A stretch of 50,993 nucleotides of DNA from the NCBI GenBank assembly GCA_017992505.1, contig JAGOON010000002.1, positions 1 through 50,993 on the forward strand, written 5' to 3'. The DNA comes from Minisyncoccota bacterium (GTDB taxonomy: Bacteria > Patescibacteriota > Minisyncoccia > Phycocordibacterales > UBA918). Positions 1 to 50,993 of the stretch are shown here, one piece after another. How positions within the stretch are numbered: the stretch's first letter is position 1; every line of letters begins with the position of its first letter. The translations under genes were made by a program, and so were the position numbers. The notes under the pieces were generated by a model. It was given only the letters and a program-made list of their open reading frames with translations. It was not told where the DNA came from and did not search any database.

Positions 1-902
1 CTGGTATGGCGACAACAATGGTTGTCGGTTCGGTCTCTGTTTTTCAATTCGCGTTCAATCTTCAGTCGGTACCACTTGCGGTAATCGGTATGAGCTACTC
101 TGTTGCAGCTTTCCCAACACTCTCAACACTTCTTGCGAAGAATATGGTTAAGGAATTTAACCATCAACTTCTCACTGCACTGAGACATATTATCTTTTGG
201 GCGGTTCCTATTACTGCACTTGTGATTGTGCTTCGTGCACAGATCGTTCGTGTACTTTTGGGAACTGGTGCCTTTGATTGGGGAGATACTCGGCTCACGG
301 CAGCTGCACTCGCGCTTTTTGTGATTTCTCTCATAGCACAGTCTGTACTCCTTCTTCTGGTTCGTGCATTTTATGCGGGCGGTCGAACCGTGTTACCACT
401 TGTTGTTTCAGTATCTGCTTCACTTGTCTCAATTGGTTTGGCTTTTTATTTCCGAGGACTTTATCAAGCTTCCGAATCATTTCGGATAATGCTTGAAACG
501 ACCTTCCGTCTTGAGGGAGTTGTGGGTGTCGAGATACTCGTTTTGGTTTTGGCGTTTATCGCGGGACAATTCCTCCAACTCATTATTCTCATGACACTTT
601 CAGTACGGACTTTTTCTATTAGCTACCGACCACTCATTAGACTCTTTACCGAAGCTTTTGCAGCTGCTCTTGCTGGAGGATTTTCAGCTTATGCAGCACT
701 CGCATTTGTGGTTGATGGTGTCAATCAGGATACTTTCATCGGAATCTCACTTCAGGGACTTGTGGCGGGAATTATGGGTATGACTGCGGTGATTCTTGTT
801 TATCGTCTGGTGAAGGCGCCAGAACTCTTTGAAATCTATCGTTCATTCCATTCAAAAATCTTCAAAACGGATATTATCGCCCCGCAACCAGATACCTTAT
901 AA
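1..902 (+). CDS. murJ: Lipid II flippase MurJ/MviN, C-terminal portion (gene starts upstream of window)
   Basis: Frame is open to the window edge. Polytopic membrane protein with MurJ-like helices (FQFAFNLQSVPLAVIGMSYSVAAFPTLS; LLLLVRAFYAGGRTVLPL). Confidence 0.75.
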   Translation, partial: GMATTMVVGSVSVFQFAFNLQSVPLAVIGMSYSVAAFPTLSTLLAKNMVKEFNHQLLTALRHIIFWAVPITALVIVLRAQIVRVLLGTGAFDWGDTRLTAAALALFVISLIAQSVLLLLVRAFYAGGRTVLPLVVSVSASLVSIGLAFYFRGLYQASESFRIMLETTFRLEGVVGVEILVLVLAFIAGQFLQLIILMTLSVRTFSISYRPLIRLFTEAFAAALAGGFSAYAALAFVVDGVNQDTFIGISLQGLVAGIMGMTAVILVYRLVKAPELFEIYRSFHSKIFKTDIIAPQPDTL

Positions 903-947
903 GCCACTAGTTTTTTCTTAAAACTCAGGTAAAGTAAGGCCACTCTC

Positions 948-2732
948 ATGAAACATATCCGTAATTTCAGTATCATTGCCCATATCGACCACGGCAAATC
1001 AACACTTGCCGATCGTATGCTTGAGGCAACAAAGTCGGTTGAAGCACGAAAGATGAAGGCGCAAGTCCTCGACTCAATGGACTTGGAGCGTGAGCGTGGT
1101 ATCACCATTAAAATGCAACCTGTACGTATGCACTACATGCATCTTGGTACTGCGTTTGAACTCAACCTCATTGACACTCCAGGACACATAGACTTTTCAT
1201 ACGAAGTATCGCGTGCACTTAAAGCAGTGGAAGGTGTGCTTTTGCTTGTTGATAGCACACAAGGTGTGCAAGCGCAGACACTCACTACGCTTCAAATGGC
1301 GAAAGATCAAAAACTCACCATTATTCCTGTTCTCACTAAGACTGACGTACCTCATGCCCGTATTGAAGAAGTTGGAGATGAGGTTATTAATCTTTTGGGT
1401 TGTACTCGCGCAGATATAATGTTGGTATCAGGAAAGACAGGGGATGGAGTGCCAGAGCTACTTGAGGCTATTTGTGAGCGCATTCCGCCACCAAAGGAAA
1501 GTACTGAAACAACATATCGTGGACTCATCTTCGATTTCCAGTACTCAAACCATCGCGGGATTATTGTCTTTATGCGCGTGGTTGATGGTAAGGTGAGAAA
1601 AGGTGATGTGCTCAAATTCGCTGCTAGCAAGAAAGTTTTTACCGCGCTTGAGGTTGGTGTGGTGACACCAGCAGAATTACCACAGGACGAGCTTTCGGCG
1701 GGTCAGATTGGATACATTGTGACAGGTATTAAAGAGCCAGGCGTCGCCTATGTGGGAGATACACTTGTACCAGAGCGTTCGATGGCTGAAGCGTTGCCTG
1801 ATTTCCAACATGCTCGTCCAGTGGTGTGGTCTTCTATCTTCCCTGAGAATCAAGATGAATTTACTCAGCTCAGACAAGCACTTGACCGTCTTCGTCTCTC
1901 AGATTCCTCGCTCTCGTTTGAAGAAGAATCTTCTGGCGTACTTGGTCGTGGATTCCGTTGTGGTTTCCTTGGAATGCTTCATATGGAGATTATTACCGAG
2001 CGTCTCCGTCGTGAATTTGATATCGATATCATCATCACTTCGCCTTCAATTTCGTATGATGTGACTTGGCCTGATGGTCATATGGAGAGCGTATACGCCG
2101 CTAATCGTTTCCCTGAACATGGCGAAAAAGTCGAAGTGAAAGAACCATGGATTTTAGGCCAAATTATTCTTCCAGGGGACTATATGGGCAATGTACTGAC
2201 CTTACTCTATGAACACGAAGCGAGCGTTATCGATACTGAACTCTTCGGTGACGGACGAACGCTTCTTGCGATTGAAATGCCGCTTCGCGAACTTATGCGT
2301 GGGTTCTTTGATAAGCTCAAAAATGCTTCAAGTGGCTATGCGTCACTTTCTTACGAAATTGCTGAAATGCGACCAGCCACTGTAACGAAACTTGAGGTGA
2401 TGGTGGCAGAGGAAATTGTGCCTGCTTTTTCACGCGTGGTTGGTATGATGCGCGCTGATACAGAAGCAAAACAAATTGTTGATAAGCTTTATGATGCGTT
2501 ACCCCGTCAACAGTTTGTGATGAAGATTCAAGCGAAGGTTATGGGAAAGATTATTGCTACTAAGAAAAAATCAGCGATTGGGAAAGATGTGACGGCGCAT
2601 TTATACGGAGGAGACATTACCCGCAAGATGAAACTTCGTGAGAAACAAAAGAAGGGGAAGGCAAAAGCCCTCGAGCGTGGTCGCGTTCACATTCCACAGG
2701 ATGTTTTTATGAAGATGATGAAGAATGATTAA
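948..2732 (+). CDS. lepA: Translation elongation factor 4 (LepA)
   Basis: 594 aa with GTPase motifs (AHIDHGKST, DTPGH, TKTD) and a LepA-type C-terminal domain. Full length. Confidence 0.95.
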   Translation: MKHIRNFSIIAHIDHGKSTLADRMLEATKSVEARKMKAQVLDSMDLERERGITIKMQPVRMHYMHLGTAFELNLIDTPGHIDFSYEVSRALKAVEGVLLLVDSTQGVQAQTLTTLQMAKDQKLTIIPVLTKTDVPHARIEEVGDEVINLLGCTRADIMLVSGKTGDGVPELLEAICERIPPPKESTETTYRGLIFDFQYSNHRGIIVFMRVVDGKVRKGDVLKFAASKKVFTALEVGVVTPAELPQDELSAGQIGYIVTGIKEPGVAYVGDTLVPERSMAEALPDFQHARPVVWSSIFPENQDEFTQLRQALDRLRLSDSSLSFEEESSGVLGRGFRCGFLGMLHMEIITERLRREFDIDIIITSPSISYDVTWPDGHMESVYAANRFPEHGEKVEVKEPWILGQIILPGDYMGNVLTLLYEHEASVIDTELFGDGRTLLAIEMPLRELMRGFFDKLKNASSGYASLSYEIAEMRPATVTKLEVMVAEEIVPAFSRVVGMMRADTEAKQIVDKLYDALPRQQFVMKIQAKVMGKIIATKKKSAIGKDVTAHLYGGDITRKMKLREKQKKGKAKALERGRVHIPQDVFMKMMKND

Positions 2733-2768
2733 GAAAAGCCGGCAGTATATGCCAGCTTCTCTTAAACC

Positions 2769-2891
2769 CTAATAGAAGAGCGCCGGACCGCCAGAGTAGG
2801 CAAAAATCATGCTGAGGATAATAAGTACAGCAATCACCACCCAAATCCACTTAATCGTCTTCTTGGTTCTTTCGTGAAATAAAAAGCTCAT
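2769..2891 (-). CDS. Possible small membrane protein (40 aa)
   Basis: ATG..TAG ORF below the 60-aa track cutoff: MSFLFHERTKKTIKWIWVVIAVLIILSMIFAYSGGPALFY. It has one clear TM helix and fills an otherwise empty gap. No obvious SD. Confidence 0.25.
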   Translation of the reverse strand: MSFLFHERTKKTIKWIWVVIAVLIILSMIFAYSGGPALFY

Positions 2892-3052
2892 GTGCGCTAT
2901 TTTATCATTAAAATGAGGAAAAGTAGTATACTTATGGCGCAGGATGACTGTCTGTACCGCTCGCTACAAGCTATTTCTCCCTTGGGGGTCGAAATAGCTT
3001 AAGCGCCGGTATAATTTCGCAATAGTCGCGCTACGCGCTCGTTTGCTCAATT

Positions 3053-3436
3053 ATGTTTGATTTCTACCAACGTCGCAAACTAAAAGGTTTTCTAGCCTCA
3101 CCGTTTACCCGGGGCTTTTTGCTGGTCTTGGTTATCTCAATGGGGTGGAGCGCCTATACTCGTTTTCAGATCGCTCAGGACATGGCAGGACGTCGTGCTG
3201 AGGCAGAAGCAGAGGTACAGCGCCTCAAAGACCAGAAAGCTGGTCTAGAGGGGCAGGTACAGTATTTGAGTGACGATCGGGGTATTGAGGCGGAAATGCG
3301 TCGACAATTCGACGTTGCGCTCAATAATGAGCAAGTGGTGGTCATCGTAGAGCCTGAGCATGAAAGCGAAACAAATACTGCTACTTCTACGTACCAAGAA
3401 CAGTCTAAGCCAGCATGGTATGAGTTCTGGCGCTAG
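3053..3436 (+). CDS. Septum formation initiator family protein (FtsB/DivIC-like)
   Basis: 127 aa. N-terminal TM helix, then a coiled coil (AEAEAEVQRLKDQKAGLEGQVQYL) and a DivIC-like tail (GIEAEMRRQF). Confidence 0.6.
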   Translation: MFDFYQRRKLKGFLASPFTRGFLLVLVISMGWSAYTRFQIAQDMAGRRAEAEAEVQRLKDQKAGLEGQVQYLSDDRGIEAEMRRQFDVALNNEQVVVIVEPEHESETNTATSTYQEQSKPAWYEFWR

Positions 3437-3476
3437 ATTTGCTATACTATAAGACATTAATGTAATTTAAATAATC

Positions 3477-3710
3477 ATGAACACCGTCACTATTTACAGC
3501 ACTCCGGTATGTCACTTTTGTCATGCTGCTAAAGAATTTTTTAAAGAAAACAACGTTGCTTACACCGAACATGATGTGGCAGCAGACACCGACAAGCGAC
3601 AGGAAATGATTGATATGACTGGCCAGATGGGCGTTCCCGTAATCCGCATTGGCGACGATGTCATTATTGGTTTCGATGAGCCAAAGCTTAAAGAACTGCT
3701 CGCCCTCTAA
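3477..3710 (+). CDS. Glutaredoxin-like protein (NrdH/YruB type)
   Basis: 77 aa thioredoxin fold with a CHFC redox motif near the N-terminus and a GVPVIRIGD motif. Confidence 0.8.
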   Translation: MNTVTIYSTPVCHFCHAAKEFFKENNVAYTEHDVAADTDKRQEMIDMTGQMGVPVIRIGDDVIIGFDEPKLKELLAL

Positions 3711-3715
3711 GTAGA

Positions 3716-3749
3716 AACAAAAAGCCGTTGCATGCAACGGCTTTTTGTT
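3716..3749. terminator. Bidirectional intrinsic terminator (glutaredoxin gene / tRNA-Arg)
   Basis: Palindrome aacaaaaagccgttgcatgcaacggctttttgtt with A-run and T-run flanks. Confidence 0.8.
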
Positions 3750-3753
3750 ATAG

Positions 3754-3825
3754 TGCCCTCACCTGGAATCGAACCAAGAGTTTCTCCTTAGGACGGAGTT
3801 GTTTTATCCATTAAACTATGAAGGC
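3754..3825 (-). tRNA. tRNA-Arg(CCU)
   Basis: 72-nt cloverleaf folded by hand: acceptor GCCTTCA/TGAGGGC, T-arm CTTGG-TTCGATT-CCAGG, anticodon loop GTCCTAA. No encoded CCA. Confidence 0.85.
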
Positions 3826-3865
3826 GTGCGGATAGGGTAGCAGAAAATGAGGGTACTGGGTAGGG

Positions 3866-3871
3866 TATACT
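3866..3871 (+). promoter_or_regulatory. -10-like hexamer TATACT, 8 nt upstream of the ATG at 3880
   Basis: TATACT-N8-ATG with no SD. Belongs to the recurrent leaderless-type arrangement described in the findings. Confidence 0.35.
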
Positions 3872-3879
3872 TATTAAGT

Positions 3880-4161
3880 ATGAATCCAAGTCATGAATAC
3901 ACTGAATTAAAAGAGATTATTCTTGAGAATCAAAAGCTTTTAGCTGAAAACAACCAACTTCTAAAAAAAATGCACCGCAGTACGGTGAGACATTTCTGGC
4001 TAAATATCGCCTGGATAGTCTTCTTGGTCGTCTCACCAATGTTCCTGCTTTATAAGTTTATTTTGCCGATGTATAGCAGTATTGGAGCTAGTACCACGTC
4101 TGTTTCAGGACAGCTACAAGATCTCAACGAATTACGAAGTTTTCTGCAAGAACAACAGTAA
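3880..4161 (+). CDS. Hypothetical membrane-anchored coiled-coil protein
   Basis: ORF 3847..4161. I prefer the ATG at 3880 because of the TATACT just upstream. Contains a coiled-coil segment and one TM helix (HFWLNIAWIVFLVVSPMFLLY). Confidence 0.5.
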   Translation: MNPSHEYTELKEIILENQKLLAENNQLLKKMHRSTVRHFWLNIAWIVFLVVSPMFLLYKFILPMYSSIGASTTSVSGQLQDLNELRSFLQEQQ

Positions 4162-4254
4162 TTTGTATAGGACAAGAGGCGTTGATATTCTACCAAAAAT
4201 AGGTACAATAGCCCCACCAATCACCAAATGGTATAAAGTAGAACGTAAATTTAT

Positions 4255-4327
4255 GCTTGGGTAGCTCAGTTGGTAGAGCACTCCCCTGAAGAGGGAGGGG
4301 TCAGCAGTTCGAGCCTGCTCCCAAGCA
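4255..4327 (+). tRNA. tRNA-Phe(GAA)
   Basis: 73 nt: GCTTGGGTAGCTCAGTTGGTAGAGCACTCCCCTGAAGAGGGAGGGGTCAGCAGTTCGAGCCTGCTCCCAAGCA. Anticodon loop CTGAAGA. No CCA. Confidence 0.95.
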
Positions 4328-4373
4328 CATATAGCCAGCCCGAAAGCGATAGCTTTCGGGCTGTTGCTATATG
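4328..4373 (+). terminator. Hairpin terminator after tRNA-Phe
   Basis: Stem cagcccgaaagc / agctttcgggctg, extended by the outer stem catatagc / gctatatg. Confidence 0.6.
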
Positions 4374-4430
4374 TGGTGTATTTTGTTCTCAATATGCTAG
4401 ATTATGTTGTCACCAATTAAGGAGGGACAT

Positions 4431-4733
4431 ATGAGTACTATCTACAATGAGGGTATATACCTCACTACCCAAAGTTCCTATGGGGACAGGAGAGTCCTCT
4501 ACTCACTTGGTATAGTCGAAAAGGATCGCAACTTTACTTTCCCAGGACGTCGACAAATGAAACGTCTGGCAAGAAAGTTTTTAAATTGTGAGCATCTTCT
4601 TGAGCACAAAGAGTTTCCGAGAACAACGCGTGGATTTTTCTTTTCAATTATCAGAGGTACCTCTGCTGAAGATCGAGCGGCCTTTCTTGGCGCCATACGT
4701 CATCATTGCAAGGAATTTGGCACGGCATTATAA
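4431..4733 (+). CDS. Hypothetical protein (100 aa)
   Basis: ORF 4404..4733. The ATG at 4431 is preceded by a strong SD (AAGGAGG, 5-nt spacer). No recognisable domain. Confidence 0.55.
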   Translation: MSTIYNEGIYLTTQSSYGDRRVLYSLGIVEKDRNFTFPGRRQMKRLARKFLNCEHLLEHKEFPRTTRGFFFSIIRGTSAEDRAAFLGAIRHHCKEFGTAL

Positions 4734-4800
4734 AACACCTACTGAAATGGGAAAACATCCATCTACGTAGGTGTTTTCTCTTTCAAAATTATCAATTTAA

Positions 4801-4830
4801 GAAAAACCAGTCGCTTGCGACTGGTTTTTC
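4801..4830. terminator. Bidirectional intrinsic terminator
   Basis: Hairpin gaaaaaccagtcgcttgcgactggtttttc lying between convergent genes. Confidence 0.8.
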
Positions 4831-4836
4831 TCACTT

Positions 4837-5355
4837 CTACTTATGGACAATGTTTGATTTGACTCGGAGTTGGGTTGAACGGTGTTTGTCGAGCTTTGGA
4901 AGTTTGATCTCAAGGAGTCCATGCTTTTCCTGTGCCTCGGCTTCGTCGATAGCGACTTCTTCGGGAAGAACAAGAGTACGAGAGAAACTACCCCAGAAGA
5001 GTTCACGGTGGAAGTAGCCGTCGTCGTGGGTTTCTTGGAATTCTTCGCGGACGCCACGGATGGTGACCATGTCACGAGTGATAGAGATTTCGAGGTCATT
5101 TGGGCTTACGCCAGCTACGAGTGCTCGAATCACAATAGCGTCGTCTGTTTGATACATATCAACAGGAAGCTCGCCATCTTGAGAGTTCGCTGTCTGTTGT
5201 GCTCCATCCCAGTCTTCCTCTTCTTCCTCCTGATATGAATCCTCGACGGCAAGGTCATCGTCTTCACCAAACTTATGATTTTCGTCGAGAATACGATCGT
5301 ATTCATCGGCTTGGCCACCGCCAGTGAGTCGATCTAAAAATGAGGGTTTTTTCAT
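4837..5355 (-). CDS. Small heat-shock protein, Hsp20/alpha-crystallin family
   Basis: 172 aa with an alpha-crystallin domain (VDMYQTDDAIVIRALVAGV...GLLEIKLPK) and an acidic N-terminal region. Confidence 0.9.
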   Translation of the reverse strand: MKKPSFLDRLTGGGQADEYDRILDENHKFGEDDDLAVEDSYQEEEEEDWDGAQQTANSQDGELPVDMYQTDDAIVIRALVAGVSPNDLEISITRDMVTIRGVREEFQETHDDGYFHRELFWGSFSRTLVLPEEVAIDEAEAQEKHGLLEIKLPKLDKHRSTQLRVKSNIVHK

Positions 5356-6056
5356 ATGTTACAGGATTGAGGGTTATGTGAGCATTCAACTTGCTTGATC
5401 TTTTCAAAGAGAAGAAAGAGGACGATTACTCCCATCCAGACAAAAAGGAAAACTCCGAGGATGGTTTCTCCGCTTGCATCCATTATAAAAAAGTTAAAGA
5501 GGGCATGCAATACGATTGCAATGAACAACCCGACGGTACCAGCGGTGAGTTGAGTGATTTTTGGTTTGTAATAACTGAGTGCGAGAAGAATTCCGATGGT
5601 TCCTGAAGCAAGAATGTGAAGGAGCGTGGCACCAAGAAATCGAAAACTCCCCGTAAGCGCTGAGTTCACAAAGTCACCTGCCACGAGTGGATTGAAGATA
5701 AAGAGAGCATTTTCAAGCGCTGCAAACCCAAGAGCAATAGTGATCATATAGATGACCATATCGATTGGTTCATCGACTTCGCGATTCCAAAAAATAAGCA
5801 CCAATGCGGCGGCGTATTTAAGGAGCTCTTCAATAATTACCCATACAAGAATGATGTTACTCCCTGTATAGAGATTAATAGCGGCCTTTTGAAGAGGGAG
5901 CGCAAGAGGTACCACTGCCATGCCAGCAATGAAGCTAATTGCAATAAGGAGATATGGTTCGGGATGGGTATTGTCTTCACGAAGCCAAAACCATAGCCAA
6001 AACAAAGCTGGGGTAAGTCCAGCCAAGAACGCGATAGCAAAATAGGTCGAAAGCAT
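5352..6056 (-). CDS. PrsW-family intramembrane metalloprotease
   Basis: 234 aa polytopic protein with EELLKY and HALFN motifs typical of PrsW. Its stop overlaps the hsp20 start (ATGA). Confidence 0.8.
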   Translation of the reverse strand: MLSTYFAIAFLAGLTPALFWLWFWLREDNTHPEPYLLIAISFIAGMAVVPLALPLQKAAINLYTGSNIILVWVIIEELLKYAAALVLIFWNREVDEPIDMVIYMITIALGFAALENALFIFNPLVAGDFVNSALTGSFRFLGATLLHILASGTIGILLALSYYKPKITQLTAGTVGLFIAIVLHALFNFFIMDASGETILGVFLFVWMGVIVLFLLFEKIKQVECSHNPQSCNI

Positions 6057-6064
6057 TTAATGAT

Positions 6065-6070
6065 ATTGTA
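6065..6070 (-). promoter_or_regulatory. -10-like TACAAT, 8 nt upstream of the prsW ATG
   Basis: Minus strand reads TACAAT-atcattaa-ATG. No SD. Confidence 0.35.
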
Positions 6071-6111
6071 TCACTCTCTAAAGCGTGTAGAGATATGTTG
6101 TCCAAGGGTTC

Positions 6112-6146
6112 AAAAAAGGCCTAAGTGATACCCAGGCCTTCTTTTT
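6112..6146 (-). terminator. Intrinsic terminator downstream of valS
   Basis: Stem aaggcct / aggcctt, with a U-run on the minus-strand transcript. Confidence 0.7.
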
Positions 6147-6150
6147 CTGA

Positions 6151-8370
6151 TTATTTTGTTGGCCACTGTGCCACCATCAGTAGCTCAGAATCCTTCATAT
6201 TGACTGGTAGTTCCTGCCAAATGGTTTCGGTGACAAAAGGCATAAATGGATGGAGGAGTTTGAGGGAGGTGGTCAGACACTCCACGAGTACTTGCTTTCG
6301 CGCAAGCTTGGCTTGCATGTCTTCTCCTGCAAATATAGGTTTTGATTCCTCAAGTACTACTGCAGCGAGTTCACCCCAGACATAGTGATAGGCCTTCTCT
6401 CCAGCGAGGTAGAGGTTGAACTTTTCAATTTCAGCCGACACCTCAAGAACGGTAGTACGAAGAGTGGCGAGAATTTCTTCATCACGAGCACTTTTTGTTG
6501 TGGGTGTACTCATATCGGCGTCGATGGTGTGGGTAAGAACGAAGCGGCTAATGTTCCAGATTTTATTGGCAAAGTTTTTGTACCCTTTGATTTTATTCTC
6601 TGAGAGTGGCACATCATTACCTGGGGCCGCTCCGATAATAAGCGAAAGGCGAGTCGCGTCAGCACCATATTTTTCTATCATCGTGAGTGGGTCAATGGTG
6701 TTGCCTAGACTCTTACTCATCTTGCGGTTCTTCTCATCACGTACAAGGCCGTGGAGGTAGACATTCTTAAATGGCACTTGCCCTATGTGGTAGGTACTCA
6801 TAAGAATCATGCGAGCTACCCAGAAGAAGATAATATCGTAGCCTGTTTCAAGAACAGTAGTTGGATGGTAGGTTCTTAGGTCATCTGTTTGCTCTGGCCA
6901 ACCAAGTGTTGAGAAAGTCCAAAGTCCAGAAGAGAACCAAGTGTCGAGGGTGTCAGAATCTTGTTCCCAGCCTTCACCTTCGGGCGCAGTCACGCCACAG
7001 TAGACTTCTTCGCCCTTATACCAAACAGGGATTCTATGCCCAAACCAAATTTGGCGTGAGATACACCAGTCATTTAAATTTGTAATCCAGTTGAAGTACA
7101 CGCGCTTGAAACGTTCAGGGAAAATGTCAGTGCTACCGTGTTGCACCGTCGCAATCATAAGTTCTTTGAGGGTCACTTTGTCCCCACTTGAAATACCTTG
7201 AATTTCTGAGTGGTTGAGTATGAATTTCTTATTTACTGCAATCCACCATTGGAGCTTCGGGAGTGGTTCTATGATACCGCCTGTACGTTCGGCTGTTGCA
7301 ACATTCTGCGTAATTACTTCTTCCTTTTCAAGAAGCCCTTCTTCGGTGAGCCATTGCACCACCTCCGCACGAGCCACTTCTACCTTGAGTCCAGCAAGAC
7401 GACCTTCGACAGTCATCTTCGCGTATTCATTAATGACTTGGGGGCGTCGAGTAATGTCGTGACGATCAGCCATGTCCCAGTCAATTTTGCTGTGAGCTGG
7501 CGTTACACCAAGCGCACCTGTACCAAAGGAAGGATCAACTTCCTTGTCGGCAATGACGGTCACTTCGATAGGAACATCGCAGAAGGTGAGTGAGAAGGTC
7601 TGTCCGACGTATTGCTCATATCGTTTGTCGTCAGGATGAACAGCGACAGCTGTGTCGCCGACTTTTGTTTCAGGGCGTGAAGTCGAGATAGTAATAGGGA
7701 AGTCCTTACTATATTTAAAGGTGTACAGTTTCGATTGGCGTTCTTCGTGAACAATCTCGTCATCGGAAATAGTGGTCTGTCCCTTCGGGTCCCAGTTTAC
7801 GATACGGTCACCACGATAGATGAGTCCGTCATTGTACATGTTTACAAAGGCGGTCATCACAGCCTTGTATCGCTTTTCATCAAGAGTGTACGCATAGCGT
7901 GACCAATCAAGCGATGAGCCCATCTTGCGCGTTTGATTGAGAATAGTCTCCTTACTTGCTTCAGCAAACTCCCCAACCCGCCTAAGGAGTTCTTCTCGAC
8001 CAAGATCGTGGCGAGTGAGCTTTTCTGCTTTGAGAATTTCTTTTTCTACCTTTGATTGTGTTGCAATTGCGGCTGAGTCTGTTCCTGGAATCCAAAGGGT
8101 TCGCTTGCCGAGCATACGATTGTATCGAACAAGGATGTCCTCAATAGCGAGCATCGCCGCGTGGCCCATGTGGAGTGTACCAGTCACGTTTGGAGGGGGA
8201 AGGACGATAGAGAACGGTTCTGCGTCTGGCGTAGCAATACCTTTCTCAATACAAATATCAGGGTTAAAAAACCCACTCTCTTCCCAGCGCTTATAAAGAG
8301 TGTTTTCATGCTCAGTTGGGTCAAAAGGCTTTAAAAATACTTCAGGAATATTAGGGGTGTGCTCGTTCAT
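6151..8370 (-). CDS. valS: Valyl-tRNA synthetase (short form, no C-terminal coiled coil)
   Basis: Class I aaRS motifs (PPPNVTGTLHMGHA, KMSKSLGN) plus the CP1 editing domain. The track ORF starts at a GTG at 8391; the ATG at 8370 (MNEHTP...) is more likely. Confidence 0.93.
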   Translation of the reverse strand: MNEHTPNIPEVFLKPFDPTEHENTLYKRWEESGFFNPDICIEKGIATPDAEPFSIVLPPPNVTGTLHMGHAAMLAIEDILVRYNRMLGKRTLWIPGTDSAAIATQSKVEKEILKAEKLTRHDLGREELLRRVGEFAEASKETILNQTRKMGSSLDWSRYAYTLDEKRYKAVMTAFVNMYNDGLIYRGDRIVNWDPKGQTTISDDEIVHEERQSKLYTFKYSKDFPITISTSRPETKVGDTAVAVHPDDKRYEQYVGQTFSLTFCDVPIEVTVIADKEVDPSFGTGALGVTPAHSKIDWDMADRHDITRRPQVINEYAKMTVEGRLAGLKVEVARAEVVQWLTEEGLLEKEEVITQNVATAERTGGIIEPLPKLQWWIAVNKKFILNHSEIQGISSGDKVTLKELMIATVQHGSTDIFPERFKRVYFNWITNLNDWCISRQIWFGHRIPVWYKGEEVYCGVTAPEGEGWEQDSDTLDTWFSSGLWTFSTLGWPEQTDDLRTYHPTTVLETGYDIIFFWVARMILMSTYHIGQVPFKNVYLHGLVRDEKNRKMSKSLGNTIDPLTMIEKYGADATRLSLIIGAAPGNDVPLSENKIKGYKNFANKIWNISRFVLTHTIDADMSTPTTKSARDEEILATLRTTVLEVSAEIEKFNLYLAGEKAYHYVWGELAAVVLEESKPIFAGEDMQAKLARKQVLVECLTTSLKLLHPFMPFVTETIWQELPVNMKDSELLMVAQWPTK

Positions 8371-8423
8371 ATGTACGAGCGATAGTATCACGAAAAAAGG
8401 CCTATAAAAAGCCTTTTAAATAT

Positions 8424-9599
8424 CTAAGCGAGGCGTTTGTTGCCGTCAGCTCGAATCACATCCGCTCCACGGGGAGCAAGAGCACTTCCAGCACGAGCAT
8501 GGCCGGCGAGCGCAATCATGATACTGTTGTCAGTCGAAAGTTTCGGCTTAGGGAAATAGACGGTGAGGTCGGGGTGTTCGGTGAGGAATCTGGCTTCAAA
8601 CATACGCTTGAGGTGTTGGTTGGCGCTGACGCCACCGCCAACGATGAGGGTTTGTGCACCGTGCTTTTCAACTGCCATCATCGACTTCTTTAGTAGCACG
8701 GTAGTAACTGCATCTTCAAAGTCGCGTGAAATAGCGCACACATCAGTTTCGCTCAGCTCTTTGTCCTGTACTGCATAGCGCACAGCGGTCTTTAATCCTG
8801 AAAAAGAAAAATCTAAATCACCAGAATTGAGCATTGGCGTTGGGAAATCGGCAAATTTCGGGAGTTTTTCTTTACGAGCTTTTTCTGCACGCTTGGCAAT
8901 TTCTGGTCCGCCAGGATATTGAAGACCAATCAGACGTGCAACTTTGTCGTACGCTTCGCCGACAGCGTCGTCTCGTGTCTGGCCAATTTTTTCGTATTGG
9001 CCCCAACCTTTCATGAGAATAAGTTCCGTATGTCCGCCAGAGATGAGGAGGGAGATGGTCGGAAAGGAGATATCAGAAAGCATATCGTCTCGCTCAACAT
9101 CAAAGACACTTGAGAGAACATGTCCTTCCATGTGGTTTACAGGCACGATCGGTACATTCCAAAGGAGAGCCAACGCTCGTGCAAAGTTCACCCCAACCCA
9201 AAGTGCTGGTTCAAGTCCAGGGCCACTCGTGACCGCAATCAAATCTACGGTATACGCGCCATGTTCTCTATGAAAGGTGAGAAGTTCATCTCCGAGTTCT
9301 CGTTCGCGCGAAAGGACTGTTCGAATTTCTTCCTCTTGTTGTGTGGTCAAGGCTGGAGTGAAATCATTTGCTTCCATCCCTGACTCTTTTATTGCTTTTT
9401 CGAGCATCGGGACAACGGTCACTACGTGTTCACGCTTCGCAAGCATAGGAAAAACTCCACCGTATTCGCGATGAATATCAATTTGTGACCAAAGTGCATT
9501 GCCGTGAATGTCGTAGGTAGCGTGGGGAAATTCCCCCTTTGCCTCGACAAGGCTAATAGCGGTCTCATCACATGACGTCTCGATTGAGAGAATCAGCAT
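8424..9599 (-). CDS. tsaD: tRNA N6-adenosine threonylcarbamoyltransferase TsaD (Kae1/Gcp family)
   Basis: 391 aa. N-terminus MLILSIETSCDETA, HMEGH metal motif and SGPG motif. Contains an internal insertion of roughly 45 aa relative to the typical TsaD length. Confidence 0.9.
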   Translation of the reverse strand: MLILSIETSCDETAISLVEAKGEFPHATYDIHGNALWSQIDIHREYGGVFPMLAKREHVVTVVPMLEKAIKESGMEANDFTPALTTQQEEEIRTVLSRERELGDELLTFHREHGAYTVDLIAVTSGPGLEPALWVGVNFARALALLWNVPIVPVNHMEGHVLSSVFDVERDDMLSDISFPTISLLISGGHTELILMKGWGQYEKIGQTRDDAVGEAYDKVARLIGLQYPGGPEIAKRAEKARKEKLPKFADFPTPMLNSGDLDFSFSGLKTAVRYAVQDKELSETDVCAISRDFEDAVTTVLLKKSMMAVEKHGAQTLIVGGGVSANQHLKRMFEARFLTEHPDLTVYFPKPKLSTDNSIMIALAGHARAGSALAPRGADVIRADGNKRLA

Positions 9600-9617
9600 A
9601 TGCGAAACTCTACCGTT

Positions 9618-10469
9618 CTATGAGAGGAAAGTAAATGGGAGTTTGGAAAAATCGCTGACGCGTATACTTGCAGCGTGCTTGTGCCCACCGCCACCGTATT
9701 TTTGTGCTATTACTGAAACATCGACATCACCTTCGCTACGAAGGGAAATATTCACTCCGCCGAGGTTGCGGTAGTACACAATACCAAGTGCAGTGCCAAA
9801 ATCTTGCTCGCTTAATTTTGCTAGGTGGTGTCCAAGGATTGATCGATATGTACGAGAAACATTGAGTACATAGACAGTGTGTCCTTCAAACTGTACCGGT
9901 TCTTTATATGAAAGAAGGTTTTGTACGAGTTTGTCTTCAAAGGTAGCGATGGTGGCACCAGTTTTAATAAACTCCGTATAGAAAGTTTTGTTTTTGAGTT
10001 TTTCAATCAGATTATCCCAACTTTGAAATGTCATCGCGTATTGTCCGAGAGCAGCGTTAAACTCACGGTTGTTTTCGAGCGCAAATTTCCAGATGTCGTG
10101 ATCTTCGACATACTCCAAGAGGGGAGGAGTGGTGGTGCCAGGATGAAAATATCGCCATGCCAAAACAGCACCCGAGTGTTCCATATCAAAAATATTTTCA
10201 GGGAAGGCAGTAACGGCGTCTTTTGCAGAGAGGTGATGGTCAATTACGACAACAGACTTGTTTTCGGCTTTAAGTTTTGTGAGGGTGTCGAAGTCGAAAC
10301 TGAAGTCGACGATGTACAGTTCCTTATCAACTATGACTGGCGCGTCAGCGCCAGCCTTCAGTGGTACATAGCTCGCGCTATCGCCAAACTTTTTCCATGC
10401 CGCATACGCTGCACCATGTCCGTCACTACATTGGTCGTGATAGATAACAATAATATCTTTAAGTTCCAT
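9618..10469 (-). CDS. DHH/DHHA1 family phosphoesterase
   Basis: 283 aa with DHH motifs (HDQCSDGHGAA, DHH) and the DHHA1 motif GGGGH near the C-terminus. Confidence 0.8.
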   Translation of the reverse strand: MELKDIIVIYHDQCSDGHGAAYAAWKKFGDSASYVPLKAGADAPVIVDKELYIVDFSFDFDTLTKLKAENKSVVVIDHHLSAKDAVTAFPENIFDMEHSGAVLAWRYFHPGTTTPPLLEYVEDHDIWKFALENNREFNAALGQYAMTFQSWDNLIEKLKNKTFYTEFIKTGATIATFEDKLVQNLLSYKEPVQFEGHTVYVLNVSRTYRSILGHHLAKLSEQDFGTALGIVYYRNLGGVNISLRSEGDVDVSVIAQKYGGGGHKHAASIRVSDFSKLPFTFLS

Positions 10470-10498
10470 AGTATGAGGATTTTAGCAGGTTTTATAAG

Positions 10499-10598
10499 GG
10501 TGGTCACGAACCGTTGATATCTCTAAAGTAGGTTACTAAGTTTGGTGGTCACGAGTTACTAAGTATAATCATTCGCTACGCTCTGATTCTACTAAGTA
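10499..10598. repeat. Cluster of GGTCACGA words and three (T/C)ACTAAGT(A) mini-palindromes
   Basis: ggtggtcacga occurs at about 10499 and 10545. ttactaagt is at 10533-10541 and 10556-10564, and ctactaagt at 10589-10597. The same words in the same order recur at 40036-40119. Confidence 0.7.
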
Positions 10599-10607
10599 CT
10601 CTCGAAT

Positions 10608-10703
10608 CTTACAGATTCTGTCCACTCATTGGATACTTTCTCGTTACACTCAAAAGTCATCTCAATGAGTCTTGCGAAATGGGTCCCATCCCATTTCTCA
10701 CCC
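10608..10703. repeat. Two-hairpin repeat module, copy 1
   Basis: cttacaga..ctgtccactcattgg - variable loop - ctcaatgagtcttgcgaaatgggtcccatcccatttctcaccc. Stems are actcattg/caatgagt and gaaatggg/cccatttc. Second copy at 17196-17295. Confidence 0.75.
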
Positions 10704-10767
10704 GTCTCGCAGTTCGTTGCGGCGGGCTAAGGCCGCAACTCACATTGCTCCGACTCGCACTTGAGCC

Positions 10768-10789
10768 GAAAGCAACGCAGGTTGCTTTC
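10768..10789. repeat. Conserved 22-nt hairpin, copy 1 of 5
   Basis: gaaagcaa-cgcagg-ttgctttc. Family consensus is G[CA]AAGCAA..GCAG..TT[GA]CTT[GT]C. Confidence 0.8.
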
Positions 10790-10790
10790 T

Positions 10791-10830
10791 AAACAAATGA
10801 CACTGGTCTCAAGACCAGTGTCATTTGTTT
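10791..10830. terminator. Intrinsic terminator directly 3' of tRNA-Val
   Basis: Perfect 18-bp palindrome aaacaaatgacactggtc-tcaa-gaccagtgtcatttgttt. Confidence 0.85.
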
Positions 10831-10837
10831 ACTCAAG

Positions 10838-10909
10838 TGCGCGATGGAAGGATTGAACTTCCGGCCTCTTCAATGTCAATGAAGCGCTCTACCACTGAGC
10901 TAATCGCGC
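10838..10909 (-). tRNA. tRNA-Val(GAC)
   Basis: 72 nt: GCGCGATTAGCTCAGTGGTAGAGCGCTTCATTGACATTGAAGAGGCCGGAAGTTCAATCCTTCCATCGCGCA. No CCA. Confidence 0.95.
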
Positions 10910-11090
10910 ATTTGCCCGCGCCACAGGTCAGCTTTAATGAAGGTGGTGAATCAGTCTGAGGGAATTGATTCAACGCGACCATTCGCTATCCGCGCAAGTG
11001 CATGAAAATATAGCACACCCTAGAATAGCTTGACAAATTGTCATAATAGTGTATTATATTAATTCCTGTGGTCGGCAAGAAAGCATCCTA

Positions 11091-11351
11091 ATGGTTCTTG
11101 ATGTAAAAGTGCAGGAACAGATGATTCATGCTAGGTTAGCCTATTATGAATCGGTCATTCCGAAACGTGACGTATCTTATGGATCCCATAAGATACGAAA
11201 AATTATTCCCCGGCTCCGTAGAGCATTGCAAAAGATTTCAGAAGGAAGTTACGGTATCTGTGATGATTGTTACGAAGAAATTCCTCTTCCGCGACTTCAG
11301 TCGATACCAGGGGCAACCCAGTGTGTAAACTGCAAAGCGGCGGAAGAGTAA
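11091..11351 (+). CDS. DksA/TraR-family C4 zinc-finger protein
   Basis: The C-terminal CDDC...x17...CVNC motif is typical of the TraR/DksA zinc finger. Start taken at the ATG at 11091 rather than the GTG at 11049. Confidence 0.75.
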   Translation: MVLDVKVQEQMIHARLAYYESVIPKRDVSYGSHKIRKIIPRLRRALQKISEGSYGICDDCYEEIPLPRLQSIPGATQCVNCKAAEE

Positions 11352-11383
11352 GAGGTTGAAAGTAACACTTTCAACCTCTTTTT
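11351..11383. terminator. Bidirectional intrinsic terminator
   Basis: agaggttgaaagt-aac-actttcaacctct followed by ttttt, lying between convergent genes. Confidence 0.85.
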
Positions 11384-12059
11384 AATGGATACGTTCGGAT
11401 GTTATTTCTTTAACAAAAGTCCGATGTATCATTACGGGATTAACTTTAAGACCACGTTCTTTCATTTCTAAGTATTCGTCAACTCGAGATACTTCATCGT
11501 CAGTTAGTTCATTTTCAGAAAGAAAATGTCCAGGTACCCTAAGGCTCACAAACTGAATCGCGTCAGGGTTGATGGTTCCTTTGAATGATCGAACTTTGTC
11601 TCGTTCCAATCCATGGAAATTTACGGTGGCATCAGCAAGTTGTTCAATATCGTCTTGTGGAGTTGTTTCAAAACCAATAATGGTCACAACGTTATTGAGA
11701 TTAGTCATTCCTTCTAGGTAGGCGTTGGCAATACCCCTTGATCCATCGGTGTGTGGATTCCATTCTGCGCAATTTGAATAGCGAGTACCCTCAAATGCGA
11801 TCTCGTAACTCTCATTGTTAAGTAACTGCAAAACCTTTCGAGGATCTTCTCGTCGAACAATAAATCTATTACCTTCGAGTTCTTTGTATGCTTCTGCTGG
11901 ATTCGTGTATTTGTCAAAACCGTTGGCTTCTAGTAGATCCTCAAAAAAAGAAAATGTCTCGGCGGTAATATTGAATGACTCAGGGGTGTGTCCATTGTTA
12001 AATTCGGGCAATATATTCGCTATCTTTTCGGTGAATGGTGTTTGTCTTGGTTGCTCCAT
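11382..12059 (-). CDS. Hypothetical protein (225 aa, soluble)
   Basis: Long ORF with no overlap to other genes. No TM segment and no motif I recognise. Confidence 0.6.
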   Translation of the reverse strand: MEQPRQTPFTEKIANILPEFNNGHTPESFNITAETFSFFEDLLEANGFDKYTNPAEAYKELEGNRFIVRREDPRKVLQLLNNESYEIAFEGTRYSNCAEWNPHTDGSRGIANAYLEGMTNLNNVVTIIGFETTPQDDIEQLADATVNFHGLERDKVRSFKGTINPDAIQFVSLRVPGHFLSENELTDDEVSRVDEYLEMKERGLKVNPVMIHRTFVKEITSERIH

Positions 12060-12112
12060 GGTCCATACAGTATATCGTAAGAGTAGTATACTGAAACCGT
12101 CAGCATTAAAAT

Positions 12113-13876
12113 ATGTTTAAAAACCAAGAAAAGCAGGCTCAAATACCCCAAACTCCATTTAAATTCTTGGTGTATATCTCAAAACCATACAAATGGAAGG
12201 CCCTTTTAGCAGCATCTATCGTGGTTGTGGCGGCGGTGCTTGGCCAGTCTATTAATCTCATTTTTAAGTGGATTGTTGAGGCTGTAGAAAAAGGTGACGC
12301 GAGTTCTGCGATTGCACTGGGGCTTTTGTATCCACTCGTTTCATTCATCATCCAACTCATGTGGCGAGCGAGTGGGGTTGTGGGTGTGATTTGGATTGCC
12401 AGTGCGATGAAGCGTGCCAACGACGAGCTTTTTGCCATGGCACTGAACCATAGCCACTCATACTTCAGTAATCGTTTTGCTGGTTCGCTACTTAATAAGG
12501 TTGGTAATGTAGTCGGCGCAATCGACAACGTGATTTCTGACCTACTCTGGTCATATCTCTCAACCTCTATTTCGCTCGCAGTGACATTCTTCTTTATTTA
12601 TCGTGTCGACAAATTGTCCGCGCTGATTTTCTTTGGTCTGATAGTGAGCTTGATCATGCTCAATCGTGCGATGATGAGTCAAAAGCAAGAACTCTCTAAA
12701 CAAACCGCAGCCTCATCTTCAAAATTGCGTGGAGCGATTGTTGATGTATTTACTAATGTCAGCGCAGTACGGCAGTTTTCGAGACAGATTCATGAACAGG
12801 AAAGACAAGAGGTGCTGAGTACTGACTGGAAAGACTTTCGGAAAAAGAATTGGCTTTTTTCAGAGATGACTCTAGCCCTCAACTCACTGGTCCTCTTTGT
12901 GTTTGCAAGCGGAATGTTTTATGTACTTGTTAATCGCTGGCAAGAAGGGGCAATCTCCACGGCAGACTTCGTATTTATCCTGGCACTTATGTCACAACTT
13001 GTCGGTACGCTTATCTTTATTGGTCGGGTAATGACCAATTACGCACGAATTGTGGGAGAGCTCGAAGAGGGACTTGAAGAAATTGTAGTGCCATATGAGA
13101 TTGTTGATGTACTCTCGGCAGCACCACTTGTAGTTACCAGGGGGGCGATTGATTGGAATAGTGTAGGATTTGAATTTGGTGAAAATAAAGTCTTTAAGAA
13201 TTTTAATCTCACCATTAAAGCTGGTGAACGAGTGGGTCTTGTTGGACACAGTGGTGCTGGCAAGACAACCTTTGTGTCGTTACTGCTTCGTCAGCATGAT
13301 GTCACTGGTGGATGTATCGAGATTGATGGACAGGATATCGCTTGTGTTACACAGGATTCGCTCCGTATGAACATCGCTGTGGTACCCCAAGAACCACTCT
13401 TGTTTCACCGCACGATTCGCGAAAATATCGCCTACGGAAAAGACGATGCTACAGAAGCAGAAGTTATTGAGGTGGCAAAAAAGGCCAAGGCGCATGACTT
13501 TATCATTAAGCTCGAACATGGCTACGATACACTTGTTGGTGAACGAGGGATTAAGCTCTCAGGTGGACAGAAACAGCGTGTCGCCATTGCGCGCGCAATG
13601 CTTAAGGACGCTCCGATTCTGGTCCTCGACGAAGCCACCTCGGCGCTTGATAGTGAGAGTGAAGTAGCGATTCAGACCGCACTCCATGAGCTTATGGTTG
13701 GGAAGACGGTGGTCGCTATTGCACACCGACTCTCGACACTTCGTGAGATGGATAGAATCATTGTGCTTGAGAATGGTGCGATTATTGAAGATGGTACTCA
13801 TGAGTCGCTCAAAGAGGCAGGTGGTGTGTATCAACGCCTCTGGGAACATCAGGCTGGGGGATTCTTGGTGGAATAA
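12113..13876 (+). CDS. ABC exporter, fused permease/ATPase (MsbA/ABCB type)
   Basis: 587 aa. Six-helix TMD followed by an NBD with Walker A (GHSGAGKTT), signature (LSGGQKQR) and Walker B (ILVLDEATS). Confidence 0.9.
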   Translation: MFKNQEKQAQIPQTPFKFLVYISKPYKWKALLAASIVVVAAVLGQSINLIFKWIVEAVEKGDASSAIALGLLYPLVSFIIQLMWRASGVVGVIWIASAMKRANDELFAMALNHSHSYFSNRFAGSLLNKVGNVVGAIDNVISDLLWSYLSTSISLAVTFFFIYRVDKLSALIFFGLIVSLIMLNRAMMSQKQELSKQTAASSSKLRGAIVDVFTNVSAVRQFSRQIHEQERQEVLSTDWKDFRKKNWLFSEMTLALNSLVLFVFASGMFYVLVNRWQEGAISTADFVFILALMSQLVGTLIFIGRVMTNYARIVGELEEGLEEIVVPYEIVDVLSAAPLVVTRGAIDWNSVGFEFGENKVFKNFNLTIKAGERVGLVGHSGAGKTTFVSLLLRQHDVTGGCIEIDGQDIACVTQDSLRMNIAVVPQEPLLFHRTIRENIAYGKDDATEAEVIEVAKKAKAHDFIIKLEHGYDTLVGERGIKLSGGQKQRVAIARAMLKDAPILVLDEATSALDSESEVAIQTALHELMVGKTVVAIAHRLSTLREMDRIIVLENGAIIEDGTHESLKEAGGVYQRLWEHQAGGFLVE

Positions 13877-13889
13877 AAGAAAGATAAAA

Positions 13890-13917
13890 GCGGGCACCTC
13901 TGGGGGTGCCTGTTTTT
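13890..13917 (+). terminator. Intrinsic terminator after the ABC exporter gene
   Basis: Stem ggcacc / ggtgcc followed by tgttttt. Confidence 0.6.
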
Positions 13918-13973
13918 AATAACCTTTTCTTCTTATTTCGAGTATTATTAAGTATATTCACTAACAGCTTCGT

Positions 13974-15788
13974 ATGTGCGGAATCTTTGGTTATGTTGGG
14001 ACGAGAACAGCAACCCCTATATTACTCGATGGTCTCCGTACGCTTGAGTATCGTGGCTACGACTCAGCTGGTATTTTTATTCCAGGACAAGGAGTAGTCA
14101 AAGCAGTCGGTCCGATTGACGAGCTTTCAAAGAAAATTGTCGGAGTCATTCCAGGTACCACGGGTATTGCACACACTCGCTGGGCTACTCACGGCGCACC
14201 AACCGAGAAGAACGCACATCCACATCTGGACATGAGCGGTACGGTCGCGGTCGTTCATAACGGCATTATCGAAAACTATCGAGAGCTTAAAGAAGGGCTC
14301 ACTATGCGAGGAATAACTTTCGAATCTGATACCGACACGGAAGTCCTCGCCAAGCTTATCGGTAGTCTCTATACTGGCGATCTCATCACTGCTGTCCGTC
14401 AGGCATTGCAGATGGTGCGTGGTACTTATGGTCTTGCGGTAGCGTGTAATCATCAACCTAATCAGATAGTGGTTGCGCGTATGGGGAGTCCGATTGTGCT
14501 CGGCTTAGCCGCGGACGGCAACTTCGTCTCCTCAGATCCGTCAGCACTGCTTATTCATACCAAAGACGTGGTGTTTCTCGAAGACGGTGATTGTGCGGTA
14601 CTCAAAAAAGATTCATACAAAATTATTACTGTACGTGGTGAAGCAAAAGAACGTGCTTCAGAAGTGGTTGAGTGGGATGTCGAAGCTGTCAAAAAACAGG
14701 GATATGAGCACTTTATGCTCAAAGAAATCTACGAGGCACCACAAGTCATCGAAAATACCATCCGCGGGCGTCTCCAGGTAGACAAGGGTCGCGCCAAACT
14801 CGGCGGACTTGAGACAGTCCTCGAACAGCTCGCTTCCCTGGATAGATTGATGATTGTGGGGTGTGGTTCTGCGTACTACGCTGGGCAGGTGGGACGGTAC
14901 ATGCTTGAAGAGTATGCCAATTTGCCAGTAGAAATTGAGCTTGGTAGTGAGTACCGATACAAGCGCAATCTTCCCGTTAAAAACAGCGCCGTCCTTGCCG
15001 TCACACAGTCAGGTGAAACCGCCGATACGCTTGCCTCAATTCGTATGGCTAAGCGCGACGGCCTGCTGACACTAAGTATTGTGAATGTTGTTGGTTCGAC
15101 CATTGCTCGTGAAAGTAATGCTGGTATATACAATCATGCAGGTCCAGAGGTCGCTGTTGCCTCTACCAAAGCCTTCATTTCTCAACTCACAGTGTTTGTG
15201 CTCCTCACCCTCCTTGTCGGACGTGAGCGGGGTATGACAGCAGAAGAGGGTGAACAGATAGCAAAAGAACTCAGCGAACTACCAAAGATTATTGAGAGGT
15301 ATCTTGTTGATACGGAAGCAATAAAAAAAGCGGCGGAAAAATATGCAAAGTATCGTGACGCCATGTACATCGGTCGCAAGTTTCACACACCAATTGCCTA
15401 CGAAGGCTCACTCAAATTAAAAGAAGTGACCTACATTCACTCCGAAGCATATGCAGGTGGGGAATTAAAACATGGTTCAATTGCGATGCTCGATGATCAA
15501 TTCCCAATCATTGCGCTCGCGCCACAAGATGATGTCTATGAAAAAATGGTTTCAAATATTGAAGAAGCACGTGCGCGAAAAGCACCTGTTCTCATGATCA
15601 CAACCGAGGGTAACTACAAAGCCACTGATATTGCAGACGACGTACTCTTCATACCCAAGGTACATCCTATCCTTCAGCCAATTGTCTCGACAATACCGCT
15701 CCAACTCCTCGCGTACTACATTGGTGTCGCCAAAGGCCTCAATGTCGACAGGCCAAGGAATTTGGCAAAGTCGGTGACTGTCGAGTGA
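13974..15788 (+). CDS. glmS: Glutamine--fructose-6-phosphate aminotransferase
   Basis: 604 aa. N-terminal MCGIFGY (Ntn Cys), two SIS domains, and the C-terminal ...AKSVTVE typical of GlmS. Confidence 0.95.
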   Translation: MCGIFGYVGTRTATPILLDGLRTLEYRGYDSAGIFIPGQGVVKAVGPIDELSKKIVGVIPGTTGIAHTRWATHGAPTEKNAHPHLDMSGTVAVVHNGIIENYRELKEGLTMRGITFESDTDTEVLAKLIGSLYTGDLITAVRQALQMVRGTYGLAVACNHQPNQIVVARMGSPIVLGLAADGNFVSSDPSALLIHTKDVVFLEDGDCAVLKKDSYKIITVRGEAKERASEVVEWDVEAVKKQGYEHFMLKEIYEAPQVIENTIRGRLQVDKGRAKLGGLETVLEQLASLDRLMIVGCGSAYYAGQVGRYMLEEYANLPVEIELGSEYRYKRNLPVKNSAVLAVTQSGETADTLASIRMAKRDGLLTLSIVNVVGSTIARESNAGIYNHAGPEVAVASTKAFISQLTVFVLLTLLVGRERGMTAEEGEQIAKELSELPKIIERYLVDTEAIKKAAEKYAKYRDAMYIGRKFHTPIAYEGSLKLKEVTYIHSEAYAGGELKHGSIAMLDDQFPIIALAPQDDVYEKMVSNIEEARARKAPVLMITTEGNYKATDIADDVLFIPKVHPILQPIVSTIPLQLLAYYIGVAKGLNVDRPRNLAKSVTVE

Positions 15789-15830
15789 GCGAAGACAGAA
15801 AGCTTGCTTACCATGGAGTGAGTTAAAAGA

Positions 15831-15859
15831 AAGAACGACTCGCCAAGCGAGCCGTTCTT
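15831..15859. terminator. Bidirectional terminator hairpin
   Basis: aagaacgactcgc-caa-gcgagccgttctt lying between convergent genes. Confidence 0.65.
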
Positions 15860-16147
15860 TTAAATTCTCCTATCAATAAACTCGTTTATTTCGGTAGCTC
15901 GTAGCAGACGTTGCTCTCGTGATAAGAGTCCTCGATCTTTAATGTACCGACTGAACTGTTGCATCATTATCCGAGCCTCTTCGAGATCAGTAATAGCAGA
16001 AAGAGCATTTTCCATTGGAATTGCTTCGGCGGAATTAAAAATATCGTTCTCGATAATGAGCTGATCCTCAGTATCCATTTTTCTAAAAAAGTTCTCGAGT
16101 GGACTTGGCTCTTTCATTTCAAATGATTTGTGATTCTCAACTGACAT
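15860..16147 (-). CDS. Hypothetical acidic protein (95 aa)
   Basis: ORF with TACAAT-N8-ATG upstream and a terminator downstream. No recognisable domain. Confidence 0.5.
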   Translation of the reverse strand: MSVENHKSFEMKEPSPLENFFRKMDTEDQLIIENDIFNSAEAIPMENALSAITDLEEARIMMQQFSRYIKDRGLLSREQRLLRATEINEFIDRRI

Positions 16148-16155
16148 ATAGGAAT

Positions 16156-16161
16156 ATTGTA
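16156..16161 (-). promoter_or_regulatory. -10-like TACAAT, 8 nt upstream of the ATG at 16147
   Basis: Minus strand reads TACAAT-attcctat-ATG. Confidence 0.35.
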
Positions 16162-16200
16162 CACGATGCGGTGAGCGAAATTCACAGAATTTTCATAAGA

Positions 16201-16234
16201 AAAGGACTGGTGCGCGTAGTGCACCAGTCCTTTT
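16201..16234. terminator. Intrinsic terminator hairpin
   Basis: aaaggactggtgc-gcgtagt-gcaccagtcctttt. Confidence 0.75.
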
Positions 16235-16250
16235 CTTTCCTCTGTTATTC

Positions 16251-16470
16251 TACGGGGAATCGGTCAGGAGTCGATTATTTTTATATTCGCTTCACTCGTA
16301 AAAAATATATCGCTCACGACCCTTGCTCGCGATCTCGCTTTGCTCGACAGCGCTCCGCCTTTCGATTCCCCGACGCAAGCAAAGCAGTTTACTTGCTTAG
16401 GATCACAGTTATTTTCAATAATAAAAGCGCCCTGACGGACGCTTTTATTAAGAAAATATTCTGTGATCCT
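16251..16470. repeat. 220-bp direct repeat, copy A (orphan copy of the tRNA-Glu trailer)
   Basis: Aligns with 18012-18230 with about 9 differences including one 1-nt indel. It includes conserved hairpin copy 2 (16375-16396, one stem mismatch), a terminator (16420-16449), and the last 7 nt of the tRNA-Glu 3' end (16464-16470). No intact tRNA follows. Confidence 0.9.
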
Positions 16471-16578
16471 TTGTGGTGCGAATTGGAACCAGATTGTAAA
16501 GCAAATATACTATTTAGCATTAAACACATAAGCCCCAGACTAAATTGTCTGGGGCACGGCGAAGAGCTTTTTTCTTAT

Positions 16579-16983
16579 TCAATTTTCTTCTGCAATCACT
16601 TCTGGAGCAACTGGCTCAATGATGGAACTACCTTGATTGCGGAAATTCAGTCTATCGAACGGCCAATCAATCTCGAAGTCAACCTTGTCGGGGACGACAA
16701 CATTCGGATACTTTTCCTTGAGCCGAGCTATAGCTGATGACAAGTCTTTTTTTTCATTAAACCAAATAACGGCATTCATGCCTTCATCACATATAACAGG
16801 CCATTGCGCCATTACACCACTATCTTCTGGTGTCTTGGTGACATGAATAGCATATTTTGCTGCGATATAGAGAGGGCGACATCCTTGAGTAATGAGATCT
16901 TGATCCTTTGAATTCTTCAGCAAGGCAAAGGCCGTATCGTATATATAAAGATACAGTTCTGGACGTTTTGGTTTTCTGAACAT
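16579..16983 (-). CDS. Hypothetical protein (134 aa)
   Basis: Clean ORF inside the repeat-bracketed insert, with hairpin 16531-16556 downstream. No recognisable domain. Confidence 0.5.
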   Translation of the reverse strand: MFRKPKRPELYLYIYDTAFALLKNSKDQDLITQGCRPLYIAAKYAIHVTKTPEDSGVMAQWPVICDEGMNAVIWFNEKKDLSSAIARLKEKYPNVVVPDKVDFEIDWPFDRLNFRNQGSSIIEPVAPEVIAEEN

Positions 16984-17195
16984 TTCACGTACTCCTTCTG
17001 ATTTGAAGACTACTTAAAATTCTCTACAAATGCAAGAGATATAAAAAGTCCGAAATAAATTCGGACTCTTCTTTTAAACTCGTGACTCTATGGGGAGTAT
17101 CGGTCGTTACATGACCAGTATCCGTTGTCGCTAGATTATTTCTTTGCAGTCATAATCTAGCTGGCAACAGCTTCGATTTCCACGTGAACAGTCTT

Positions 17196-17295
17196 CTTAC
17201 AGAAGCTGTCCACTCATTGGCTAGTTCGTTTCGCTTACAGCTCACAAACCAGCTCAATGAGTCTTGCGAAATGGATCCCTTCCCATTTCTCACCC
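17196..17295. repeat. Two-hairpin repeat module, copy 2
   Basis: cttacagaagctgtccactcattgg...ctcaatgagtcttgcgaaatggatcccttcccatttctcaccc. The flanks are nearly identical to copy 1 (10608-10703) and the central loop differs. Confidence 0.75.
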
Positions 17296-17313
17296 AGACT
17301 GTTTACTCGTAGA

Positions 17314-17366
17314 ATCACGAACAAAAAGAGCGCCACTTGCGTGACGCTTCTTTTTATACTCGTGAT
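17314..17366. terminator. Terminator hairpin with outer stem (tRNA-trailer-like design, no tRNA attached)
   Basis: Outer stem atcacga/tcgtgat around the inner hairpin aaaaagagcgccac-ttgc-gtgacgcttcttttt. The right arm ctcgtgatcc resembles the tRNA-Glu-proximal arm ctgtgatcct. Confidence 0.5.
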
Positions 17367-17520
17367 CCATCTCGGATTGAAGATTGAACTTTGATACTGT
17401 CTTGATGAGTTGTCTCAGGAGTATGTGGAGCTGAAGACTCCTGAGACATTAAAACGGCCCACCTAGATTTTACTGGCGGACCGTCTTTGAGTTCAGAGAA
17501 CTAATTATGCGAGAGACCTC

Positions 17521-17700
17521 TTAGACTCTGCGCGAATACCAGTCCTTAGGCAGATCCCACCAGTCTTCGACCAGTGGACTTTGATGTGTTGAAGTTGGTT
17601 TACCCTTATTGGGCGTGGTGACCTTGGGCGTCAGCGCAAACAGCACGATTGGAAACCCGATTGCGTAGAGGCATAGTGCCAAAAATCCTAGAAGTGGCAT
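17521..17700 (-). CDS. Possible small membrane protein (59 aa)
   Basis: ATG at 17700 lies 3 nt after the stop of the upstream ORF and is preceded by AGGAG. Sequence MPLLGFLALCLYAIGFPIVLFAL... has one TM helix. Below the ORF-track cutoff. Confidence 0.4.
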   Translation of the reverse strand: MPLLGFLALCLYAIGFPIVLFALTPKVTTPNKGKPTSTHQSPLVEDWWDLPKDWYSRRV

Positions 17701-17703
17701 AGC

Positions 17704-17892
17704 TCACTCCTCACTATCTTTTTGGTGTGGTTCCAAAGGATTGCTTCTAAGCTTATCCACCAAGGTATGCGCAAATACGATATTCTCAGGTGGCTTCTTT
17801 TCAGAAGGAGGGCCGTTGGTGTCAGAGAATCCAAAGCAAGGTCCTTTCTGAGGTCTTATCGCCATTAAAATGATTTCTTCTTTTGTTTTCAT
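17704..17892 (-). CDS. Hypothetical small protein (62 aa)
   Basis: ATG preceded by GGGAGAAAG. Apparently translationally coupled to the 59-aa ORF downstream. Confidence 0.4.
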   Translation of the reverse strand: MKTKEEIILMAIRPQKGPCFGFSDTNGPPSEKKPPENIVFAHTLVDKLRSNPLEPHQKDSEE

Positions 17893-18011
17893 GATCTTTC
17901 TCCCGAGCTTGCCTCCGCCAGCTCTGTTTGAGTTGACGAAAGGCAGTGGAATTGCTGTCTTTCAGTATCAAATCACATCCTGAGAATATCTCAAGTTTTC
18001 ATAGGCTTTTG

Positions 18012-18230
18012 TACGGGGAATCGGTCAGGAGTCGATTTTTTTATATTCGTTCCACTCATAAAAAATATATCGCCCACGACCCTGGCTCGCGGTCTCGCTT
18101 TGCTCGACAGCGCTCCGCCTTTCGATTCCCCGACGCAAGCAAAGCAGTTTGCTTGCTTAGGATCACAGCTATTTTCAATAATAAAAGCGCCCTGACGGAC
18201 GCTTTTATTAAGAAAATATTCTGTGATCCT
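18012..18230. repeat. 219-bp direct repeat, copy B (trailer of the intact tRNA-Glu)
   Basis: See copy A. Contains the inverted T-arm word ttcgattccccg (18121-18132), the conserved hairpin (18135-18156), the arm aggatcacag (18159-18168), a terminator (18180-18209) and the arm ctgtgatcct (18221-18230). Confidence 0.9.
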
Positions 18231-18295
18231 ACGGGGAATCGAACCCCGATTTCCAGGATGAAAACCTGATGTCCTAACCGTTAGACGATAGGACC
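18224..18295 (-). tRNA. tRNA-Glu(UUC)
   Basis: 72 nt: GGTCCTATCGTCTAACGGTTAGGACATCAGGTTTTCATCCTGGAAATCGGGGTTCGATTCCCCGTAGGATCA. No CCA. Confidence 0.93.
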
Positions 18296-18574
18296 AAAAA
18301 TGCCCGTGTGACATTCCACCAATCAAATACATGATCTGGCTCGTTTTGCAGGGCGGTAGATGTGCTTGCCAGCAAGTCCGCAAAACGTGACCGAAATAAT
18401 AGCAGACTTTTGGAAAAATGCTAGTACTCCACATCTTCCCACAGGGAAGAGAGTGAGCTTTATAATTAAGGTTGGTATACTGCTGAAAGTACCTTTCAAG
18501 GCTTATCTATAAGCTTTCTCTCTCATTCTCACTAAGCATTTATACACGACGTTTTCCCAGCTTTACCCCCACAG

Positions 18575-18606
18575 TTATACCTCGGTTATGCACAGAGTTA
18601 TACCCA
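18575..18606 (+). promoter_or_regulatory. Three tandem TTAT(A/G)C(A/C)(C/T) boxes at 11-12 bp spacing
   Basis: ttatacctc (18575), ttatgcaca (18586) and ttataccca (18598), plus ttatacacg at 18539. All are in the same orientation within a 460-bp ORF-free region. Confidence 0.4.
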
Positions 18607-18758
18607 GATAGGCCTTTTCAGGCCACTTTCCATATGTATTGACTATTTTTGCTCGTATGAGAACCTAGTAGTAGGTTTGCGGGGTGGTGAAGTATGTTAA
18701 TACTCAGCTCGAGGCTACGAGCAAATGCCCGCAGACCGAAGCTCTACGTTGTACAAAA

Positions 18759-18785
18759 ACAAAGGCGCCTACTCGGCGCCTTTGT
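18759..18785 (-). terminator. Intrinsic terminator downstream of trxB
   Basis: acaaaggcgcc-tactc-ggcgcctttgt. A U-run follows on the minus-strand transcript. Confidence 0.8.
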
Positions 18786-18825
18786 TGTAATTTTAAAAGG
18801 GGCACCATGAGGTGCTCTTTTTAAA

Positions 18826-19752
18826 TTAGTGTGCCTTGAGAGTAACGTAGATGTCCTCAAGGGCGCGGACGGCGTCACCAGCGGCGATATTGTTCTGGTG
18901 GTACTTTACATTGGTACAGTCACCTGCGGCCCAGATATTGGTAGCTGAGGTCTTTTGTGTCCAGGGGTCAATGACGATGCGATTGTATGCATCTCGCTCC
19001 ACGACGTCAGCAACAAAGTCAGTGTTTGGGAGCATGCCGATCTCTACGAAAATTCCACTCACTGCAAGAGAATGAAATTCACCAGTCTCGGTGTTTTTGT
19101 AGGTGAGACCAGAAACGAATTTTTCACCAGAGATTTCCGTGGTTTCTGCATTGAGAATACCGTTCATGTTTGGATGAGAGAGAACCTTCTCAACAGTGAC
19201 GGGGTCGGCCTTGTAGGCGGGGCCGTTATTAAGAAGTGTCACGCTCTTGGTATAGGCAAGAAGTTGTGCAGCCGTTTCAAAACCAGCATTGCCACCACCA
19301 ATCACCGCAACGTCCTGTCCTGCGAAAATAGGGCCATCACAGCTGGCACAGTAGGTGAGGCCTTTGTGTTCAAAGGTGTCGGCATTTTGAGCGCTAAGGC
19401 GACGACGGTTTGAGCCAGCAGTAATAAGGACAGCCTTGGTCTGGTGGATACTTCCGTCTGAAAGTGTGGCTTCGTAGGTACCATTTTCATTCTTGGAAAG
19501 CTTGGTAATAATTTGATTTCCAATGATATCTACAAACTCACCTGCATATGCTTCAAGATGAGACTTAAGACTCTTGGCCAAGTCACTCCCACTAATTGAA
19601 GGGGTACCAATCCAGTTTTGAATGTCGGTTGAGACAGTGCTTTGGCCACCCCATTCTTTAGTAACGAAAAGCGTTTTCAGTTGCTTGCGTGAGGCGTAGA
19701 CGCCAGCTGCTGTTCCAGCTGGACCGCCACCAATAATTAAAAGTTCGTACAT
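18826..19752 (-). CDS. trxB: Thioredoxin-disulfide reductase
   Basis: 308 aa with an FAD motif (IIGGGPAG), redox motif CASCDG and an NADPH motif (VIGGGNAG). Confidence 0.9.
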   Translation of the reverse strand: MYELLIIGGGPAGTAAGVYASRKQLKTLFVTKEWGGQSTVSTDIQNWIGTPSISGSDLAKSLKSHLEAYAGEFVDIIGNQIITKLSKNENGTYEATLSDGSIHQTKAVLITAGSNRRRLSAQNADTFEHKGLTYCASCDGPIFAGQDVAVIGGGNAGFETAAQLLAYTKSVTLLNNGPAYKADPVTVEKVLSHPNMNGILNAETTEISGEKFVSGLTYKNTETGEFHSLAVSGIFVEIGMLPNTDFVADVVERDAYNRIVIDPWTQKTSATNIWAAGDCTNVKYHQNNIAAGDAVRALEDIYVTLKAH

Positions 19753-19854
19753 TATTCTAAATTAATTTAAAGTTTGACTATCATAGCAGAGTTGAGGAGG
19801 TGAGTAAAAACATCCGCCTGGGCTAAGACATGGGACATTCTGAACGAACTAGTT

Positions 19855-19891
19855 AAAAGACGGACGGCGCCTCCGGCGCCGTCCGTCTTTT
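19855..19891 (-). terminator. Intrinsic terminator downstream of ftsZ
   Basis: 17-bp stem aaaagacggacggcgcc / ggcgccgtccgtctttt. Confidence 0.85.
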
Positions 19892-19912
19892 AGTCATAGT
19901 CTCTGAAAGAAA

Positions 19913-21160
19913 TTATTTCAGCTTTGAGCGACGGAGGAAAGCTGGAACCGCACCCCAATCATCCTCATCTTCTGTATCTTCTGTTTGGTCAATCGGTTTT
20001 GGTTCGCGACGTGGGATGTCATTATGAATCGCGTTTGGGGTTGGGGTGGGGGTTGGTTCAGGAGTACGTTCTTCGGCTTTACGTGGAAGTGAATTGAATA
20101 TCTTTCCGCGTGATGGTGCTTCTTCTTCAACTTCACGTTCTGGAGTAGCTTGTTGCATCGGTGCTTGGCGAGTGATGTGGTTTCGGCTCATTCCTCCAAC
20201 ACTCTCTTCAGGGAAGCCGGTTGCGATTACGGTGACTTTGATTTCATTCTTCTTTAGTTTGTCGTCACGAATCGCTCCGAAGATCACCTTGGCGTGTGAG
20301 TCGATTGATTCTGTAATAACACGAGCGGCATCTTGAATTTCGAGCATTCCTAGGTCGTCTCCACCTGCAATGGCAAAGAGTACACCCTTGGCTCCTGTGA
20401 TAGAGACTTCAAGGAGTGGGGAATTGATAGCAGAACGAGCAGCTTCTTCCGCACGCTTTTCGCCAGAAGAGACACCAACACCCATGAGCGCCGAACCAGC
20501 ATTTTCCATGACTGAACGGATGTCTGCAAAGTCGACGTTGATGATACCTGGCATGGTGATGAGGTCTGAGATACCCTCTACTGCCTGCTTAAGTACATTG
20601 TCACACTGCTCAAAGGCATTCTTCACAGTGGTCTCCTTATCGACGATAGCGAGAAGACGGTCGTTTGGAATGGTGATAAGTGCGTCTACCTCTTTTTTGA
20701 GCTCCTCGATACCTTGGAGTGCCATACGCATACGTTCTTGTCCTTCAAAAAGGAAAGGTTTAGTTACGACACCTACCGTGAGGGCGCCAGTCTCGCGTGC
20801 GATCTTCGCAATTACAGGAGCAGAACCAGTTCCAGTTCCACCGCCCATACCGCCAGTGATGAAGACCATGTCTGAACCTTTGATAGCGTTTGCGATTTCT
20901 TCACGAGTTTCTTCGGCAGCGCGACGACCCATGTCAGGGTTACCTCCAGCACCAAGTCCACGAGTGAGGTTTTTTCCAATGTGAATCTTTTTCTTTGCAA
21001 GAGAGTTGTGGAGGTCTTGCGCGTCACTATTGACGGCGATAAATTCCACACCTTTCACCTTTGAGTTCACCATGTAGTTCACTGCGTTTCCGCCTGAACC
21101 ACCAGCACCGACGACACGAATACGTGCGAAGGATTCAACGTCTGATTTAATTTGTTCCAT
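19913..21160 (-). CDS. ftsZ: Cell division protein FtsZ
   Basis: 415 aa with the tubulin signature GGGTGTG. The Pro/Thr/Glu-rich linker ([11 protein letters not shown]) is followed by a conserved C-terminal peptide ([11 protein letters not shown]). Confidence 0.97.
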
Positions 21161-21300
21161 ACTGTATTAATTTGTCTTTCTACAATCTACCCACCCCTGA
21201 GTGAATGTATCTAGTAACTGTGACATCATACACGCGTAAAAATCATCTGTCACGATATTGACATTCCTAGGTTTCGTGCGATTGACAAGTATCAAAAATG

Positions 21301-22470
21301 TTACGGGAGGAACTGTGAGAGCCAAGACAAGAAGGTATGTTTTGTGTGTTTTACAATACCGAGTGTCGAGGTTTCCTCGGTGTCACTCGCTCCCCACATA
21401 CAGAGTCCGTAGGCGACTGCCCATGAGGCGTCACGGACTTTTATGTTCTTTCCAATCTCAAGTGCCGCAGTACGAGCGGGAAGTTCAAGAGCGTTCTTGG
21501 CGACGTCGACAGTCTGTGGGAGGTTGGCACCACCGCCAGTCAAAATAACACCAGCTGGCAAGAGGCCGTCGCGCTTAATTTTCTTAAGGTGATTGTCGAT
21601 GAGATCAAAGATGCCTTTGAGTCGTTCAGAGACGATTTCGTCAACACGTTTTTTGGAGAAGGTAGCGCTCGTCATGGCGCCACGTTTGATCTTCTCGGCG
21701 TCCTCAAGAGGGACCCGCAAGCCAAGAGCGAGGTCGTTGGTGATATCACTTGAACCAACCGGAAAGATTTTTACAGAAATAGGAGTCGAATCCTCGAAGA
21801 CTACAATTGAGGTGGTTTCAGCGCCGATATTGGTAAGAACACAGCCAGCACGCTTTTGCGCTTTTGAAAGGAGTACGAAGCTTGCGGCTAAAGGCGAGGC
21901 AATAACATCTTCGACGTAAATACCAAGACCTTCAATGGTCTTGATAAGGTCGCTCACGTGCTGTTCGTAGGTGGTGATAAAAAGGCTGTCGACTTCGAGC
22001 TTGGTACCTTTGAGTCCTTGTGGACGACCAAGTACCTCAGCGCCGTCGATAGCGTAGCGAAGGGGAATGCCGTGAAGAATTCGACGATTGGGAATTCGGT
22101 CTACAACCCGCTCCTCACTATCTTGCATGAGTTTGTCGAGGTCAGCTGTGGTGACTTCTGAGTCGGCTCGGCTGGGGATGATTTCTCCATGTGAATACAT
22201 TTCTTCGAGTCCGATACTACCAATTGCGACGTGTGCACGCTTCACGGTCACTCCAGCCGATTTCTCGGCCTGTATAAGGGCACTTTTGATGCTACGTGCT
22301 ACGTCGGCATCGTGCATGATGTAGCCACTTCTAAGGCCACGGCTTTCGGCGAGTCCAGTACCAATGATTTCAGGTTTTGTACCAGCGCCTGCATTTTTGG
22401 GGATACGAGCAATAGCCACCTTCACATGGAAAGTTCCAACATCGATACCGGTGATAATATGCTCTGACAT
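21301..22470 (-). CDS. ftsA: Cell division protein FtsA
   Basis: 389 aa actin-fold ATPase (GIDVGT, LTGGGANL) lying immediately upstream of ftsZ. Confidence 0.9.
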   Translation of the reverse strand: MSEHIITGIDVGTFHVKVAIARIPKNAGAGTKPEIIGTGLAESRGLRSGYIMHDADVARSIKSALIQAEKSAGVTVKRAHVAIGSIGLEEMYSHGEIIPSRADSEVTTADLDKLMQDSEERVVDRIPNRRILHGIPLRYAIDGAEVLGRPQGLKGTKLEVDSLFITTYEQHVSDLIKTIEGLGIYVEDVIASPLAASFVLLSKAQKRAGCVLTNIGAETTSIVVFEDSTPISVKIFPVGSSDITNDLALGLRVPLEDAEKIKRGAMTSATFSKKRVDEIVSERLKGIFDLIDNHLKKIKRDGLLPAGVILTGGGANLPQTVDVAKNALELPARTAALEIGKNIKVRDASWAVAYGLCMWGASDTEETSTLGIVKHTKHTFLSWLSQFLP

Positions 22471-22475
22471 TTATA

Positions 22476-22856
22476 TTAGGTGATTTTGAACTGGCGCACA
22501 TACTTCTGCTCCAATCTGTCCATTGTATCCCCATGGTCATGGCCTTTCAAATGGACACAACCGTGGATAAACAAATAAGCGATGTATCCGTCGACAGAAA
22601 GATTAAAATCCTTTGCTTGTTTTTTGGCGACCATAGGACAAATGATGATCTCTCCTGTGTGTGCATCAAGTGGGAACGACAGTACGTTAGGGACGTAGTC
22701 TTTCTTTCGATATTGGATATTAAAGCTCTGTGCTCGCGTCTTGCCGACGAAACTAAGTGAAAGCACGTACTGTTTTCCAAGGATGGTGTTCTTGATGGTT
22801 TCGTACGGCCACTTCGGGTAGGTGGTGATGGTGCTAGAAGTGGAGAAGGTAGTCAT
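22476..22856 (-). CDS. ybeY: rRNA maturation endoribonuclease YbeY
   Basis: 126 aa with the zinc motif HGCVHLKGHDH. Confidence 0.85.
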   Translation of the reverse strand: MTTFSTSSTITTYPKWPYETIKNTILGKQYVLSLSFVGKTRAQSFNIQYRKKDYVPNVLSFPLDAHTGEIIICPMVAKKQAKDFNLSVDGYIAYLFIHGCVHLKGHDHGDTMDRLEQKYVRQFKIT

Positions 22857-22888
22857 ATGTGTTTCCTATTATACATATATGTAGCGAC

Positions 22889-22921
22889 AAAAAACCGCCG
22901 GTATGCACCAGCGGTTTTTTT
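22889..22921 (-). terminator. Intrinsic terminator downstream of rpsU
   Basis: aaaaaaccgc...gcggtttttt. Confidence 0.75.
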
Positions 22922-22929
22922 GTTTGCGA

Positions 22930-23172
22930 TTATCGACGAGGACGACGTTCTTGTACCTTACCAAGCTTGACCATCTTTTCGTAAACTTCACGTTTTCCGA
23001 GCTTCTTGAGCTTTGCGAAACGTTGAACATTTCGGCTCTTGATGCGGGTGAAGTAACGTCCAGAACGTACCTTTGGAACAATTCCTGCTCCCTGGACACG
23101 CTTAGTAAAACGACGAATGACGTTCGCGCTACTCTCGTTGTTATTCTTTGTTACTTGAACATTGGTTGCCAT
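22930..23172 (-). CDS. rpsU: 30S ribosomal protein S21
   Basis: 80 aa from the ATG at 23172 (MATNVQV...). Highly basic, with the S21-like core RRFTKRVQGAGIVPKVRSGRYF. Confidence 0.8.
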   Translation of the reverse strand: MATNVQVTKNNNESSANVIRRFTKRVQGAGIVPKVRSGRYFTRIKSRNVQRFAKLKKLGKREVYEKMVKLGKVQERRPRR

Positions 23173-23217
23173 ATGTGGGCATGAGAATACCATAGAGCCC
23201 ACTTTGGCGCAAGGGTT

Positions 23218-24384
23218 TTAGGCGACAACGGAGCCTTGCTTTTTGAGTCGCTTAACGACATTTGTTTGATCTACGAATTCTTGGTTTCGGATATTCAAAT
23301 CTCGTAATATAACGGTATTTTCCACGAACTCCTTTTGACCAATAATTACCGCGTAGCGAATACCCCGATTTTCGGCATCACGGAGCTGGGCTGAGAGAGA
23401 ATCACTTGCGAGATTGTGCATGACAGGAATACCAGCGAGGCGAAGCTCATCAATAAGCATAAGACTGCGGATTTTTGGACCGAAACCAAGATGTACTACG
23501 TACACTGATGGGGTGCTTGTTTTTGCGCGCGGAAGACGGCTCGGAGTTTTGTTGTTTTTGAAGACAACCACCGCACCAGCTGCGGATGTTTTGCTCTTGG
23601 TGTTTCGTTGGACGAATTCATTAAAGCGACCGCCTCGGATAGTCAGGGGAGCAGGAATACCGTCTTCTGTCGCGATATCAAGTGAGAAAATAGCGTCTGA
23701 ATAGTATTCGTGATGACCGAGCATTTTTGAGTCAATTTCGTATGGAGTTTCGCTCATATCTAAATATTCAATAATTTCTCGGAAATGCTTGCGACTACCA
23801 TCACTCAAGAACTCAAGTGGGCTGGGACTACGGTGGGCAAGGTCGTGATTGGTTTCAACTAAATTAGAAAGCGCTGAAAGAGGGTGTTCCTTCATGAGTT
23901 CACGGGCAGCTGGGGGCATATGATCAAGGCGTTTCTTGAGGTAGTTGGTTACTTCTCGAGTGTAACGGGTAACAGAATCGCGGTCGCCGAGGGAATTTAT
24001 ACGAACAGTATGATCGGTGTGCCCAAGTTCATTTGCAAGAGCACGAGTGACTTGGATAAGTATTGCTTCAGCGATACTTCGTTCGACATTAAAAATGTGG
24101 AATGTGATAGCTGGTTCACCTGTTCGGGGCATTTGCTCAATTGTATAGAGGAGTACTGGCTCACCAAGCGCGTGAAGTTTTTCCTCACAGTAGGCGATAA
24201 TACCGTTACTTAGAAGTCCGCTATGAGAATCAGTCTTTTTATTATTTCCTGTAATCGTGTGGGGGAGTGAGGTCATACAGTCCTTGCAAGCAGGATGCTT
24301 CTTCAGTTGTTCAATCGTCTGAAACCCATAGTGTTCGGCGGTGTGGTGCGCGACCTTCAAAAATTCAGTTGGTGAGTATGACAT
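23218..24384 (-). CDS. hisS: Histidyl-tRNA synthetase family protein, divergent (HisS/HisZ-like)
   Basis: 388 aa. Aligns by eye to the HisRS core (INSLGD, HEYY, RGGRFNEF) and has a C-terminal HGTP-type anticodon-binding domain. Class II motif 2 and the His-binding arginines are not conserved (see finding). Confidence 0.65.
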   Translation of the reverse strand: MSYSPTEFLKVAHHTAEHYGFQTIEQLKKHPACKDCMTSLPHTITGNNKKTDSHSGLLSNGIIAYCEEKLHALGEPVLLYTIEQMPRTGEPAITFHIFNVERSIAEAILIQVTRALANELGHTDHTVRINSLGDRDSVTRYTREVTNYLKKRLDHMPPAARELMKEHPLSALSNLVETNHDLAHRSPSPLEFLSDGSRKHFREIIEYLDMSETPYEIDSKMLGHHEYYSDAIFSLDIATEDGIPAPLTIRGGRFNEFVQRNTKSKTSAAGAVVVFKNNKTPSRLPRAKTSTPSVYVVHLGFGPKIRSLMLIDELRLAGIPVMHNLASDSLSAQLRDAENRGIRYAVIIGQKEFVENTVILRDLNIRNQEFVDQTNVVKRLKKQGSVVA

Positions 24385-24395
24385 GAACGTACGAT

Positions 24396-25028
24396 TTACT
24401 TGGAACTAATAATTGGATCAGCTGCTCCAGGAAGGTAGTCAATGACCGTCGGTGGAAACAAACGTATCCAAGCTCGGCCAATGATCCGTTCTTCCTGGAG
24501 AACGCCCCATACTCGTGAGTCTGAGCTCTCGTCGCGGTTGTCTCCCATAACGAAGTACTCTCGATCTCCAAGTGTCTCCGTCATTTTGGCTGCGGGGGGC
24601 ATAGTTTCGGCGTACGGTTCTTCGAGGGTAAAACCTTCAGGATTGGCTTCGTTTGAAATGGTAACAATGCCGTCTTTAATAAGAATAGTGTCTCCTGGTA
24701 CGCCAATTACTCGCTTGATGAAAAATTTTGAAGGGTCACGTGGGTAGCGGAAAATGATGACATCACCTCGGGCTGGTCCGTGAAGGTGGTAACTTACTTG
24801 GTCCACAATGAGGTATTCACCACTATGGAAAGTGGTCTCCATAGAAGCACCAGACACAATAAATGGCTGAGCAACAAACATGCGGATTGGTATCACAATG
24901 AGGAGGGCAATAATCGAAAAACGAATTATTTCGGTCAGTGGATGCTCACCATTCTCAATAACAGTTTCATCAACCTCAATAATATCTGTTTTTTTGTTTG
25001 AGAAGATAGACATAGCACTACGATGCAA
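24396..25028 (-). CDS. lepB: Signal peptidase I
   Basis: 210 aa. N-terminal TM helix, catalytic Ser box SGASME, and boxes GDNRDESSDSR and RAWIRLFP. An alternative start lies at 25013. Confidence 0.9.
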   Translation of the reverse strand: MHRSAMSIFSNKKTDIIEVDETVIENGEHPLTEIIRFSIIALLIVIPIRMFVAQPFIVSGASMETTFHSGEYLIVDQVSYHLHGPARGDVIIFRYPRDPSKFFIKRVIGVPGDTILIKDGIVTISNEANPEGFTLEEPYAETMPPAAKMTETLGDREYFVMGDNRDESSDSRVWGVLQEERIIGRAWIRLFPPTVIDYLPGAADPIISSK

Positions 25029-25151
25029 AGCATTATACGAAAATTAAATCAGCAACACAAACTTTCGTATCATTTTTTAAAATTGTGACATGAATTTTTT
25101 ATAACGTAAGTTATTGACTTTAGAAATTTTTTTCTAACGGTACGTAAAATA

Positions 25152-25194
25152 AAGAAAAGCAGAGCGTGGGCTTCGCTCACGCTCTGCTTTTCTT
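25152..25194. terminator. Perfect 17-bp hairpin between divergent lepB and pth
   Basis: aagaaaagcagagcgtg-ggcttcgct-cacgctctgcttttctt. It abuts the pth -10 box. Confidence 0.5.
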
Positions 25195-25195
25195 G

Positions 25196-25201
25196 TATAC
25201 T
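25196..25201 (+). promoter_or_regulatory. -10-like TATACT, 7 nt upstream of the pth ATG
   Basis: TATACT-gctcata-ATG with no SD. Confidence 0.4.
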
Positions 25202-25208
25202 GCTCATA

Positions 25209-25796
25209 ATGTATTACATCGTCGGACTTGGTAATCATGGAGAAAAGTACCAAAACACACGACATAACGTCGGGTGGTTAGTGTGTGATTATGTACGAGA
25301 AAAAGGTGGCTTACCATCACTAGCTTCCGATAATTCTATGAGTGGTCGTGTGACTGAGGGAAAAATTGGCGGTGTGGATGTAAGGGTACTCTATCCCGAT
25401 ACGTTTATGAATCATTCTGGCTCGGCGGTAGCAAAATTCGTCCCTAGAGCGGAAGTTGGGAGTCTGATTGTGATTCATGATGATATTGACTTACCGCTTG
25501 GTGAAATTAAGCTTGGTAAAGGACGTGGTGATGGGGGAAATAATGGTGTGAAGTCAATAATCGAAAAGCTCGGTACAAAAGATTTTATTCGCATTCGTAT
25601 CGGTATCGCGCCAAGAAGTTTTTGGACTGGCGAGGTAAAACGTCCAGCTGGTGGGGGACCGCTTGAGCGCTTTGTCTTAAAGCCATTTACGCGGAGTGAA
25701 GGGGAGAGACTGGGGGAAGTAAAAGAGCGCGCCCTTGGCGCACTTCAAGAACTACTCCAAAAAGGTCTCGAGACCGCAATGAATAAGTACAACTAG
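25209..25796 (+). CDS. pth: Peptidyl-tRNA hydrolase
   Basis: 195 aa with GLGNHGEKYQNTRHNVG and HDDIDLPLG motifs. Confidence 0.95.
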   Translation: MYYIVGLGNHGEKYQNTRHNVGWLVCDYVREKGGLPSLASDNSMSGRVTEGKIGGVDVRVLYPDTFMNHSGSAVAKFVPRAEVGSLIVIHDDIDLPLGEIKLGKGRGDGGNNGVKSIIEKLGTKDFIRIRIGIAPRSFWTGEVKRPAGGGPLERFVLKPFTRSEGERLGEVKERALGALQELLQKGLETAMNKYN

Positions 25797-25850
25797 ACAG
25801 TTCTTAATATTTTGTGTTTACTGAATACAGAATTAAGAGGAGAGGAGAAT

Positions 25851-26081
25851 ATGTACACATTTGGAGCAATTGTAAGGCCAACTGATGAAACTTGCAGGCT
25901 TTCATTACGATTTCATCGAGACCAACGCTTTACGGTGCAGTCCGCCACACCTGTAACTCCGACCAATCGCCATCCACTTTCGGGTGACTACATCGGCCCA
26001 AGTTTAGGTGGAGAGTTTATGCTCGTTGTTACTGAAAGAAAAGAGCCCATTTCTTCAATTTTGGTACAGCAGGTCCACTGA
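25851..26081 (+). CDS. Hypothetical protein (76 aa)
   Basis: ATG at 25851 preceded by AGAGGAGAGGAG, with a terminator downstream. Confidence 0.45.
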   Translation: MYTFGAIVRPTDETCRLSLRFHRDQRFTVQSATPVTPTNRHPLSGDYIGPSLGGEFMLVVTERKEPISSILVQQVH

Positions 26082-26087
26082 GGTATC

Positions 26088-26121
26088 AAAAAAGCCGATC
26101 GTTTTGCGACCGGCTTTTTTT
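26088..26121. terminator. Bidirectional intrinsic terminator
   Basis: aaaaaagccgatcg-tttt-cgaccggctttttt. Confidence 0.8.
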
Positions 26122-26126
26122 CTTAA

Positions 26127-27221
26127 TTACTTCACTTCGTTTGCTTCCTTGAATGAAAGCGTCATCTTTTGGTCGTTTGGTTCAAAGAGAGTAATCTTGA
26201 ACTTGTAGACACCACCGAGTGAGAGGGCGGTCTTAAGCTTTTCTTCAGTTTCAAATTCTGAAACATGTACGAGACCTGCGACACCCTCTTCGATAGAGGC
26301 GAGTGCGCCGTGCTTGTTGTACTTGATGACAACCGCGTCAACGATTTGTCCCTTCTCGTACTTCTTGCCTGCTGTTTGCCATGGGTTTTCACGGAGTTGC
26401 TTGATAGAAAGTGAAATCTTATCGTCCTTCACTTCGATAACCTTTACATCAACAGCATCACCAACCTTGAACATACTCTTGGTGTCTTCAACAAGACCCC
26501 AGTCAATTTCTGAGATGTGTACGAGACCTTCAAGACCTGGTTCGAGCTTTACGAATACTCCGAAGTCCACCGCGCCAGTAACCTCTCCCTTTACGATTGA
26601 GCCAACTTCATACTTGTTCATCTTTTCGCCCTTTTCTTCTTTTTCTTGGAGGCTCTTTTCAGAGAAGATAAGCTTGTGTTCCTTTTGGTCGGCAGTAATC
26701 ATAACGACCGAAAGGTGCTTACCAACGAGGTCATTAAGCGCCGTGAGGATTTTGTCCTTATCGCCGTCTGTGACTCGTGGGTAGTTTTCAGCTGAGAGCT
26801 GTGAAGCAGGAAGGAATCCTTGGATACCTTGCCATTCGATGATAAGACCACCCTTGTTGGCGTCTTTTACTTCGAGACTCATGACTGCACCACGTTTTAC
26901 TGCTTCTTCTGCATCTGACCAGATGAGGGCTTGGCGAGCTTCCTTGAGAGAGAGTTCGATGTAGCCGTCTTCGTTTTCTGGAGTAACGACCTTTGAAGCG
27001 ATGGTGTCGCCTGGTGATACTTTACGAAGAATATCGCGAGCGTTCATGTACTCACGGCCGTAAATAATACCAGTTCCGTGTGGATGCACGTCGATATAGA
27101 CACGAGCGCGACCGATAGCTGACACAACGCCATCAACGATCTGACCTTCTTTTAATGGTTCTGGAGTCTGCGCCACAAAGTGATGCATGATTCCTGAAAC
27201 TACTGATGTAGATTCTGACAT
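26127..27221 (-). CDS. rpsA: 30S ribosomal protein S1 (four S1 domains)
   Basis: 364 aa made of repeated S1/OB motifs (G.IV.G.V......G..V.......G..H.SE). Confidence 0.9.
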   Translation of the reverse strand: MSESTSVVSGIMHHFVAQTPEPLKEGQIVDGVVSAIGRARVYIDVHPHGTGIIYGREYMNARDILRKVSPGDTIASKVVTPENEDGYIELSLKEARQALIWSDAEEAVKRGAVMSLEVKDANKGGLIIEWQGIQGFLPASQLSAENYPRVTDGDKDKILTALNDLVGKHLSVVMITADQKEHKLIFSEKSLQEKEEKGEKMNKYEVGSIVKGEVTGAVDFGVFVKLEPGLEGLVHISEIDWGLVEDTKSMFKVGDAVDVKVIEVKDDKISLSIKQLRENPWQTAGKKYEKGQIVDAVVIKYNKHGALASIEEGVAGLVHVSEFETEEKLKTALSLGGVYKFKITLFEPNDQKMTLSFKEANEVK

Positions 27222-27565
27222 ACTAAATATATGTTATTTCCGATGACACGCGTCCGCGCAACTATTGCTCGTGGCCATTGTCCGTGAGCGCGGGGTTAAA
27301 CGTGTGTCGCTAGAAGCTATTAATTACCTTATTAGGTGGGGCAAATATAATATAGAAAGGGTTTTTTGTCTACCGGACTGTTTCTGATATAGTAAGGATA
27401 TCCGCAGTCTGATGGAGGTTAAAGACTGTCGTGGTTTTTACCATGAAGTGGAGTTCCTCTAAGCCGCCCACATCGGGACGAGTACCAGTTCGCTGGAGCC
27501 AATACTTGTTTTGTTCATTCGCCGGTCACGTGCTGTAAAAAGCAGTGGGCGGCTTTTTATATATA
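27222..27565 (-). promoter_or_regulatory. Long structured region upstream of rpsA (candidate leader)
   Basis: No ORF and no SD before the ATG. Has nested GC-rich stems (ccgcgc/gcgcgg; gccgcccac/gtgggcggc) and a hairpin CAGUCU-UUAACCUCCAUC-AGACUG at about 27397-27428. Confidence 0.3.
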
Positions 27566-27969
27566 AGAAAAGCCCCACCAACATGACTTTAAGGTCGTCG
27601 TGTTGGTGGGGCTGTGGAATTGGGTTATACCCTTTGTGCCGGAGGTTTCCGGAAAGATACATTCCGATTTTCGTTCTTTCACCCCCGTCTCGGTACTATT
27701 ACCGAGAGAATCTACAGAGCTTGATCATGTTAGAAACCTCTCTCACTTTCTCGCTTGCGCGAGAAGCTGATACCGGCGCGTGTTCAGGCCTTGTTGGCGG
27801 CAATCGCGAGCACTGTTGCGCGGACGGCGGCTACAGGCGGGCTCGTCGAGGTCATTGAGCGAAAGCTCATGGCACTCTCCCTTGTGTGCTAACAGACTAA
27901 AGTCTGGTAACCGATCTCCTGGTAGTGGTTTGCGTGTATGTTCGCTCCTCTCGTATCCAGTGGTTACAG
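27566..27969 (-). ncRNA. Candidate structured ncRNA of about 400 nt, family unassigned
   Basis: The minus strand has TTGTCT-17 nt-TATCAT (28004-27976) upstream and an intrinsic terminator (27572-27612 plus a U-run) downstream. There is no credible ORF, GC is higher than in the flanks, and there are many local hairpins including a GNRA-capped one (GCUUCUCGC-GCAA-GCGAGAAAG). Confidence 0.35.
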
Positions 27970-28057
27970 TATTGGATGATATATGAACTCTTGCTTTTAG
28001 ACAACTTCTTTTTTCACAAGTATATAAAATCGCTTAGTGTGCTGAGATGATACATAA

Positions 28058-28090
28058 GAAAAGCCACGTCGAATCAAGTTCGACGTGGCT
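28058..28090 (-). terminator. Intrinsic terminator downstream of the 28096-28563 gene
   Basis: agccacgtcgaa-tcaa-gttcgacgtggct, with a U-run on the minus strand. Confidence 0.8.
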
Positions 28091-28095
28091 TGCGG

Positions 28096-28563
28096 TTACT
28101 TGGCGTGAGCCTTGCCTCGTAAATGATCGCGATTTGGGTTCCAGCGTTTAAGTTCTCGTCGTTCCGACCAGTGATGATCACGCACATTGGTGCGTGATCG
28201 ACCGGCATAAGCGATTGTAAACGAAATGATTTCAGCGGTGGGTCGCCGATAACCGATTTCGTTATTCAGGTGAATAACATCGGCATAGCGACGTTGGACC
28301 CAATCAACAATGTCTTCGCCAGGTTGATCATCCCAATCATAGTCGGCACCGAGCATTAGGCTCGACCAGAAGGTTTCTTCGAAGTTGTGGTCGAAAGGCT
28401 CGACCTCGTCTTCGATAGATTCAATAGGGAAAGAAGTGTAGGGGAAATCCAGAACGTTGGTTCGCCCCACATGAATCTCGTCGTCTTCGATAATCGAAAA
28501 ATCGAGAAACTTGCCTTGGAAAAGACAGGGGGAGGTGCCATGATCGCTCAGGAAACCAGTCAT
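28096..28563 (-). CDS. Hypothetical protein (155 aa; acidic body, basic tail)
   Basis: Clean ORF with its own terminator. No recognisable domain. Confidence 0.5.
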   Translation of the reverse strand: MTGFLSDHGTSPCLFQGKFLDFSIIEDDEIHVGRTNVLDFPYTSFPIESIEDEVEPFDHNFEETFWSSLMLGADYDWDDQPGEDIVDWVQRRYADVIHLNNEIGYRRPTAEIISFTIAYAGRSRTNVRDHHWSERRELKRWNPNRDHLRGKAHAK

Positions 28564-28694
28564 ACATTCTTCCTTCTTCTTAGAGGTTTATGGGGAACTG
28601 AACTCTTAAAATAGTGTCATATAAACAAAAGGCAGTCAATAAACACAATTGGGAGGAATGGTTAAAACACTTAGCGTTCCAGACGGCTTTGCCG

Positions 28695-28700
28695 TATAAT
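28695..28700 (+). promoter_or_regulatory. -10 TATAAT, 9 nt upstream of the ATG at 28710
   Basis: TATAAT-ggcgacact-ATG. Confidence 0.4.
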
Positions 28701-28709
28701 GGCGACACT

Positions 28710-29330
28710 ATGGTTATTTCATATTTCGGCGGTCAGTGCTTTAAAGTTTCCTTTGGCGATACGACCCTAGCATTTAATCCAATTTCAAAGAAATCAAAGC
28801 TTGAATCGACTAAGTTTGGTTCTGATGTTGCATTCATTACTCTGTGGCACCCTGATTTTAATGGTGTGGAGCAAGTGACACATGGGAGTAAGGAACCAGT
28901 GGTGATTGATGGTCCAGGTGAATACGAAATGGGAAGCGTCGCTGCACGCGGATTTGGGGTAAAAACTACCTACGATAAACTCGAAACATATAACACCATC
29001 TATCAAGTCCAGATGGAAGAAATGAATCTCGTGTTCTTCGGTGCGCTCGGTGATCCAGAGATTGATCCAAAGATTCTTGGAGAACTTGGCGATATCGATA
29101 TCCTTTTTCTTCCAATCGGAGGTGGTGACGTACTCTCGGTACCACAGGCGAGTAAGCTTGCGGTCAAACTTGAAGCAAAGCTCATTATTCCGATGCACTA
29201 TGATGCAGACACGCTCAAACTCTTTCTCAAAGAAGAGGGACAAGAAGGCCTTAAGCCAGTCGATAAGCTCACTATTAAACGAAAGGAAGTAAATGCAATG
29301 GAGGGTGAAGTGGTGGTAATCAAAAGCTAA
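28710..29330 (+). CDS. MBL-fold metal-dependent hydrolase (UPF0173-like)
   Basis: 206 aa from the ATG at 28710 (MVISYFGGQCFKVSFGD...). Beta-lactamase-fold pattern with an ...IIPMHYD motif. Confidence 0.7.
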   Translation: MVISYFGGQCFKVSFGDTTLAFNPISKKSKLESTKFGSDVAFITLWHPDFNGVEQVTHGSKEPVVIDGPGEYEMGSVAARGFGVKTTYDKLETYNTIYQVQMEEMNLVFFGALGDPEIDPKILGELGDIDILFLPIGGGDVLSVPQASKLAVKLEAKLIIPMHYDADTLKLFLKEEGQEGLKPVDKLTIKRKEVNAMEGEVVVIKS

Positions 29331-29338
29331 ATAATATA

Positions 29339-29746
29339 ATGGCTGGCTCTTTCAACAAACTTAGAAAAAAGCCGAAGCATGTTCGCGATAACGTCGCCTT
29401 TGGAGTGGCCAGTGGATTTACTTTTATGGTTGCGATTGCGTGGTTTTTGGTTGGATTTGGCGGGGAATCAAAATCTCCTGAAATAACGACCGAAGAAACC
29501 AACGGTGCATTCTCGACGCTTTTAAAGCAAATACAGGAGCAGGTGGCGACAGTCAAAGAAGGAGTAAAAGAGGACACAAAAGCTTCTTCGACTATGTCGA
29601 GTGTTACGGGGGAATGGGGATTATCTGCCCAAAATGCCAGTTCATCAAACAGTGTTGCACCAAAAGAAGCAGCTATTATGATTATCACTTCTTCAAGTAC
29701 CACGGGAACGACCTCCACCCATGTGACTCCAAGTGTGCTATACTAG
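29339..29746 (+). CDS. Hypothetical membrane-anchored protein (135 aa), Ser/Thr-rich C-terminus
   Basis: One TM helix (VAFGVASGFTFMVAIAWFLVGF). No recognisable domain. Confidence 0.5.
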   Translation: MAGSFNKLRKKPKHVRDNVAFGVASGFTFMVAIAWFLVGFGGESKSPEITTEETNGAFSTLLKQIQEQVATVKEGVKEDTKASSTMSSVTGEWGLSAQNASSSNSVAPKEAAIMIITSSSTTGTTSTHVTPSVLY

Positions 29747-29777
29747 CCAACGTTTATTGAGAGATTAGTCAGTATTT

Positions 29778-32249
29778 ATGCCGAAAAAGACACCAGCCCC
29801 AGAACCTCAAATCACACCTGAACGAGGTATCGTCGTCCAAAGTATCACGGGCGAAATGGAAACTGCGTACCTCGACTATGCAATGTCGGTTATTACATCG
29901 CGCGCACTTCCAGATGTGCGTGATGGTTTGAAACCAGTACACCGACGTATCCTCTACTCAATGCGTCTCAATGGACTTACTTCAACAGCAAAGTTTAAGA
30001 AGTCAGCCACGGTAGTGGGAGACGTACTTGGTAGTTTCCACCCTCACGGCGACTCGGCTGTATATGAGTCGATGGTAAAACTTGTCCAGCCGTTTTCCAC
30101 ACGTTATCCACTGGTTATTGGACAGGGTAACTTTGGTTCCATCGACGGGGATAGTGCTGCGGCATATCGTTATACTGAAGCAAAAATGTCTAAAGTGGCA
30201 GAAGAACTCCTTCGCGATCTTGAAAAGGATACGGTTGATTGGCGACCAAACTTCGATGGTACTAAGAAAGAGCCGACAGTACTTCCTGCAGCAGCACCAA
30301 ACCTTCTTTTGCTTGGTTCGCTTGGTATTGCTGTGGGTATGGCGACCAATATCCCGCCACACAATCTTCGAGAAATCGCCGCTGCTGTTGCACACTTAAC
30401 TGATAATCCTGACGCATCTACCGATGACCTGTTAAAATTCGTAAAGGGCCCAGATTTTCCAATGGGGGCCATTGCGTTTAACCAAAAAGATATTGCGCAC
30501 GCATACGCCAATGGTCGTGGTGGGGTGGTGGTCCGTGGTGAAGCGGAAATTGTTGAAGATAAACGAGGAGCGTTTTCAATTATCATTACGTCGATTCCGT
30601 TCCGGGTAAACAAAGCCGACCTGCAAGAAAAAATTGCTGATTTAGTACGTGAAAAGAAGATTGAAGGTATTCGTGAAATGCGCGATGAATCAACGAGCGA
30701 CATTCGTGTGGTGATTGACCTTAAGACTGGTGCGCAACCGCAAACCGTTCTCAATAAGCTCTACAAACACACTCAGCTCGAAGACACCTTCCACTACAAC
30801 ATGGTGGCGCTTGTCGATGGGATTCCGCAGACACTTTCACTTAAGGTGATTCTTCAGGAATACATCAAGCATCGTTCGGAAGTGATCCGTCGTCGAACAC
30901 AATACGATTTAAATAAAGCCCAAGACCGTGAGCATATTTTGCTCGGTCTTAAGAAAGCGCTCGATCATATCGACGCTATCATTAAACTCATTCGGGCTTC
31001 GAAAGACGTACCAACAGCCCACGCTGGTTTGATGAAAGAATTTAAATTCTCCATCATTCAGGCGCAGGCTATTCTCGATATGCGACTTCAAAAGCTCGCT
31101 GGTCTTGAACGTAAAAAAATTGAGGACGAGCTTAGAGAAATTCAAAAGTTGATTAAGGAGCTGGAAGCGATCTTGAAGAGTAAGGCAAAAATGTTGTCGA
31201 TACTAAAGACAGAGCTACAAGAAGTGGCTGACAAGTTTGGTGACGACCGACGTACCAAGATTGTAAAAGGAGGTGTGAAGCAACTCAATCCCGAAGACTT
31301 GGTGCCAGATGAAGAGAGTGTGCTCGTACTCACTGCTGGTGGTTATGTGAAGCGTACAAATCCATCAGAATACAAGGTGCAAAAGCGCGGAGGTGTCGGG
31401 GTGATTGATTTAAATACCAAAGAGGAAGATGTCGTAACAACACTGCTTACCACTTCAGCTCACAGCGACCTTCTCTTCTTTACCAATATGGGTAAGGTGT
31501 ACAAGAGTAAGATGTACGAAATCCCAGAAGGAAAGCGTGCAACGAAAGGTAAATCAATCATGAACTTTTTGCCACTGACTTCTGAAGAGAAGGTGACATC
31601 TGTGCTCGCCGTTCGCAAGGAAGAATGGGATGGTGATTGGGGACTTATGATGTTCACCCAAAACGGTGTGGCGAAAAAGAGTGATGCTTCGGCATTTAAA
31701 GATGTTCGTCGAAGTGGACTCATTGCGATTACCCTCAAAGACAATGACTCGCTCATTGCGGCGCGCTTCGTAGGAAAGGGCGATGAGCTATCGCTCGTCA
31801 CTCGTGGTGGACAATCAATTCGCTTTAAAGAAGCCGATGTCCGCGAAATGGGACGAACTGCCTCAGGTGTAACAGCAATGAAGCTCGGTAAAGGCGACGA
31901 GATCGTATCAGCTGAAGTGTTTACAAAGGGTGCAAAGGACTTAGAGATTCTTGTGGTAACCGAAGATGGGTATGGAAAGGCAACTCCAGCGAAGGAATAC
32001 AAGGTACAAAATCGTGGCGGTTCTGGTATTAAGACCGTTAAGGTGACTGATAAAACTGGAAAGGTCGTGTGTGGAATCATTATCTCTGCCGAAGAACGAA
32101 AGGAAGGTGAGCTCGTGATTATGAGTAAGAAGGGACAAGTGATTAAGCTTCCTTTGAAGGATGTGCCAACGCTTGGTCGCGATACGCAAGGTGTCCGTGT
32201 GATGAAGATGCGAGCGGGGGATCAGATTGCCTCTGTAGTATTTGTTTAA
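29778..32249 (+). CDS. gyrA: DNA gyrase subunit A
   Basis: 823 aa with the active-site region [12 protein letters not shown], a QRDR-like segment ([12 protein letters not shown]) and C-terminal beta-pinwheel repeats. Confidence 0.97.
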
Positions 32250-32390
32250 AATTCCAGAAAGCACCCATCTGCTTCGTTGTCGTTCAGTAAAATAACTTTC
32301 ATCGTACATAAAGTACGTCTCAAGTTATTTTCTTCCGACGCCTCGCATCTCGGCACTTTCTGAAATTTTAAATTCCAGTAAGTATAATAA

Positions 32391-32424
32391 GAAAACAGGC
32401 AGGACCTTGGTCCTGCCTGTTTTC
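32391..32424 (+). terminator. Intrinsic terminator downstream of gyrA
   Basis: gaaaacaggcaggacc..ggtcctgcctgttttc followed by tttt. Confidence 0.8.
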
Positions 32425-32463
32425 TTTTACACATTAATCTAAACAGAGAACTCTCCAACCATA

Positions 32464-32469
32464 TATAAT
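32464..32469 (+). promoter_or_regulatory. -10 TATAAT, 7 nt upstream of the ATG at 32477
   Basis: TATAAT-aagaaca-ATG with no SD. Confidence 0.4.
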
Positions 32470-32476
32470 AAGAACA

Positions 32477-33025
32477 ATGACTGAAACATCAGAAAGTACT
32501 TTTGTCGTACCAGACATCGTCGTGTCGCATTTTCACTTAAAGTCTGGCGATGTAATTGCAGACTTCGGCGCAGGAAGCGGATACTTCCTAAAAGCCTTGT
32601 CGAGTCGAGTCGGTACTGACGGACGAGTGTATGCGTGCGAGATTCAAAAAAGTCTTGTTGAAAAAGTAAGTGAACAAGCACGGACACTTGGACTCAATAA
32701 TATCCACCCAATGTGGTGCGACCTTGAGGAGTCAAACGGTATTAAAATAAAAGAGGAGACACTCGATGTTGGTATTCTCGTGAATACACTCTTCCAGATT
32801 GAAAATAAGCAGGTGGGTATTATCGAAATGGCACGTACCATTCGCTCAGGCGGTCGTCTCATTATTATTGATTGGACGGACTCAGCGGGGGGGATGGGAC
32901 CGACCGAAAACCATGTTGTTTCACTCTATGATGCAGTGACGCTTTGTGAGGCAAATGGATTTGTTTTAGAACGGGAGTTTGAAGCGGGGAGTCATCATTA
33001 CGGGTTAGCATTTAGAAAACTATGA
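32477..33025 (+). CDS. Class I SAM-dependent methyltransferase
   Basis: 182 aa with motif I VIADFGAGSGYF and motif post-II GGRLIIIDW. Confidence 0.8.
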   Translation: MTETSESTFVVPDIVVSHFHLKSGDVIADFGAGSGYFLKALSSRVGTDGRVYACEIQKSLVEKVSEQARTLGLNNIHPMWCDLEESNGIKIKEETLDVGILVNTLFQIENKQVGIIEMARTIRSGGRLIIIDWTDSAGGMGPTENHVVSLYDAVTLCEANGFVLEREFEAGSHHYGLAFRKL

Positions 33026-34326
33026 AATTACGACCATTTGAATTAGGTCTTGTTGTTGTTTTTCTCGGTCTTATAATCACCGCGCTAATTTTTCTTTCTG
33101 CTTATAAAAAACCTGAAAATACGGACGGTCCAGTTGTTGGCGTAGTAAGTATATGGGGGGTACTTCCACAAGAAGTAGTCGCACCAATCCTCAGCGAAAT
33201 CATAAAAGCCGACGAAGCATATGATCAAGTGTCATACCGATCAGTTGAGATAGATCGTTTCAATGATGAGCTAGTCAATGCACTTGCTGATGGTCAGGGT
33301 CCAGATATCATACTTATTTCCCATGAACAACTCGTTGAAATGCGACGCCGGATTCAACCAATCTCTTATGAATCATTTCCGATTCGTGACATAAAAAACA
33401 TCTATATTGATGGCGCACAGATATTCACACTTTCAGATGGTCTGTATGCATATCCTATAGCAGTTGACCCGCTTGTAATGTATTGGAATCGTGATCTTGT
33501 TACTACCGATGGCTTTCTTGAGGCCCCAGAAACATGGGAAGAAATGGTAAATGAGTACCTACCAACACTCATTAGACGCAATCCAGACCGTTCAATCACG
33601 CGTAGTGTTGTTGCGTTCGGTGAATACGGTAATGTGAGAAACGGGTTCGGAATTATCTCAATGCTTTTGATGCAGGCGGGTACCAAGGGGGTTGTAGATG
33701 AAAAAGGACCTACTTATCGTATTGAACTTAATCAATCCAGTGATGGCTCGAGCGAACCACTTCGAGTCGTTTCAGATTTTTACACACGTTTCAGTAAGCC
33801 AACGAATAGCCTCTATTCTTGGAACCGTTCATTTAGTAGCGATCTTGATCGATTTATTAGTGGAGAATTGGTCTTTTACTTTGGCTATGCTAGTGAGGGT
33901 CCAGAAATTGAGAGACGAAACCCTAACCTTAGCTTTGATATTGCAGAAGTCCCGCAGGGCGCCGCGTCAACAGTGCGCCGTACCTATGGACGGTTTTACG
34001 GATTAGCCGCACTTCGTTCTTCAGATAATCTGACAGGAGTGAGTGCGGTCCTTAAAACATTTGGCGGTAAAGATGTTTCCGAAAAAATATCAAAGAGCGC
34101 TGCTATGGTGCCAGTATTTAGAGGGTCTGTCAGTGGAGGAAGTAATGACACCTACGGACGGATATCTTTCAAATCTGCCACCATTGCATTCGGTTGGTTG
34201 AATCCAAAACTTTCTAAATCAAACGAAATTTTCCAGACGCTGACCGAAGATATTAATGAGAATCGACGTGATGTTAGCGGAGCTGCTAATGACGTTATTG
34301 AACGTTTAGAACAAGAGTATAATTAA
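33022..34326 (+). CDS. Extracellular solute-binding-protein-like protein (SBP family 1-like), membrane anchored
   Basis: 434 aa. N-terminal TM helix and SBP_bac_1-like strings (YPIAVDPLVMYWNRDL, APETWEEMV). Its start overlaps the methyltransferase stop (ATGA). Confidence 0.55.
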   Translation: MKLRPFELGLVVVFLGLIITALIFLSAYKKPENTDGPVVGVVSIWGVLPQEVVAPILSEIIKADEAYDQVSYRSVEIDRFNDELVNALADGQGPDIILISHEQLVEMRRRIQPISYESFPIRDIKNIYIDGAQIFTLSDGLYAYPIAVDPLVMYWNRDLVTTDGFLEAPETWEEMVNEYLPTLIRRNPDRSITRSVVAFGEYGNVRNGFGIISMLLMQAGTKGVVDEKGPTYRIELNQSSDGSSEPLRVVSDFYTRFSKPTNSLYSWNRSFSSDLDRFISGELVFYFGYASEGPEIERRNPNLSFDIAEVPQGAASTVRRTYGRFYGLAALRSSDNLTGVSAVLKTFGGKDVSEKISKSAAMVPVFRGSVSGGSNDTYGRISFKSATIAFGWLNPKLSKSNEIFQTLTEDINENRRDVSGAANDVIERLEQEYN

Positions 34327-34333
34327 TAAGCGT

Positions 34334-34687
34334 ATGGAAACAATCATCAAACAGAAACTATCATTTATAGCAATCACCACTTGGCTTATACTCGCCACAC
34401 CATGGCTTGTGGGTGCCCAAGCCTCACAAGGTCTTGAAAATCCCCTAAGAGTTAGTTCCATTCAGGAGTTATTGCTAATTCTTCTCAATCTGGTGATTAT
34501 CATTGCCACACCGATTGTCGTCCTCTTTATTATTCTTGCTGGCTTCAAATATGTAACGGCACGTGGAAACCCAGCTCAAATTCAGGAAGCAACCCAAGCA
34601 CTCACCTATGCAATTATTGGTGGGGTACTTATCATTGGGGCTGTGGCTATTGCAGATATTATTAAGAACCTCGTCAACGCATTTTAA
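34334..34687 (+). CDS. TrbC/VirB2-like small pilin-type membrane protein, paralog 1
   Basis: 117 aa. Signal peptide (…WLVGAQA) followed by two hydrophobic helices separated by a short polar loop (KYVTARGNPAQIQEATQ). Confidence 0.5.
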   Translation: METIIKQKLSFIAITTWLILATPWLVGAQASQGLENPLRVSSIQELLLILLNLVIIIATPIVVLFIILAGFKYVTARGNPAQIQEATQALTYAIIGGVLIIGAVAIADIIKNLVNAF

Positions 34688-34693
34688 ATAGGT

Positions 34694-34951
34694 ATGCAAA
34701 ACACACCAACTACTTTCAAAGGTCTTGTCGGAGTAATTATTGATTTCATCAATATCCTCATTCCCGTACTTTTTGGTCTACTCTTCTTGTATGTTATGTG
34801 GAAGATTATCGATGCCTGGATAATTAACGCTGGGAATGAGACTAAACGTGAAGAGGGTAAACAAATGGTCGTAGTGGCGGTCGTGGTATTTGTACTCATG
34901 GTAAGTGCGTGGGGAATCGTTGCGCTTATTAAACAATCAGTCTTTGGCTAG
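34694..34951 (+). CDS. TrbC/VirB2-like small membrane protein, paralog 2
   Basis: 85 aa with two TM helices and a charged loop (NAGNETKREEGKQ). Confidence 0.45.
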   Translation: MQNTPTTFKGLVGVIIDFINILIPVLFGLLFLYVMWKIIDAWIINAGNETKREEGKQMVVVAVVVFVLMVSAWGIVALIKQSVFG

Positions 34952-35004
34952 TCAAAATCTTGTTTTTACTGTTTAATAAAAGAATTAACCCTAATACATC
35001 ATTT

Positions 35005-35385
35005 ATGTCACGCATTATTGGCTTCTTGCTCCTCAATATCGCATTTATTCCTTCGCTCGCTTTCGCCCAACTTGCATCACGCCAAGGCGGTGGTGCGGGC
35101 GTTGAGCAGTTGATGAAAAATATCCTCGACTTTGCTAACTCAGTACTCATCCCATTCATTATTGGTATCGGGTTTCTTTTCTTTGTGTGGGGAATGTTCC
35201 AGTACTTCATCGCTGGTGGTGCAAATGAAGAGTCAAAGGAAAAGGGGAAGAGTCTTATGATCAATGCCACTATTGGTTTTGTTGTTATCATTGTCTTCTT
35301 TGGCATCATCAATATGCTTACAAGCAGCACTGGTCTTGAAGGGCAGTACATCAAAAACGTCCCTACGGTAATCGTTCCAGAATAA
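35005..35385 (+). CDS. TrbC/VirB2-like small pilin-type membrane protein, paralog 3
   Basis: 126 aa from the ATG at 35005. Signal peptide ...PSLAFA, a Gly-run, and the core LIPFIIGIGFLFFVWGMFQYFIAGGANEESKEKGKSLM. Confidence 0.55.
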   Translation: MSRIIGFLLLNIAFIPSLAFAQLASRQGGGAGVEQLMKNILDFANSVLIPFIIGIGFLFFVWGMFQYFIAGGANEESKEKGKSLMINATIGFVVIIVFFGIINMLTSSTGLEGQYIKNVPTVIVPE

Positions 35386-35486
35386 TTGGTTATGCACAGG
35401 CACTGTCATTTAATGACAAAAAGTCTTTGTTTCTCAATTATAATTAAACAAACGTAGTCACGTTGTTAATCATTTACATAGTTAGT

Positions 35487-35876
35487 ATGAAACGAATTAT
35501 CTATACACTAAGCAGTTCAGCTTTATTAATGGCTCCATTTGCGCATGCGCAAATTACTTCACCAGGTGGAGGCGGTGGCGAGTTTCAAGAACTTCTAAAG
35601 AATATTCTTGACTTCACAAACACCGTTCTCATTCCATTCATTATTGGTATCGGCTTCCTTGTATTTGTGTGGGGAATGTTCCAGTACTTCATCGCTGGTG
35701 GTGCTAACGATGACAAGAAGGAAAAGGGAAAGAGCTTAATGATTTACGCAACGCTTGGCTTTGTACTCATTATTGTTTTCTGGGGTATTGTCAACCTCCT
35801 CACAAGTAGTCTCTTCAGTAATTCAGATATTACTGGTCCAAATAATGTACCGACAGTACCAAACACTATTCCTTAA
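35487..35876 (+). CDS. TrbC/VirB2-like small pilin-type membrane protein, paralog 4
   Basis: 129 aa from the ATG at 35487. Signal peptide ...APFAHA. The core is nearly identical to paralog 3, with a 41-nt identical DNA run at 35182-35222 and 35662-35702. Confidence 0.55.
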   Translation: MKRIIYTLSSSALLMAPFAHAQITSPGGGGGEFQELLKNILDFTNTVLIPFIIGIGFLVFVWGMFQYFIAGGANDDKKEKGKSLMIYATLGFVLIIVFWGIVNLLTSSLFSNSDITGPNNVPTVPNTIP

Positions 35877-35892
35877 GTAGTGAACACTATAC

Positions 35893-35927
35893 AAAAAACG
35901 ACAGGTCTTCCACCTGTCGTTTTTTTG
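35893..35927 (+). terminator. Intrinsic terminator after pilin paralog 4
   Basis: aaaaaacgacaggt-cttcc-acctgtcgtttttt. It lies inside the GTG-started track ORF 35880.., which argues for the later start of paralog 5. Confidence 0.8.
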
Positions 35928-35965
35928 TATTCCCACCAATTGCTTCTAAAACTAATAACCTATGC

Positions 35966-35971
35966 TAGTAT
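35966..35971 (+). promoter_or_regulatory. -10-like TAGTAT, 7 nt upstream of the ATG at 35979
   Basis: TAGTAT-ttcaaat-ATG. Confidence 0.35.
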
Positions 35972-35978
35972 TTCAAAT

Positions 35979-36317
35979 ATGTCACCAGCACAGCAAACAG
36001 CAGTTGCGGAAGCCAATAGTTTTGTTGATAAATTTAACAACGCCATACTGTTTCCGCTTATTGCACTTTTATCGGCTGTCGCATTTTTTATATTTTTGTT
36101 TGGTTGTGCTGAGTATGTCATGAACGCCAGCAATACCGCAGGTCGCGAGAAGGGTATAAAGCACATTACGTGGGGAATTATCGGTTTGGTGGTAATGGTC
36201 TCGGCCTGGGCGATTCTCCGTATCGCAGCGGGGACGTTTGGCTTGGATCAAGAGCTCAGCTGTGCCAATGACCCAACTGGAAGTGGTTGTGATTCAGTGT
36301 TTCAGGTTAGCCCATAA
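35979..36317 (+). CDS. TrbC/VirB2-like small membrane protein, paralog 5 (no signal peptide seen)
   Basis: 112 aa with two TM helices and a polar loop (NASNTAGREKGIKH). The Cys-containing tail reads CANDPTGSGC. Confidence 0.45.
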   Translation: MSPAQQTAVAEANSFVDKFNNAILFPLIALLSAVAFFIFLFGCAEYVMNASNTAGREKGIKHITWGIIGLVVMVSAWAILRIAAGTFGLDQELSCANDPTGSGCDSVFQVSP

Positions 36318-36318
36318 A

Positions 36319-36350
36319 GAAAAGGCCCCGACGGAAGTCGGGGCCTGTTT
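36319..36350. terminator. Bidirectional intrinsic terminator
   Basis: aggccccgac-ggaa-gtcggggcct. Confidence 0.8.
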
Positions 36351-36371
36351 AGGTAAAGAACAGTAGGAATA

Positions 36372-37130
36372 TTATTTTGAGAGCGCTTCGAGCGTAGCTT
36401 TGTCGAAGCGAGCAACTGCGCCTGGTTGATAGTCAGCTGGAGCGATGAAAATCGGAAGCTTTGTGAGTCCGAGACGCATCATCTCTTCGCGATTAAACAC
36501 CACCCTGCCTTGACCGTCGATAGCTCCAGGATAACCAGTTTGCACATGGGCAAACTCGTCAACTGTTCGTCCACGAAGGACAGAGCTTTGGTTGTCGAAG
36601 GCGAGCTTGGGAATACCTGTCTCGCGAAGATCAAGGACCATGAATGGTTCATCCCAGCACGATTGCAAATCAAGGACCATTCCTGTAGCTGGTACCATCG
36701 TATTAATTTGCTTATCAGGGCAGAGCGCATCCTCCTTTTCCCAAGTGGAAAAGATGATGAGCGATCCAGCGACGGCCGTAAACCCAATGAGCCATTCGGC
36801 CACATGGACTGATTTTTCACGACTTTCTTTGTTCATTCGGAACAAACCGATAATGATGATAAGACCGACAATGCCGACTCCATACCACCACAATGGAACG
36901 TCTGGACCGAGAATGGATTCCTGGAGTGACACGAGGTCACCCCAGAAGTACCAGCAGATGAAGCCTATGACGACAGTGATTGCTGTCGCCCAAATACCCT
37001 GGTTGGTTCTCGAAGACATAGTTGCCCCGAGCGAGCCATTGTAAGGCATTCTGAGGCTACCGCGACGACGAAGGGAGTTTGCTCCAATCGCTGTCGCTAT
37101 TATTATGAATGCGAAAAGCCAAGCAGGCAT
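36372..37130 (-). CDS. Hypothetical polytopic membrane protein with a soluble C-terminal domain (SPFH partner)
   Basis: 252 aa. Four predicted TM helices followed by about 110 aa of soluble sequence. Starts 6 nt after the SPFH gene stop. Confidence 0.55.
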   Translation of the reverse strand: MPAWLFAFIIIATAIGANSLRRRGSLRMPYNGSLGATMSSRTNQGIWATAITVVIGFICWYFWGDLVSLQESILGPDVPLWWYGVGIVGLIIIIGLFRMNKESREKSVHVAEWLIGFTAVAGSLIIFSTWEKEDALCPDKQINTMVPATGMVLDLQSCWDEPFMVLDLRETGIPKLAFDNQSSVLRGRTVDEFAHVQTGYPGAIDGQGRVVFNREEMMRLGLTKLPIFIAPADYQPGAVARFDKATLEALSK

Positions 37131-37136
37131 TGTAAA

Positions 37137-38567
37137 TTACTCCTCTGTTTTGCTCTCGATTCGATTCGGAGCAGGTTTGGTTTTCAACATTGCACCGACC
37201 ACCGAAGCTGCCTGTGCCATACCATCTCCGCCAAATATGACAGCGTTGCCACCCTTGGCGATTTCGCGAGCAACTTCCGCTGCTTGGACTTCGGCGCCAG
37301 TGACACCAAGATTCTCCGCTAGCTTCTTTTGACCCGCAGCACGGCCGATGAGCGTCTGTTCTTCAAGTACTCGTGCAGCTTCGGCCTCAGCTTCGCCTCG
37401 GGCGATGATGAGGGTTTTTTCTGCACGACTTTCAAACTCTGCTTCAGTGGCAGCACTAATGGCCTTATTCAACTTGTGATGAAGCGGAATCAGCTTCACA
37501 TTTGCACCCACAATATCGATACCCCAGTCGCGGGTACGACGGATGAGTCTCGCGTGGAGGTGAGCATGAATCCAGGCCATGTTCTGATATGCTTGAGCTA
37601 CGCTGATGGTGGGGAGAATACGCTGCAAGACAGTGACCATCTCGTCTTCGATTTGATCATTCACACGCTTGATAGCGTCTTCGCCACCACCCATTTTCCC
37701 AATGAAGGTAATGGCGTTTTTGATACGCCACCTCACAATCGGTACCACTTGCGCAGTGACACGTTTACTGAGGCCATCAGAAGGAACGACGGGTTGGAAG
37801 TCGATGGTGGGAACACCATATTTGCTCTTCTTGTCCCCGACTGTAGTATTATCGGTAGTTTCGATTGACTCCAATTCTTCAAAATCAAAATCAGTGTACT
37901 CGGACCATTCCTTCTTGCCCTTGATTGGGCTGTCTGGAATGTTGTGAGCAGCATGTTCGACATCAGCGGGATTGACCTTGTGAATTTCCGCCACAGTGAA
38001 GAAATCTTTCAATTTCTCCATAGCTTTTGTTTCGTCGATTGATTCGTTGAACGTCACGCGAATCGGAGGTTTTTTACCTTCAGGTAAGCTGTTGGTATTG
38101 TCGAGTTCACCATGATAGATGTTTTCTGGTTCATCCGGAAATTCTTTCTGGATGACTCGTCCATCGAGTCGATCGATCTGGTAAAGACCGAGCGGTGCGA
38201 AGGGGAGACCTGAGTGGAGCGTATCGACTGGCTTTCCAAAGAAAGTCAGTACGGCGATTTGATCAGGACCAATCGGCTGATTCCAACGGAACGAAAAACC
38301 AACGTATGCAACACTCGCCCAGAAGGTAAGCCATGCATAACTTATAGGTTGTCCGAACACAAAGGATGGATCGCTCAATAGAGCGACACCTGTAGTCAGG
38401 GCGAGTCCGACTGCTGTAGTAATGAGGAAACGACGACCTTTGCTATTCTCCTCACTCGGCAATTTGATTGCGAAACGAGGGAGTAAGCCAGAAAGTCCGA
38501 CCTTGAAGTCTTCAATGAGTCCGTTCATAAGAGATATTCCTTTGTCAAAGTGGGCAGATGTGCCCAT
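37137..38567 (-). CDS. SPFH/Band-7 (stomatin/HflC-like) domain protein, long form
   Basis: 476 aa. N-terminal TM helices and an SPFH core (QIAVLTFFGKPV...GLPFAPLGL...VRWRIKN...GIDIVGANV), followed by an Ala/Glu-rich coiled tail (IARGEAEAEAARVLEEQ). Confidence 0.8.
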   Translation of the reverse strand: MGTSAHFDKGISLMNGLIEDFKVGLSGLLPRFAIKLPSEENSKGRRFLITTAVGLALTTGVALLSDPSFVFGQPISYAWLTFWASVAYVGFSFRWNQPIGPDQIAVLTFFGKPVDTLHSGLPFAPLGLYQIDRLDGRVIQKEFPDEPENIYHGELDNTNSLPEGKKPPIRVTFNESIDETKAMEKLKDFFTVAEIHKVNPADVEHAAHNIPDSPIKGKKEWSEYTDFDFEELESIETTDNTTVGDKKSKYGVPTIDFQPVVPSDGLSKRVTAQVVPIVRWRIKNAITFIGKMGGGEDAIKRVNDQIEDEMVTVLQRILPTISVAQAYQNMAWIHAHLHARLIRRTRDWGIDIVGANVKLIPLHHKLNKAISAATEAEFESRAEKTLIIARGEAEAEAARVLEEQTLIGRAAGQKKLAENLGVTGAEVQAAEVAREIAKGGNAVIFGGDGMAQAASVVGAMLKTKPAPNRIESKTEE

Positions 38568-38701
38568 GAATTCAAACTGGAAGGAAGTCTAGCTTTGTGG
38601 GGTAGAGCCCTCCCATTCCACTTACTATGATACTACACTTTTAACTAAAAGTCAAGTAAGAGGGGCTTGCAAGAGCCTTGATTTATAAGGGTATTTGGGA
38701 G

Positions 38702-38707
38702 TATGAT
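38702..38707 (+). promoter_or_regulatory. -10-like TATGAT, 8 nt upstream of the trhO ATG
   Basis: TATGAT-agtgcatt-ATG. Confidence 0.35.
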
Positions 38708-38715
38708 AGTGCATT

Positions 38716-39756
38716 ATGAAAAATACTCTTGGTAAAGACCTACGCTCGGCAGAAGAGAAGCGAGCTGCTGTTAGAGCCGACATCCGGCCGCGTACCACTG
38801 TGTCATTTTATCGGTATGTGAAAATCGAGAATCCAGAGGCTTTTCGACGCAAGCTTTTAGCTAAGTGGAGTGAGTTTGAGTGTCTTGGTCGTATCTATGT
38901 GGCGCATGAAGGCATCAATGCGCAGATGAATGTATTGACCCAGTACTGGGCAGAATTTGATGCGTGGGTGCAGGCACAACCAGAGCTTGCTGGTATCCCG
39001 TACAAGATTGCGGTTGAGGAGGGAGAAGTGCCGTCATTTTTTAAACTCACTATTAAAGTGAAAGATAAGATTGTCGCTGACGGACTGGATGATGCGAGTT
39101 TTGATGTAACCAACACAGGCGCATATCTTACCGCAGCTGAGATGAATGAATACATCAATGACCCTGATGCTGTTGTGGTTGATATGCGTAATAACTACGA
39201 AAGTGAGGTTGGGCACTTTGAAAATGCGATTACACCAAACGTAGTGACGTTTCGTGATGAGCTCGTAAAGACACCAGAGCTCTTAAGGATTCATAAAAAT
39301 AAAAAAGTCGCACTGTATTGTACTGGTGGAATTCGTTGTGAGAAAGCGAGCGCATGGCTAAAGCATAATGGCTTTACCGATGTACGACACCTTAAGGGAG
39401 GAATTATTGATTATGCTCACCAAGTGAAAGAGCAGGGGCTCGAAAATAAATTTAAGGGTAAGAACTTCGTGTTTGATGAGCGACTCGGTGAACGAATTGG
39501 CGGTGAAATTATTTCAACTTGTCATCTTTGTAAGAAAAGCAAGAGTGATACGCACTACCACTGTAAGAATCAGATTTGCCACACGCTGTTTATCGGATGT
39601 GATGATTGTATTGAGAAAAAGCAAGGGTATTGTTCGGTACGGTGTAGACTTGTTGATAAGCTTCCTGCGAAGCAGAAGAAAGTAGTGGCTCGTCACTACA
39701 ATCAGTTGATTCGTAAGCGGCAGAAGTTTGAGAAGACGAGGTTGGTAGGAGTGTAA
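38716..39756 (+). CDS. trhO: Rhodanese-domain protein of the UPF0176/YceA family (tRNA U34 hydroxylase TrhO)
   Basis: 346 aa. N-terminal UPF0176 region (SFYRYVKIENPE...AHEGINAQMN), a rhodanese active-site loop (CTGGIRCEKA), and a Cys-rich C-terminal extension. Confidence 0.8.
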   Translation: MKNTLGKDLRSAEEKRAAVRADIRPRTTVSFYRYVKIENPEAFRRKLLAKWSEFECLGRIYVAHEGINAQMNVLTQYWAEFDAWVQAQPELAGIPYKIAVEEGEVPSFFKLTIKVKDKIVADGLDDASFDVTNTGAYLTAAEMNEYINDPDAVVVDMRNNYESEVGHFENAITPNVVTFRDELVKTPELLRIHKNKKVALYCTGGIRCEKASAWLKHNGFTDVRHLKGGIIDYAHQVKEQGLENKFKGKNFVFDERLGERIGGEIISTCHLCKKSKSDTHYHCKNQICHTLFIGCDDCIEKKQGYCSVRCRLVDKLPAKQKKVVARHYNQLIRKRQKFEKTRLVGV

Positions 39757-39757
39757 T

Positions 39758-39788
39758 AAAATGGCCGGCGCAAAACGCCGGCCATTTT
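39758..39788. terminator. Bidirectional intrinsic terminator
   Basis: aaaatggccggcg-caaaa-cgccggccatttt. Confidence 0.85.
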
Positions 39789-39904
39789 ATTTGTGCGTGG
39801 AAGAGTTGAAAAGACATAGGGTGTCTTTTCAAAAGCTCCACTTTTAAATAGTCTCCCAGACTATTTAAACCTGACTGTCCTTTTGTTCTATAAACCGAAC
39901 ACTG

Positions 39905-39985
39905 TGCGCAAGAGAGGACTCGAACCTCCACGGATTGCTCCACTGGTTCCTAAGACCAGCGCGGCTACCATTACGCCACTTGCGC
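39905..39985 (-). tRNA. tRNA-Leu(UAG)
   Basis: 81 nt with a long variable arm: GCGCAAGTGGCGTAATGGTAGCCGCGCTGGTCTTAGGAACCAGTGGAGCAATCCGTGGAGGTTCGAGTCCTCTCTTGCGCA. TATACT lies 13 nt upstream. Confidence 0.93.
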
Positions 39986-40035
39986 AATGCAGGCGAGTAT
40001 AGCAGATTTCGTAGAAATGGGGAATTGGCTCTGTG

Positions 40036-40119
40036 GTCACGAATCACTAAGTATAGCCCCTTCCCTGACGCAGGTTACTAAGTGTTCTCACCAGCTTCGC
40101 TGGTTGCGAGCACTAAGTA
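40036..40119. repeat. GGTCACGA word plus three (T/C)ACTAAGT(A) mini-palindromes (second cluster)
   Basis: ggtcacga at 40036-40043, tcactaagt at 40044-40052, ttactaagt at 40075-40083 and gcactaagt at 40110-40118. Word order parallels 10499-10598. Confidence 0.7.
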
Positions 40120-40194
40120 CCTGCTGTCCCAGCTCGACTGTTTTTCTCCCTAGGAAAGGGGAGAAAAACATGTCTCCGCTTCACATACGAGCAC

Positions 40195-40216
40195 GAAAGC
40201 AAAGCAGTTTGCTTTC
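40195..40216. repeat. Conserved 22-nt hairpin, copy 4 of 5
   Basis: gaaagcaa-agcagt-ttgctttc. Confidence 0.8.
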
Positions 40217-40217
40217 T

Positions 40218-40255
40218 AAAGAAAATGACCATTCCTAGGAATGGTCATTTTCTTT
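40218..40255. terminator. Intrinsic terminator directly 3' of tRNA-Lys
   Basis: aaagaaaatgaccattcc-ta-ggaatggtcattttcttt. Confidence 0.85.
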
Positions 40256-40264
40256 ACTCATATG

Positions 40265-40337
40265 TGCGCCCTCAAGGGCTCGAACCTTGGACCGTCTCCT
40301 TAAGAGGGAGCTGCTCTACCAACTGAGCTAAGGGCGC
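40265..40337 (-). tRNA. tRNA-Lys(CUU)
   Basis: 73 nt: GCGCCCTTAGCTCAGTTGGTAGAGCAGCTCCCTCTTAAGGAGACGGTCCAAGGTTCGAGCCCTTGAGGGCGCA. Confidence 0.93.
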
Positions 40338-40483
40338 ATATCTTGGTCGGGAAGAGTGTACCTGAAAACGTTAGAGCTGACAAGCGCAAGACTCGGTCAC
40401 AGATAAATTTCTTTCAGAAATTTTCCGCGACCCCGCCTCACTCATTCGCTGGCTCACATCGTTCCGGCTTTCGAGTCCCGCCC

Positions 40484-40505
40484 GCAAGCAAAGCAGTTTG
40501 CTTGC
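40484..40505. repeat. Conserved 22-nt hairpin, copy 5 of 5
   Basis: gcaagcaa-agcagt-ttgcttgc, identical to the copy at 18135-18156. Confidence 0.8.
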
Positions 40506-40507
40506 TT

Positions 40508-40568
40508 CCCGGCACTATTAAAATCAAAACCGCACATGTGTGCGGCTAGGATTTTATATAGTGCCGGG
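40508..40568. terminator. Interrupted palindrome/terminator that begins inside tRNA-Leu(UAA)
   Basis: cccggcactat..taaaatc..ccgcaca-tg-tgtgcgg..gatttta..atagtgccggg. The right arm is the tRNA acceptor 3' strand plus trailer. Confidence 0.75.
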
Positions 40569-40646
40569 AGCGGGACTCGAACCCGCACGCCGTTTAACTG
40601 ACAAAGGATTTTAAGTCCTTCGCGTCTACCATTCCGCCATCCCGGC
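40562..40646 (-). tRNA. tRNA-Leu(UAA)
   Basis: 85 nt with a long variable arm: GCCGGGATGGCGGAATGGTAGACGCGAAGGACTTAAAATCCTTTGTCAGTTAAACGGCGTGCGGGTTCGAGTCCCGCTCCCGGCA. Confidence 0.93.
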
Positions 40647-40716
40647 ACACGGGACATATGAAATCATATGCATTTGAGACTATGTATCCCTCGTGTTTGG
40701 TAAAACCAAACCCGTG

Positions 40717-40788
40717 AGTCCTGGGCGGGAATCGAACCCGCGCATGAAGGATTTGCAGTCCCCAGCGTTTCCACTTCGCCACCAGGAC
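40717..40788 (-). tRNA. tRNA-Cys(GCA)
   Basis: 72 nt: GTCCTGGTGGCGAAGTGGAAACGCTGGGGACTGCAAATCCTTCATGCGCGGGTTCGATTCCCGCCCAGGACT. The discriminator is U, as expected for Cys. Confidence 0.9.
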
Positions 40789-40867
40789 GGTGCTTTTCAA
40801 AAGAAAAGTTCCCGTACTTTAGCACATTACGAGGTCGTCTCAAAACAGTATTTTCTAATATTACTGG

Positions 40868-40873
40868 TATACT
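40868..40873 (+). promoter_or_regulatory. -10-like TATACT, 8 nt upstream of the ATG at 40882
   Basis: TATACT-tttcttat-ATG. Confidence 0.35.
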
Positions 40874-40881
40874 TTTCTTAT

Positions 40882-41301
40882 ATGAAAGAAGTAGCAAAAT
40901 GGCGACAAAGCAAAAAAGCACGCCTCATTATCATTATTGGATTACTAGTAATAGTGGCACTCCTTGCGTTTTTCTTTGAGAAGTTACGATTGTGGATGCT
41001 CGGAATAGGAATAGTCCTTTTGGCAGCACTCGGCATGGAAGTCTCTAATACTGATTTGGATTTAGGAAAATTAATGAGCGGGGAGTCAGTTCAGGAATCA
41101 TTGATAAAGCGTGATGTGTCTGGTAATCCAATTTTTGGAGCGACTTGTGAGGAAAATGTCTATAATTGTGGTGACTTCAGTACACAAAAAGAAGCACAAG
41201 AGGTGTATGATACCTGTCACACTTCAGAGAACCCAGATCGGCATGGTTTGGATAGAGATGGTGACGGCATTGCGTGCCAGAGTCTTCCAGCCGGTACTTA
41301 G
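40882..41301 (+). CDS. Membrane-anchored protein with a C-terminal Excalibur calcium-binding domain
   Basis: 139 aa from the ATG at 40882. Two TM helices. The C-terminus [16 protein letters not shown]...[10 protein letters not shown] matches the Excalibur motif. The upstream part of track ORF 40693.. overlaps tRNA-Cys and is not coding. Confidence 0.75.
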
Positions 41302-41304
41302 TGT

Positions 41305-41334
41305 AAAAAAGCAGTCCATATGGACTGCTTTTTT
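41305..41334. terminator. Bidirectional intrinsic terminator
   Basis: aaaaaagcagtcca-ta-tggactgctttttt. Confidence 0.85.
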
Positions 41335-41677
41335 ATTGTTCGCTTTTTTGCTTCTCAATATCTCGCATCACTTCGTCGACGTGTTGTCGGTGTCGTTCAC
41401 CAGCGTCAATAAAGAATTCAAGGTTTGGAATTCGCTTTAATCTGGCATTTTCCTTGAGGTATTGTCTGAGCTCAGTTGCACTTCGTTTGAGGAAAATAAG
41501 TGCGTCCTGTTCTTTTCCGTCTGGAATAGTGGTGAAGAAGATAATCGCTCGCTTCAGATCGGGTGATATATCGACACGGGTGATAGTAATGAGAGGGTTA
41601 GTGTTGGCTTCGTGTTGAATGAAAGTCGCAGCACATTCTTGAATGATATTGCCGACTCGGCCTTGGCGTTCTGACAT
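41333..41677 (-). CDS. rbfA: Ribosome-binding factor A
   Basis: 114 aa lying directly downstream of infB, with RbfA-like motifs (RVGNIIQE..., ITRVDISPDLK.A.I). Confidence 0.85.
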   Translation of the reverse strand: MSERQGRVGNIIQECAATFIQHEANTNPLITITRVDISPDLKRAIIFFTTIPDGKEQDALIFLKRSATELRQYLKENARLKRIPNLEFFIDAGERHRQHVDEVMRDIEKQKSEQ

Positions 41678-41684
41678 ATGATGA

Positions 41685-43208
41685 TTACGTGATTACGGTG
41701 TCGTACGGCTTAAGATAGTCGCCAGGAGCAATTTCGGCACGCGTTTCAACCTGCATTCCGAATTCACCCTCTTCAACTTGTTGTACGTCCGATTTGTATT
41801 GTTGAAGATTTTTAACAACACCAGTCCCTATTTCAATGTCGCGACGGAGGATGTGTACACGTTGGTTGAGTTTTATGACACCTTCCTCAATACGTCCACC
41901 AAGTACATGAGTGTACTTCTGGGTGCTGAAGTGCTTGAGAATCTTTGCGCTTCCCGTCTCAACCTTCTCTTCTTTCTTGGGAGTGCGATTTTTAAGGGCT
42001 GTATTGAGCCAATCTGAAAGTTCATAAATGATGTCAAAGGTGTCAATTTCAACATTGAGGCGTTCAGCCAATTCCTTTGCTGCTCGTTCGACCTTTACAT
42101 TAAAACCAACAATAATTGCGTCGCTGGTAGCGCTGACATTTTGTACATCGTTTGAGGTGATATCGCCGACTGTAGCATCAATGACTTTCACGCTAATACG
42201 GTCTGATTCAAATTTGCTGAGCTCATGTTGAATCGCTTCGAGTGTTCCGTAGACGTCAGCTTTTATAAGAATGGGTACCATCGGAAGAGCCGAACGTTTA
42301 GCAATAGTGTTTGGAACAACTGTCTCGTTTTTCTTTTCGAGAATCGCAGCTTCTGCCTCTTTTTTAGTCGCCACAGTGTAGAAGCTCATACCGACTTCGG
42401 GAATATCATTGAAGCCAACAATCTGAACTGGTGTTGAAAGACTGGCAGTCTTCACTGGCTTACCAAGAAAATCTTCCATGATACGTACTGGTGAGAAGGT
42501 AGTACCAGCAACTACAAACTGACCGCTCTCCAAGGTGCCATTGTTGATGAGGAGGGTGGCGGTGTTGCCACGCTTTGTGTCGATGTTGCTCTCAATAATT
42601 TTTCCAGTTGCTGGAGCATTTGTGTCGCCTGTGTGTTCAGAAAGGTCGGCGGTCAAAATAACGAGGTCGAGGAGATCTGAGACACCTGTACCTGCTTTTG
42701 CAGAAATCGGTGCCCATGGGATGTCACCGCCCATTCCTTCGATATATATCTCGTTTTCGATAAGGCTAGCTTGGGTACGGTTTATGTCTGCACCGGGCTT
42801 GTCGATTTTGTTGATGGCGACAACAAATGGAATGTTTGCTTGTTTGATTGAAGCGAGGGCTTCAAGTGTTTGTGGCTTAACCCCATCTTCAGCCGAAACA
42901 ATGAGAATTGCCACGTCAGCCACATCTGCACCACGAAGGCGCATCTTTTGGAATGCCTCGTGTCCAGGAGTATCAAGAAAAGTGATGGTTTCATCAGCAC
43001 CATCCTTGGTTTTGTGCTTCACAACATACGCCGAGAGATGTTGTGTGATGCCACCAGCTTCTTTATCTACAACGTTACTCTTACGAATATAGTCAAGAAG
43101 GGTGGACTTTCCGTGGTCGATATGACCCATAATAACCACGACAGGGGGTCGCTTGATGATGTTGGGTGTTTTGGCTCTCTTGGACATAATAAATGGCTGA
43201 TACGTCAT
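41685..43208 (-). CDS. infB: Translation initiation factor IF-2 (short form lacking the long N-terminal region)
   Basis: 507 aa. G-domain motifs (GHIDHGKST, DTPGH, NKID) and IF-2 domains C1/C2. Confidence 0.95.
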   Translation of the reverse strand: MTYQPFIMSKRAKTPNIIKRPPVVVIMGHIDHGKSTLLDYIRKSNVVDKEAGGITQHLSAYVVKHKTKDGADETITFLDTPGHEAFQKMRLRGADVADVAILIVSAEDGVKPQTLEALASIKQANIPFVVAINKIDKPGADINRTQASLIENEIYIEGMGGDIPWAPISAKAGTGVSDLLDLVILTADLSEHTGDTNAPATGKIIESNIDTKRGNTATLLINNGTLESGQFVVAGTTFSPVRIMEDFLGKPVKTASLSTPVQIVGFNDIPEVGMSFYTVATKKEAEAAILEKKNETVVPNTIAKRSALPMVPILIKADVYGTLEAIQHELSKFESDRISVKVIDATVGDITSNDVQNVSATSDAIIVGFNVKVERAAKELAERLNVEIDTFDIIYELSDWLNTALKNRTPKKEEKVETGSAKILKHFSTQKYTHVLGGRIEEGVIKLNQRVHILRRDIEIGTGVVKNLQQYKSDVQQVEEGEFGMQVETRAEIAPGDYLKPYDTVIT

Positions 43209-43296
43209 AAAGCGCCTAATGAGGCGCTACTAATAATTGTTGTGTGGCAGTATAGCAGAGATTTACAGAATTAACACCTCATGTCATGATTTTGGC

Positions 43297-44493
43297 ATGT
43301 TTAAGAAAACTCGTGTTTATCTGGATCATGCCGCCGCGACCCCGCTGGGAAAAGCGGTATTTTTGGCGATGAAACCGTATTTGACCGAAGTGTATGGAAA
43401 CGCGAGCGCAATTCACACCGAAGGGCTGGTTGCGAGACAGGCAGTTGATACTGCTCGCGCGCGAGTAGCAAGTACACTCCAAGTTAGACCTGAATGTGTG
43501 ACCTTTACAAGTGGTGGAACTGAATCAAATAACATTGCGCTCATTGGTGTGATAGAGCATCTTCTTTCCCGAGGTCGGTCCTTGGGTGAGATGGAGGTGG
43601 TGACGACGCGCATTGAACATCCTTCGGTGATGGAAACGATGAGAGTACTTGAAGCGCGAGGTGTTGTGGTGCGATACGTCGGGGTAACAGAAGAAGGACT
43701 AGTGAAGCTCGATGAATTGCAAACACTACTTTCAGAAAAAACAGTATTGTTTTCAGTTGCATACGCAAACAGTGAGATTGGCGTTGTGCAAAAGGTACGA
43801 GCAATAAAAAAAGTATTAGATACAGCAGAAAAGAAATTTAAAACAAAAATATTTTTTCATGTTGATGCAGCACAGGCCCCGCTTTGGCTTTCCTGTCAGA
43901 TGGAAACGGTGCATGCTGATTTGCTCGCGCTTGATGTGGGGAAGTGTAATGGACCTAAGGGTGTGGGGATTTTGGTGCAGAGTCGTCGGGTACAAGTTCG
44001 ACCAGTTCTCTTTGGAGGCGGACAGGAGAGCGGTCTTCGTCCAGGAACAGAAAATGTTGCTGGTATGGTGGGGGCAAGTGTAGCACTTGAACTCGCACAG
44101 AAGGATTTTAAAAGACGAGCAGAAAAAGTGTCCGGGGTGCGTGACGCGGGTATTGCACACATGCTTAAAGAAATTCCACAGGCTGTACTCAATGGAGTAT
44201 CTGGCGAAGATCGACTTGCCAATAATATTAATATTTCGATTCCGGGACTTGATACAGAATTCGCTACTGTAGTCCTTGATAAACATGGCTTTGCGGTCAG
44301 TACGAAGTCAGCCTGCGCAGGGGCTGGCGGGGCAGAGAGTGCGGTGGTGAAAGAAATCTCAGGTGACTCAGCTCGCTCCCGCGCCACGCTGCGCATCTCA
44401 CTTTCTCCAGAAACTAAACTAACCGACATAAAGGCACTCACAATTATTTTAAAGGCGCATATCGAGAAAATGTCCTCTTTGACTAATCTTTAG
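43297..44493 (+). CDS. Cysteine desulfurase (class V aminotransferase, NifS/IscS-like)
   Basis: 398 aa from the ATG at 43297. Motifs YLDHAAATP, a PLP-Lys region (...ALDVGKCNGPKGVG) and an active-site Cys loop (STKSACAG). Confidence 0.88.
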   Translation: MFKKTRVYLDHAAATPLGKAVFLAMKPYLTEVYGNASAIHTEGLVARQAVDTARARVASTLQVRPECVTFTSGGTESNNIALIGVIEHLLSRGRSLGEMEVVTTRIEHPSVMETMRVLEARGVVVRYVGVTEEGLVKLDELQTLLSEKTVLFSVAYANSEIGVVQKVRAIKKVLDTAEKKFKTKIFFHVDAAQAPLWLSCQMETVHADLLALDVGKCNGPKGVGILVQSRRVQVRPVLFGGGQESGLRPGTENVAGMVGASVALELAQKDFKRRAEKVSGVRDAGIAHMLKEIPQAVLNGVSGEDRLANNINISIPGLDTEFATVVLDKHGFAVSTKSACAGAGGAESAVVKEISGDSARSRATLRISLSPETKLTDIKALTIILKAHIEKMSSLTNL

Positions 44494-44602
44494 TTTCATT
44501 GCAATATAGGATTATTCGTTGCGTACTATGAATGAACGGCTGATTTATACCGTCTCTGGTTGCCTGACTGAACTGACTTACGTGACATAATTAACTTGAA
44601 CT

Positions 44603-47323
44603 ATGCCTAATTTTCACAATTTTACATCAAAGGCCAAAGAAGGGATTCGGAAGGCACATGAGCTCGCTATTGAGCGAGGACAAAACCATGTTGGTACAGG
44701 ACATCTTTTAACTGCACTCGCGATGCAAGACGAGAGTGTGGTGATTGCGATTCTCGACCGTCTTGATATTGATATCATTGCGTTTACTGATCTCCTCCTT
44801 GAGTCGCTCGAGACGCCTGAAGTTCAGAACACCATCTCACAGTCGTACCAGCTATACCTCACTCCTGAGCTCGCAAAGGCACTTGAGTATTCTGCGGTGT
44901 ATGCGGAAGAACTCGGGGATTCATATGTGGGTGTCGAGCACCTTTTTGTTGCACTGCTTGAACATCCAGGAGCAGCCATTGATCTTTTGCAACGAAGCGG
45001 TCTTCAGAAAGATCGAGTGCGTTCGACGATTAAGGAACTTCGTGACAATAATATTAGCGACGCACAATCACCAAAAAAGTTCCGTACACTTTCGAAGTAC
45101 ACTCGCAATCTCACCAAACTCGCTCAAGAAAATAAGATTGACCCAGTGATTGGTCGTGACTCGGAAATTCAACGAGTGATTCAGATTCTTTCTCGTCGTA
45201 CAAAAAATAATCCTGTCCTCATTGGAGAAGCGGGGGTCGGGAAGACAGCAATTGCTGAAGGGCTTGCACAACAAATCGTGCTTGGACAAGTACCTGTCTC
45301 AATTAAGGATAAGGAGATTCTCTCGCTTGACCTCGGCCTCTTGGTGGCGGGGACAAAGTTTCGAGGAGAATTCGAGGAGCGTCTAAAAGCAGTTATGAAA
45401 GAAGTCGAAAATGCTTCAGGTCGGATTATTCTTTTTATTGATGAACTTCACACTATTGTTGGTGCAGGACAAGCGGACGGTTCGATGGATGCTTCAAACA
45501 TGCTGAAACCAGCGCTTGCTCGTGGTGAAATCCGCGTGATCGGAGCGACGACGCTCAAGGAATACCAAAAGCATATTGAACGTGATCCAGCGCTTACCCG
45601 TCGTTTTCAGCCTGTGTATGTAAACGAACCATCACCTGAAGACACCGTCGCGATTCTCCGAGGTTTGGCCGAAAAGTATGAACTTTTTCATGGGGTACGT
45701 ATTACTGACGATGCAATTCTTGCTGCAGTAAATCTATCGTCGCGCTATATCACCGACCGCTTCTTACCTGACAAAGCAGTTGATCTTATTGATGAGGCTG
45801 CATCAGCACTTCGCATCTCACTTGAGAACAAGCCCGAAGAATTGGTGATCGCTGACCGTGCGGTTCGTCGTCTTGAGATCGAGCGAGAAGCACTCCGAAA
45901 GGAACTGGAAATCACCTCCAATGCAAAGAAGATTAAAGATCGTACCAAGGAAATTGAAAGAGAAATTGGTGAGCTCCGTGAGAAGACTGCAGTACTCGAA
46001 ACCAGGTGGAGTAACGAACGAGAGGCACTTGATGCAATTGGGGAACTAAAGAAAGAACTTGAAGAACTTCGAAACGAAGCCGAAGCGGCTGAAGCAACAG
46101 CTGATTTGATTCGTGCAGCAGAGATTCGCTACGACTCTATTCCCTCTGCTGAAAAAGAACTTAATGAACAACAAAAGAGACTCAAAAAAATTCAGCGTAC
46201 GAGCCGTCTCCTTAAAGAAGAAGTCTCTGAAGAGGATATTGCGATGGTGGTATCTCGATGGACTGGTATTCCAGTGTCGCGAATGCTTGAAGCAGAAGTC
46301 CAAAAACTTGCTCGTATGGAAGAAGTGTTAAAGGAGAAAGTAGTCGGTCAAGATCATGCTGTCAAACTCGTCTCGGATGCGATTAAACGTTCACGAGCTG
46401 GTATTGCTGATCCAAATCGTCCAATTGGCTCATTCCTTTTCCTCGGTCCTACTGGTGTTGGTAAGACAGAGCTTTCGCGCGCGGTCGCTGAATTTATGTT
46501 TAGTGACCCAGAGGCACTCATTCGTATCGATATGTCTGAGTTTATGGAAAAGCACTCGGTTTCGAAAATTATTGGTTCTCCACCTGGGTATGTTGGTCAT
46601 GATGAGGGTGGTGGACTGACAGAAAAGATTCGTCGTCGCCCGTATGCGGTAATCCTTCTTGATGAGGTTGAAAAAGCCCATCCAGACGTGTTCAATGTCC
46701 TTTTGCAGGTACTCGACAGTGGACACCTCACCGACGCGAAAGGTCGCAAGGTGAACTTCAAAAATACCGTTATCATCATGACTTCAAATATCGGTTCCGA
46801 ACACATCGACCGTATGTCAAACTTCGGTTTCAGTGAAGATCATGGAGAAGGTGCGCAATATGCTCAAGCTAAGGACAAGGTAATGGATAGTCTCAAGCAT
46901 TTCTTCCGCCCAGAATTTCTCAACCGACTTGATGAAACTATTGTCTTTGACCTCCTTACTCCTGAGGTGATTGCTGACATCGTCGAAATTCAAATGGCAG
47001 AAGTCATTAAGCGACTTGCCAAGAAAGATATCAAACTTTCAGTTACTGAGGATGTAATGAAATATCTTGCGAAAGAAGGGTATGATCCAAAATTTGGTGC
47101 ACGACCGCTTCGTCGAGTGATTCAGAGCAAGATCCTCACCCCAGTTGCTAATATGATGGTGGGTGAAGGAATGCTCCAAGGTGGTACCGTAAAAGTCTCA
47201 ATGAAGAAAGATGTACTTGATTTTGAGATTAAGAAAGCTGCGAAACACAAATCAGTTGTAGATGTACAAAAGAAGGTGGGGAAGAAGTTAATTAAGAAGG
47301 AAAAAGAATCTGTAGCGGTGTAG
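44603..47323 (+). CDS. clpB: ATP-dependent chaperone ClpB
   Basis: 906 aa. Clp N-domain repeats, two AAA+ modules (GEAGVGKT and GPTGVGKT) and a long middle coiled-coil domain. Confidence 0.97.
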
Positions 47324-47325
47324 AA

Positions 47326-47357
47326 AAAGGGCCCAAGATTATATCTTTGGGCCCTTT
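47326..47357. terminator. Bidirectional intrinsic terminator
   Basis: aaagggcccaaga-ttatat-ctttgggcccttt. Confidence 0.85.
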
Positions 47358-47359
47358 GC

Positions 47360-47728
47360 TTATTTTTCTTCACGGGATAATTCAGAATCGCGTTGCATGT
47401 AATGAATGATCAGACTGCTTCCTGGCAGGGTATATTTTTTCAATTCACGAAGCTCCTCTCTGGTTTTTGCTCCTTCGATTCGGGGCCGAATGAGTATGAG
47501 AAGGCGATCGTTTATGATGTTAATTTCTTCTGAAAATGATTTCTTTCCTGTTGAAAGTGCTAGCACCTCATCGGGATTTTCGAGTGAATTAACATTTGTG
47601 CGAAAAGTAGAAATTTCTTGCTCACGAGCAATGTTCACTTTTGTTGCTTGTGGGTCCTCAGGTTGTGGTGATTTTTCACACGCGCTCAAGGCGAGTGTTG
47701 TCGCTACCAAAAGTACCATTCTTGCCAT
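47360..47728 (-). CDS. Putative lipoprotein (122 aa)
   Basis: Signal peptide with a lipobox (LALSAC). Confidence 0.6.
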   Translation of the reverse strand: MARMVLLVATTLALSACEKSPQPEDPQATKVNIAREQEISTFRTNVNSLENPDEVLALSTGKKSFSEEINIINDRLLILIRPRIEGAKTREELRELKKYTLPGSSLIIHYMQRDSELSREEK

Positions 47729-47781
47729 AAAGGCCTCCTTTCCAACGGTAAGAGTAATATAGGTGGAGGAAAAAGAAAAGC

Positions 47782-48825
47782 CTACTCATTAGTAGCAAAA
47801 ATTTCTTTTGCCAGATTCCATATTTCGGGCTTATTGTGGACAGTATTCATCCAGTACCACCACTCCACACCCCAAAAATAGTAGGTACCAAGTCCAGCTT
47901 CTTTGGCAAATAGCACGTTTTCTTTAAACAGATCAGGGTTCATTGATTGCTCTTGGATTTCAAGTTTCGACTCTCTAAGTGGTTTGGCCGTCCAGGGTTC
48001 AGCTTGAAGTTCGATACTGATTACAGGTTTCTTATAGACCTGCTTTATGTAGCTAGCTTTGGCGTAATAGAATTGTGGTGCAAGGAAGCTGTATGGGTTA
48101 ACGCCGAAGGTCTCCTCTGCACCATTCCAAGTACTGCGGTACATCGTGACACCAACTATATCAGCGTGTTCAGCAGCTGTTGTCCAGTCAGAGAGTTCGC
48201 CTGATTCTGAAATAATAATTTTCCTTGATGGGTCAAGCTGTTTTACGAGATTAACTTCGGCCTTGATGAGCGAAGTGTTTAGTTCATAATACCAGTCGGG
48301 GCAGTCACCAAATTCTAAAAACGGTTCATTTTCGATTTGCCAATACTCAACCGCCTTGGAGTGCTTGTAGCGGTTTGTTACTGTGCGAACGTATTCTAAA
48401 ATTTCTGCTTGTCGCTCCGTCTCTTCTATATCAAAGACCCAGGGGGGAGTGTGACATTCTGGCCAGCGTCCTGTCTTCATTCCAATGACAAGAATTAACT
48501 TCACATCGTTCGCCTCCGCCTCTTTTACTTGATAATCAAGGGAAGAGAAATTATAAGTGTTATTTTCAGGCTCAACTGCATTCCAATTAGTGTGGATTTT
48601 TATGTGCTTTACACCAAGATCGTGGATGGTGGCAAAATAGGTTTCTTTCGCATCAAGTCCTAGGTATTCCGCTTGGCTCTCTGAAAAGTTAACACCCCAG
48701 GTCATCTCCTCGCTATCAGCCTTGGATATATGAATCCATAAAAAGAGAGGGACTATAATTAGTGCACCACCAAAAAGTGCCCACAAGGCACTTTTTAGGA
48801 ATCTGGCTCGAAATGCAATAAACAT
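47782..48825 (-). CDS. Membrane-anchored glycoside hydrolase-like TIM-barrel protein (clan GH-A / GH5-like)
   Basis: 347 aa. N-terminal TM helix, a WQIENEP motif (candidate acid/base Glu) and a later ...SIELQAEPW (candidate nucleophile). Confidence 0.45.
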   Translation of the reverse strand: MFIAFRARFLKSALWALFGGALIIVPLFLWIHISKADSEEMTWGVNFSESQAEYLGLDAKETYFATIHDLGVKHIKIHTNWNAVEPENNTYNFSSLDYQVKEAEANDVKLILVIGMKTGRWPECHTPPWVFDIEETERQAEILEYVRTVTNRYKHSKAVEYWQIENEPFLEFGDCPDWYYELNTSLIKAEVNLVKQLDPSRKIIISESGELSDWTTAAEHADIVGVTMYRSTWNGAEETFGVNPYSFLAPQFYYAKASYIKQVYKKPVISIELQAEPWTAKPLRESKLEIQEQSMNPDLFKENVLFAKEAGLGTYYFWGVEWWYWMNTVHNKPEIWNLAKEIFATNE

Positions 48826-48883
48826 AGAGGCGACAGTAGAATACAGAAAATATGGAATGAGGCAAGCTTTTCTAAAGATGTGT

Positions 48884-48889
48884 CATAAT
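48884..48889 (+). promoter_or_regulatory. -10-like CATAAT, 6 nt upstream of the ATG at 48896
   Basis: CATAAT-aaatag-ATG. Confidence 0.35.
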
Positions 48890-48895
48890 AAATAG

Positions 48896-49324
48896 ATGGC
48901 AGAACTAAAAACGAAGCTTACAAATAAAAGTGTAAGTGCTTTTATTAAGGAAATTGAATCAAAAGAAAAACAAGATGACGCCAAGGCTCTTCTTAAGATT
49001 TTTAAAGATATAACAGGATTTCCACCTAAATTGTGGGGAGAGAGCATCGTTGGTTTTGGGTTGTATCATTACGAGTCTACGAGAAGTTCACAGAAGGGAG
49101 ATTGGCCATTGACGGGCTTCTCACCAAGAAAGCAAAATCTCACCATCTATATCATGCCAGGATTTAAAGAATATGGAGAAATGCTTAAAAGACTCGGAAA
49201 ACATAAAACCAGTGTTAGTTGTCTATATATTAAAAAGTTGAGTGACATTGATACAAATGTTCTTTCAAATCTAATCAAAACATCAGTAAAAGACATGAAG
49301 AGAATGTATAAAGTCACCCGCTAA
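48896..49324 (+). CDS. DUF1801 (YdhG-like) domain protein
   Basis: 142 aa with a pattern typical of DUF1801 proteins (SVSAFIKEI...DAKALLKIF..ITG..PKLWG.SIVGFG.YHY...L.IY). Confidence 0.65.
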   Translation: MAELKTKLTNKSVSAFIKEIESKEKQDDAKALLKIFKDITGFPPKLWGESIVGFGLYHYESTRSSQKGDWPLTGFSPRKQNLTIYIMPGFKEYGEMLKRLGKHKTSVSCLYIKKLSDIDTNVLSNLIKTSVKDMKRMYKVTR

Positions 49325-49386
49325 CACCCAAACACTTTTTGGTAAAATTTCGTGCACAGAAGTGCTTTTAACGTTGTATTGTTTGT

Positions 49387-49392
49387 TACAAT
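49387..49392 (+). promoter_or_regulatory. -10-like TACAAT, 8 nt upstream of the ATG at 49401
   Basis: TACAAT-aatcataa-ATG. Confidence 0.35.
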
Positions 49393-49400
49393 AATCATAA

Positions 49401-50750
49401 ATGAGAGAATTGCCACAGGATAAATATGGAGGATTTTTGGCTGTGACCAGAGGCACGTTACTGTTCCTCATTGTCGGTACACTTCTCTTCAGTTTGCTTC
49501 TCATTCCGTTTTTTAAGGCAAGGGCGGACATTGTTACTGTTTTTCCAGCGATGCACTCTGTGACAGGATCTCCTGTCGAAGGTTTGGAAAATAGTGTTCA
49601 GTACGAATTGATATGGAATAATTTTAGTAACGCTGTGCCTGTTGATGTTGAAATTCACCATACCTTACTAAAATTATCATGGTCATTTTCAGAAGAGCCC
49701 TTGCAGGTAAATCCTGAAACAGTAACTGAAGTGTTACAGAGTGAGACTTTACCTGAGAATACTCAAGAAAATTTAGAGCAGGATTATCATGAAATACCAA
49801 CTCCTGAACCTGTTGTAGAAGAGACACCTATTGTTCCTGAGGTCATAGATACAACCGAAACGACTGCGCCCGCTGAGATTCAACCAGAGCCTGAAGAAAA
49901 TGTCATCGAAGCAGTATCAATGGGAGAGATATATCCCCTCGCAGTTGCTTCAGTTGATGAAGTGTTGCCACAAGAGCCTATAGCCGTAGAGGCTCTAAGC
50001 GAAACCATGGAAGAAGATATTGTCGAAAGCCAGCTTCCTGAAGAACTTGTAGAAGGTGTGTCTGAAGTAGTCCTTCAGGACGGTAGTTTATTTGAGGTCC
50101 TCTATTCACTTGATGGACAACAATGGGAAAATTTGGGTTTTGGTAATTTTATTACCCCTGGTGAACTAACTTTTCTACTCCAACAATTCTCTCCGGAAGA
50201 AATGGTGAGTTTGCAGATCATGATTCGCTATACACGAAGTCCTGAAGATGCTCGAAAAATCTATTTTGATAATGTTCGACTTGAGTTTGACTATAAAGGG
50301 TTAACTGAAGAAGAGATATTACAGCAAGAAGGTAGCGGTCCCGTTGATCAAGTGCCAAATTTTAGCATTAGTTCAGTAAAGGCTGATGTTGAGACTGGAA
50401 ATATAAGAGCGGTACTACTTGAAAAGGGGGGCATGTTAGAGCTTTGGTACGGTGTTATCAATCCTGGTGCTACGGATGCAACATGGAGTCGATTGGTTAA
50501 TGATGGTTCAATAGATGTCGATTCTCCAATCGGAATAAGTGGAGAAACAATTTTTTGGCTTGATAAAAATCAACAGACACTTTTTGGTTTTGATGTTAAA
50601 CGCAAATCATTGTCGGGCACGTCGTTTGTTTCTGACGAAGAGCGAGATTCATTTTTGCAGTTCCAAAAGAGTAATTCAGTGATGTGGAACGCTCGTTTTG
50701 ACGCCTCGACCAATTCTTTTGAGTTCACAAAAGATTCAAAATCACAATGA
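49401..50750 (+). CDS. Hypothetical membrane-anchored/exported acidic protein (449 aa)
   Basis: N-terminal TM helix, a Pro/Glu/Thr/Val-rich acidic linker (PEPVVEETPIVPEVIDTTETTAPAEIQPEPEE), then a beta-rich C-terminal region. Confidence 0.6.
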   Translation: MRELPQDKYGGFLAVTRGTLLFLIVGTLLFSLLLIPFFKARADIVTVFPAMHSVTGSPVEGLENSVQYELIWNNFSNAVPVDVEIHHTLLKLSWSFSEEPLQVNPETVTEVLQSETLPENTQENLEQDYHEIPTPEPVVEETPIVPEVIDTTETTAPAEIQPEPEENVIEAVSMGEIYPLAVASVDEVLPQEPIAVEALSETMEEDIVESQLPEELVEGVSEVVLQDGSLFEVLYSLDGQQWENLGFGNFITPGELTFLLQQFSPEEMVSLQIMIRYTRSPEDARKIYFDNVRLEFDYKGLTEEEILQQEGSGPVDQVPNFSISSVKADVETGNIRAVLLEKGGMLELWYGVINPGATDATWSRLVNDGSIDVDSPIGISGETIFWLDKNQQTLFGFDVKRKSLSGTSFVSDEERDSFLQFQKSNSVMWNARFDASTNSFEFTKDSKSQ

Positions 50751-50993
50751 AACACTTGACATACTTACTCAATAAACACTTCATTTTCCTCGGTCTGGGA
50801 GTATTTTTTGTGGTATATCTGGGATTGTATTTTTTGTACCCTACCATTTTGGGAGGATTGGGAAAGAGTGTTGTCGGTGAATTAGTTGAAACAAAAAAGG
50901 CTTTAGCGCATTACCAATTCAACCCCACCGCAGGCACCCTCATCACTGGCTCTGAAACTACCGTCACCTCAGCCGCCATTACCTCTACTGAAG
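50747..50993 (+). CDS. Hypothetical membrane protein, N-terminal part (continues beyond the window)
   Basis: The ATG overlaps the stop of the previous gene (ATGA). MKHLTYLLNKHFIFLGLGVFFVVYLGLYFLYPTIL... remains open to the window end. Confidence 0.4.
   Translation, partial: MKHLTYLLNKHFIFLGLGVFFVVYLGLYFLYPTILGGLGKSVVGELVETKKALAHYQFNPTAGTLITGSETTVTSAAITSTE

Follow-up and report, generated by a model that had tools for sequence, protein, structure and literature searches.

Introduction

Direct repeats running from the T-loop to the 3′ end of a tRNA gene are the classical signature of tyrosine-integrase att sites. Other small mobile elements carry other marks: MITEs end in inverted repeats like those of a parent IS and duplicate only 2-10 bp of the target; IS200/IS605 elements, as known from IS608, use guides of 4-5 nt and are not known to duplicate the target; and REPs are species-specific. 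Tandem accretion at a tRNA-type site is described for ssrA of Dehalococcoides (PMC3146451). In IS621, which has a bridge RNA, the bottom strand is paired by the left guide and the top strand by the right one; the donor is bound by a second loop, and duplication is confined to a 2-nt core (PMC11208160). In TIGR-Tas arrays, 8-12-nt repeats alternate with 9-nt spacers A and B, which target opposite strands, and a Nop-domain gene is adjacent (PMC12045711).

Here we set beside these systems the trailer of a tRNA-Glu(UUC) gene from a Minisyncoccota bacterium (contig JAGOON010000002.1), lying in a window, that is, the whole stretch of DNA which we analysed, of 50,993 nt. The trailer is a member of a ~200-base (about 130-250 nt), protein-less, non-coding and apparently uncatalogued family, whose members sit in the 3′ portion of tRNA genes, chiefly those of Patescibacteria/CPR. 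Members fold on the tRNA-sense strand, have antisense blocks which track the cognate tRNA, occur with repeats and in arrays, and are polymorphic for insertion at orthologous sites.

Results

The tRNA-Glu gene is intact on the minus strand at 18224-18295 (start 18223/4; ARAGORN; Rfam RF00005, 62.6 bits) and does not encode CCA; the tabulated element parts and repeats described below are on this same strand. Its 3′ portion forms target copy 1 (TTCGATTCCCCGTAGGATCACAG, 18221-18243), comprising T-loop, T-stem 3′ strand, acceptor 3′ strand and discriminator, then CAG. The trailer opens with a terminator-like palindrome (18169-18220, by inverted-repeat search and folding), the top of a long interrupted palindrome spanning 18158-18231, whose presence had been predicted; its arms of 35 nt (18158-18192 and 18197-18231) are 77% complementary. 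The apex hairpin (18180-18209), with its A-run, G+C stem and U-run, looks from its letters like a bidirectional terminator, though a consensus terminator scan made no call there, and such a reading covers the apex only, leaving the hairpin H, the antisense blocks, the module and the repeats unexplained.

Past the apex comes the left antisense block CUGUGAUCCUA (18158-18168), complementary to U66-G76 (acceptor 3′ strand, discriminator and CAG). The conserved hairpin H, GCAAGCAAA-CUGC-UUUGCUUGC (18135-18156), stands at the 65/66 junction of the antisense copy, and after it the right block, or 'guide', CGGGGAAUCGAA (18121-18132) is a 100% match to the complement of T54-G65 (T-loop and T-stem 3′ strand). 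The inverted copies which the original prediction reported are real: TTCGATTCCCCG (18121-18132) is 100% complementary to 18232-18243 and TAGGATCACAG (18158-18168) pairs with 18221-18231, and the 22-nt hairpin GCAAGCAAACTGCTTTGCTTGC (18135-18156) splits the antisense exactly between T-stem (G65) and acceptor strand (U66). Pairing with the tRNA 3′ half was put at 22 nt; it holds, but extends over 23 contiguous nt (18221-18243), one more. A 12-nt antisense match arose in 0 of 5000 dinucleotide-preserving shuffles of the trailer (maximum 10). H has conserved linkers (A on its 5′ side, GU on its 3′ side) and outer pairs which covary, and its pattern is present four times in the window at no more than three mismatches, with none expected. 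Downstream of the guide, a type-1 structured module (18024-18120, RNAalifold) consists of helix P2 with a GGA/GAG internal loop, hairpin S2 and a long hairpin S3 ending ...CUGACC; the covariance model R1 covers it with a match at 18019-18158 (108.3 bits).

Three features of this DNA had not been part of the original prediction: the trailer is repeated, copies of the tRNA 3′ end lie downstream, and the tRNA-Lys and tRNA-Val trailers have the same hairpin and scaffold.

The module is followed by DR1 (CGATTCCCCGTA, 18012-18023), a direct copy (12/12) of the tRNA T-loop, T-stem and acceptor start, which is copy 3 of the element, here E(B), cut off by the next insertion; the right antisense block of E(B) spans the left boundary of the direct repeat. 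The whole Glu trailer, ~235 bp, is directly repeated 1760 bp away (16236-16470 against 17997-18230, 96% identical). This second whole element, E(A), matches R1 at 16258-16398 (95.6 bits), with its right block at 16361-16372, H at 16375-16396 (one U.G wobble) and left block at 16398-16408. DR3 (CGATTCCCCGTAGAATAACAG, 16242-16262) is a displaced, degenerate tRNA-Glu 3′ end, and the strong hairpin which comes after it (16195-16240) is probably the original terminator. At 16461-16490 a right-end motif GGTTCCAATTCGCACCACAA (16471-16490) abuts AGGATCACAG (16461-16470), which directly repeats the final 10 nt of target copy 1. A further element, one with cargo, has its right end at 17082-17123: a Q hairpin (loop UGUAA, 17102-17123), then DR2 (GATACTCCCCATAGAGTCAC, 17082-17101), also a degenerate tRNA-Glu 3′ end. 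At least three insertions of this kind (DR1, DR2, DR3), with small ORFan cargo, have accreted at the tRNA-Glu locus. The cargo ORFs stand between the repeats, one of them, of 134 aa, being an ORFan for which a homologue search gave one relative; element E itself has no ORF. The cargo-bearing units of this islet lack H and guide, so these parts are dispensable for some insertions at the Glu site.

By model R1 the window holds five family copies, behind tRNA-Glu (twice), tRNA-Leu(UAA), tRNA-Lys and tRNA-Val, each co-oriented with its tRNA, and about half of the window's tRNAs carry the element. tRNA-Leu(UAA) does have the same architecture as tRNA-Glu, as first proposed: its element (40391-40515, 106.2 bits) has left block GUGCCGGGA (40507-40515), H (40484-40505), right block GCGGGACUCGAA (40470-40481) and a type-1 module. 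The elements of tRNA-Lys(CUU) (40063-40218, 69.2 bits) and tRNA-Val(GAC) (10670-10791, 39.9 bits) are of the 3′-end class. The Lys guide CUCGUAUGUG pairs with CACAUAUGAG, made up of tRNA end and trailer, with one G.U pair, and in comparison with the orthologous element at locus L021 trailer and guide have changed together, with G.U pairs; the Val guide CUCAAGUGCG pairs with CGCACUUGAG, and the Val H has two compensatory pair changes. Except for the local E(A)/E(B) duplication, the copies in the source genome are highly diverged from one another, so our data give no sign of recent transposition.

The H pattern occurs at a minimum of 120 further genome loci, mostly in Patescibacteria, and R1 has 134 matches in 100 sources. 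The copies have a common plan of H, antisense blocks fitting the local tRNA, a conserved structured module and, usually, a downstream direct repeat of the tRNA 3′ segment. In the orientation of the tRNA, an integrated copy begins with the restored tRNA 3′ segment, often has a terminator-like hairpin next, and continues with antisense to the acceptor 3′ strand, H, antisense to T-stem/T-loop, the covarying module and the direct repeat from the T-loop (C56/R57). H is at exactly the 65/66 junction in different tRNAs. Many copies have the terminator-like hairpin between tRNA and antisense blocks; in some, for example L066, L033 and L105, there is no terminator after the tRNA. Compensatory changes were found in 18 of the 28 module pairs (RNAalifold). 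On an alignment fitted to the model, 93.3% of cells are paired, against 64.9% after shuffling and at most 46% with slid partners, and the covariation score is 0.508 against 0.133, a value reached by 0 of 500 shuffles. Hairpin and scaffold are kept, with compensatory changes, across CPR classes and in other phyla. Of 58 type-1 modules, 54 with RNA parameters and 53 with DNA parameters have a better fold on the tRNA-sense strand than on the complementary one; since both parameter sets give the same strand bias, folding does not separate RNA from ssDNA. Relatives in Campylobacterales have H and P2/S2 and lack the tRNA antisense, some relatives are away from tRNAs, and L034 is in opposite orientation.

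Across the 63 tRNA-linked loci the predicted pairing potential proved real and non-random, being made anew out of the sequence of each tRNA. At 29 of the 63 loci the right block agrees with the cognate tRNA over at least 11 nt (29 of 3780 for non-cognate pairings), and at 19 the left block does so over at least 10 nt (5 of 3780). Guides follow even unusual T-loops, TCCGA at L090 and TGCAA at L006, and their mismatches are of G.U type in 31 cases and of A.C type in 14. Where tRNA and downstream repeat differ, the guide agrees with the tRNA-linked copy 37 times against 0, a count which is biased by the choice of register. Guide complements are present within 300 nt downstream in ~22 of 129 copies, and upstream in 71.

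Of 120 elements, 43 are flanked by exact direct repeats of at least 12 nt, compared with 4 among 120 shuffled controls; the repeats are 12-30 nt long and start mostly at C56/R57. Tandem or nested units are seen at L012, L020, L024, L115 and in the Glu islet of the window. In an orthologous infB-rbfA-tRNA Cys-Leu-Lys-Leu cluster an empty spacer measures 3-37 nt and a filled one 200-860 nt, and the tRNA which is occupied differs between genomes; at L030, L033 and L105 the same backbone stands at different tRNAs. Orientation relative to the tRNA is the same in 63 cases and opposite in 3. In the window, tRNA-Glu is intact with displaced 3′ fragments downstream, as expected of gene restoration, and DR1 (18012-18023) and DR3 (16242-16262) equal the tRNA 3′ segment in the manner of an att core. 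Taken together, direct repeats, arrays, empty and filled spacers and the 63:3 co-orientation indicate that these are insertions by which the tRNA gene is restored. Among assembled contigs we saw neither a free nor a circular form, and no identical-sequence element at two places in one genome; the sister contigs of the same sampling (L002-L004, L136-L141) break off within the element and are thus silent on empty sites.

Pfam found no recombinase, transposase or reverse transcriptase among the window's ORFs. Within 3.5 kb on either side of 129 copies there was no recurrent recombinase, nor an integrase remnant adjoining any copy, and all-against-all clustering of the 829 ORFs around these copies gave no partner protein, only housekeeping synteny (infB, rbfA, trxB, rplS and others). 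One protein, with an HTH and the motif 'GLYWGEG', recurs in only three loci, and Pfam matches its HTH only. Rfam 15, run at gathering and permissive thresholds, gave only tRNA in the window (nothing else at E<0.01 in 15800-18450) and only tRNA at 10 other loci, so that the element is indeed not one described there; no covariance model of another family in that release, be it for ribozymes, group II intron domains, omega/HEARO RNAs, Y RNA, tmRNA or others, matched at or near its gathering score. A blastn search of phage and plasmid collections had no match, the H pattern had 10 matches in IMG/VR, all by chance in coding or unrelated DNA, and a literature search which included the hairpin sequence found no description of the element. 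We also rejected a MITE, as the inverted repeats are internal and target-derived, the flanking repeat is 12-30 nt and a search for a parent IS gave none. Architecture also ruled out the element being a group II intron or a box C/D, H/ACA or TIGR system.

Discussion

On balance we favour the view that the trailer of tRNA-Glu, E(B), is one inserted copy of a small, protein-less tRNA-gene element that is, or once was, site-specifically mobile, with the antisense as its specificity device. The best reading is of a non-autonomous site-specific element whose single-stranded fold, as RNA or ssDNA, presents the antisense of its own target. The original prediction had taken the trailers to reflect selection for pairing, and not a single mobile element in several copies. 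They are copies of one element family, because a single covariance model finds their shared hairpin and covarying scaffold, and because of the tRNA-3′ direct repeats, the arrays and the patchy orthologous presence.

Such an element would be mobile, now or formerly, through site-specific insertion, with a crossover or nick in the T-loop or, in a second class, at the tRNA 3′ end. It would supply its own tRNA 3′ end and terminator, leaving the host gene functional. The specificity device could be the sense/antisense pair, with H at its branch: the single-stranded element (transcript or ssDNA) may fold, its two H-flanking blocks may base-pair with the target-site sequence, and a putative trans-encoded enzyme may recognise H and the module and act on the paired complex. 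An element circle would show the head-to-tail junction ...GACC joined to GATTCCCCGTAGGATCACAG. We also entertain, as a possible but rather doubtful extension, that this is programmable nucleic-acid-guided insertion, in which an enzyme encoded elsewhere reads H while the bipartite antisense of 11 + 12 nt picks the site on one target strand, and which has been naturally retargeted to most tRNA species (T-loop, 3′-end and D-loop classes). Abundant 'guide' transcription is doubtful, because many copies have the terminator-like hairpin ahead of the blocks.

Could the trailer instead be a cis-acting pre-tRNA element, which on read-through captures the T-arm and acceptor 3′ strand to control 3′ processing, quality control or termination coupling? 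We consider this unlikely, although the trailer-paired fold is the MFE (z = -9.05) and is preferred in the read-through transcript by 17.9 (Glu) and 24.5 (Leu) kcal/mol over tRNA and trailer folded separately, and although the pairing is retained with the live tRNA copy, mismatches have a G.U bias (31 vs 14), the Lys orthologs (window and L021) show joint change of trailer and guide with G.U pairs, and terminator-free copies such as L066, L033 and L105 exist. A regulatory trailer would have no need of direct repeats, arrays or patchy orthologous presence; only about half of the window's tRNAs have the element, some relatives are off tRNAs and L034 is oppositely oriented; and a tRNA whose 3′ half is captured over 23 bp would be destroyed, not tuned. 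That many copies have a terminator-like hairpin between tRNA and blocks speaks against the competing fold having a routine part in tRNA processing. The fold originally suggested is strongly favoured in silico, but it is probably a by-product.

The trailers might also be passive scars, attL/attR arms of decayed integrase-driven islands or prophages, with the antisense a functionless by-product of an element-borne palindromic terminator. Repeats from T-loop to tRNA 3′ end do resemble tyrosine-integrase att sites, cargo ORFs lie between the repeats of the Glu islet, a related islet has a weak HamA-like gene and the small elements encode no enzyme; we nevertheless find it improbable that scars would conserve hairpin and scaffold with compensatory changes across CPR classes and other phyla, fold with a strand-specific bias and place H precisely at the 65/66 junction in different tRNAs, with an integrase remnant beside 0 of 129 copies and no matches in IMG/VR, phage or plasmid collections. 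Quite improbable, too, is a stand-alone ncRNA gene with tRNA-like ends, in which blocks and downstream repeat form an acceptor/T-type minihelix and RNase P and 3′ enzymes release a ~150-200-nt RNA, akin to dicistronic tRNA-snoRNA or mascRNA-type processing. The predicted fold of the trailer alone pairs the guide with DR1 and closes the P2/S3 junction, the helices covary, the element is co-oriented with the tRNA, and there is precedent in dicistronic tRNA-snoRNA genes, processed by RNase Z according to work cited in PMC12045711. Against this, the downstream repeat decays while the guide keeps matching the tRNA copy, a guide complement lies downstream (within 300 nt) in only ~22 of 129 copies and upstream in 71, and DR1 of E(B), at only 12 nt, makes an acceptor-like helix impossible in that element.

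CPR/Patescibacteria genomes are streamlined, at roughly 1 Mb, and yet the element occurs at tRNA genes of more than 100 genomes besides this one. The finding defines a widespread structured non-coding family absent from Rfam, explains variable tRNA spacers in CPR and assembly breaks there, and marks regions downstream of tRNA-Glu as accretion sites for small cargo. If the blocks are the specificity device, nature's series of retargeted copies, in which one scaffold serves many tRNAs, would offer ready material for studying a new mechanism of insertion guided by base-pairing; if the blocks act on the transcript, they would represent a new coupling of a selfish element to tRNA maturation.

Comparison with known systems

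Like tRNA-targeting integrative elements, the present family is inserted in the 3′ part of tRNA genes, restores the gene with element-borne sequence, has a direct repeat from T-loop to 3′ end, piles up downstream and has variable cargo. It differs in its size of 130-250 nt, in the lack of an integrase (there is no element ORF), in its internal inverted copy of the att segment, split by H, and its covarying module, and in having no matches in viral or plasmid collections.

IS110/IS1111 bridge (seek) RNAs are also structured ncRNAs of 150-250 nt in a mobile element, with two target-matching guides flanking a stem-loop. We rejected this identity: the present blocks are one contiguous antisense to a single strand, with no evident donor loop, a ~20-nt repeat and no DEDD recombinase gene. 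H/ACA guides and archaeal pre-tRNA intron cis guides share the hairpin-interrupted bipartite antisense, which forms a three-way junction with a contiguous substrate, and the latter are likewise encoded beside the matching tRNA. The present element has neither H/ACA boxes nor an unpaired target dinucleotide at the junction, Cbf5-type RNPs are not known from bacteria, and the direct repeats point to DNA insertion. TIGR-Tas differs in architecture, there being here no array and no Tas gene.

With IS200/IS605 and its non-autonomous derivatives (PATEs, REP/RAYT) the family would share hairpin ends, strand-specific folding, small protein-less derivatives mobilised in trans and, as in IS608, a short sequence beside a protein-bound hairpin which pairs with the cleavage/target site. 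In contrast, the present guides are 11 + 12 nt, the elements are flanked by an 18-25-nt repeat, no TnpA/RAYT gene was seen, and H, unlike REPs, is conserved across phyla. The CTX-phi attP and integron attC sites also have sense and antisense site copies with a spacer between, which fold into a duplex mimic of the chromosomal target, with a branch or extrahelical feature that marks the strand and, after integration, an inverted pair at one end. Here a tRNA gene takes the place of dif or attI as target, a high degree of structure extends to the remainder of the element, the folded duplex is without the T-stem 5′ arm which a tyrosine recombinase would need, and the ssDNA form is putative. By analogy, the logic that we propose resembles the hairpin-plus-guide recognition of IS200/IS605, or the use of folded ssDNA att sites.

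Antisense trailer of tRNA-Glu

The tRNA-Glu(UUC) gene lies on the minus strand (18224-18295), and the words of its 3′ end recur inverted in its trailer as a right block, TTCGATTCCCCG in plus-strand reading (18121-18132), and a left block, TAGGATCACAG (18158-18168). Read on the tRNA strand, the trailer runs CUGUGAUCCUA - A - H - GU - CGGGGAAUCGAA, where H is a conserved 22-nt hairpin (18135-18156). The two blocks together form a perfect reverse complement of 23 contiguous nt (18221-18243), from T54 through the discriminator and then CAG, and H is the sole interruption, placed precisely where the acceptor strand (U66) meets the T-stem (G65). The original prediction of a trailer antisense to its own tRNA 3′ half is thus confirmed, as is its observation that tRNA-Leu(UAA) shows the same plan, made from the sequence of that tRNA. 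When the tRNA-Glu trailer was shuffled 5000 times with its dinucleotides preserved, no shuffle reached a 12-nt antisense match. The predicted interrupted palindrome is also present (18158-18231; arms of 35 + 35 nt, 77% complementary). Its apex (18180-18209), proposed to be an intrinsic terminator, does resemble a bidirectional terminator, but a consensus terminator scan made no call there.

The window has a G+C content of 45%, matches contig JAGORD010000001.1 of the MAG GCA_018063005.1, and carries the genes of a Patescibacteria/CPR-type cell (ftsA, ftsZ, trxB, glmS, infB, rbfA, gyrA, clpB and T4SS-pilin paralogues) with eight tRNA genes, all without an encoded CCA; a domain search of its ORFs found no recombinase or transposase. 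The four T4SS-pilin (PF18895) paralogues stand in tandem (34334-36317), with DNA-level direct repeats inside the array (35065-35327 and 35547-35809, 73% identity).

A family of elements at tRNA genes

An exact-pattern scan for the H core (AAGCAAMCTGCKTTGCTT), with one genome per species, returned at least 120 stretches. The matches listed are overwhelmingly from Patescibacteria (Saccharibacteria, Paceibacterota, Kaiser-, Nomura-, Moranii-, Yonathbacteria and others), with a minority from Campylobacterales, Elusimicrobia, Clostridia, one Leptospira and a few Gammaproteobacteria. Among the 129 hairpins in these listed matches, 63 lie within 150 nt downstream of a same-strand tRNA, only 3 adjoin a tRNA in the opposite orientation, and 6 stand just upstream of a same-strand tRNA, which is tRNA-Ser in five cases. 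The tRNAs concerned span most specificities. A match of at least 11 nt between the block 3′ of H (the guide) and the cognate tRNA was found at 29 of 63 loci, and among 3780 non-cognate pairings in 29; for the block 5′ of H, at a threshold of 10 nt, the figures are 19 of 63 and 5 of 3780. Guides also track unusual T-loops (TCCGA in L090, TGCAA in L006). Behind tRNA-Lys, tRNA-Val and tRNA-Leu(UAA) of the window, H is likewise followed after 15-17 nt by the motif RGNCGGAGNNAUGU..., and at tRNA-Lys and tRNA-Val the block that comes after H is complementary to the final 3-4 tRNA nt and the first 5-7 trailer nt, with T-arm antisense absent.

In about two thirds of the copies whose guide is antisense to the T-arm (the T-loop class), a direct repeat of the tRNA segment is found 70-130 nt past H; it usually begins at C56 or R57 and extends through the tRNA 3′ end plus 1-6 nt. 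Exact flanking repeats of at least 12 nt occur at 43 of 120 elements and at 4 of 120 shuffled controls. Direct repeats of the 12-21 nt at the tRNA 5′ end border four of the six upstream-type elements (L085, L088, L089, L102), an arrangement suggesting that this mirror-image class inserted in the D-loop region. Its copies before tRNA-Ser genes (these four, with L089 as a minus-strand copy, and L049) have a partial tRNA 5′ copy directly before H (GGAGAGGTGGCTGAGTGG-ATG-H-CAT...).

Conserved fold

The guide is followed by one of two alternative right-hand modules. All five window copies are of type 1, in which helix P2, bearing a GNA/GAG internal loop, is followed by S2, a variable hairpin, and by S3, a long hairpin whose end (...GUGACC) directly abuts the repeat. 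In type 2, a hairpin GGCUUUUCC...GGAAAAG leads through GUACNG to a second hairpin, of 5 bp, whose loop is UGUAA. From 19 type-1 sequences RNAalifold recovered H, P2 and S3, with double compensatory changes in 18 of 28 pairs (at P2 pair 41:90, for example, 10 sequences have C-G and 8 have G-C). A covariance model from this alignment found exactly the five window copies, all on the tRNA strand, and in a wider set 134 matches in 100 sources, including copies whose H departs from the search pattern with its pairs kept. Paired cells amounted to 93.3%, in an alignment that is itself fitted to the model, against 64.9% when shuffled and at most 46% when partners were slid. Of 58 type-1 modules, 54 give a better fold on the tRNA-sense strand than on the complementary one (by a mean of -6.5 kcal/mol, RNA parameters), and 53 do so with DNA parameters; on these computed energies, therefore, one specific single strand is under structural selection, be it RNA or ssDNA. 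Mismatches in the block:tRNA duplexes are of G.U type in 31 cases and of A.C type in 14.

Deviations in stems or guide:target duplexes frequently take the form of G.U on the tRNA-sense strand, for example in H (16375-16396) of E(A), the second tRNA-Glu element copy, in the Lys guide (40182-40191) and in L066; in L021 an 11-bp guide duplex with two G.U pairs has changed together with the trailer. Many copies cap long hairpins with a purine-rich loop motif, GAGCGAAGCGA or GCGACGGC (tandem AGCGA), seen in S3 and in many left-hand hairpins (e.g. L041, L058, L060, L087, L090, L097).

Composition of the tRNA-Glu islet

The trailer of about 235 bp is directly repeated 1760 bp downstream (16236-16470 against 17997-18230, 96% identity), and downstream of each element stand direct, sense copies of the tRNA-Glu 3′ segment. 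In tRNA orientation the locus runs: tRNA-Glu; the adjoining element E(B); the direct copy DR1 CGATTCCCCGTA (18012-18023); two small ORFs (62 and 59 aa) with a module fragment (17195-17295) resembling 10607-10703 behind tRNA-Val; the Q hairpin, which is conserved and has a UGUAA loop, DR2 GATACTCCCCATAGAGTCAC (17082-17101), a degenerate third tRNA-Glu 3′ end, and a hairpin; ORF134; a right-end motif with AGGATCACAG; E(A); DR3 CGATTCCCCGTAGAATAACAG (16242-16262); a strong hairpin that is probably the original tRNA-Glu terminator; and ORF95. At least three insertions have accreted at this locus. For ORF134, an ORFan, a single relative was found, in L142 (JGI 3300046018 contig, 1-900), whose islet holds, in the unit upstream, a different gene (197 aa, weak HamA_HO-like match) between a type-1 right end followed by a tRNA-Glu-like repeat (GATCATTCCCCGTAGAGTCAC) and another repeat; comparison of the two islets suggests cargo exchange at a tRNA-Glu hotspot. 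The module fragment belongs to a conserved block of about 100 nt (GGGUGAGAAAUGGG...CCAAUGAGUGGACAG-stem-UGUAAG-stem), weakly present also at 615-646, and the stem of its UGUAA hairpin covaries (AAUC/GAUU against CUUC/GAAG).

Competing fold or insertion

The trailer had been proposed to set up a functional fold that competes with the cloverleaf. The minimum free energy structure of tRNA-Glu plus trailer is indeed the trailer-paired form (-128.7 kcal/mol, z = -9.05), which gains 17.9 kcal/mol for Glu and 24.5 kcal/mol for Leu over tRNA and trailer folded separately, so that the competition is real on paper; a transcript up to the apex hairpin alone shows zero folding gain. The competing fold would, however, be destructive for the tRNA, and in many copies a hairpin resembling a terminator separates the tRNA from the antisense blocks. 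We read the fold as a side-effect held in check by the apex hairpin.

Insertion is argued for by the direct repeats together with tandem or nested units (L012, L020, L024, L115), nearly identical type-2 backbones whose tRNA varies with the genome (L030 Gly-CCC, L033 Leu-UAA, L105 Gly-UCC), and filled and empty spacers. In the syntenic cluster infB-rbfA-tRNA(Cys)-tRNA(Leu-UAA)-tRNA(Lys)-tRNA(Leu-UAG) spacers are either short (3-37 nt, and up to 69 nt for Cys-to-Leu) or long (200-860 nt), and the filled ones differ from genome to genome: empty Cys-to-Leu spacers measure 10, 24, 37 or 69 nt and those holding H 306 or 390 nt, and between Lys and Leu(UAG) L033 has 3 nt where the window has 278 nt that include H. 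At tRNA-Glu, too, relatives (L029, L067, L089, L116) bear an element with its guide antisense to the tRNA end and trailer (the 3′-end class), whereas the window genome has T-loop-class copies. At positions that distinguish the tRNA-linked copy from the downstream repeat, the guide pairs with the former in 37 cases and with the repeat alone in none; for this count the tRNA set the pairing register, and many of the positions fall at the edge of the repeat. The result fits an element that brings its insertion site in two copies, one in sense to rebuild the tRNA and one in antisense, with the displaced chromosomal end decaying. The tRNA cluster (window 39904-40788) is partly inverted in L008, L058 and L122, with Lys and/or Leu(UAG) on the other strand and breakpoints at element-bearing spacers.

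Our comparisons show that small non-coding elements inserted at tRNA genes form a family, with a conserved single-strand fold and built-in antisense to the insertion site that spans the left boundary of the repeat. We propose that the sense/antisense pair with H at the branch would be the specificity device of a non-autonomous element, that H and the module could be recognised by an enzyme encoded elsewhere, and that the substrate would be the folded single-stranded form, transcript or ssDNA. In several sub-families the guide recurrently mismatches T-loop positions C56-A58 (with U changed to G, or UC to GA); since these mismatches coincide with the start of the direct repeat, they may mark the cleavage or crossover site. 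Such guides occur in L009, L020, L099 and L113 (…GACGAGAA), and in L030, L080, L096 and L105 (…AGGCGAA / AAGCGAA). Against this mechanism stand several points: we found no enzyme for movement and saw no free form, copies within the window genome are old and diverged, the cargo units of the tRNA-Glu islet have no H, and Campylobacterales relatives keep H and P2/S2 without tRNA antisense. One of these, L034 (a Campylobacterales MAG, ~3480-3660), oriented opposite to the tRNA, nevertheless has on its flanks a 35-nt direct repeat of a tRNA 3′ end, CCA and trailer included; the other copies from this order are simple hairpins between genes (GAAGCGUAAAGAAA-H-UUUUAGCUUC). The sole DNA-binding candidate recurring near elements, at 3 of ~120 loci (L024, L065, L098; at most 2.6 kb away), is a protein of 226-234 aa with an N-terminal resolvase/transposase-type HTH, the only part that Pfam matches, and an uncharacterised C-terminal domain with a GLYWGEG-like motif.

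Relation to known systems

In Rfam 15 nothing but tRNA matched the window and 10 other element loci, viral, phage and plasmid collections gave no match to the element, and the literature searched held no description of it or of the H sequence, in line with the earlier remark that it was not recognised as a described element. Site-specific insertion at tRNA genes and non-coding, guide-bearing mobile DNA are known in kind; the architecture of this element is not among the known ones. That the family is a genuinely new base-pairing-guided insertion system seems to us rather unlikely. IS110 bridge RNAs are set apart by two guides that address opposite strands and by their donor loop (PMC11208160). 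The closest logic to the proposed mechanism is that of IS200/IS605 hairpin-plus-guide recognition and, likewise, of folded ssDNA att sites.

Follow-up and report, generated by a model that had tools for sequence, protein, structure and literature searches.

An antisense copy of the tRNA-Leu(UAA) 3' end is part of an inserted, target-matched element belonging to an apparently undescribed family at gene 3' ends in Patescibacteria

The attC sites of integrons have conserved R''/R' boxes (AAC/GTT), and the attP(+) hairpin of CTX-phi mimics one fixed site, dif. Elements of the IS200/IS605 type use a guide of 4-5 nt and have subterminal hairpins, without long direct repeats. tRNA-targeting islands and gene-end-replacing elements, such as e14 and phage 21 at icd and the tycheposons as outlined in bioRxiv 10.1101/2020.12.28.424599, insert at the 3' ends of tRNA genes or of conserved protein genes. 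In the bridge RNAs of IS110 elements the 5' side of the loops base-pairs to the DNA's bottom strand, and the 3' side to the top strand (PMC11208160). The units described here share features with each of these systems and differ from each of them.

The sequence analysed, here called the window, is the whole stretch of 50,993 nt from a Minisyncoccota bacterium, and positions are counted from its first nucleotide. The antisense copy present behind tRNA-Leu(UAA) is one part of an inserted element of roughly 185 bp (40376-40560). The target gene of this unit is on the minus strand (40561/2-40646; ARAGORN, and 63.8 bits with the Rfam tRNA model). Its end, S1 (40558-40579, minus strand, assigned from the sequence), runs from C56 through the 3' strand of the T-stem, the 3' strand of the acceptor and the discriminator to a C and 3 nt of the trailer. 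On the same strand there is an intrinsic-terminator-like hairpin, T1 (ccgcaca/tgtgcgg followed by a T-run, 40528-40547), found by terminator scoring and in folds, which forms the apex of a palindrome between S1 and the antisense segment, A. Both parts of A are on the minus strand. The first, b' (40507-40518), is tcccggcactat on the plus strand and is antisense to the acceptor 3' strand, discriminator and trailer, while the second, a' (40470-40481), is ttcgagtcccgc on the plus strand and is antisense to the T-loop and the T-stem 3' strand. Each part matches tRNA-Leu at 12/12 positions, and together the 12+12 nt correspond to 24 nt that are contiguous in the tRNA, from the T-loop to the C and three trailer bases. 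At the T-stem/acceptor boundary A is split by H, a 9-bp hairpin GCAAGCAAA-GCAG-TTTGCTTGC (40484-40505, no strand assigned) with a GCAG loop that is CTGC in gene sense. The spacers, read on the plus strand, are cc between a' and H and t between H and tcccggcactat.

Next to a' is a structured domain, designated type A (40395-40469, minus strand), which seeded an nhmmer profile and shows covariation in 50 homologues. It consists of a P1 helix (GCC..GGC) with an internal loop rich in GA and a hairpin, hp2, then a P2 helix (GGTC..GACC) with a hairpin, hp1, and terminates in ...CTGTGACC. At the far end is S2 (40376-40394, minus strand), a decayed direct repeat of S1 (GAGTCTTGCGCTTGTCAGC versus GAGTCCCGCTCCCGGCACT, about 12/19), which was recognised from the sequence and from intact S2 copies in other units. 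Promoter scoring places a promoter-like site for the next gene, tRNA-Lys, at 40355-40383 on the minus strand, which, in the orientation of the gene, puts A, H and the domain between a terminator and the next promoter. The arms of the palindrome are 40508-18/40558-68, 40519-25/40550-56 and 40530-36/39-45, and both strands of the region fold into a three-way junction, with z of about -10 relative to dinucleotide shuffles. Only 40528-40547 has a terminator-like score. That the structure is an intrinsic terminator and nothing more can be rejected, as this would leave the target copy of 24 nt, H, the domain and also S2 without explanation. The coordinates given in the original prediction for the tRNA, a', the hairpin, b' and the palindrome arms are exact, with only the T at 40507 to be added as a match; its placing of a terminator at the apex of 40508-40568 agrees with the terminator-like score on the tRNA strand, and both the position of the hairpin at the T-stem/acceptor junction and the same design at tRNA-Glu are seen.

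Five units are present behind the 8 tRNAs of the window, where the H pattern occurs in 4 copies against 0 expected; a fifth H variant, behind tRNA-Val, has two compensatory stem changes. All of the other units are likewise on the minus strand. The unit behind tRNA-Lys(CUU) (40071-40256), identified by sequence, H variant and domain profile, comprises T1 (40217-40256), the H variant (40195-40216), an A segment (40182-40191, cacatacgag, against the tRNA end and trailer CACATATGAG) and a type-A domain (40071-40178). Behind tRNA-Glu(UUC), unit U2 (18012-18222) has the same design as the Leu unit and is found by the domain profile; it contains b' (18158-18168), H (18135-18156), a' (18121-18132), the domain and a truncated S2 (18012-18023). 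Unit U1 (16250-16470) has H at 16375-16396 and a decayed S2 (GATTCCCCGTAGAATAAC) at its far end, and is 96% identical to U2, 1760 bp away. A 1.54-kb insertion between the two (16471-18011, no strand assigned) splits their common S copy, leaving GATTCCCCGTA on one side and GGATCACAG on the other, and holds fragments of other units and a 134-aa ORF for which there is no Pfam match. The unit behind tRNA-Val(GAC) (10547-10836; H variant, flank covariation and domain profile) has T1 at 10790-10831, the H variant GAAAGCAAC-GCAG-GTTGCTTTC at 10768-10789, an A segment at 10756-10765 (cgcacttgag, equal to the tRNA end and trailer) and a composite domain.

A scan for the H core in one genome per species identified at least 120 loci, and among the matches listed the great majority are in Patescibacteria (Saccharibacteria, Paceibacterota, Kaiser-, Nomura- and Moranii-bacteria, and others). 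From the size of the scanned collection about 70 random matches to an 18-mer would be expected, so that some of the H matches outside the CPR are noise. One set of matches in Campylobacterales is a separate repeat. Among the matches listed, a convergent tRNA is present within 150 nt of 63 of 130 H copies, and within 400 nt of a further 8, and the tRNA-linked copies span about 19 amino-acid identities. At the 63 loci, all from other genomes, the 20 nt 5' of H have a mean longest exact match of 9.1 nt to the 3' end of their own tRNA versus 5.2 nt to the others, with matches of at least 9 nt in 57% and 7%, respectively. For the 16 nt 3' of H the means are 8.0 nt versus 4.4 nt, and matches of at least 7 nt are found in 48% versus 5%.

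Downstream inverted copies are present for 79 of the 230 tRNAs in the fetched loci, compared to 3 in mismatched controls, downstream direct repeats with a score of at least 11 for 86 (10 in controls), and both together for 57; these about 200 loci were collected via the H motif or TrxB synteny, so the frequencies are biased and are not genome-wide estimates. Across the family the direct repeat at tRNAs typically extends from C56 to the end of the tRNA or a few nucleotides beyond. Chance as an explanation of the matches is rejected by shuffles and by cross-pairing controls. The element family is large, is found in the Patescibacteria on the 3' ends of tRNA genes, ftsZ and rplE, and is apparently undescribed. 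No description of it was found in the literature by sequence or by topic, absence there being no proof of novelty. Viral contigs, scanned twice for a phage origin, showed nothing beyond chance matches in coding sequence, and the domain profile found 0 copies in the second set.

In gene sense the order of a unit is S1, often a terminator T1, A, often split by H, the conserved two-arm structured domain and S2, usually a decaying direct copy of the gene end, beyond which are what appear to be the original trailer and terminator of the gene. Units are 130-330 bp in size. The gene end is not destroyed by the element, since the gene is still completed by an intact S1. Over 1033 aligned positions there are only 20 mismatches between A and S, 11 of them transversions; a transition bias among them, 2 vs 7, involves too few mismatches to show which strand folds. 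The sequence of A complements the 3' strand of the gene and is not copied from the 5' strand of the tRNA, and its complementarity continues into the unprocessed tRNA trailer. In the other direction it reaches past the boundary of the repeat into the upstream gene, to T54-T55 in tRNAs and into the TGGGG codons in ftsZ, which makes A complementary to the target in its uninterrupted form. In at least 20 units H keeps a 9-bp stem and the same loop with wholly different stem sequences, and some units have a different hairpin at this position, or none. There are two types of domain: type A ends ...ACTTAGTnACTYGTGACC, while type B has a short hairpin with a YUGUAAG loop. Compact units, among them those behind tRNA-Lys and tRNA-Val in the window and many at tRNA-Glu, pair with the discriminator and trailer only and have little or no S2. 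Not every copy fits a two-ended model, and the unit boundaries in the compact types are uncertain. Tandem units are present at loci L008, L016, L074 and L111.

The nhmmer profile of the type-A domain found 100 copies in roughly 200 fetched loci. Of these, 45 come after a tRNA of the same strand; the other 55 have no adjoining tRNA, many of the latter being present after the stop codon of ftsZ. In the TrxB-linked relatives a domain lies within 320 nt of the ftsZ 3' end at 28 of 55 distinct ends, leaving 27 without one, including the ftsZ of the window at 19913. Antisense blocks of 9 nt or more are found at 24 of the 28 filled sites versus 5 of the 27 others. In these units S1 comprises about 35 nt at the end of the coding sequence, A comes after the stop codon and S2 after ...GTGACC; the A and the S copies both derive from coding sequence. 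A third kind of target is provided by rplE, whose 3' end is used in L071 and L080.

The S2 copies at ftsZ in L156, L176 and L187 still encode the 11-residue end stretch, and agree with S1 at 28/39, 38/39 and 26/39 nt, respectively; S2 is nearly intact in L150 and L159 and decayed in the remaining loci. The differences in L156 and L187 include a TCA/AGT serine switch. Such synonymous codon switches between S1 and S2 led to rejection of target-site duplication by staggered cuts. The sequences would fit S1 and S2 being gene ends from different lineages, one borne by the element and the other resident and displaced, and the codon differences suggest that it was S1 that the element brought with it. 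Codon choice in the element-borne ftsZ end showed no difference in relation to the central hairpin, in a comparison for which the classification of filled and empty sites was faulty. There is no terminator between the ftsZ stop codon and A, and units of this type are therefore probably co-transcribed with the gene, which would allow them a role as RNA.

Folding of 50 type-A domains with RNAalifold predicted 15 base pairs, of which 14 have compensatory double changes. P1 is made up of GGC/GCC and GC/GC around a conserved GGA/GA internal loop, and the very end of the unit is formed by P2 (GGUC/GACC). From the aligned copies, the domain evolves by compensatory base-pair changes. Over 24 domain pairs there are 1019 Watson-Crick, 30 G-U (in gene sense) and 15 A-C combinations, a modest G-U excess (p = 0.036), with G-U making up only about 3% of pairs. 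The gene-sense domain folds more stably in 47 of 62 units, and the stretch from A through the domain to S2 in L130 forms a 17-bp closing helix with two arms (z -7.3). The triloop C-GNA-G, an unusually stable mini-hairpin motif of DNA, caps hp1 in 32 of the 50 copies versus 8.2 in shuffles. By GC skew, the gene-sense strand lies on the C-rich strand. The scarcity of G-U, the pure Watson-Crick pairing of A with S, the C-GNA-G caps and the location of the window unit between a terminator and a promoter-like site make us lean towards single-stranded DNA, rather than RNA, as the molecule that may fold. The probable co-transcription of the ftsZ-type units speaks against this.

Orthologous sites may have a unit or lack one. 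Units also form tandem arrays and enclose cargo, and they use the ends of both tRNA and protein genes. At the tRNA-Glu sites next to trxB, filled and empty states do not track TrxB identity: the site is empty in L131, L136, L139, L141, L148, L149 and L190, has a T-loop-type unit with a perfect 19-nt repeat in L130/L144 and L156, and holds compact units elsewhere. Similar domains are found at different targets. The hp1 of the Leu unit in the window is nearly identical to that of the tRNA-Glu unit in L152, and the Leu and Ser units of L047 have about 75% identity over 173 nt by BLAST, and more than this across the domain by eye, and they differ completely in S, in A and in the stems of the hairpin. 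Between the orthologous units of L130 and L152, A changes together with the tRNA acceptor. Cargo is present between S copies in three inserts, these being the 134-aa ORF in the window, two membrane ORFs in L051 and, in L102, an island of an AEP-TOTE primase-helicase, Fic and SWIM. Neither an excised form nor a fresh pair of empty and filled sites was seen, short-read contigs being broken at these loci. No recombinase or transposase was identified in the window or in some further 20 kb of its contig (GCA_018063005.1; about 70 of 79.6 kb were covered in all), nor was a recombinase ORF common to the flanks of the at least 120 loci. There is no integrase in or near any of about 200 loci, and the cargo islands of the window, L051 and L102 are without a recombinase.

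The units are, then, an inserted, target-matched and modular repeated family flanked by direct repeats of gene ends. That the matches behind the Glu and Leu tRNAs exceed chance and are each tailored to their own tRNA was rightly predicted, as the own-tRNA means and controls demonstrate, as was the recurrence of the design at tRNAs of unrelated sequence, which now extends to the 19 or so identities among the matches listed. The prediction had also taken the unrelated sequences of the two copies as an argument against a single repeated element. Given the conserved modules, the flanking direct repeats, the tandem and cargo-bearing units and the filled and empty sites, this argument fails, and the inverted copies are variable modules of one family that has a conserved hairpin and domain. 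Nor is this a design of tRNA trailers, the same architecture being built from the last codons of ftsZ and rplE. The possibility raised at the time that the Glu and Leu cases might be isolated is contradicted by the 79 of 230 tRNAs with a downstream inverted copy. A second possibility, that of a larger mobile repeat containing tRNA-like sequence incidentally, is borne out as to the mobile repeat and mistaken as to the incidental, in that every copy has a sequence matched to its target.

Comparison with the IS110 bridge RNA finds a similar target-matching arrangement of guide, hairpin and guide, and a compact scaffold of about 150-250 nt. An identity with such an RNA was rejected on the grounds that a' and b' copy one strand and are contiguous in the target. 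The units also differ from IS110 in having neither a donor loop nor a recombinase and in carrying a copy of their own target; no ORF for a DEDD/Tnp recombinase is present in the window or the extra contig sequence, and no ORF is common across the loci. Like the tRNA-targeting islands, the family has gene-end direct repeats, a replacement end with synonymous differences, tandem accretion and members consisting of cargo only. The direct repeats of tRNA 3' ends that characterise tyrosine-integrase islands are present, while an integrase gene within the element is not. The family is further set apart from those islands by having no integrase nearby, one scaffold for many targets and an internal antisense copy of the target.

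With attC and the CTX-phi attP(+) the units share a conserved structure of variable sequence, in which inverted target-like segments fold to a duplex site, and, with integron cassettes, arrays with small or no cargo and a recombinase outside the cassette. They differ in that the paired arm copies whichever gene end the unit occupies, and in that arrays are found at many loci rather than at one attI. Inspection of sequence and alignment, without an attC model, found no conserved AAC/GTT corresponding to the R'' (RYYYAAC) and R' (GTTRRRY) boxes, and the basal helix is the variable S:A pairing. Resemblances to IS200/IS605 elements and their miniatures are subterminal hairpins, a base-pairing guide next to a hairpin, a right end that is target-like and an enzyme acting in trans. 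The guide in the units is 10-35 nt, however, 5-8 times longer, and long direct repeats are atypical there; no TnpA is found near any unit in about 200 loci.

It is proposed, with a probability of about 60%, that the unit is a non-autonomous, site-specific integrative element in which the folded S:A arm provides a site that matches the target. As no recombinase has been found, the mechanism is put forward as a hypothesis. In an excised circle S would lie between the end of P2 and A. Folding of a single strand of it would give an S:A arm that includes T1 and H, a second arm of P1 with hp2 and a third of P2 with hp1, such that the branch point of the junction would be the boundary between element and target. 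A would act as a target-matching guide or as a folded attachment site; while single-stranded it could swap partners, from the S of the element itself to the chromosomal S, and a structure-specific enzyme supplied in trans would exchange strands at the junction. Quasi-palindrome template switching in the S1-A palindrome probably keeps A identical to the adjacent S1, and could also rewrite A after a mis-targeted insertion. Against the model, it does not account for the rewriting of A and S for a new target.

A bolder version, which is speculative and has the odds against it, is that these are a class of protein-less cassettes programmed by nucleic acid. A folded strand of ~150-300 nt would carry a guide of 10-35 nt (A), a replacement gene end (S) and the conserved scaffold, a host or unlinked enzyme would insert it where the guide pairs, and template switching would rewrite the guide with the new flank as its source. 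If this is true, one scaffold could spread to all the tRNA genes of a reduced genome and to several of its essential protein genes.

The same observations can be read in other ways. It is unlikely, although several features would suit it, that the domain is the scaffold of a gene-sense non-coding RNA, made as a 3' UTR or by read-through, with A as its guide, which recruits a recombinase or nuclease encoded elsewhere in the manner of the IS110 bridge RNAs or the omega/reRNAs of IscB and TnpB. Strong compensatory covariation, the excess of G-U over A-C on the gene-sense strand, the greater stability of that strand in 47/62 units, the probable co-transcription of ftsZ-type units and an arrangement of guide, hairpin and guide that resembles a binding loop would all be expected of such an RNA. 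Both halves of A, however, pair with the same DNA strand, unlike the loops of bridge RNAs (PMC11208160). Good terminators precede A in many of the tRNA-type units, and the domain in the window is between a terminator and a promoter-like site; G-U pairs are as few as about 3%, and the C-GNA-G triloops are a motif of DNA type. In Rfam 15 only the tRNAs of the window reach the gathering score, with nothing credible at E<=10 over 39980-40570 and 16200-18240, and there is no match to the IS605-orfB and HEARO RNAs, if these are in release 15. Quite unlikely, too, is that the units are scars, the attL/attR and attP arms of conventional integrase islands after internal deletion, with an A that has no function, its origin and its perfect match both being due to quasi-palindrome template switching around the hairpin of the terminator. 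This would account for the direct repeats of tRNA 3' ends from the T-loop, which are the classic signature of tRNA-targeting integrases, for the cargo islands flanked by S copies, for an A that follows the adjacent S1 even where S2 has decayed, and for the alternative gene end borne by the element at ftsZ, as with e14 and phage 21 at icd. It would not account for the lack of an integrase in or near about 200 loci, nor for the compensatory stem changes, which double-stranded arms bound by protein do not require. A single domain family serving about 19 tRNA identities, ftsZ and rplE is ill-suited to sequence-specific integrases, and independent lineages and targets repeatedly show the antisense copy with a hairpin placed at a fixed position.

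Explanations resting on the biology of tRNA are excluded by the use of the ftsZ and rplE ends. Thus a cis-regulatory device of the host, in which 3' processing, termination or tRNA folding would be controlled by a trailer folded back onto the 3' end of the tRNA, is highly improbable and already largely refuted, even if a long hairpin that takes in the tRNA 3' end, with a terminator at its apex, is widespread behind tRNAs. The same architecture is found on coding ends, close relatives lack it at the same tRNA, the complementarity is pure Watson-Crick and runs into the trailer, and tandem copies, displaced gene ends and cargo do not fit a processing signal. Pairing with the trailer, together with the use of ftsZ and rplE, also led to rejection of a T-box-like RNA that senses or processes tRNA. 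A primer-binding site for mature tRNA was rejected because the match runs into the trailer instead of CCA. As A is the complement of the 3' strand, the G:U identity pairs are lost, both Glu G2:U71 and Ala G3:U70 becoming A:U in the A pairing; a tRNA mimic or aminoacylatable minihelix was rejected for this reason and because the T-loop is fully paired and protein genes are used as well.

Should the reading as an integrative element hold, the Patescibacteria, which are expected to have very small genomes, would be densely populated by a miniature element, and the ends of essential genes would be targeted without harm by a self-complementary module on a structured scaffold that has no enzyme of its own. 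It would be a natural example of target choice by a long guide outside CRISPR, OMEGA and IS110, and a testable candidate for a new chemistry of programmable integration. Were the idea of a guide to fail, there would still be an undescribed and abundant structured repeat that marks hot spots of insertion at gene ends. The units may also be the practical explanation for tRNA fragments and "pseudo" gene ends in annotations of Patescibacteria, and for the breaks in their assemblies at tRNA genes. In a search for strain-level empty sites, every contig with the identical protein, TrxB or rhodanese, broke off within the tRNAs.

All of the independent short-read contigs that carry an identical TrxB or rhodanese protein end at tRNAs, either at tRNA-Glu (within the gene or immediately ahead of it) or within tRNA-Leu(UAG). 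These are L122-L124, L216, and L217, Logan contigs from the same organism as the window. Assembly breaks at tRNA genes appear to result from the repeated units.

Behind tRNA-Glu(UUC), a 1.54 kb insertion (window 16471-18011) interrupts the gene-end copy that is common to the sister units U1 and U2. There are pieces of other unit types inside this insertion, which contains a type-B-like fragment (17085-17135) and a fragment similar to window 10607-10703 (17195-17295), and its gene-sense end is the tRNA-like ...GGTTCCAATTCGCACCA. The 134 aa ORF that it carries on the minus strand (16579-16983) is without a Pfam match. The unit behind tRNA-Val (window 10500-10700) is composite: a GGTCACGA...ACTAAGT module occurs in it twice, alongside a type-B-like hairpin (cgaatcTTACAgattc), and a long additional segment comes next, a make-up that suggests nested or fused units.

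At the locus L102, an island bounded by two tRNA 3'-end copies is present ~4 kb downstream of tRNA-Arg(GCG). It encodes an AEP-TOTE primase-helicase of 709 aa, a Fic-domain protein, and a SWIM zinc-finger protein, with no recombinase within the island, and it ends in a type-B unit and then a type-A unit.

Immediately 3' of the ftsZ stop codon in two further loci, L142 and L146, there are 4 to 5 tandem copies of a ~95 nt unit (agcaa[a/c]gagcggaagcgactatgctgaatttatgtc...ccctttcctagg...), which occupy the same insertion site after this stop codon. The loop motifs of these units resemble those of hp2 and hp1, the hairpins of the type-A domain, and the units are not matched by the profile of that domain. 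A distinct repeat of ~200 nt is found in Campylobacterales MAGs (L006, L011, L015, L018, L023, L052, L066, L106, L107, and L108), where it has exactly the same hairpin core as the units (AAGCAAAGCAGTTTGCTT), flanked by A and T runs. This repeat has long-range inverted repeats of its own, such as ..CACTCAATGGCGACAAAGG.., and no adjoining tRNAs.

Elsewhere in the window, four paralogous genes in a row (34334-36317) match PF18895, a type IV secretion pilin family that is TrbC/VirB2-like, and a 263 nt repeat lies inside these paralogues (35065-35327 and 35547-35809). Past the window end on the same contig, directly after the last gene of the window, is an ORF of 2112 aa (11347-17685 of L230, a stretch of that contig) with no Pfam match on record. 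Several more ORFs are present downstream of it, the first two of which are without a Pfam match, and later ones have fn3/dockerin-like or DUF7743 domains.
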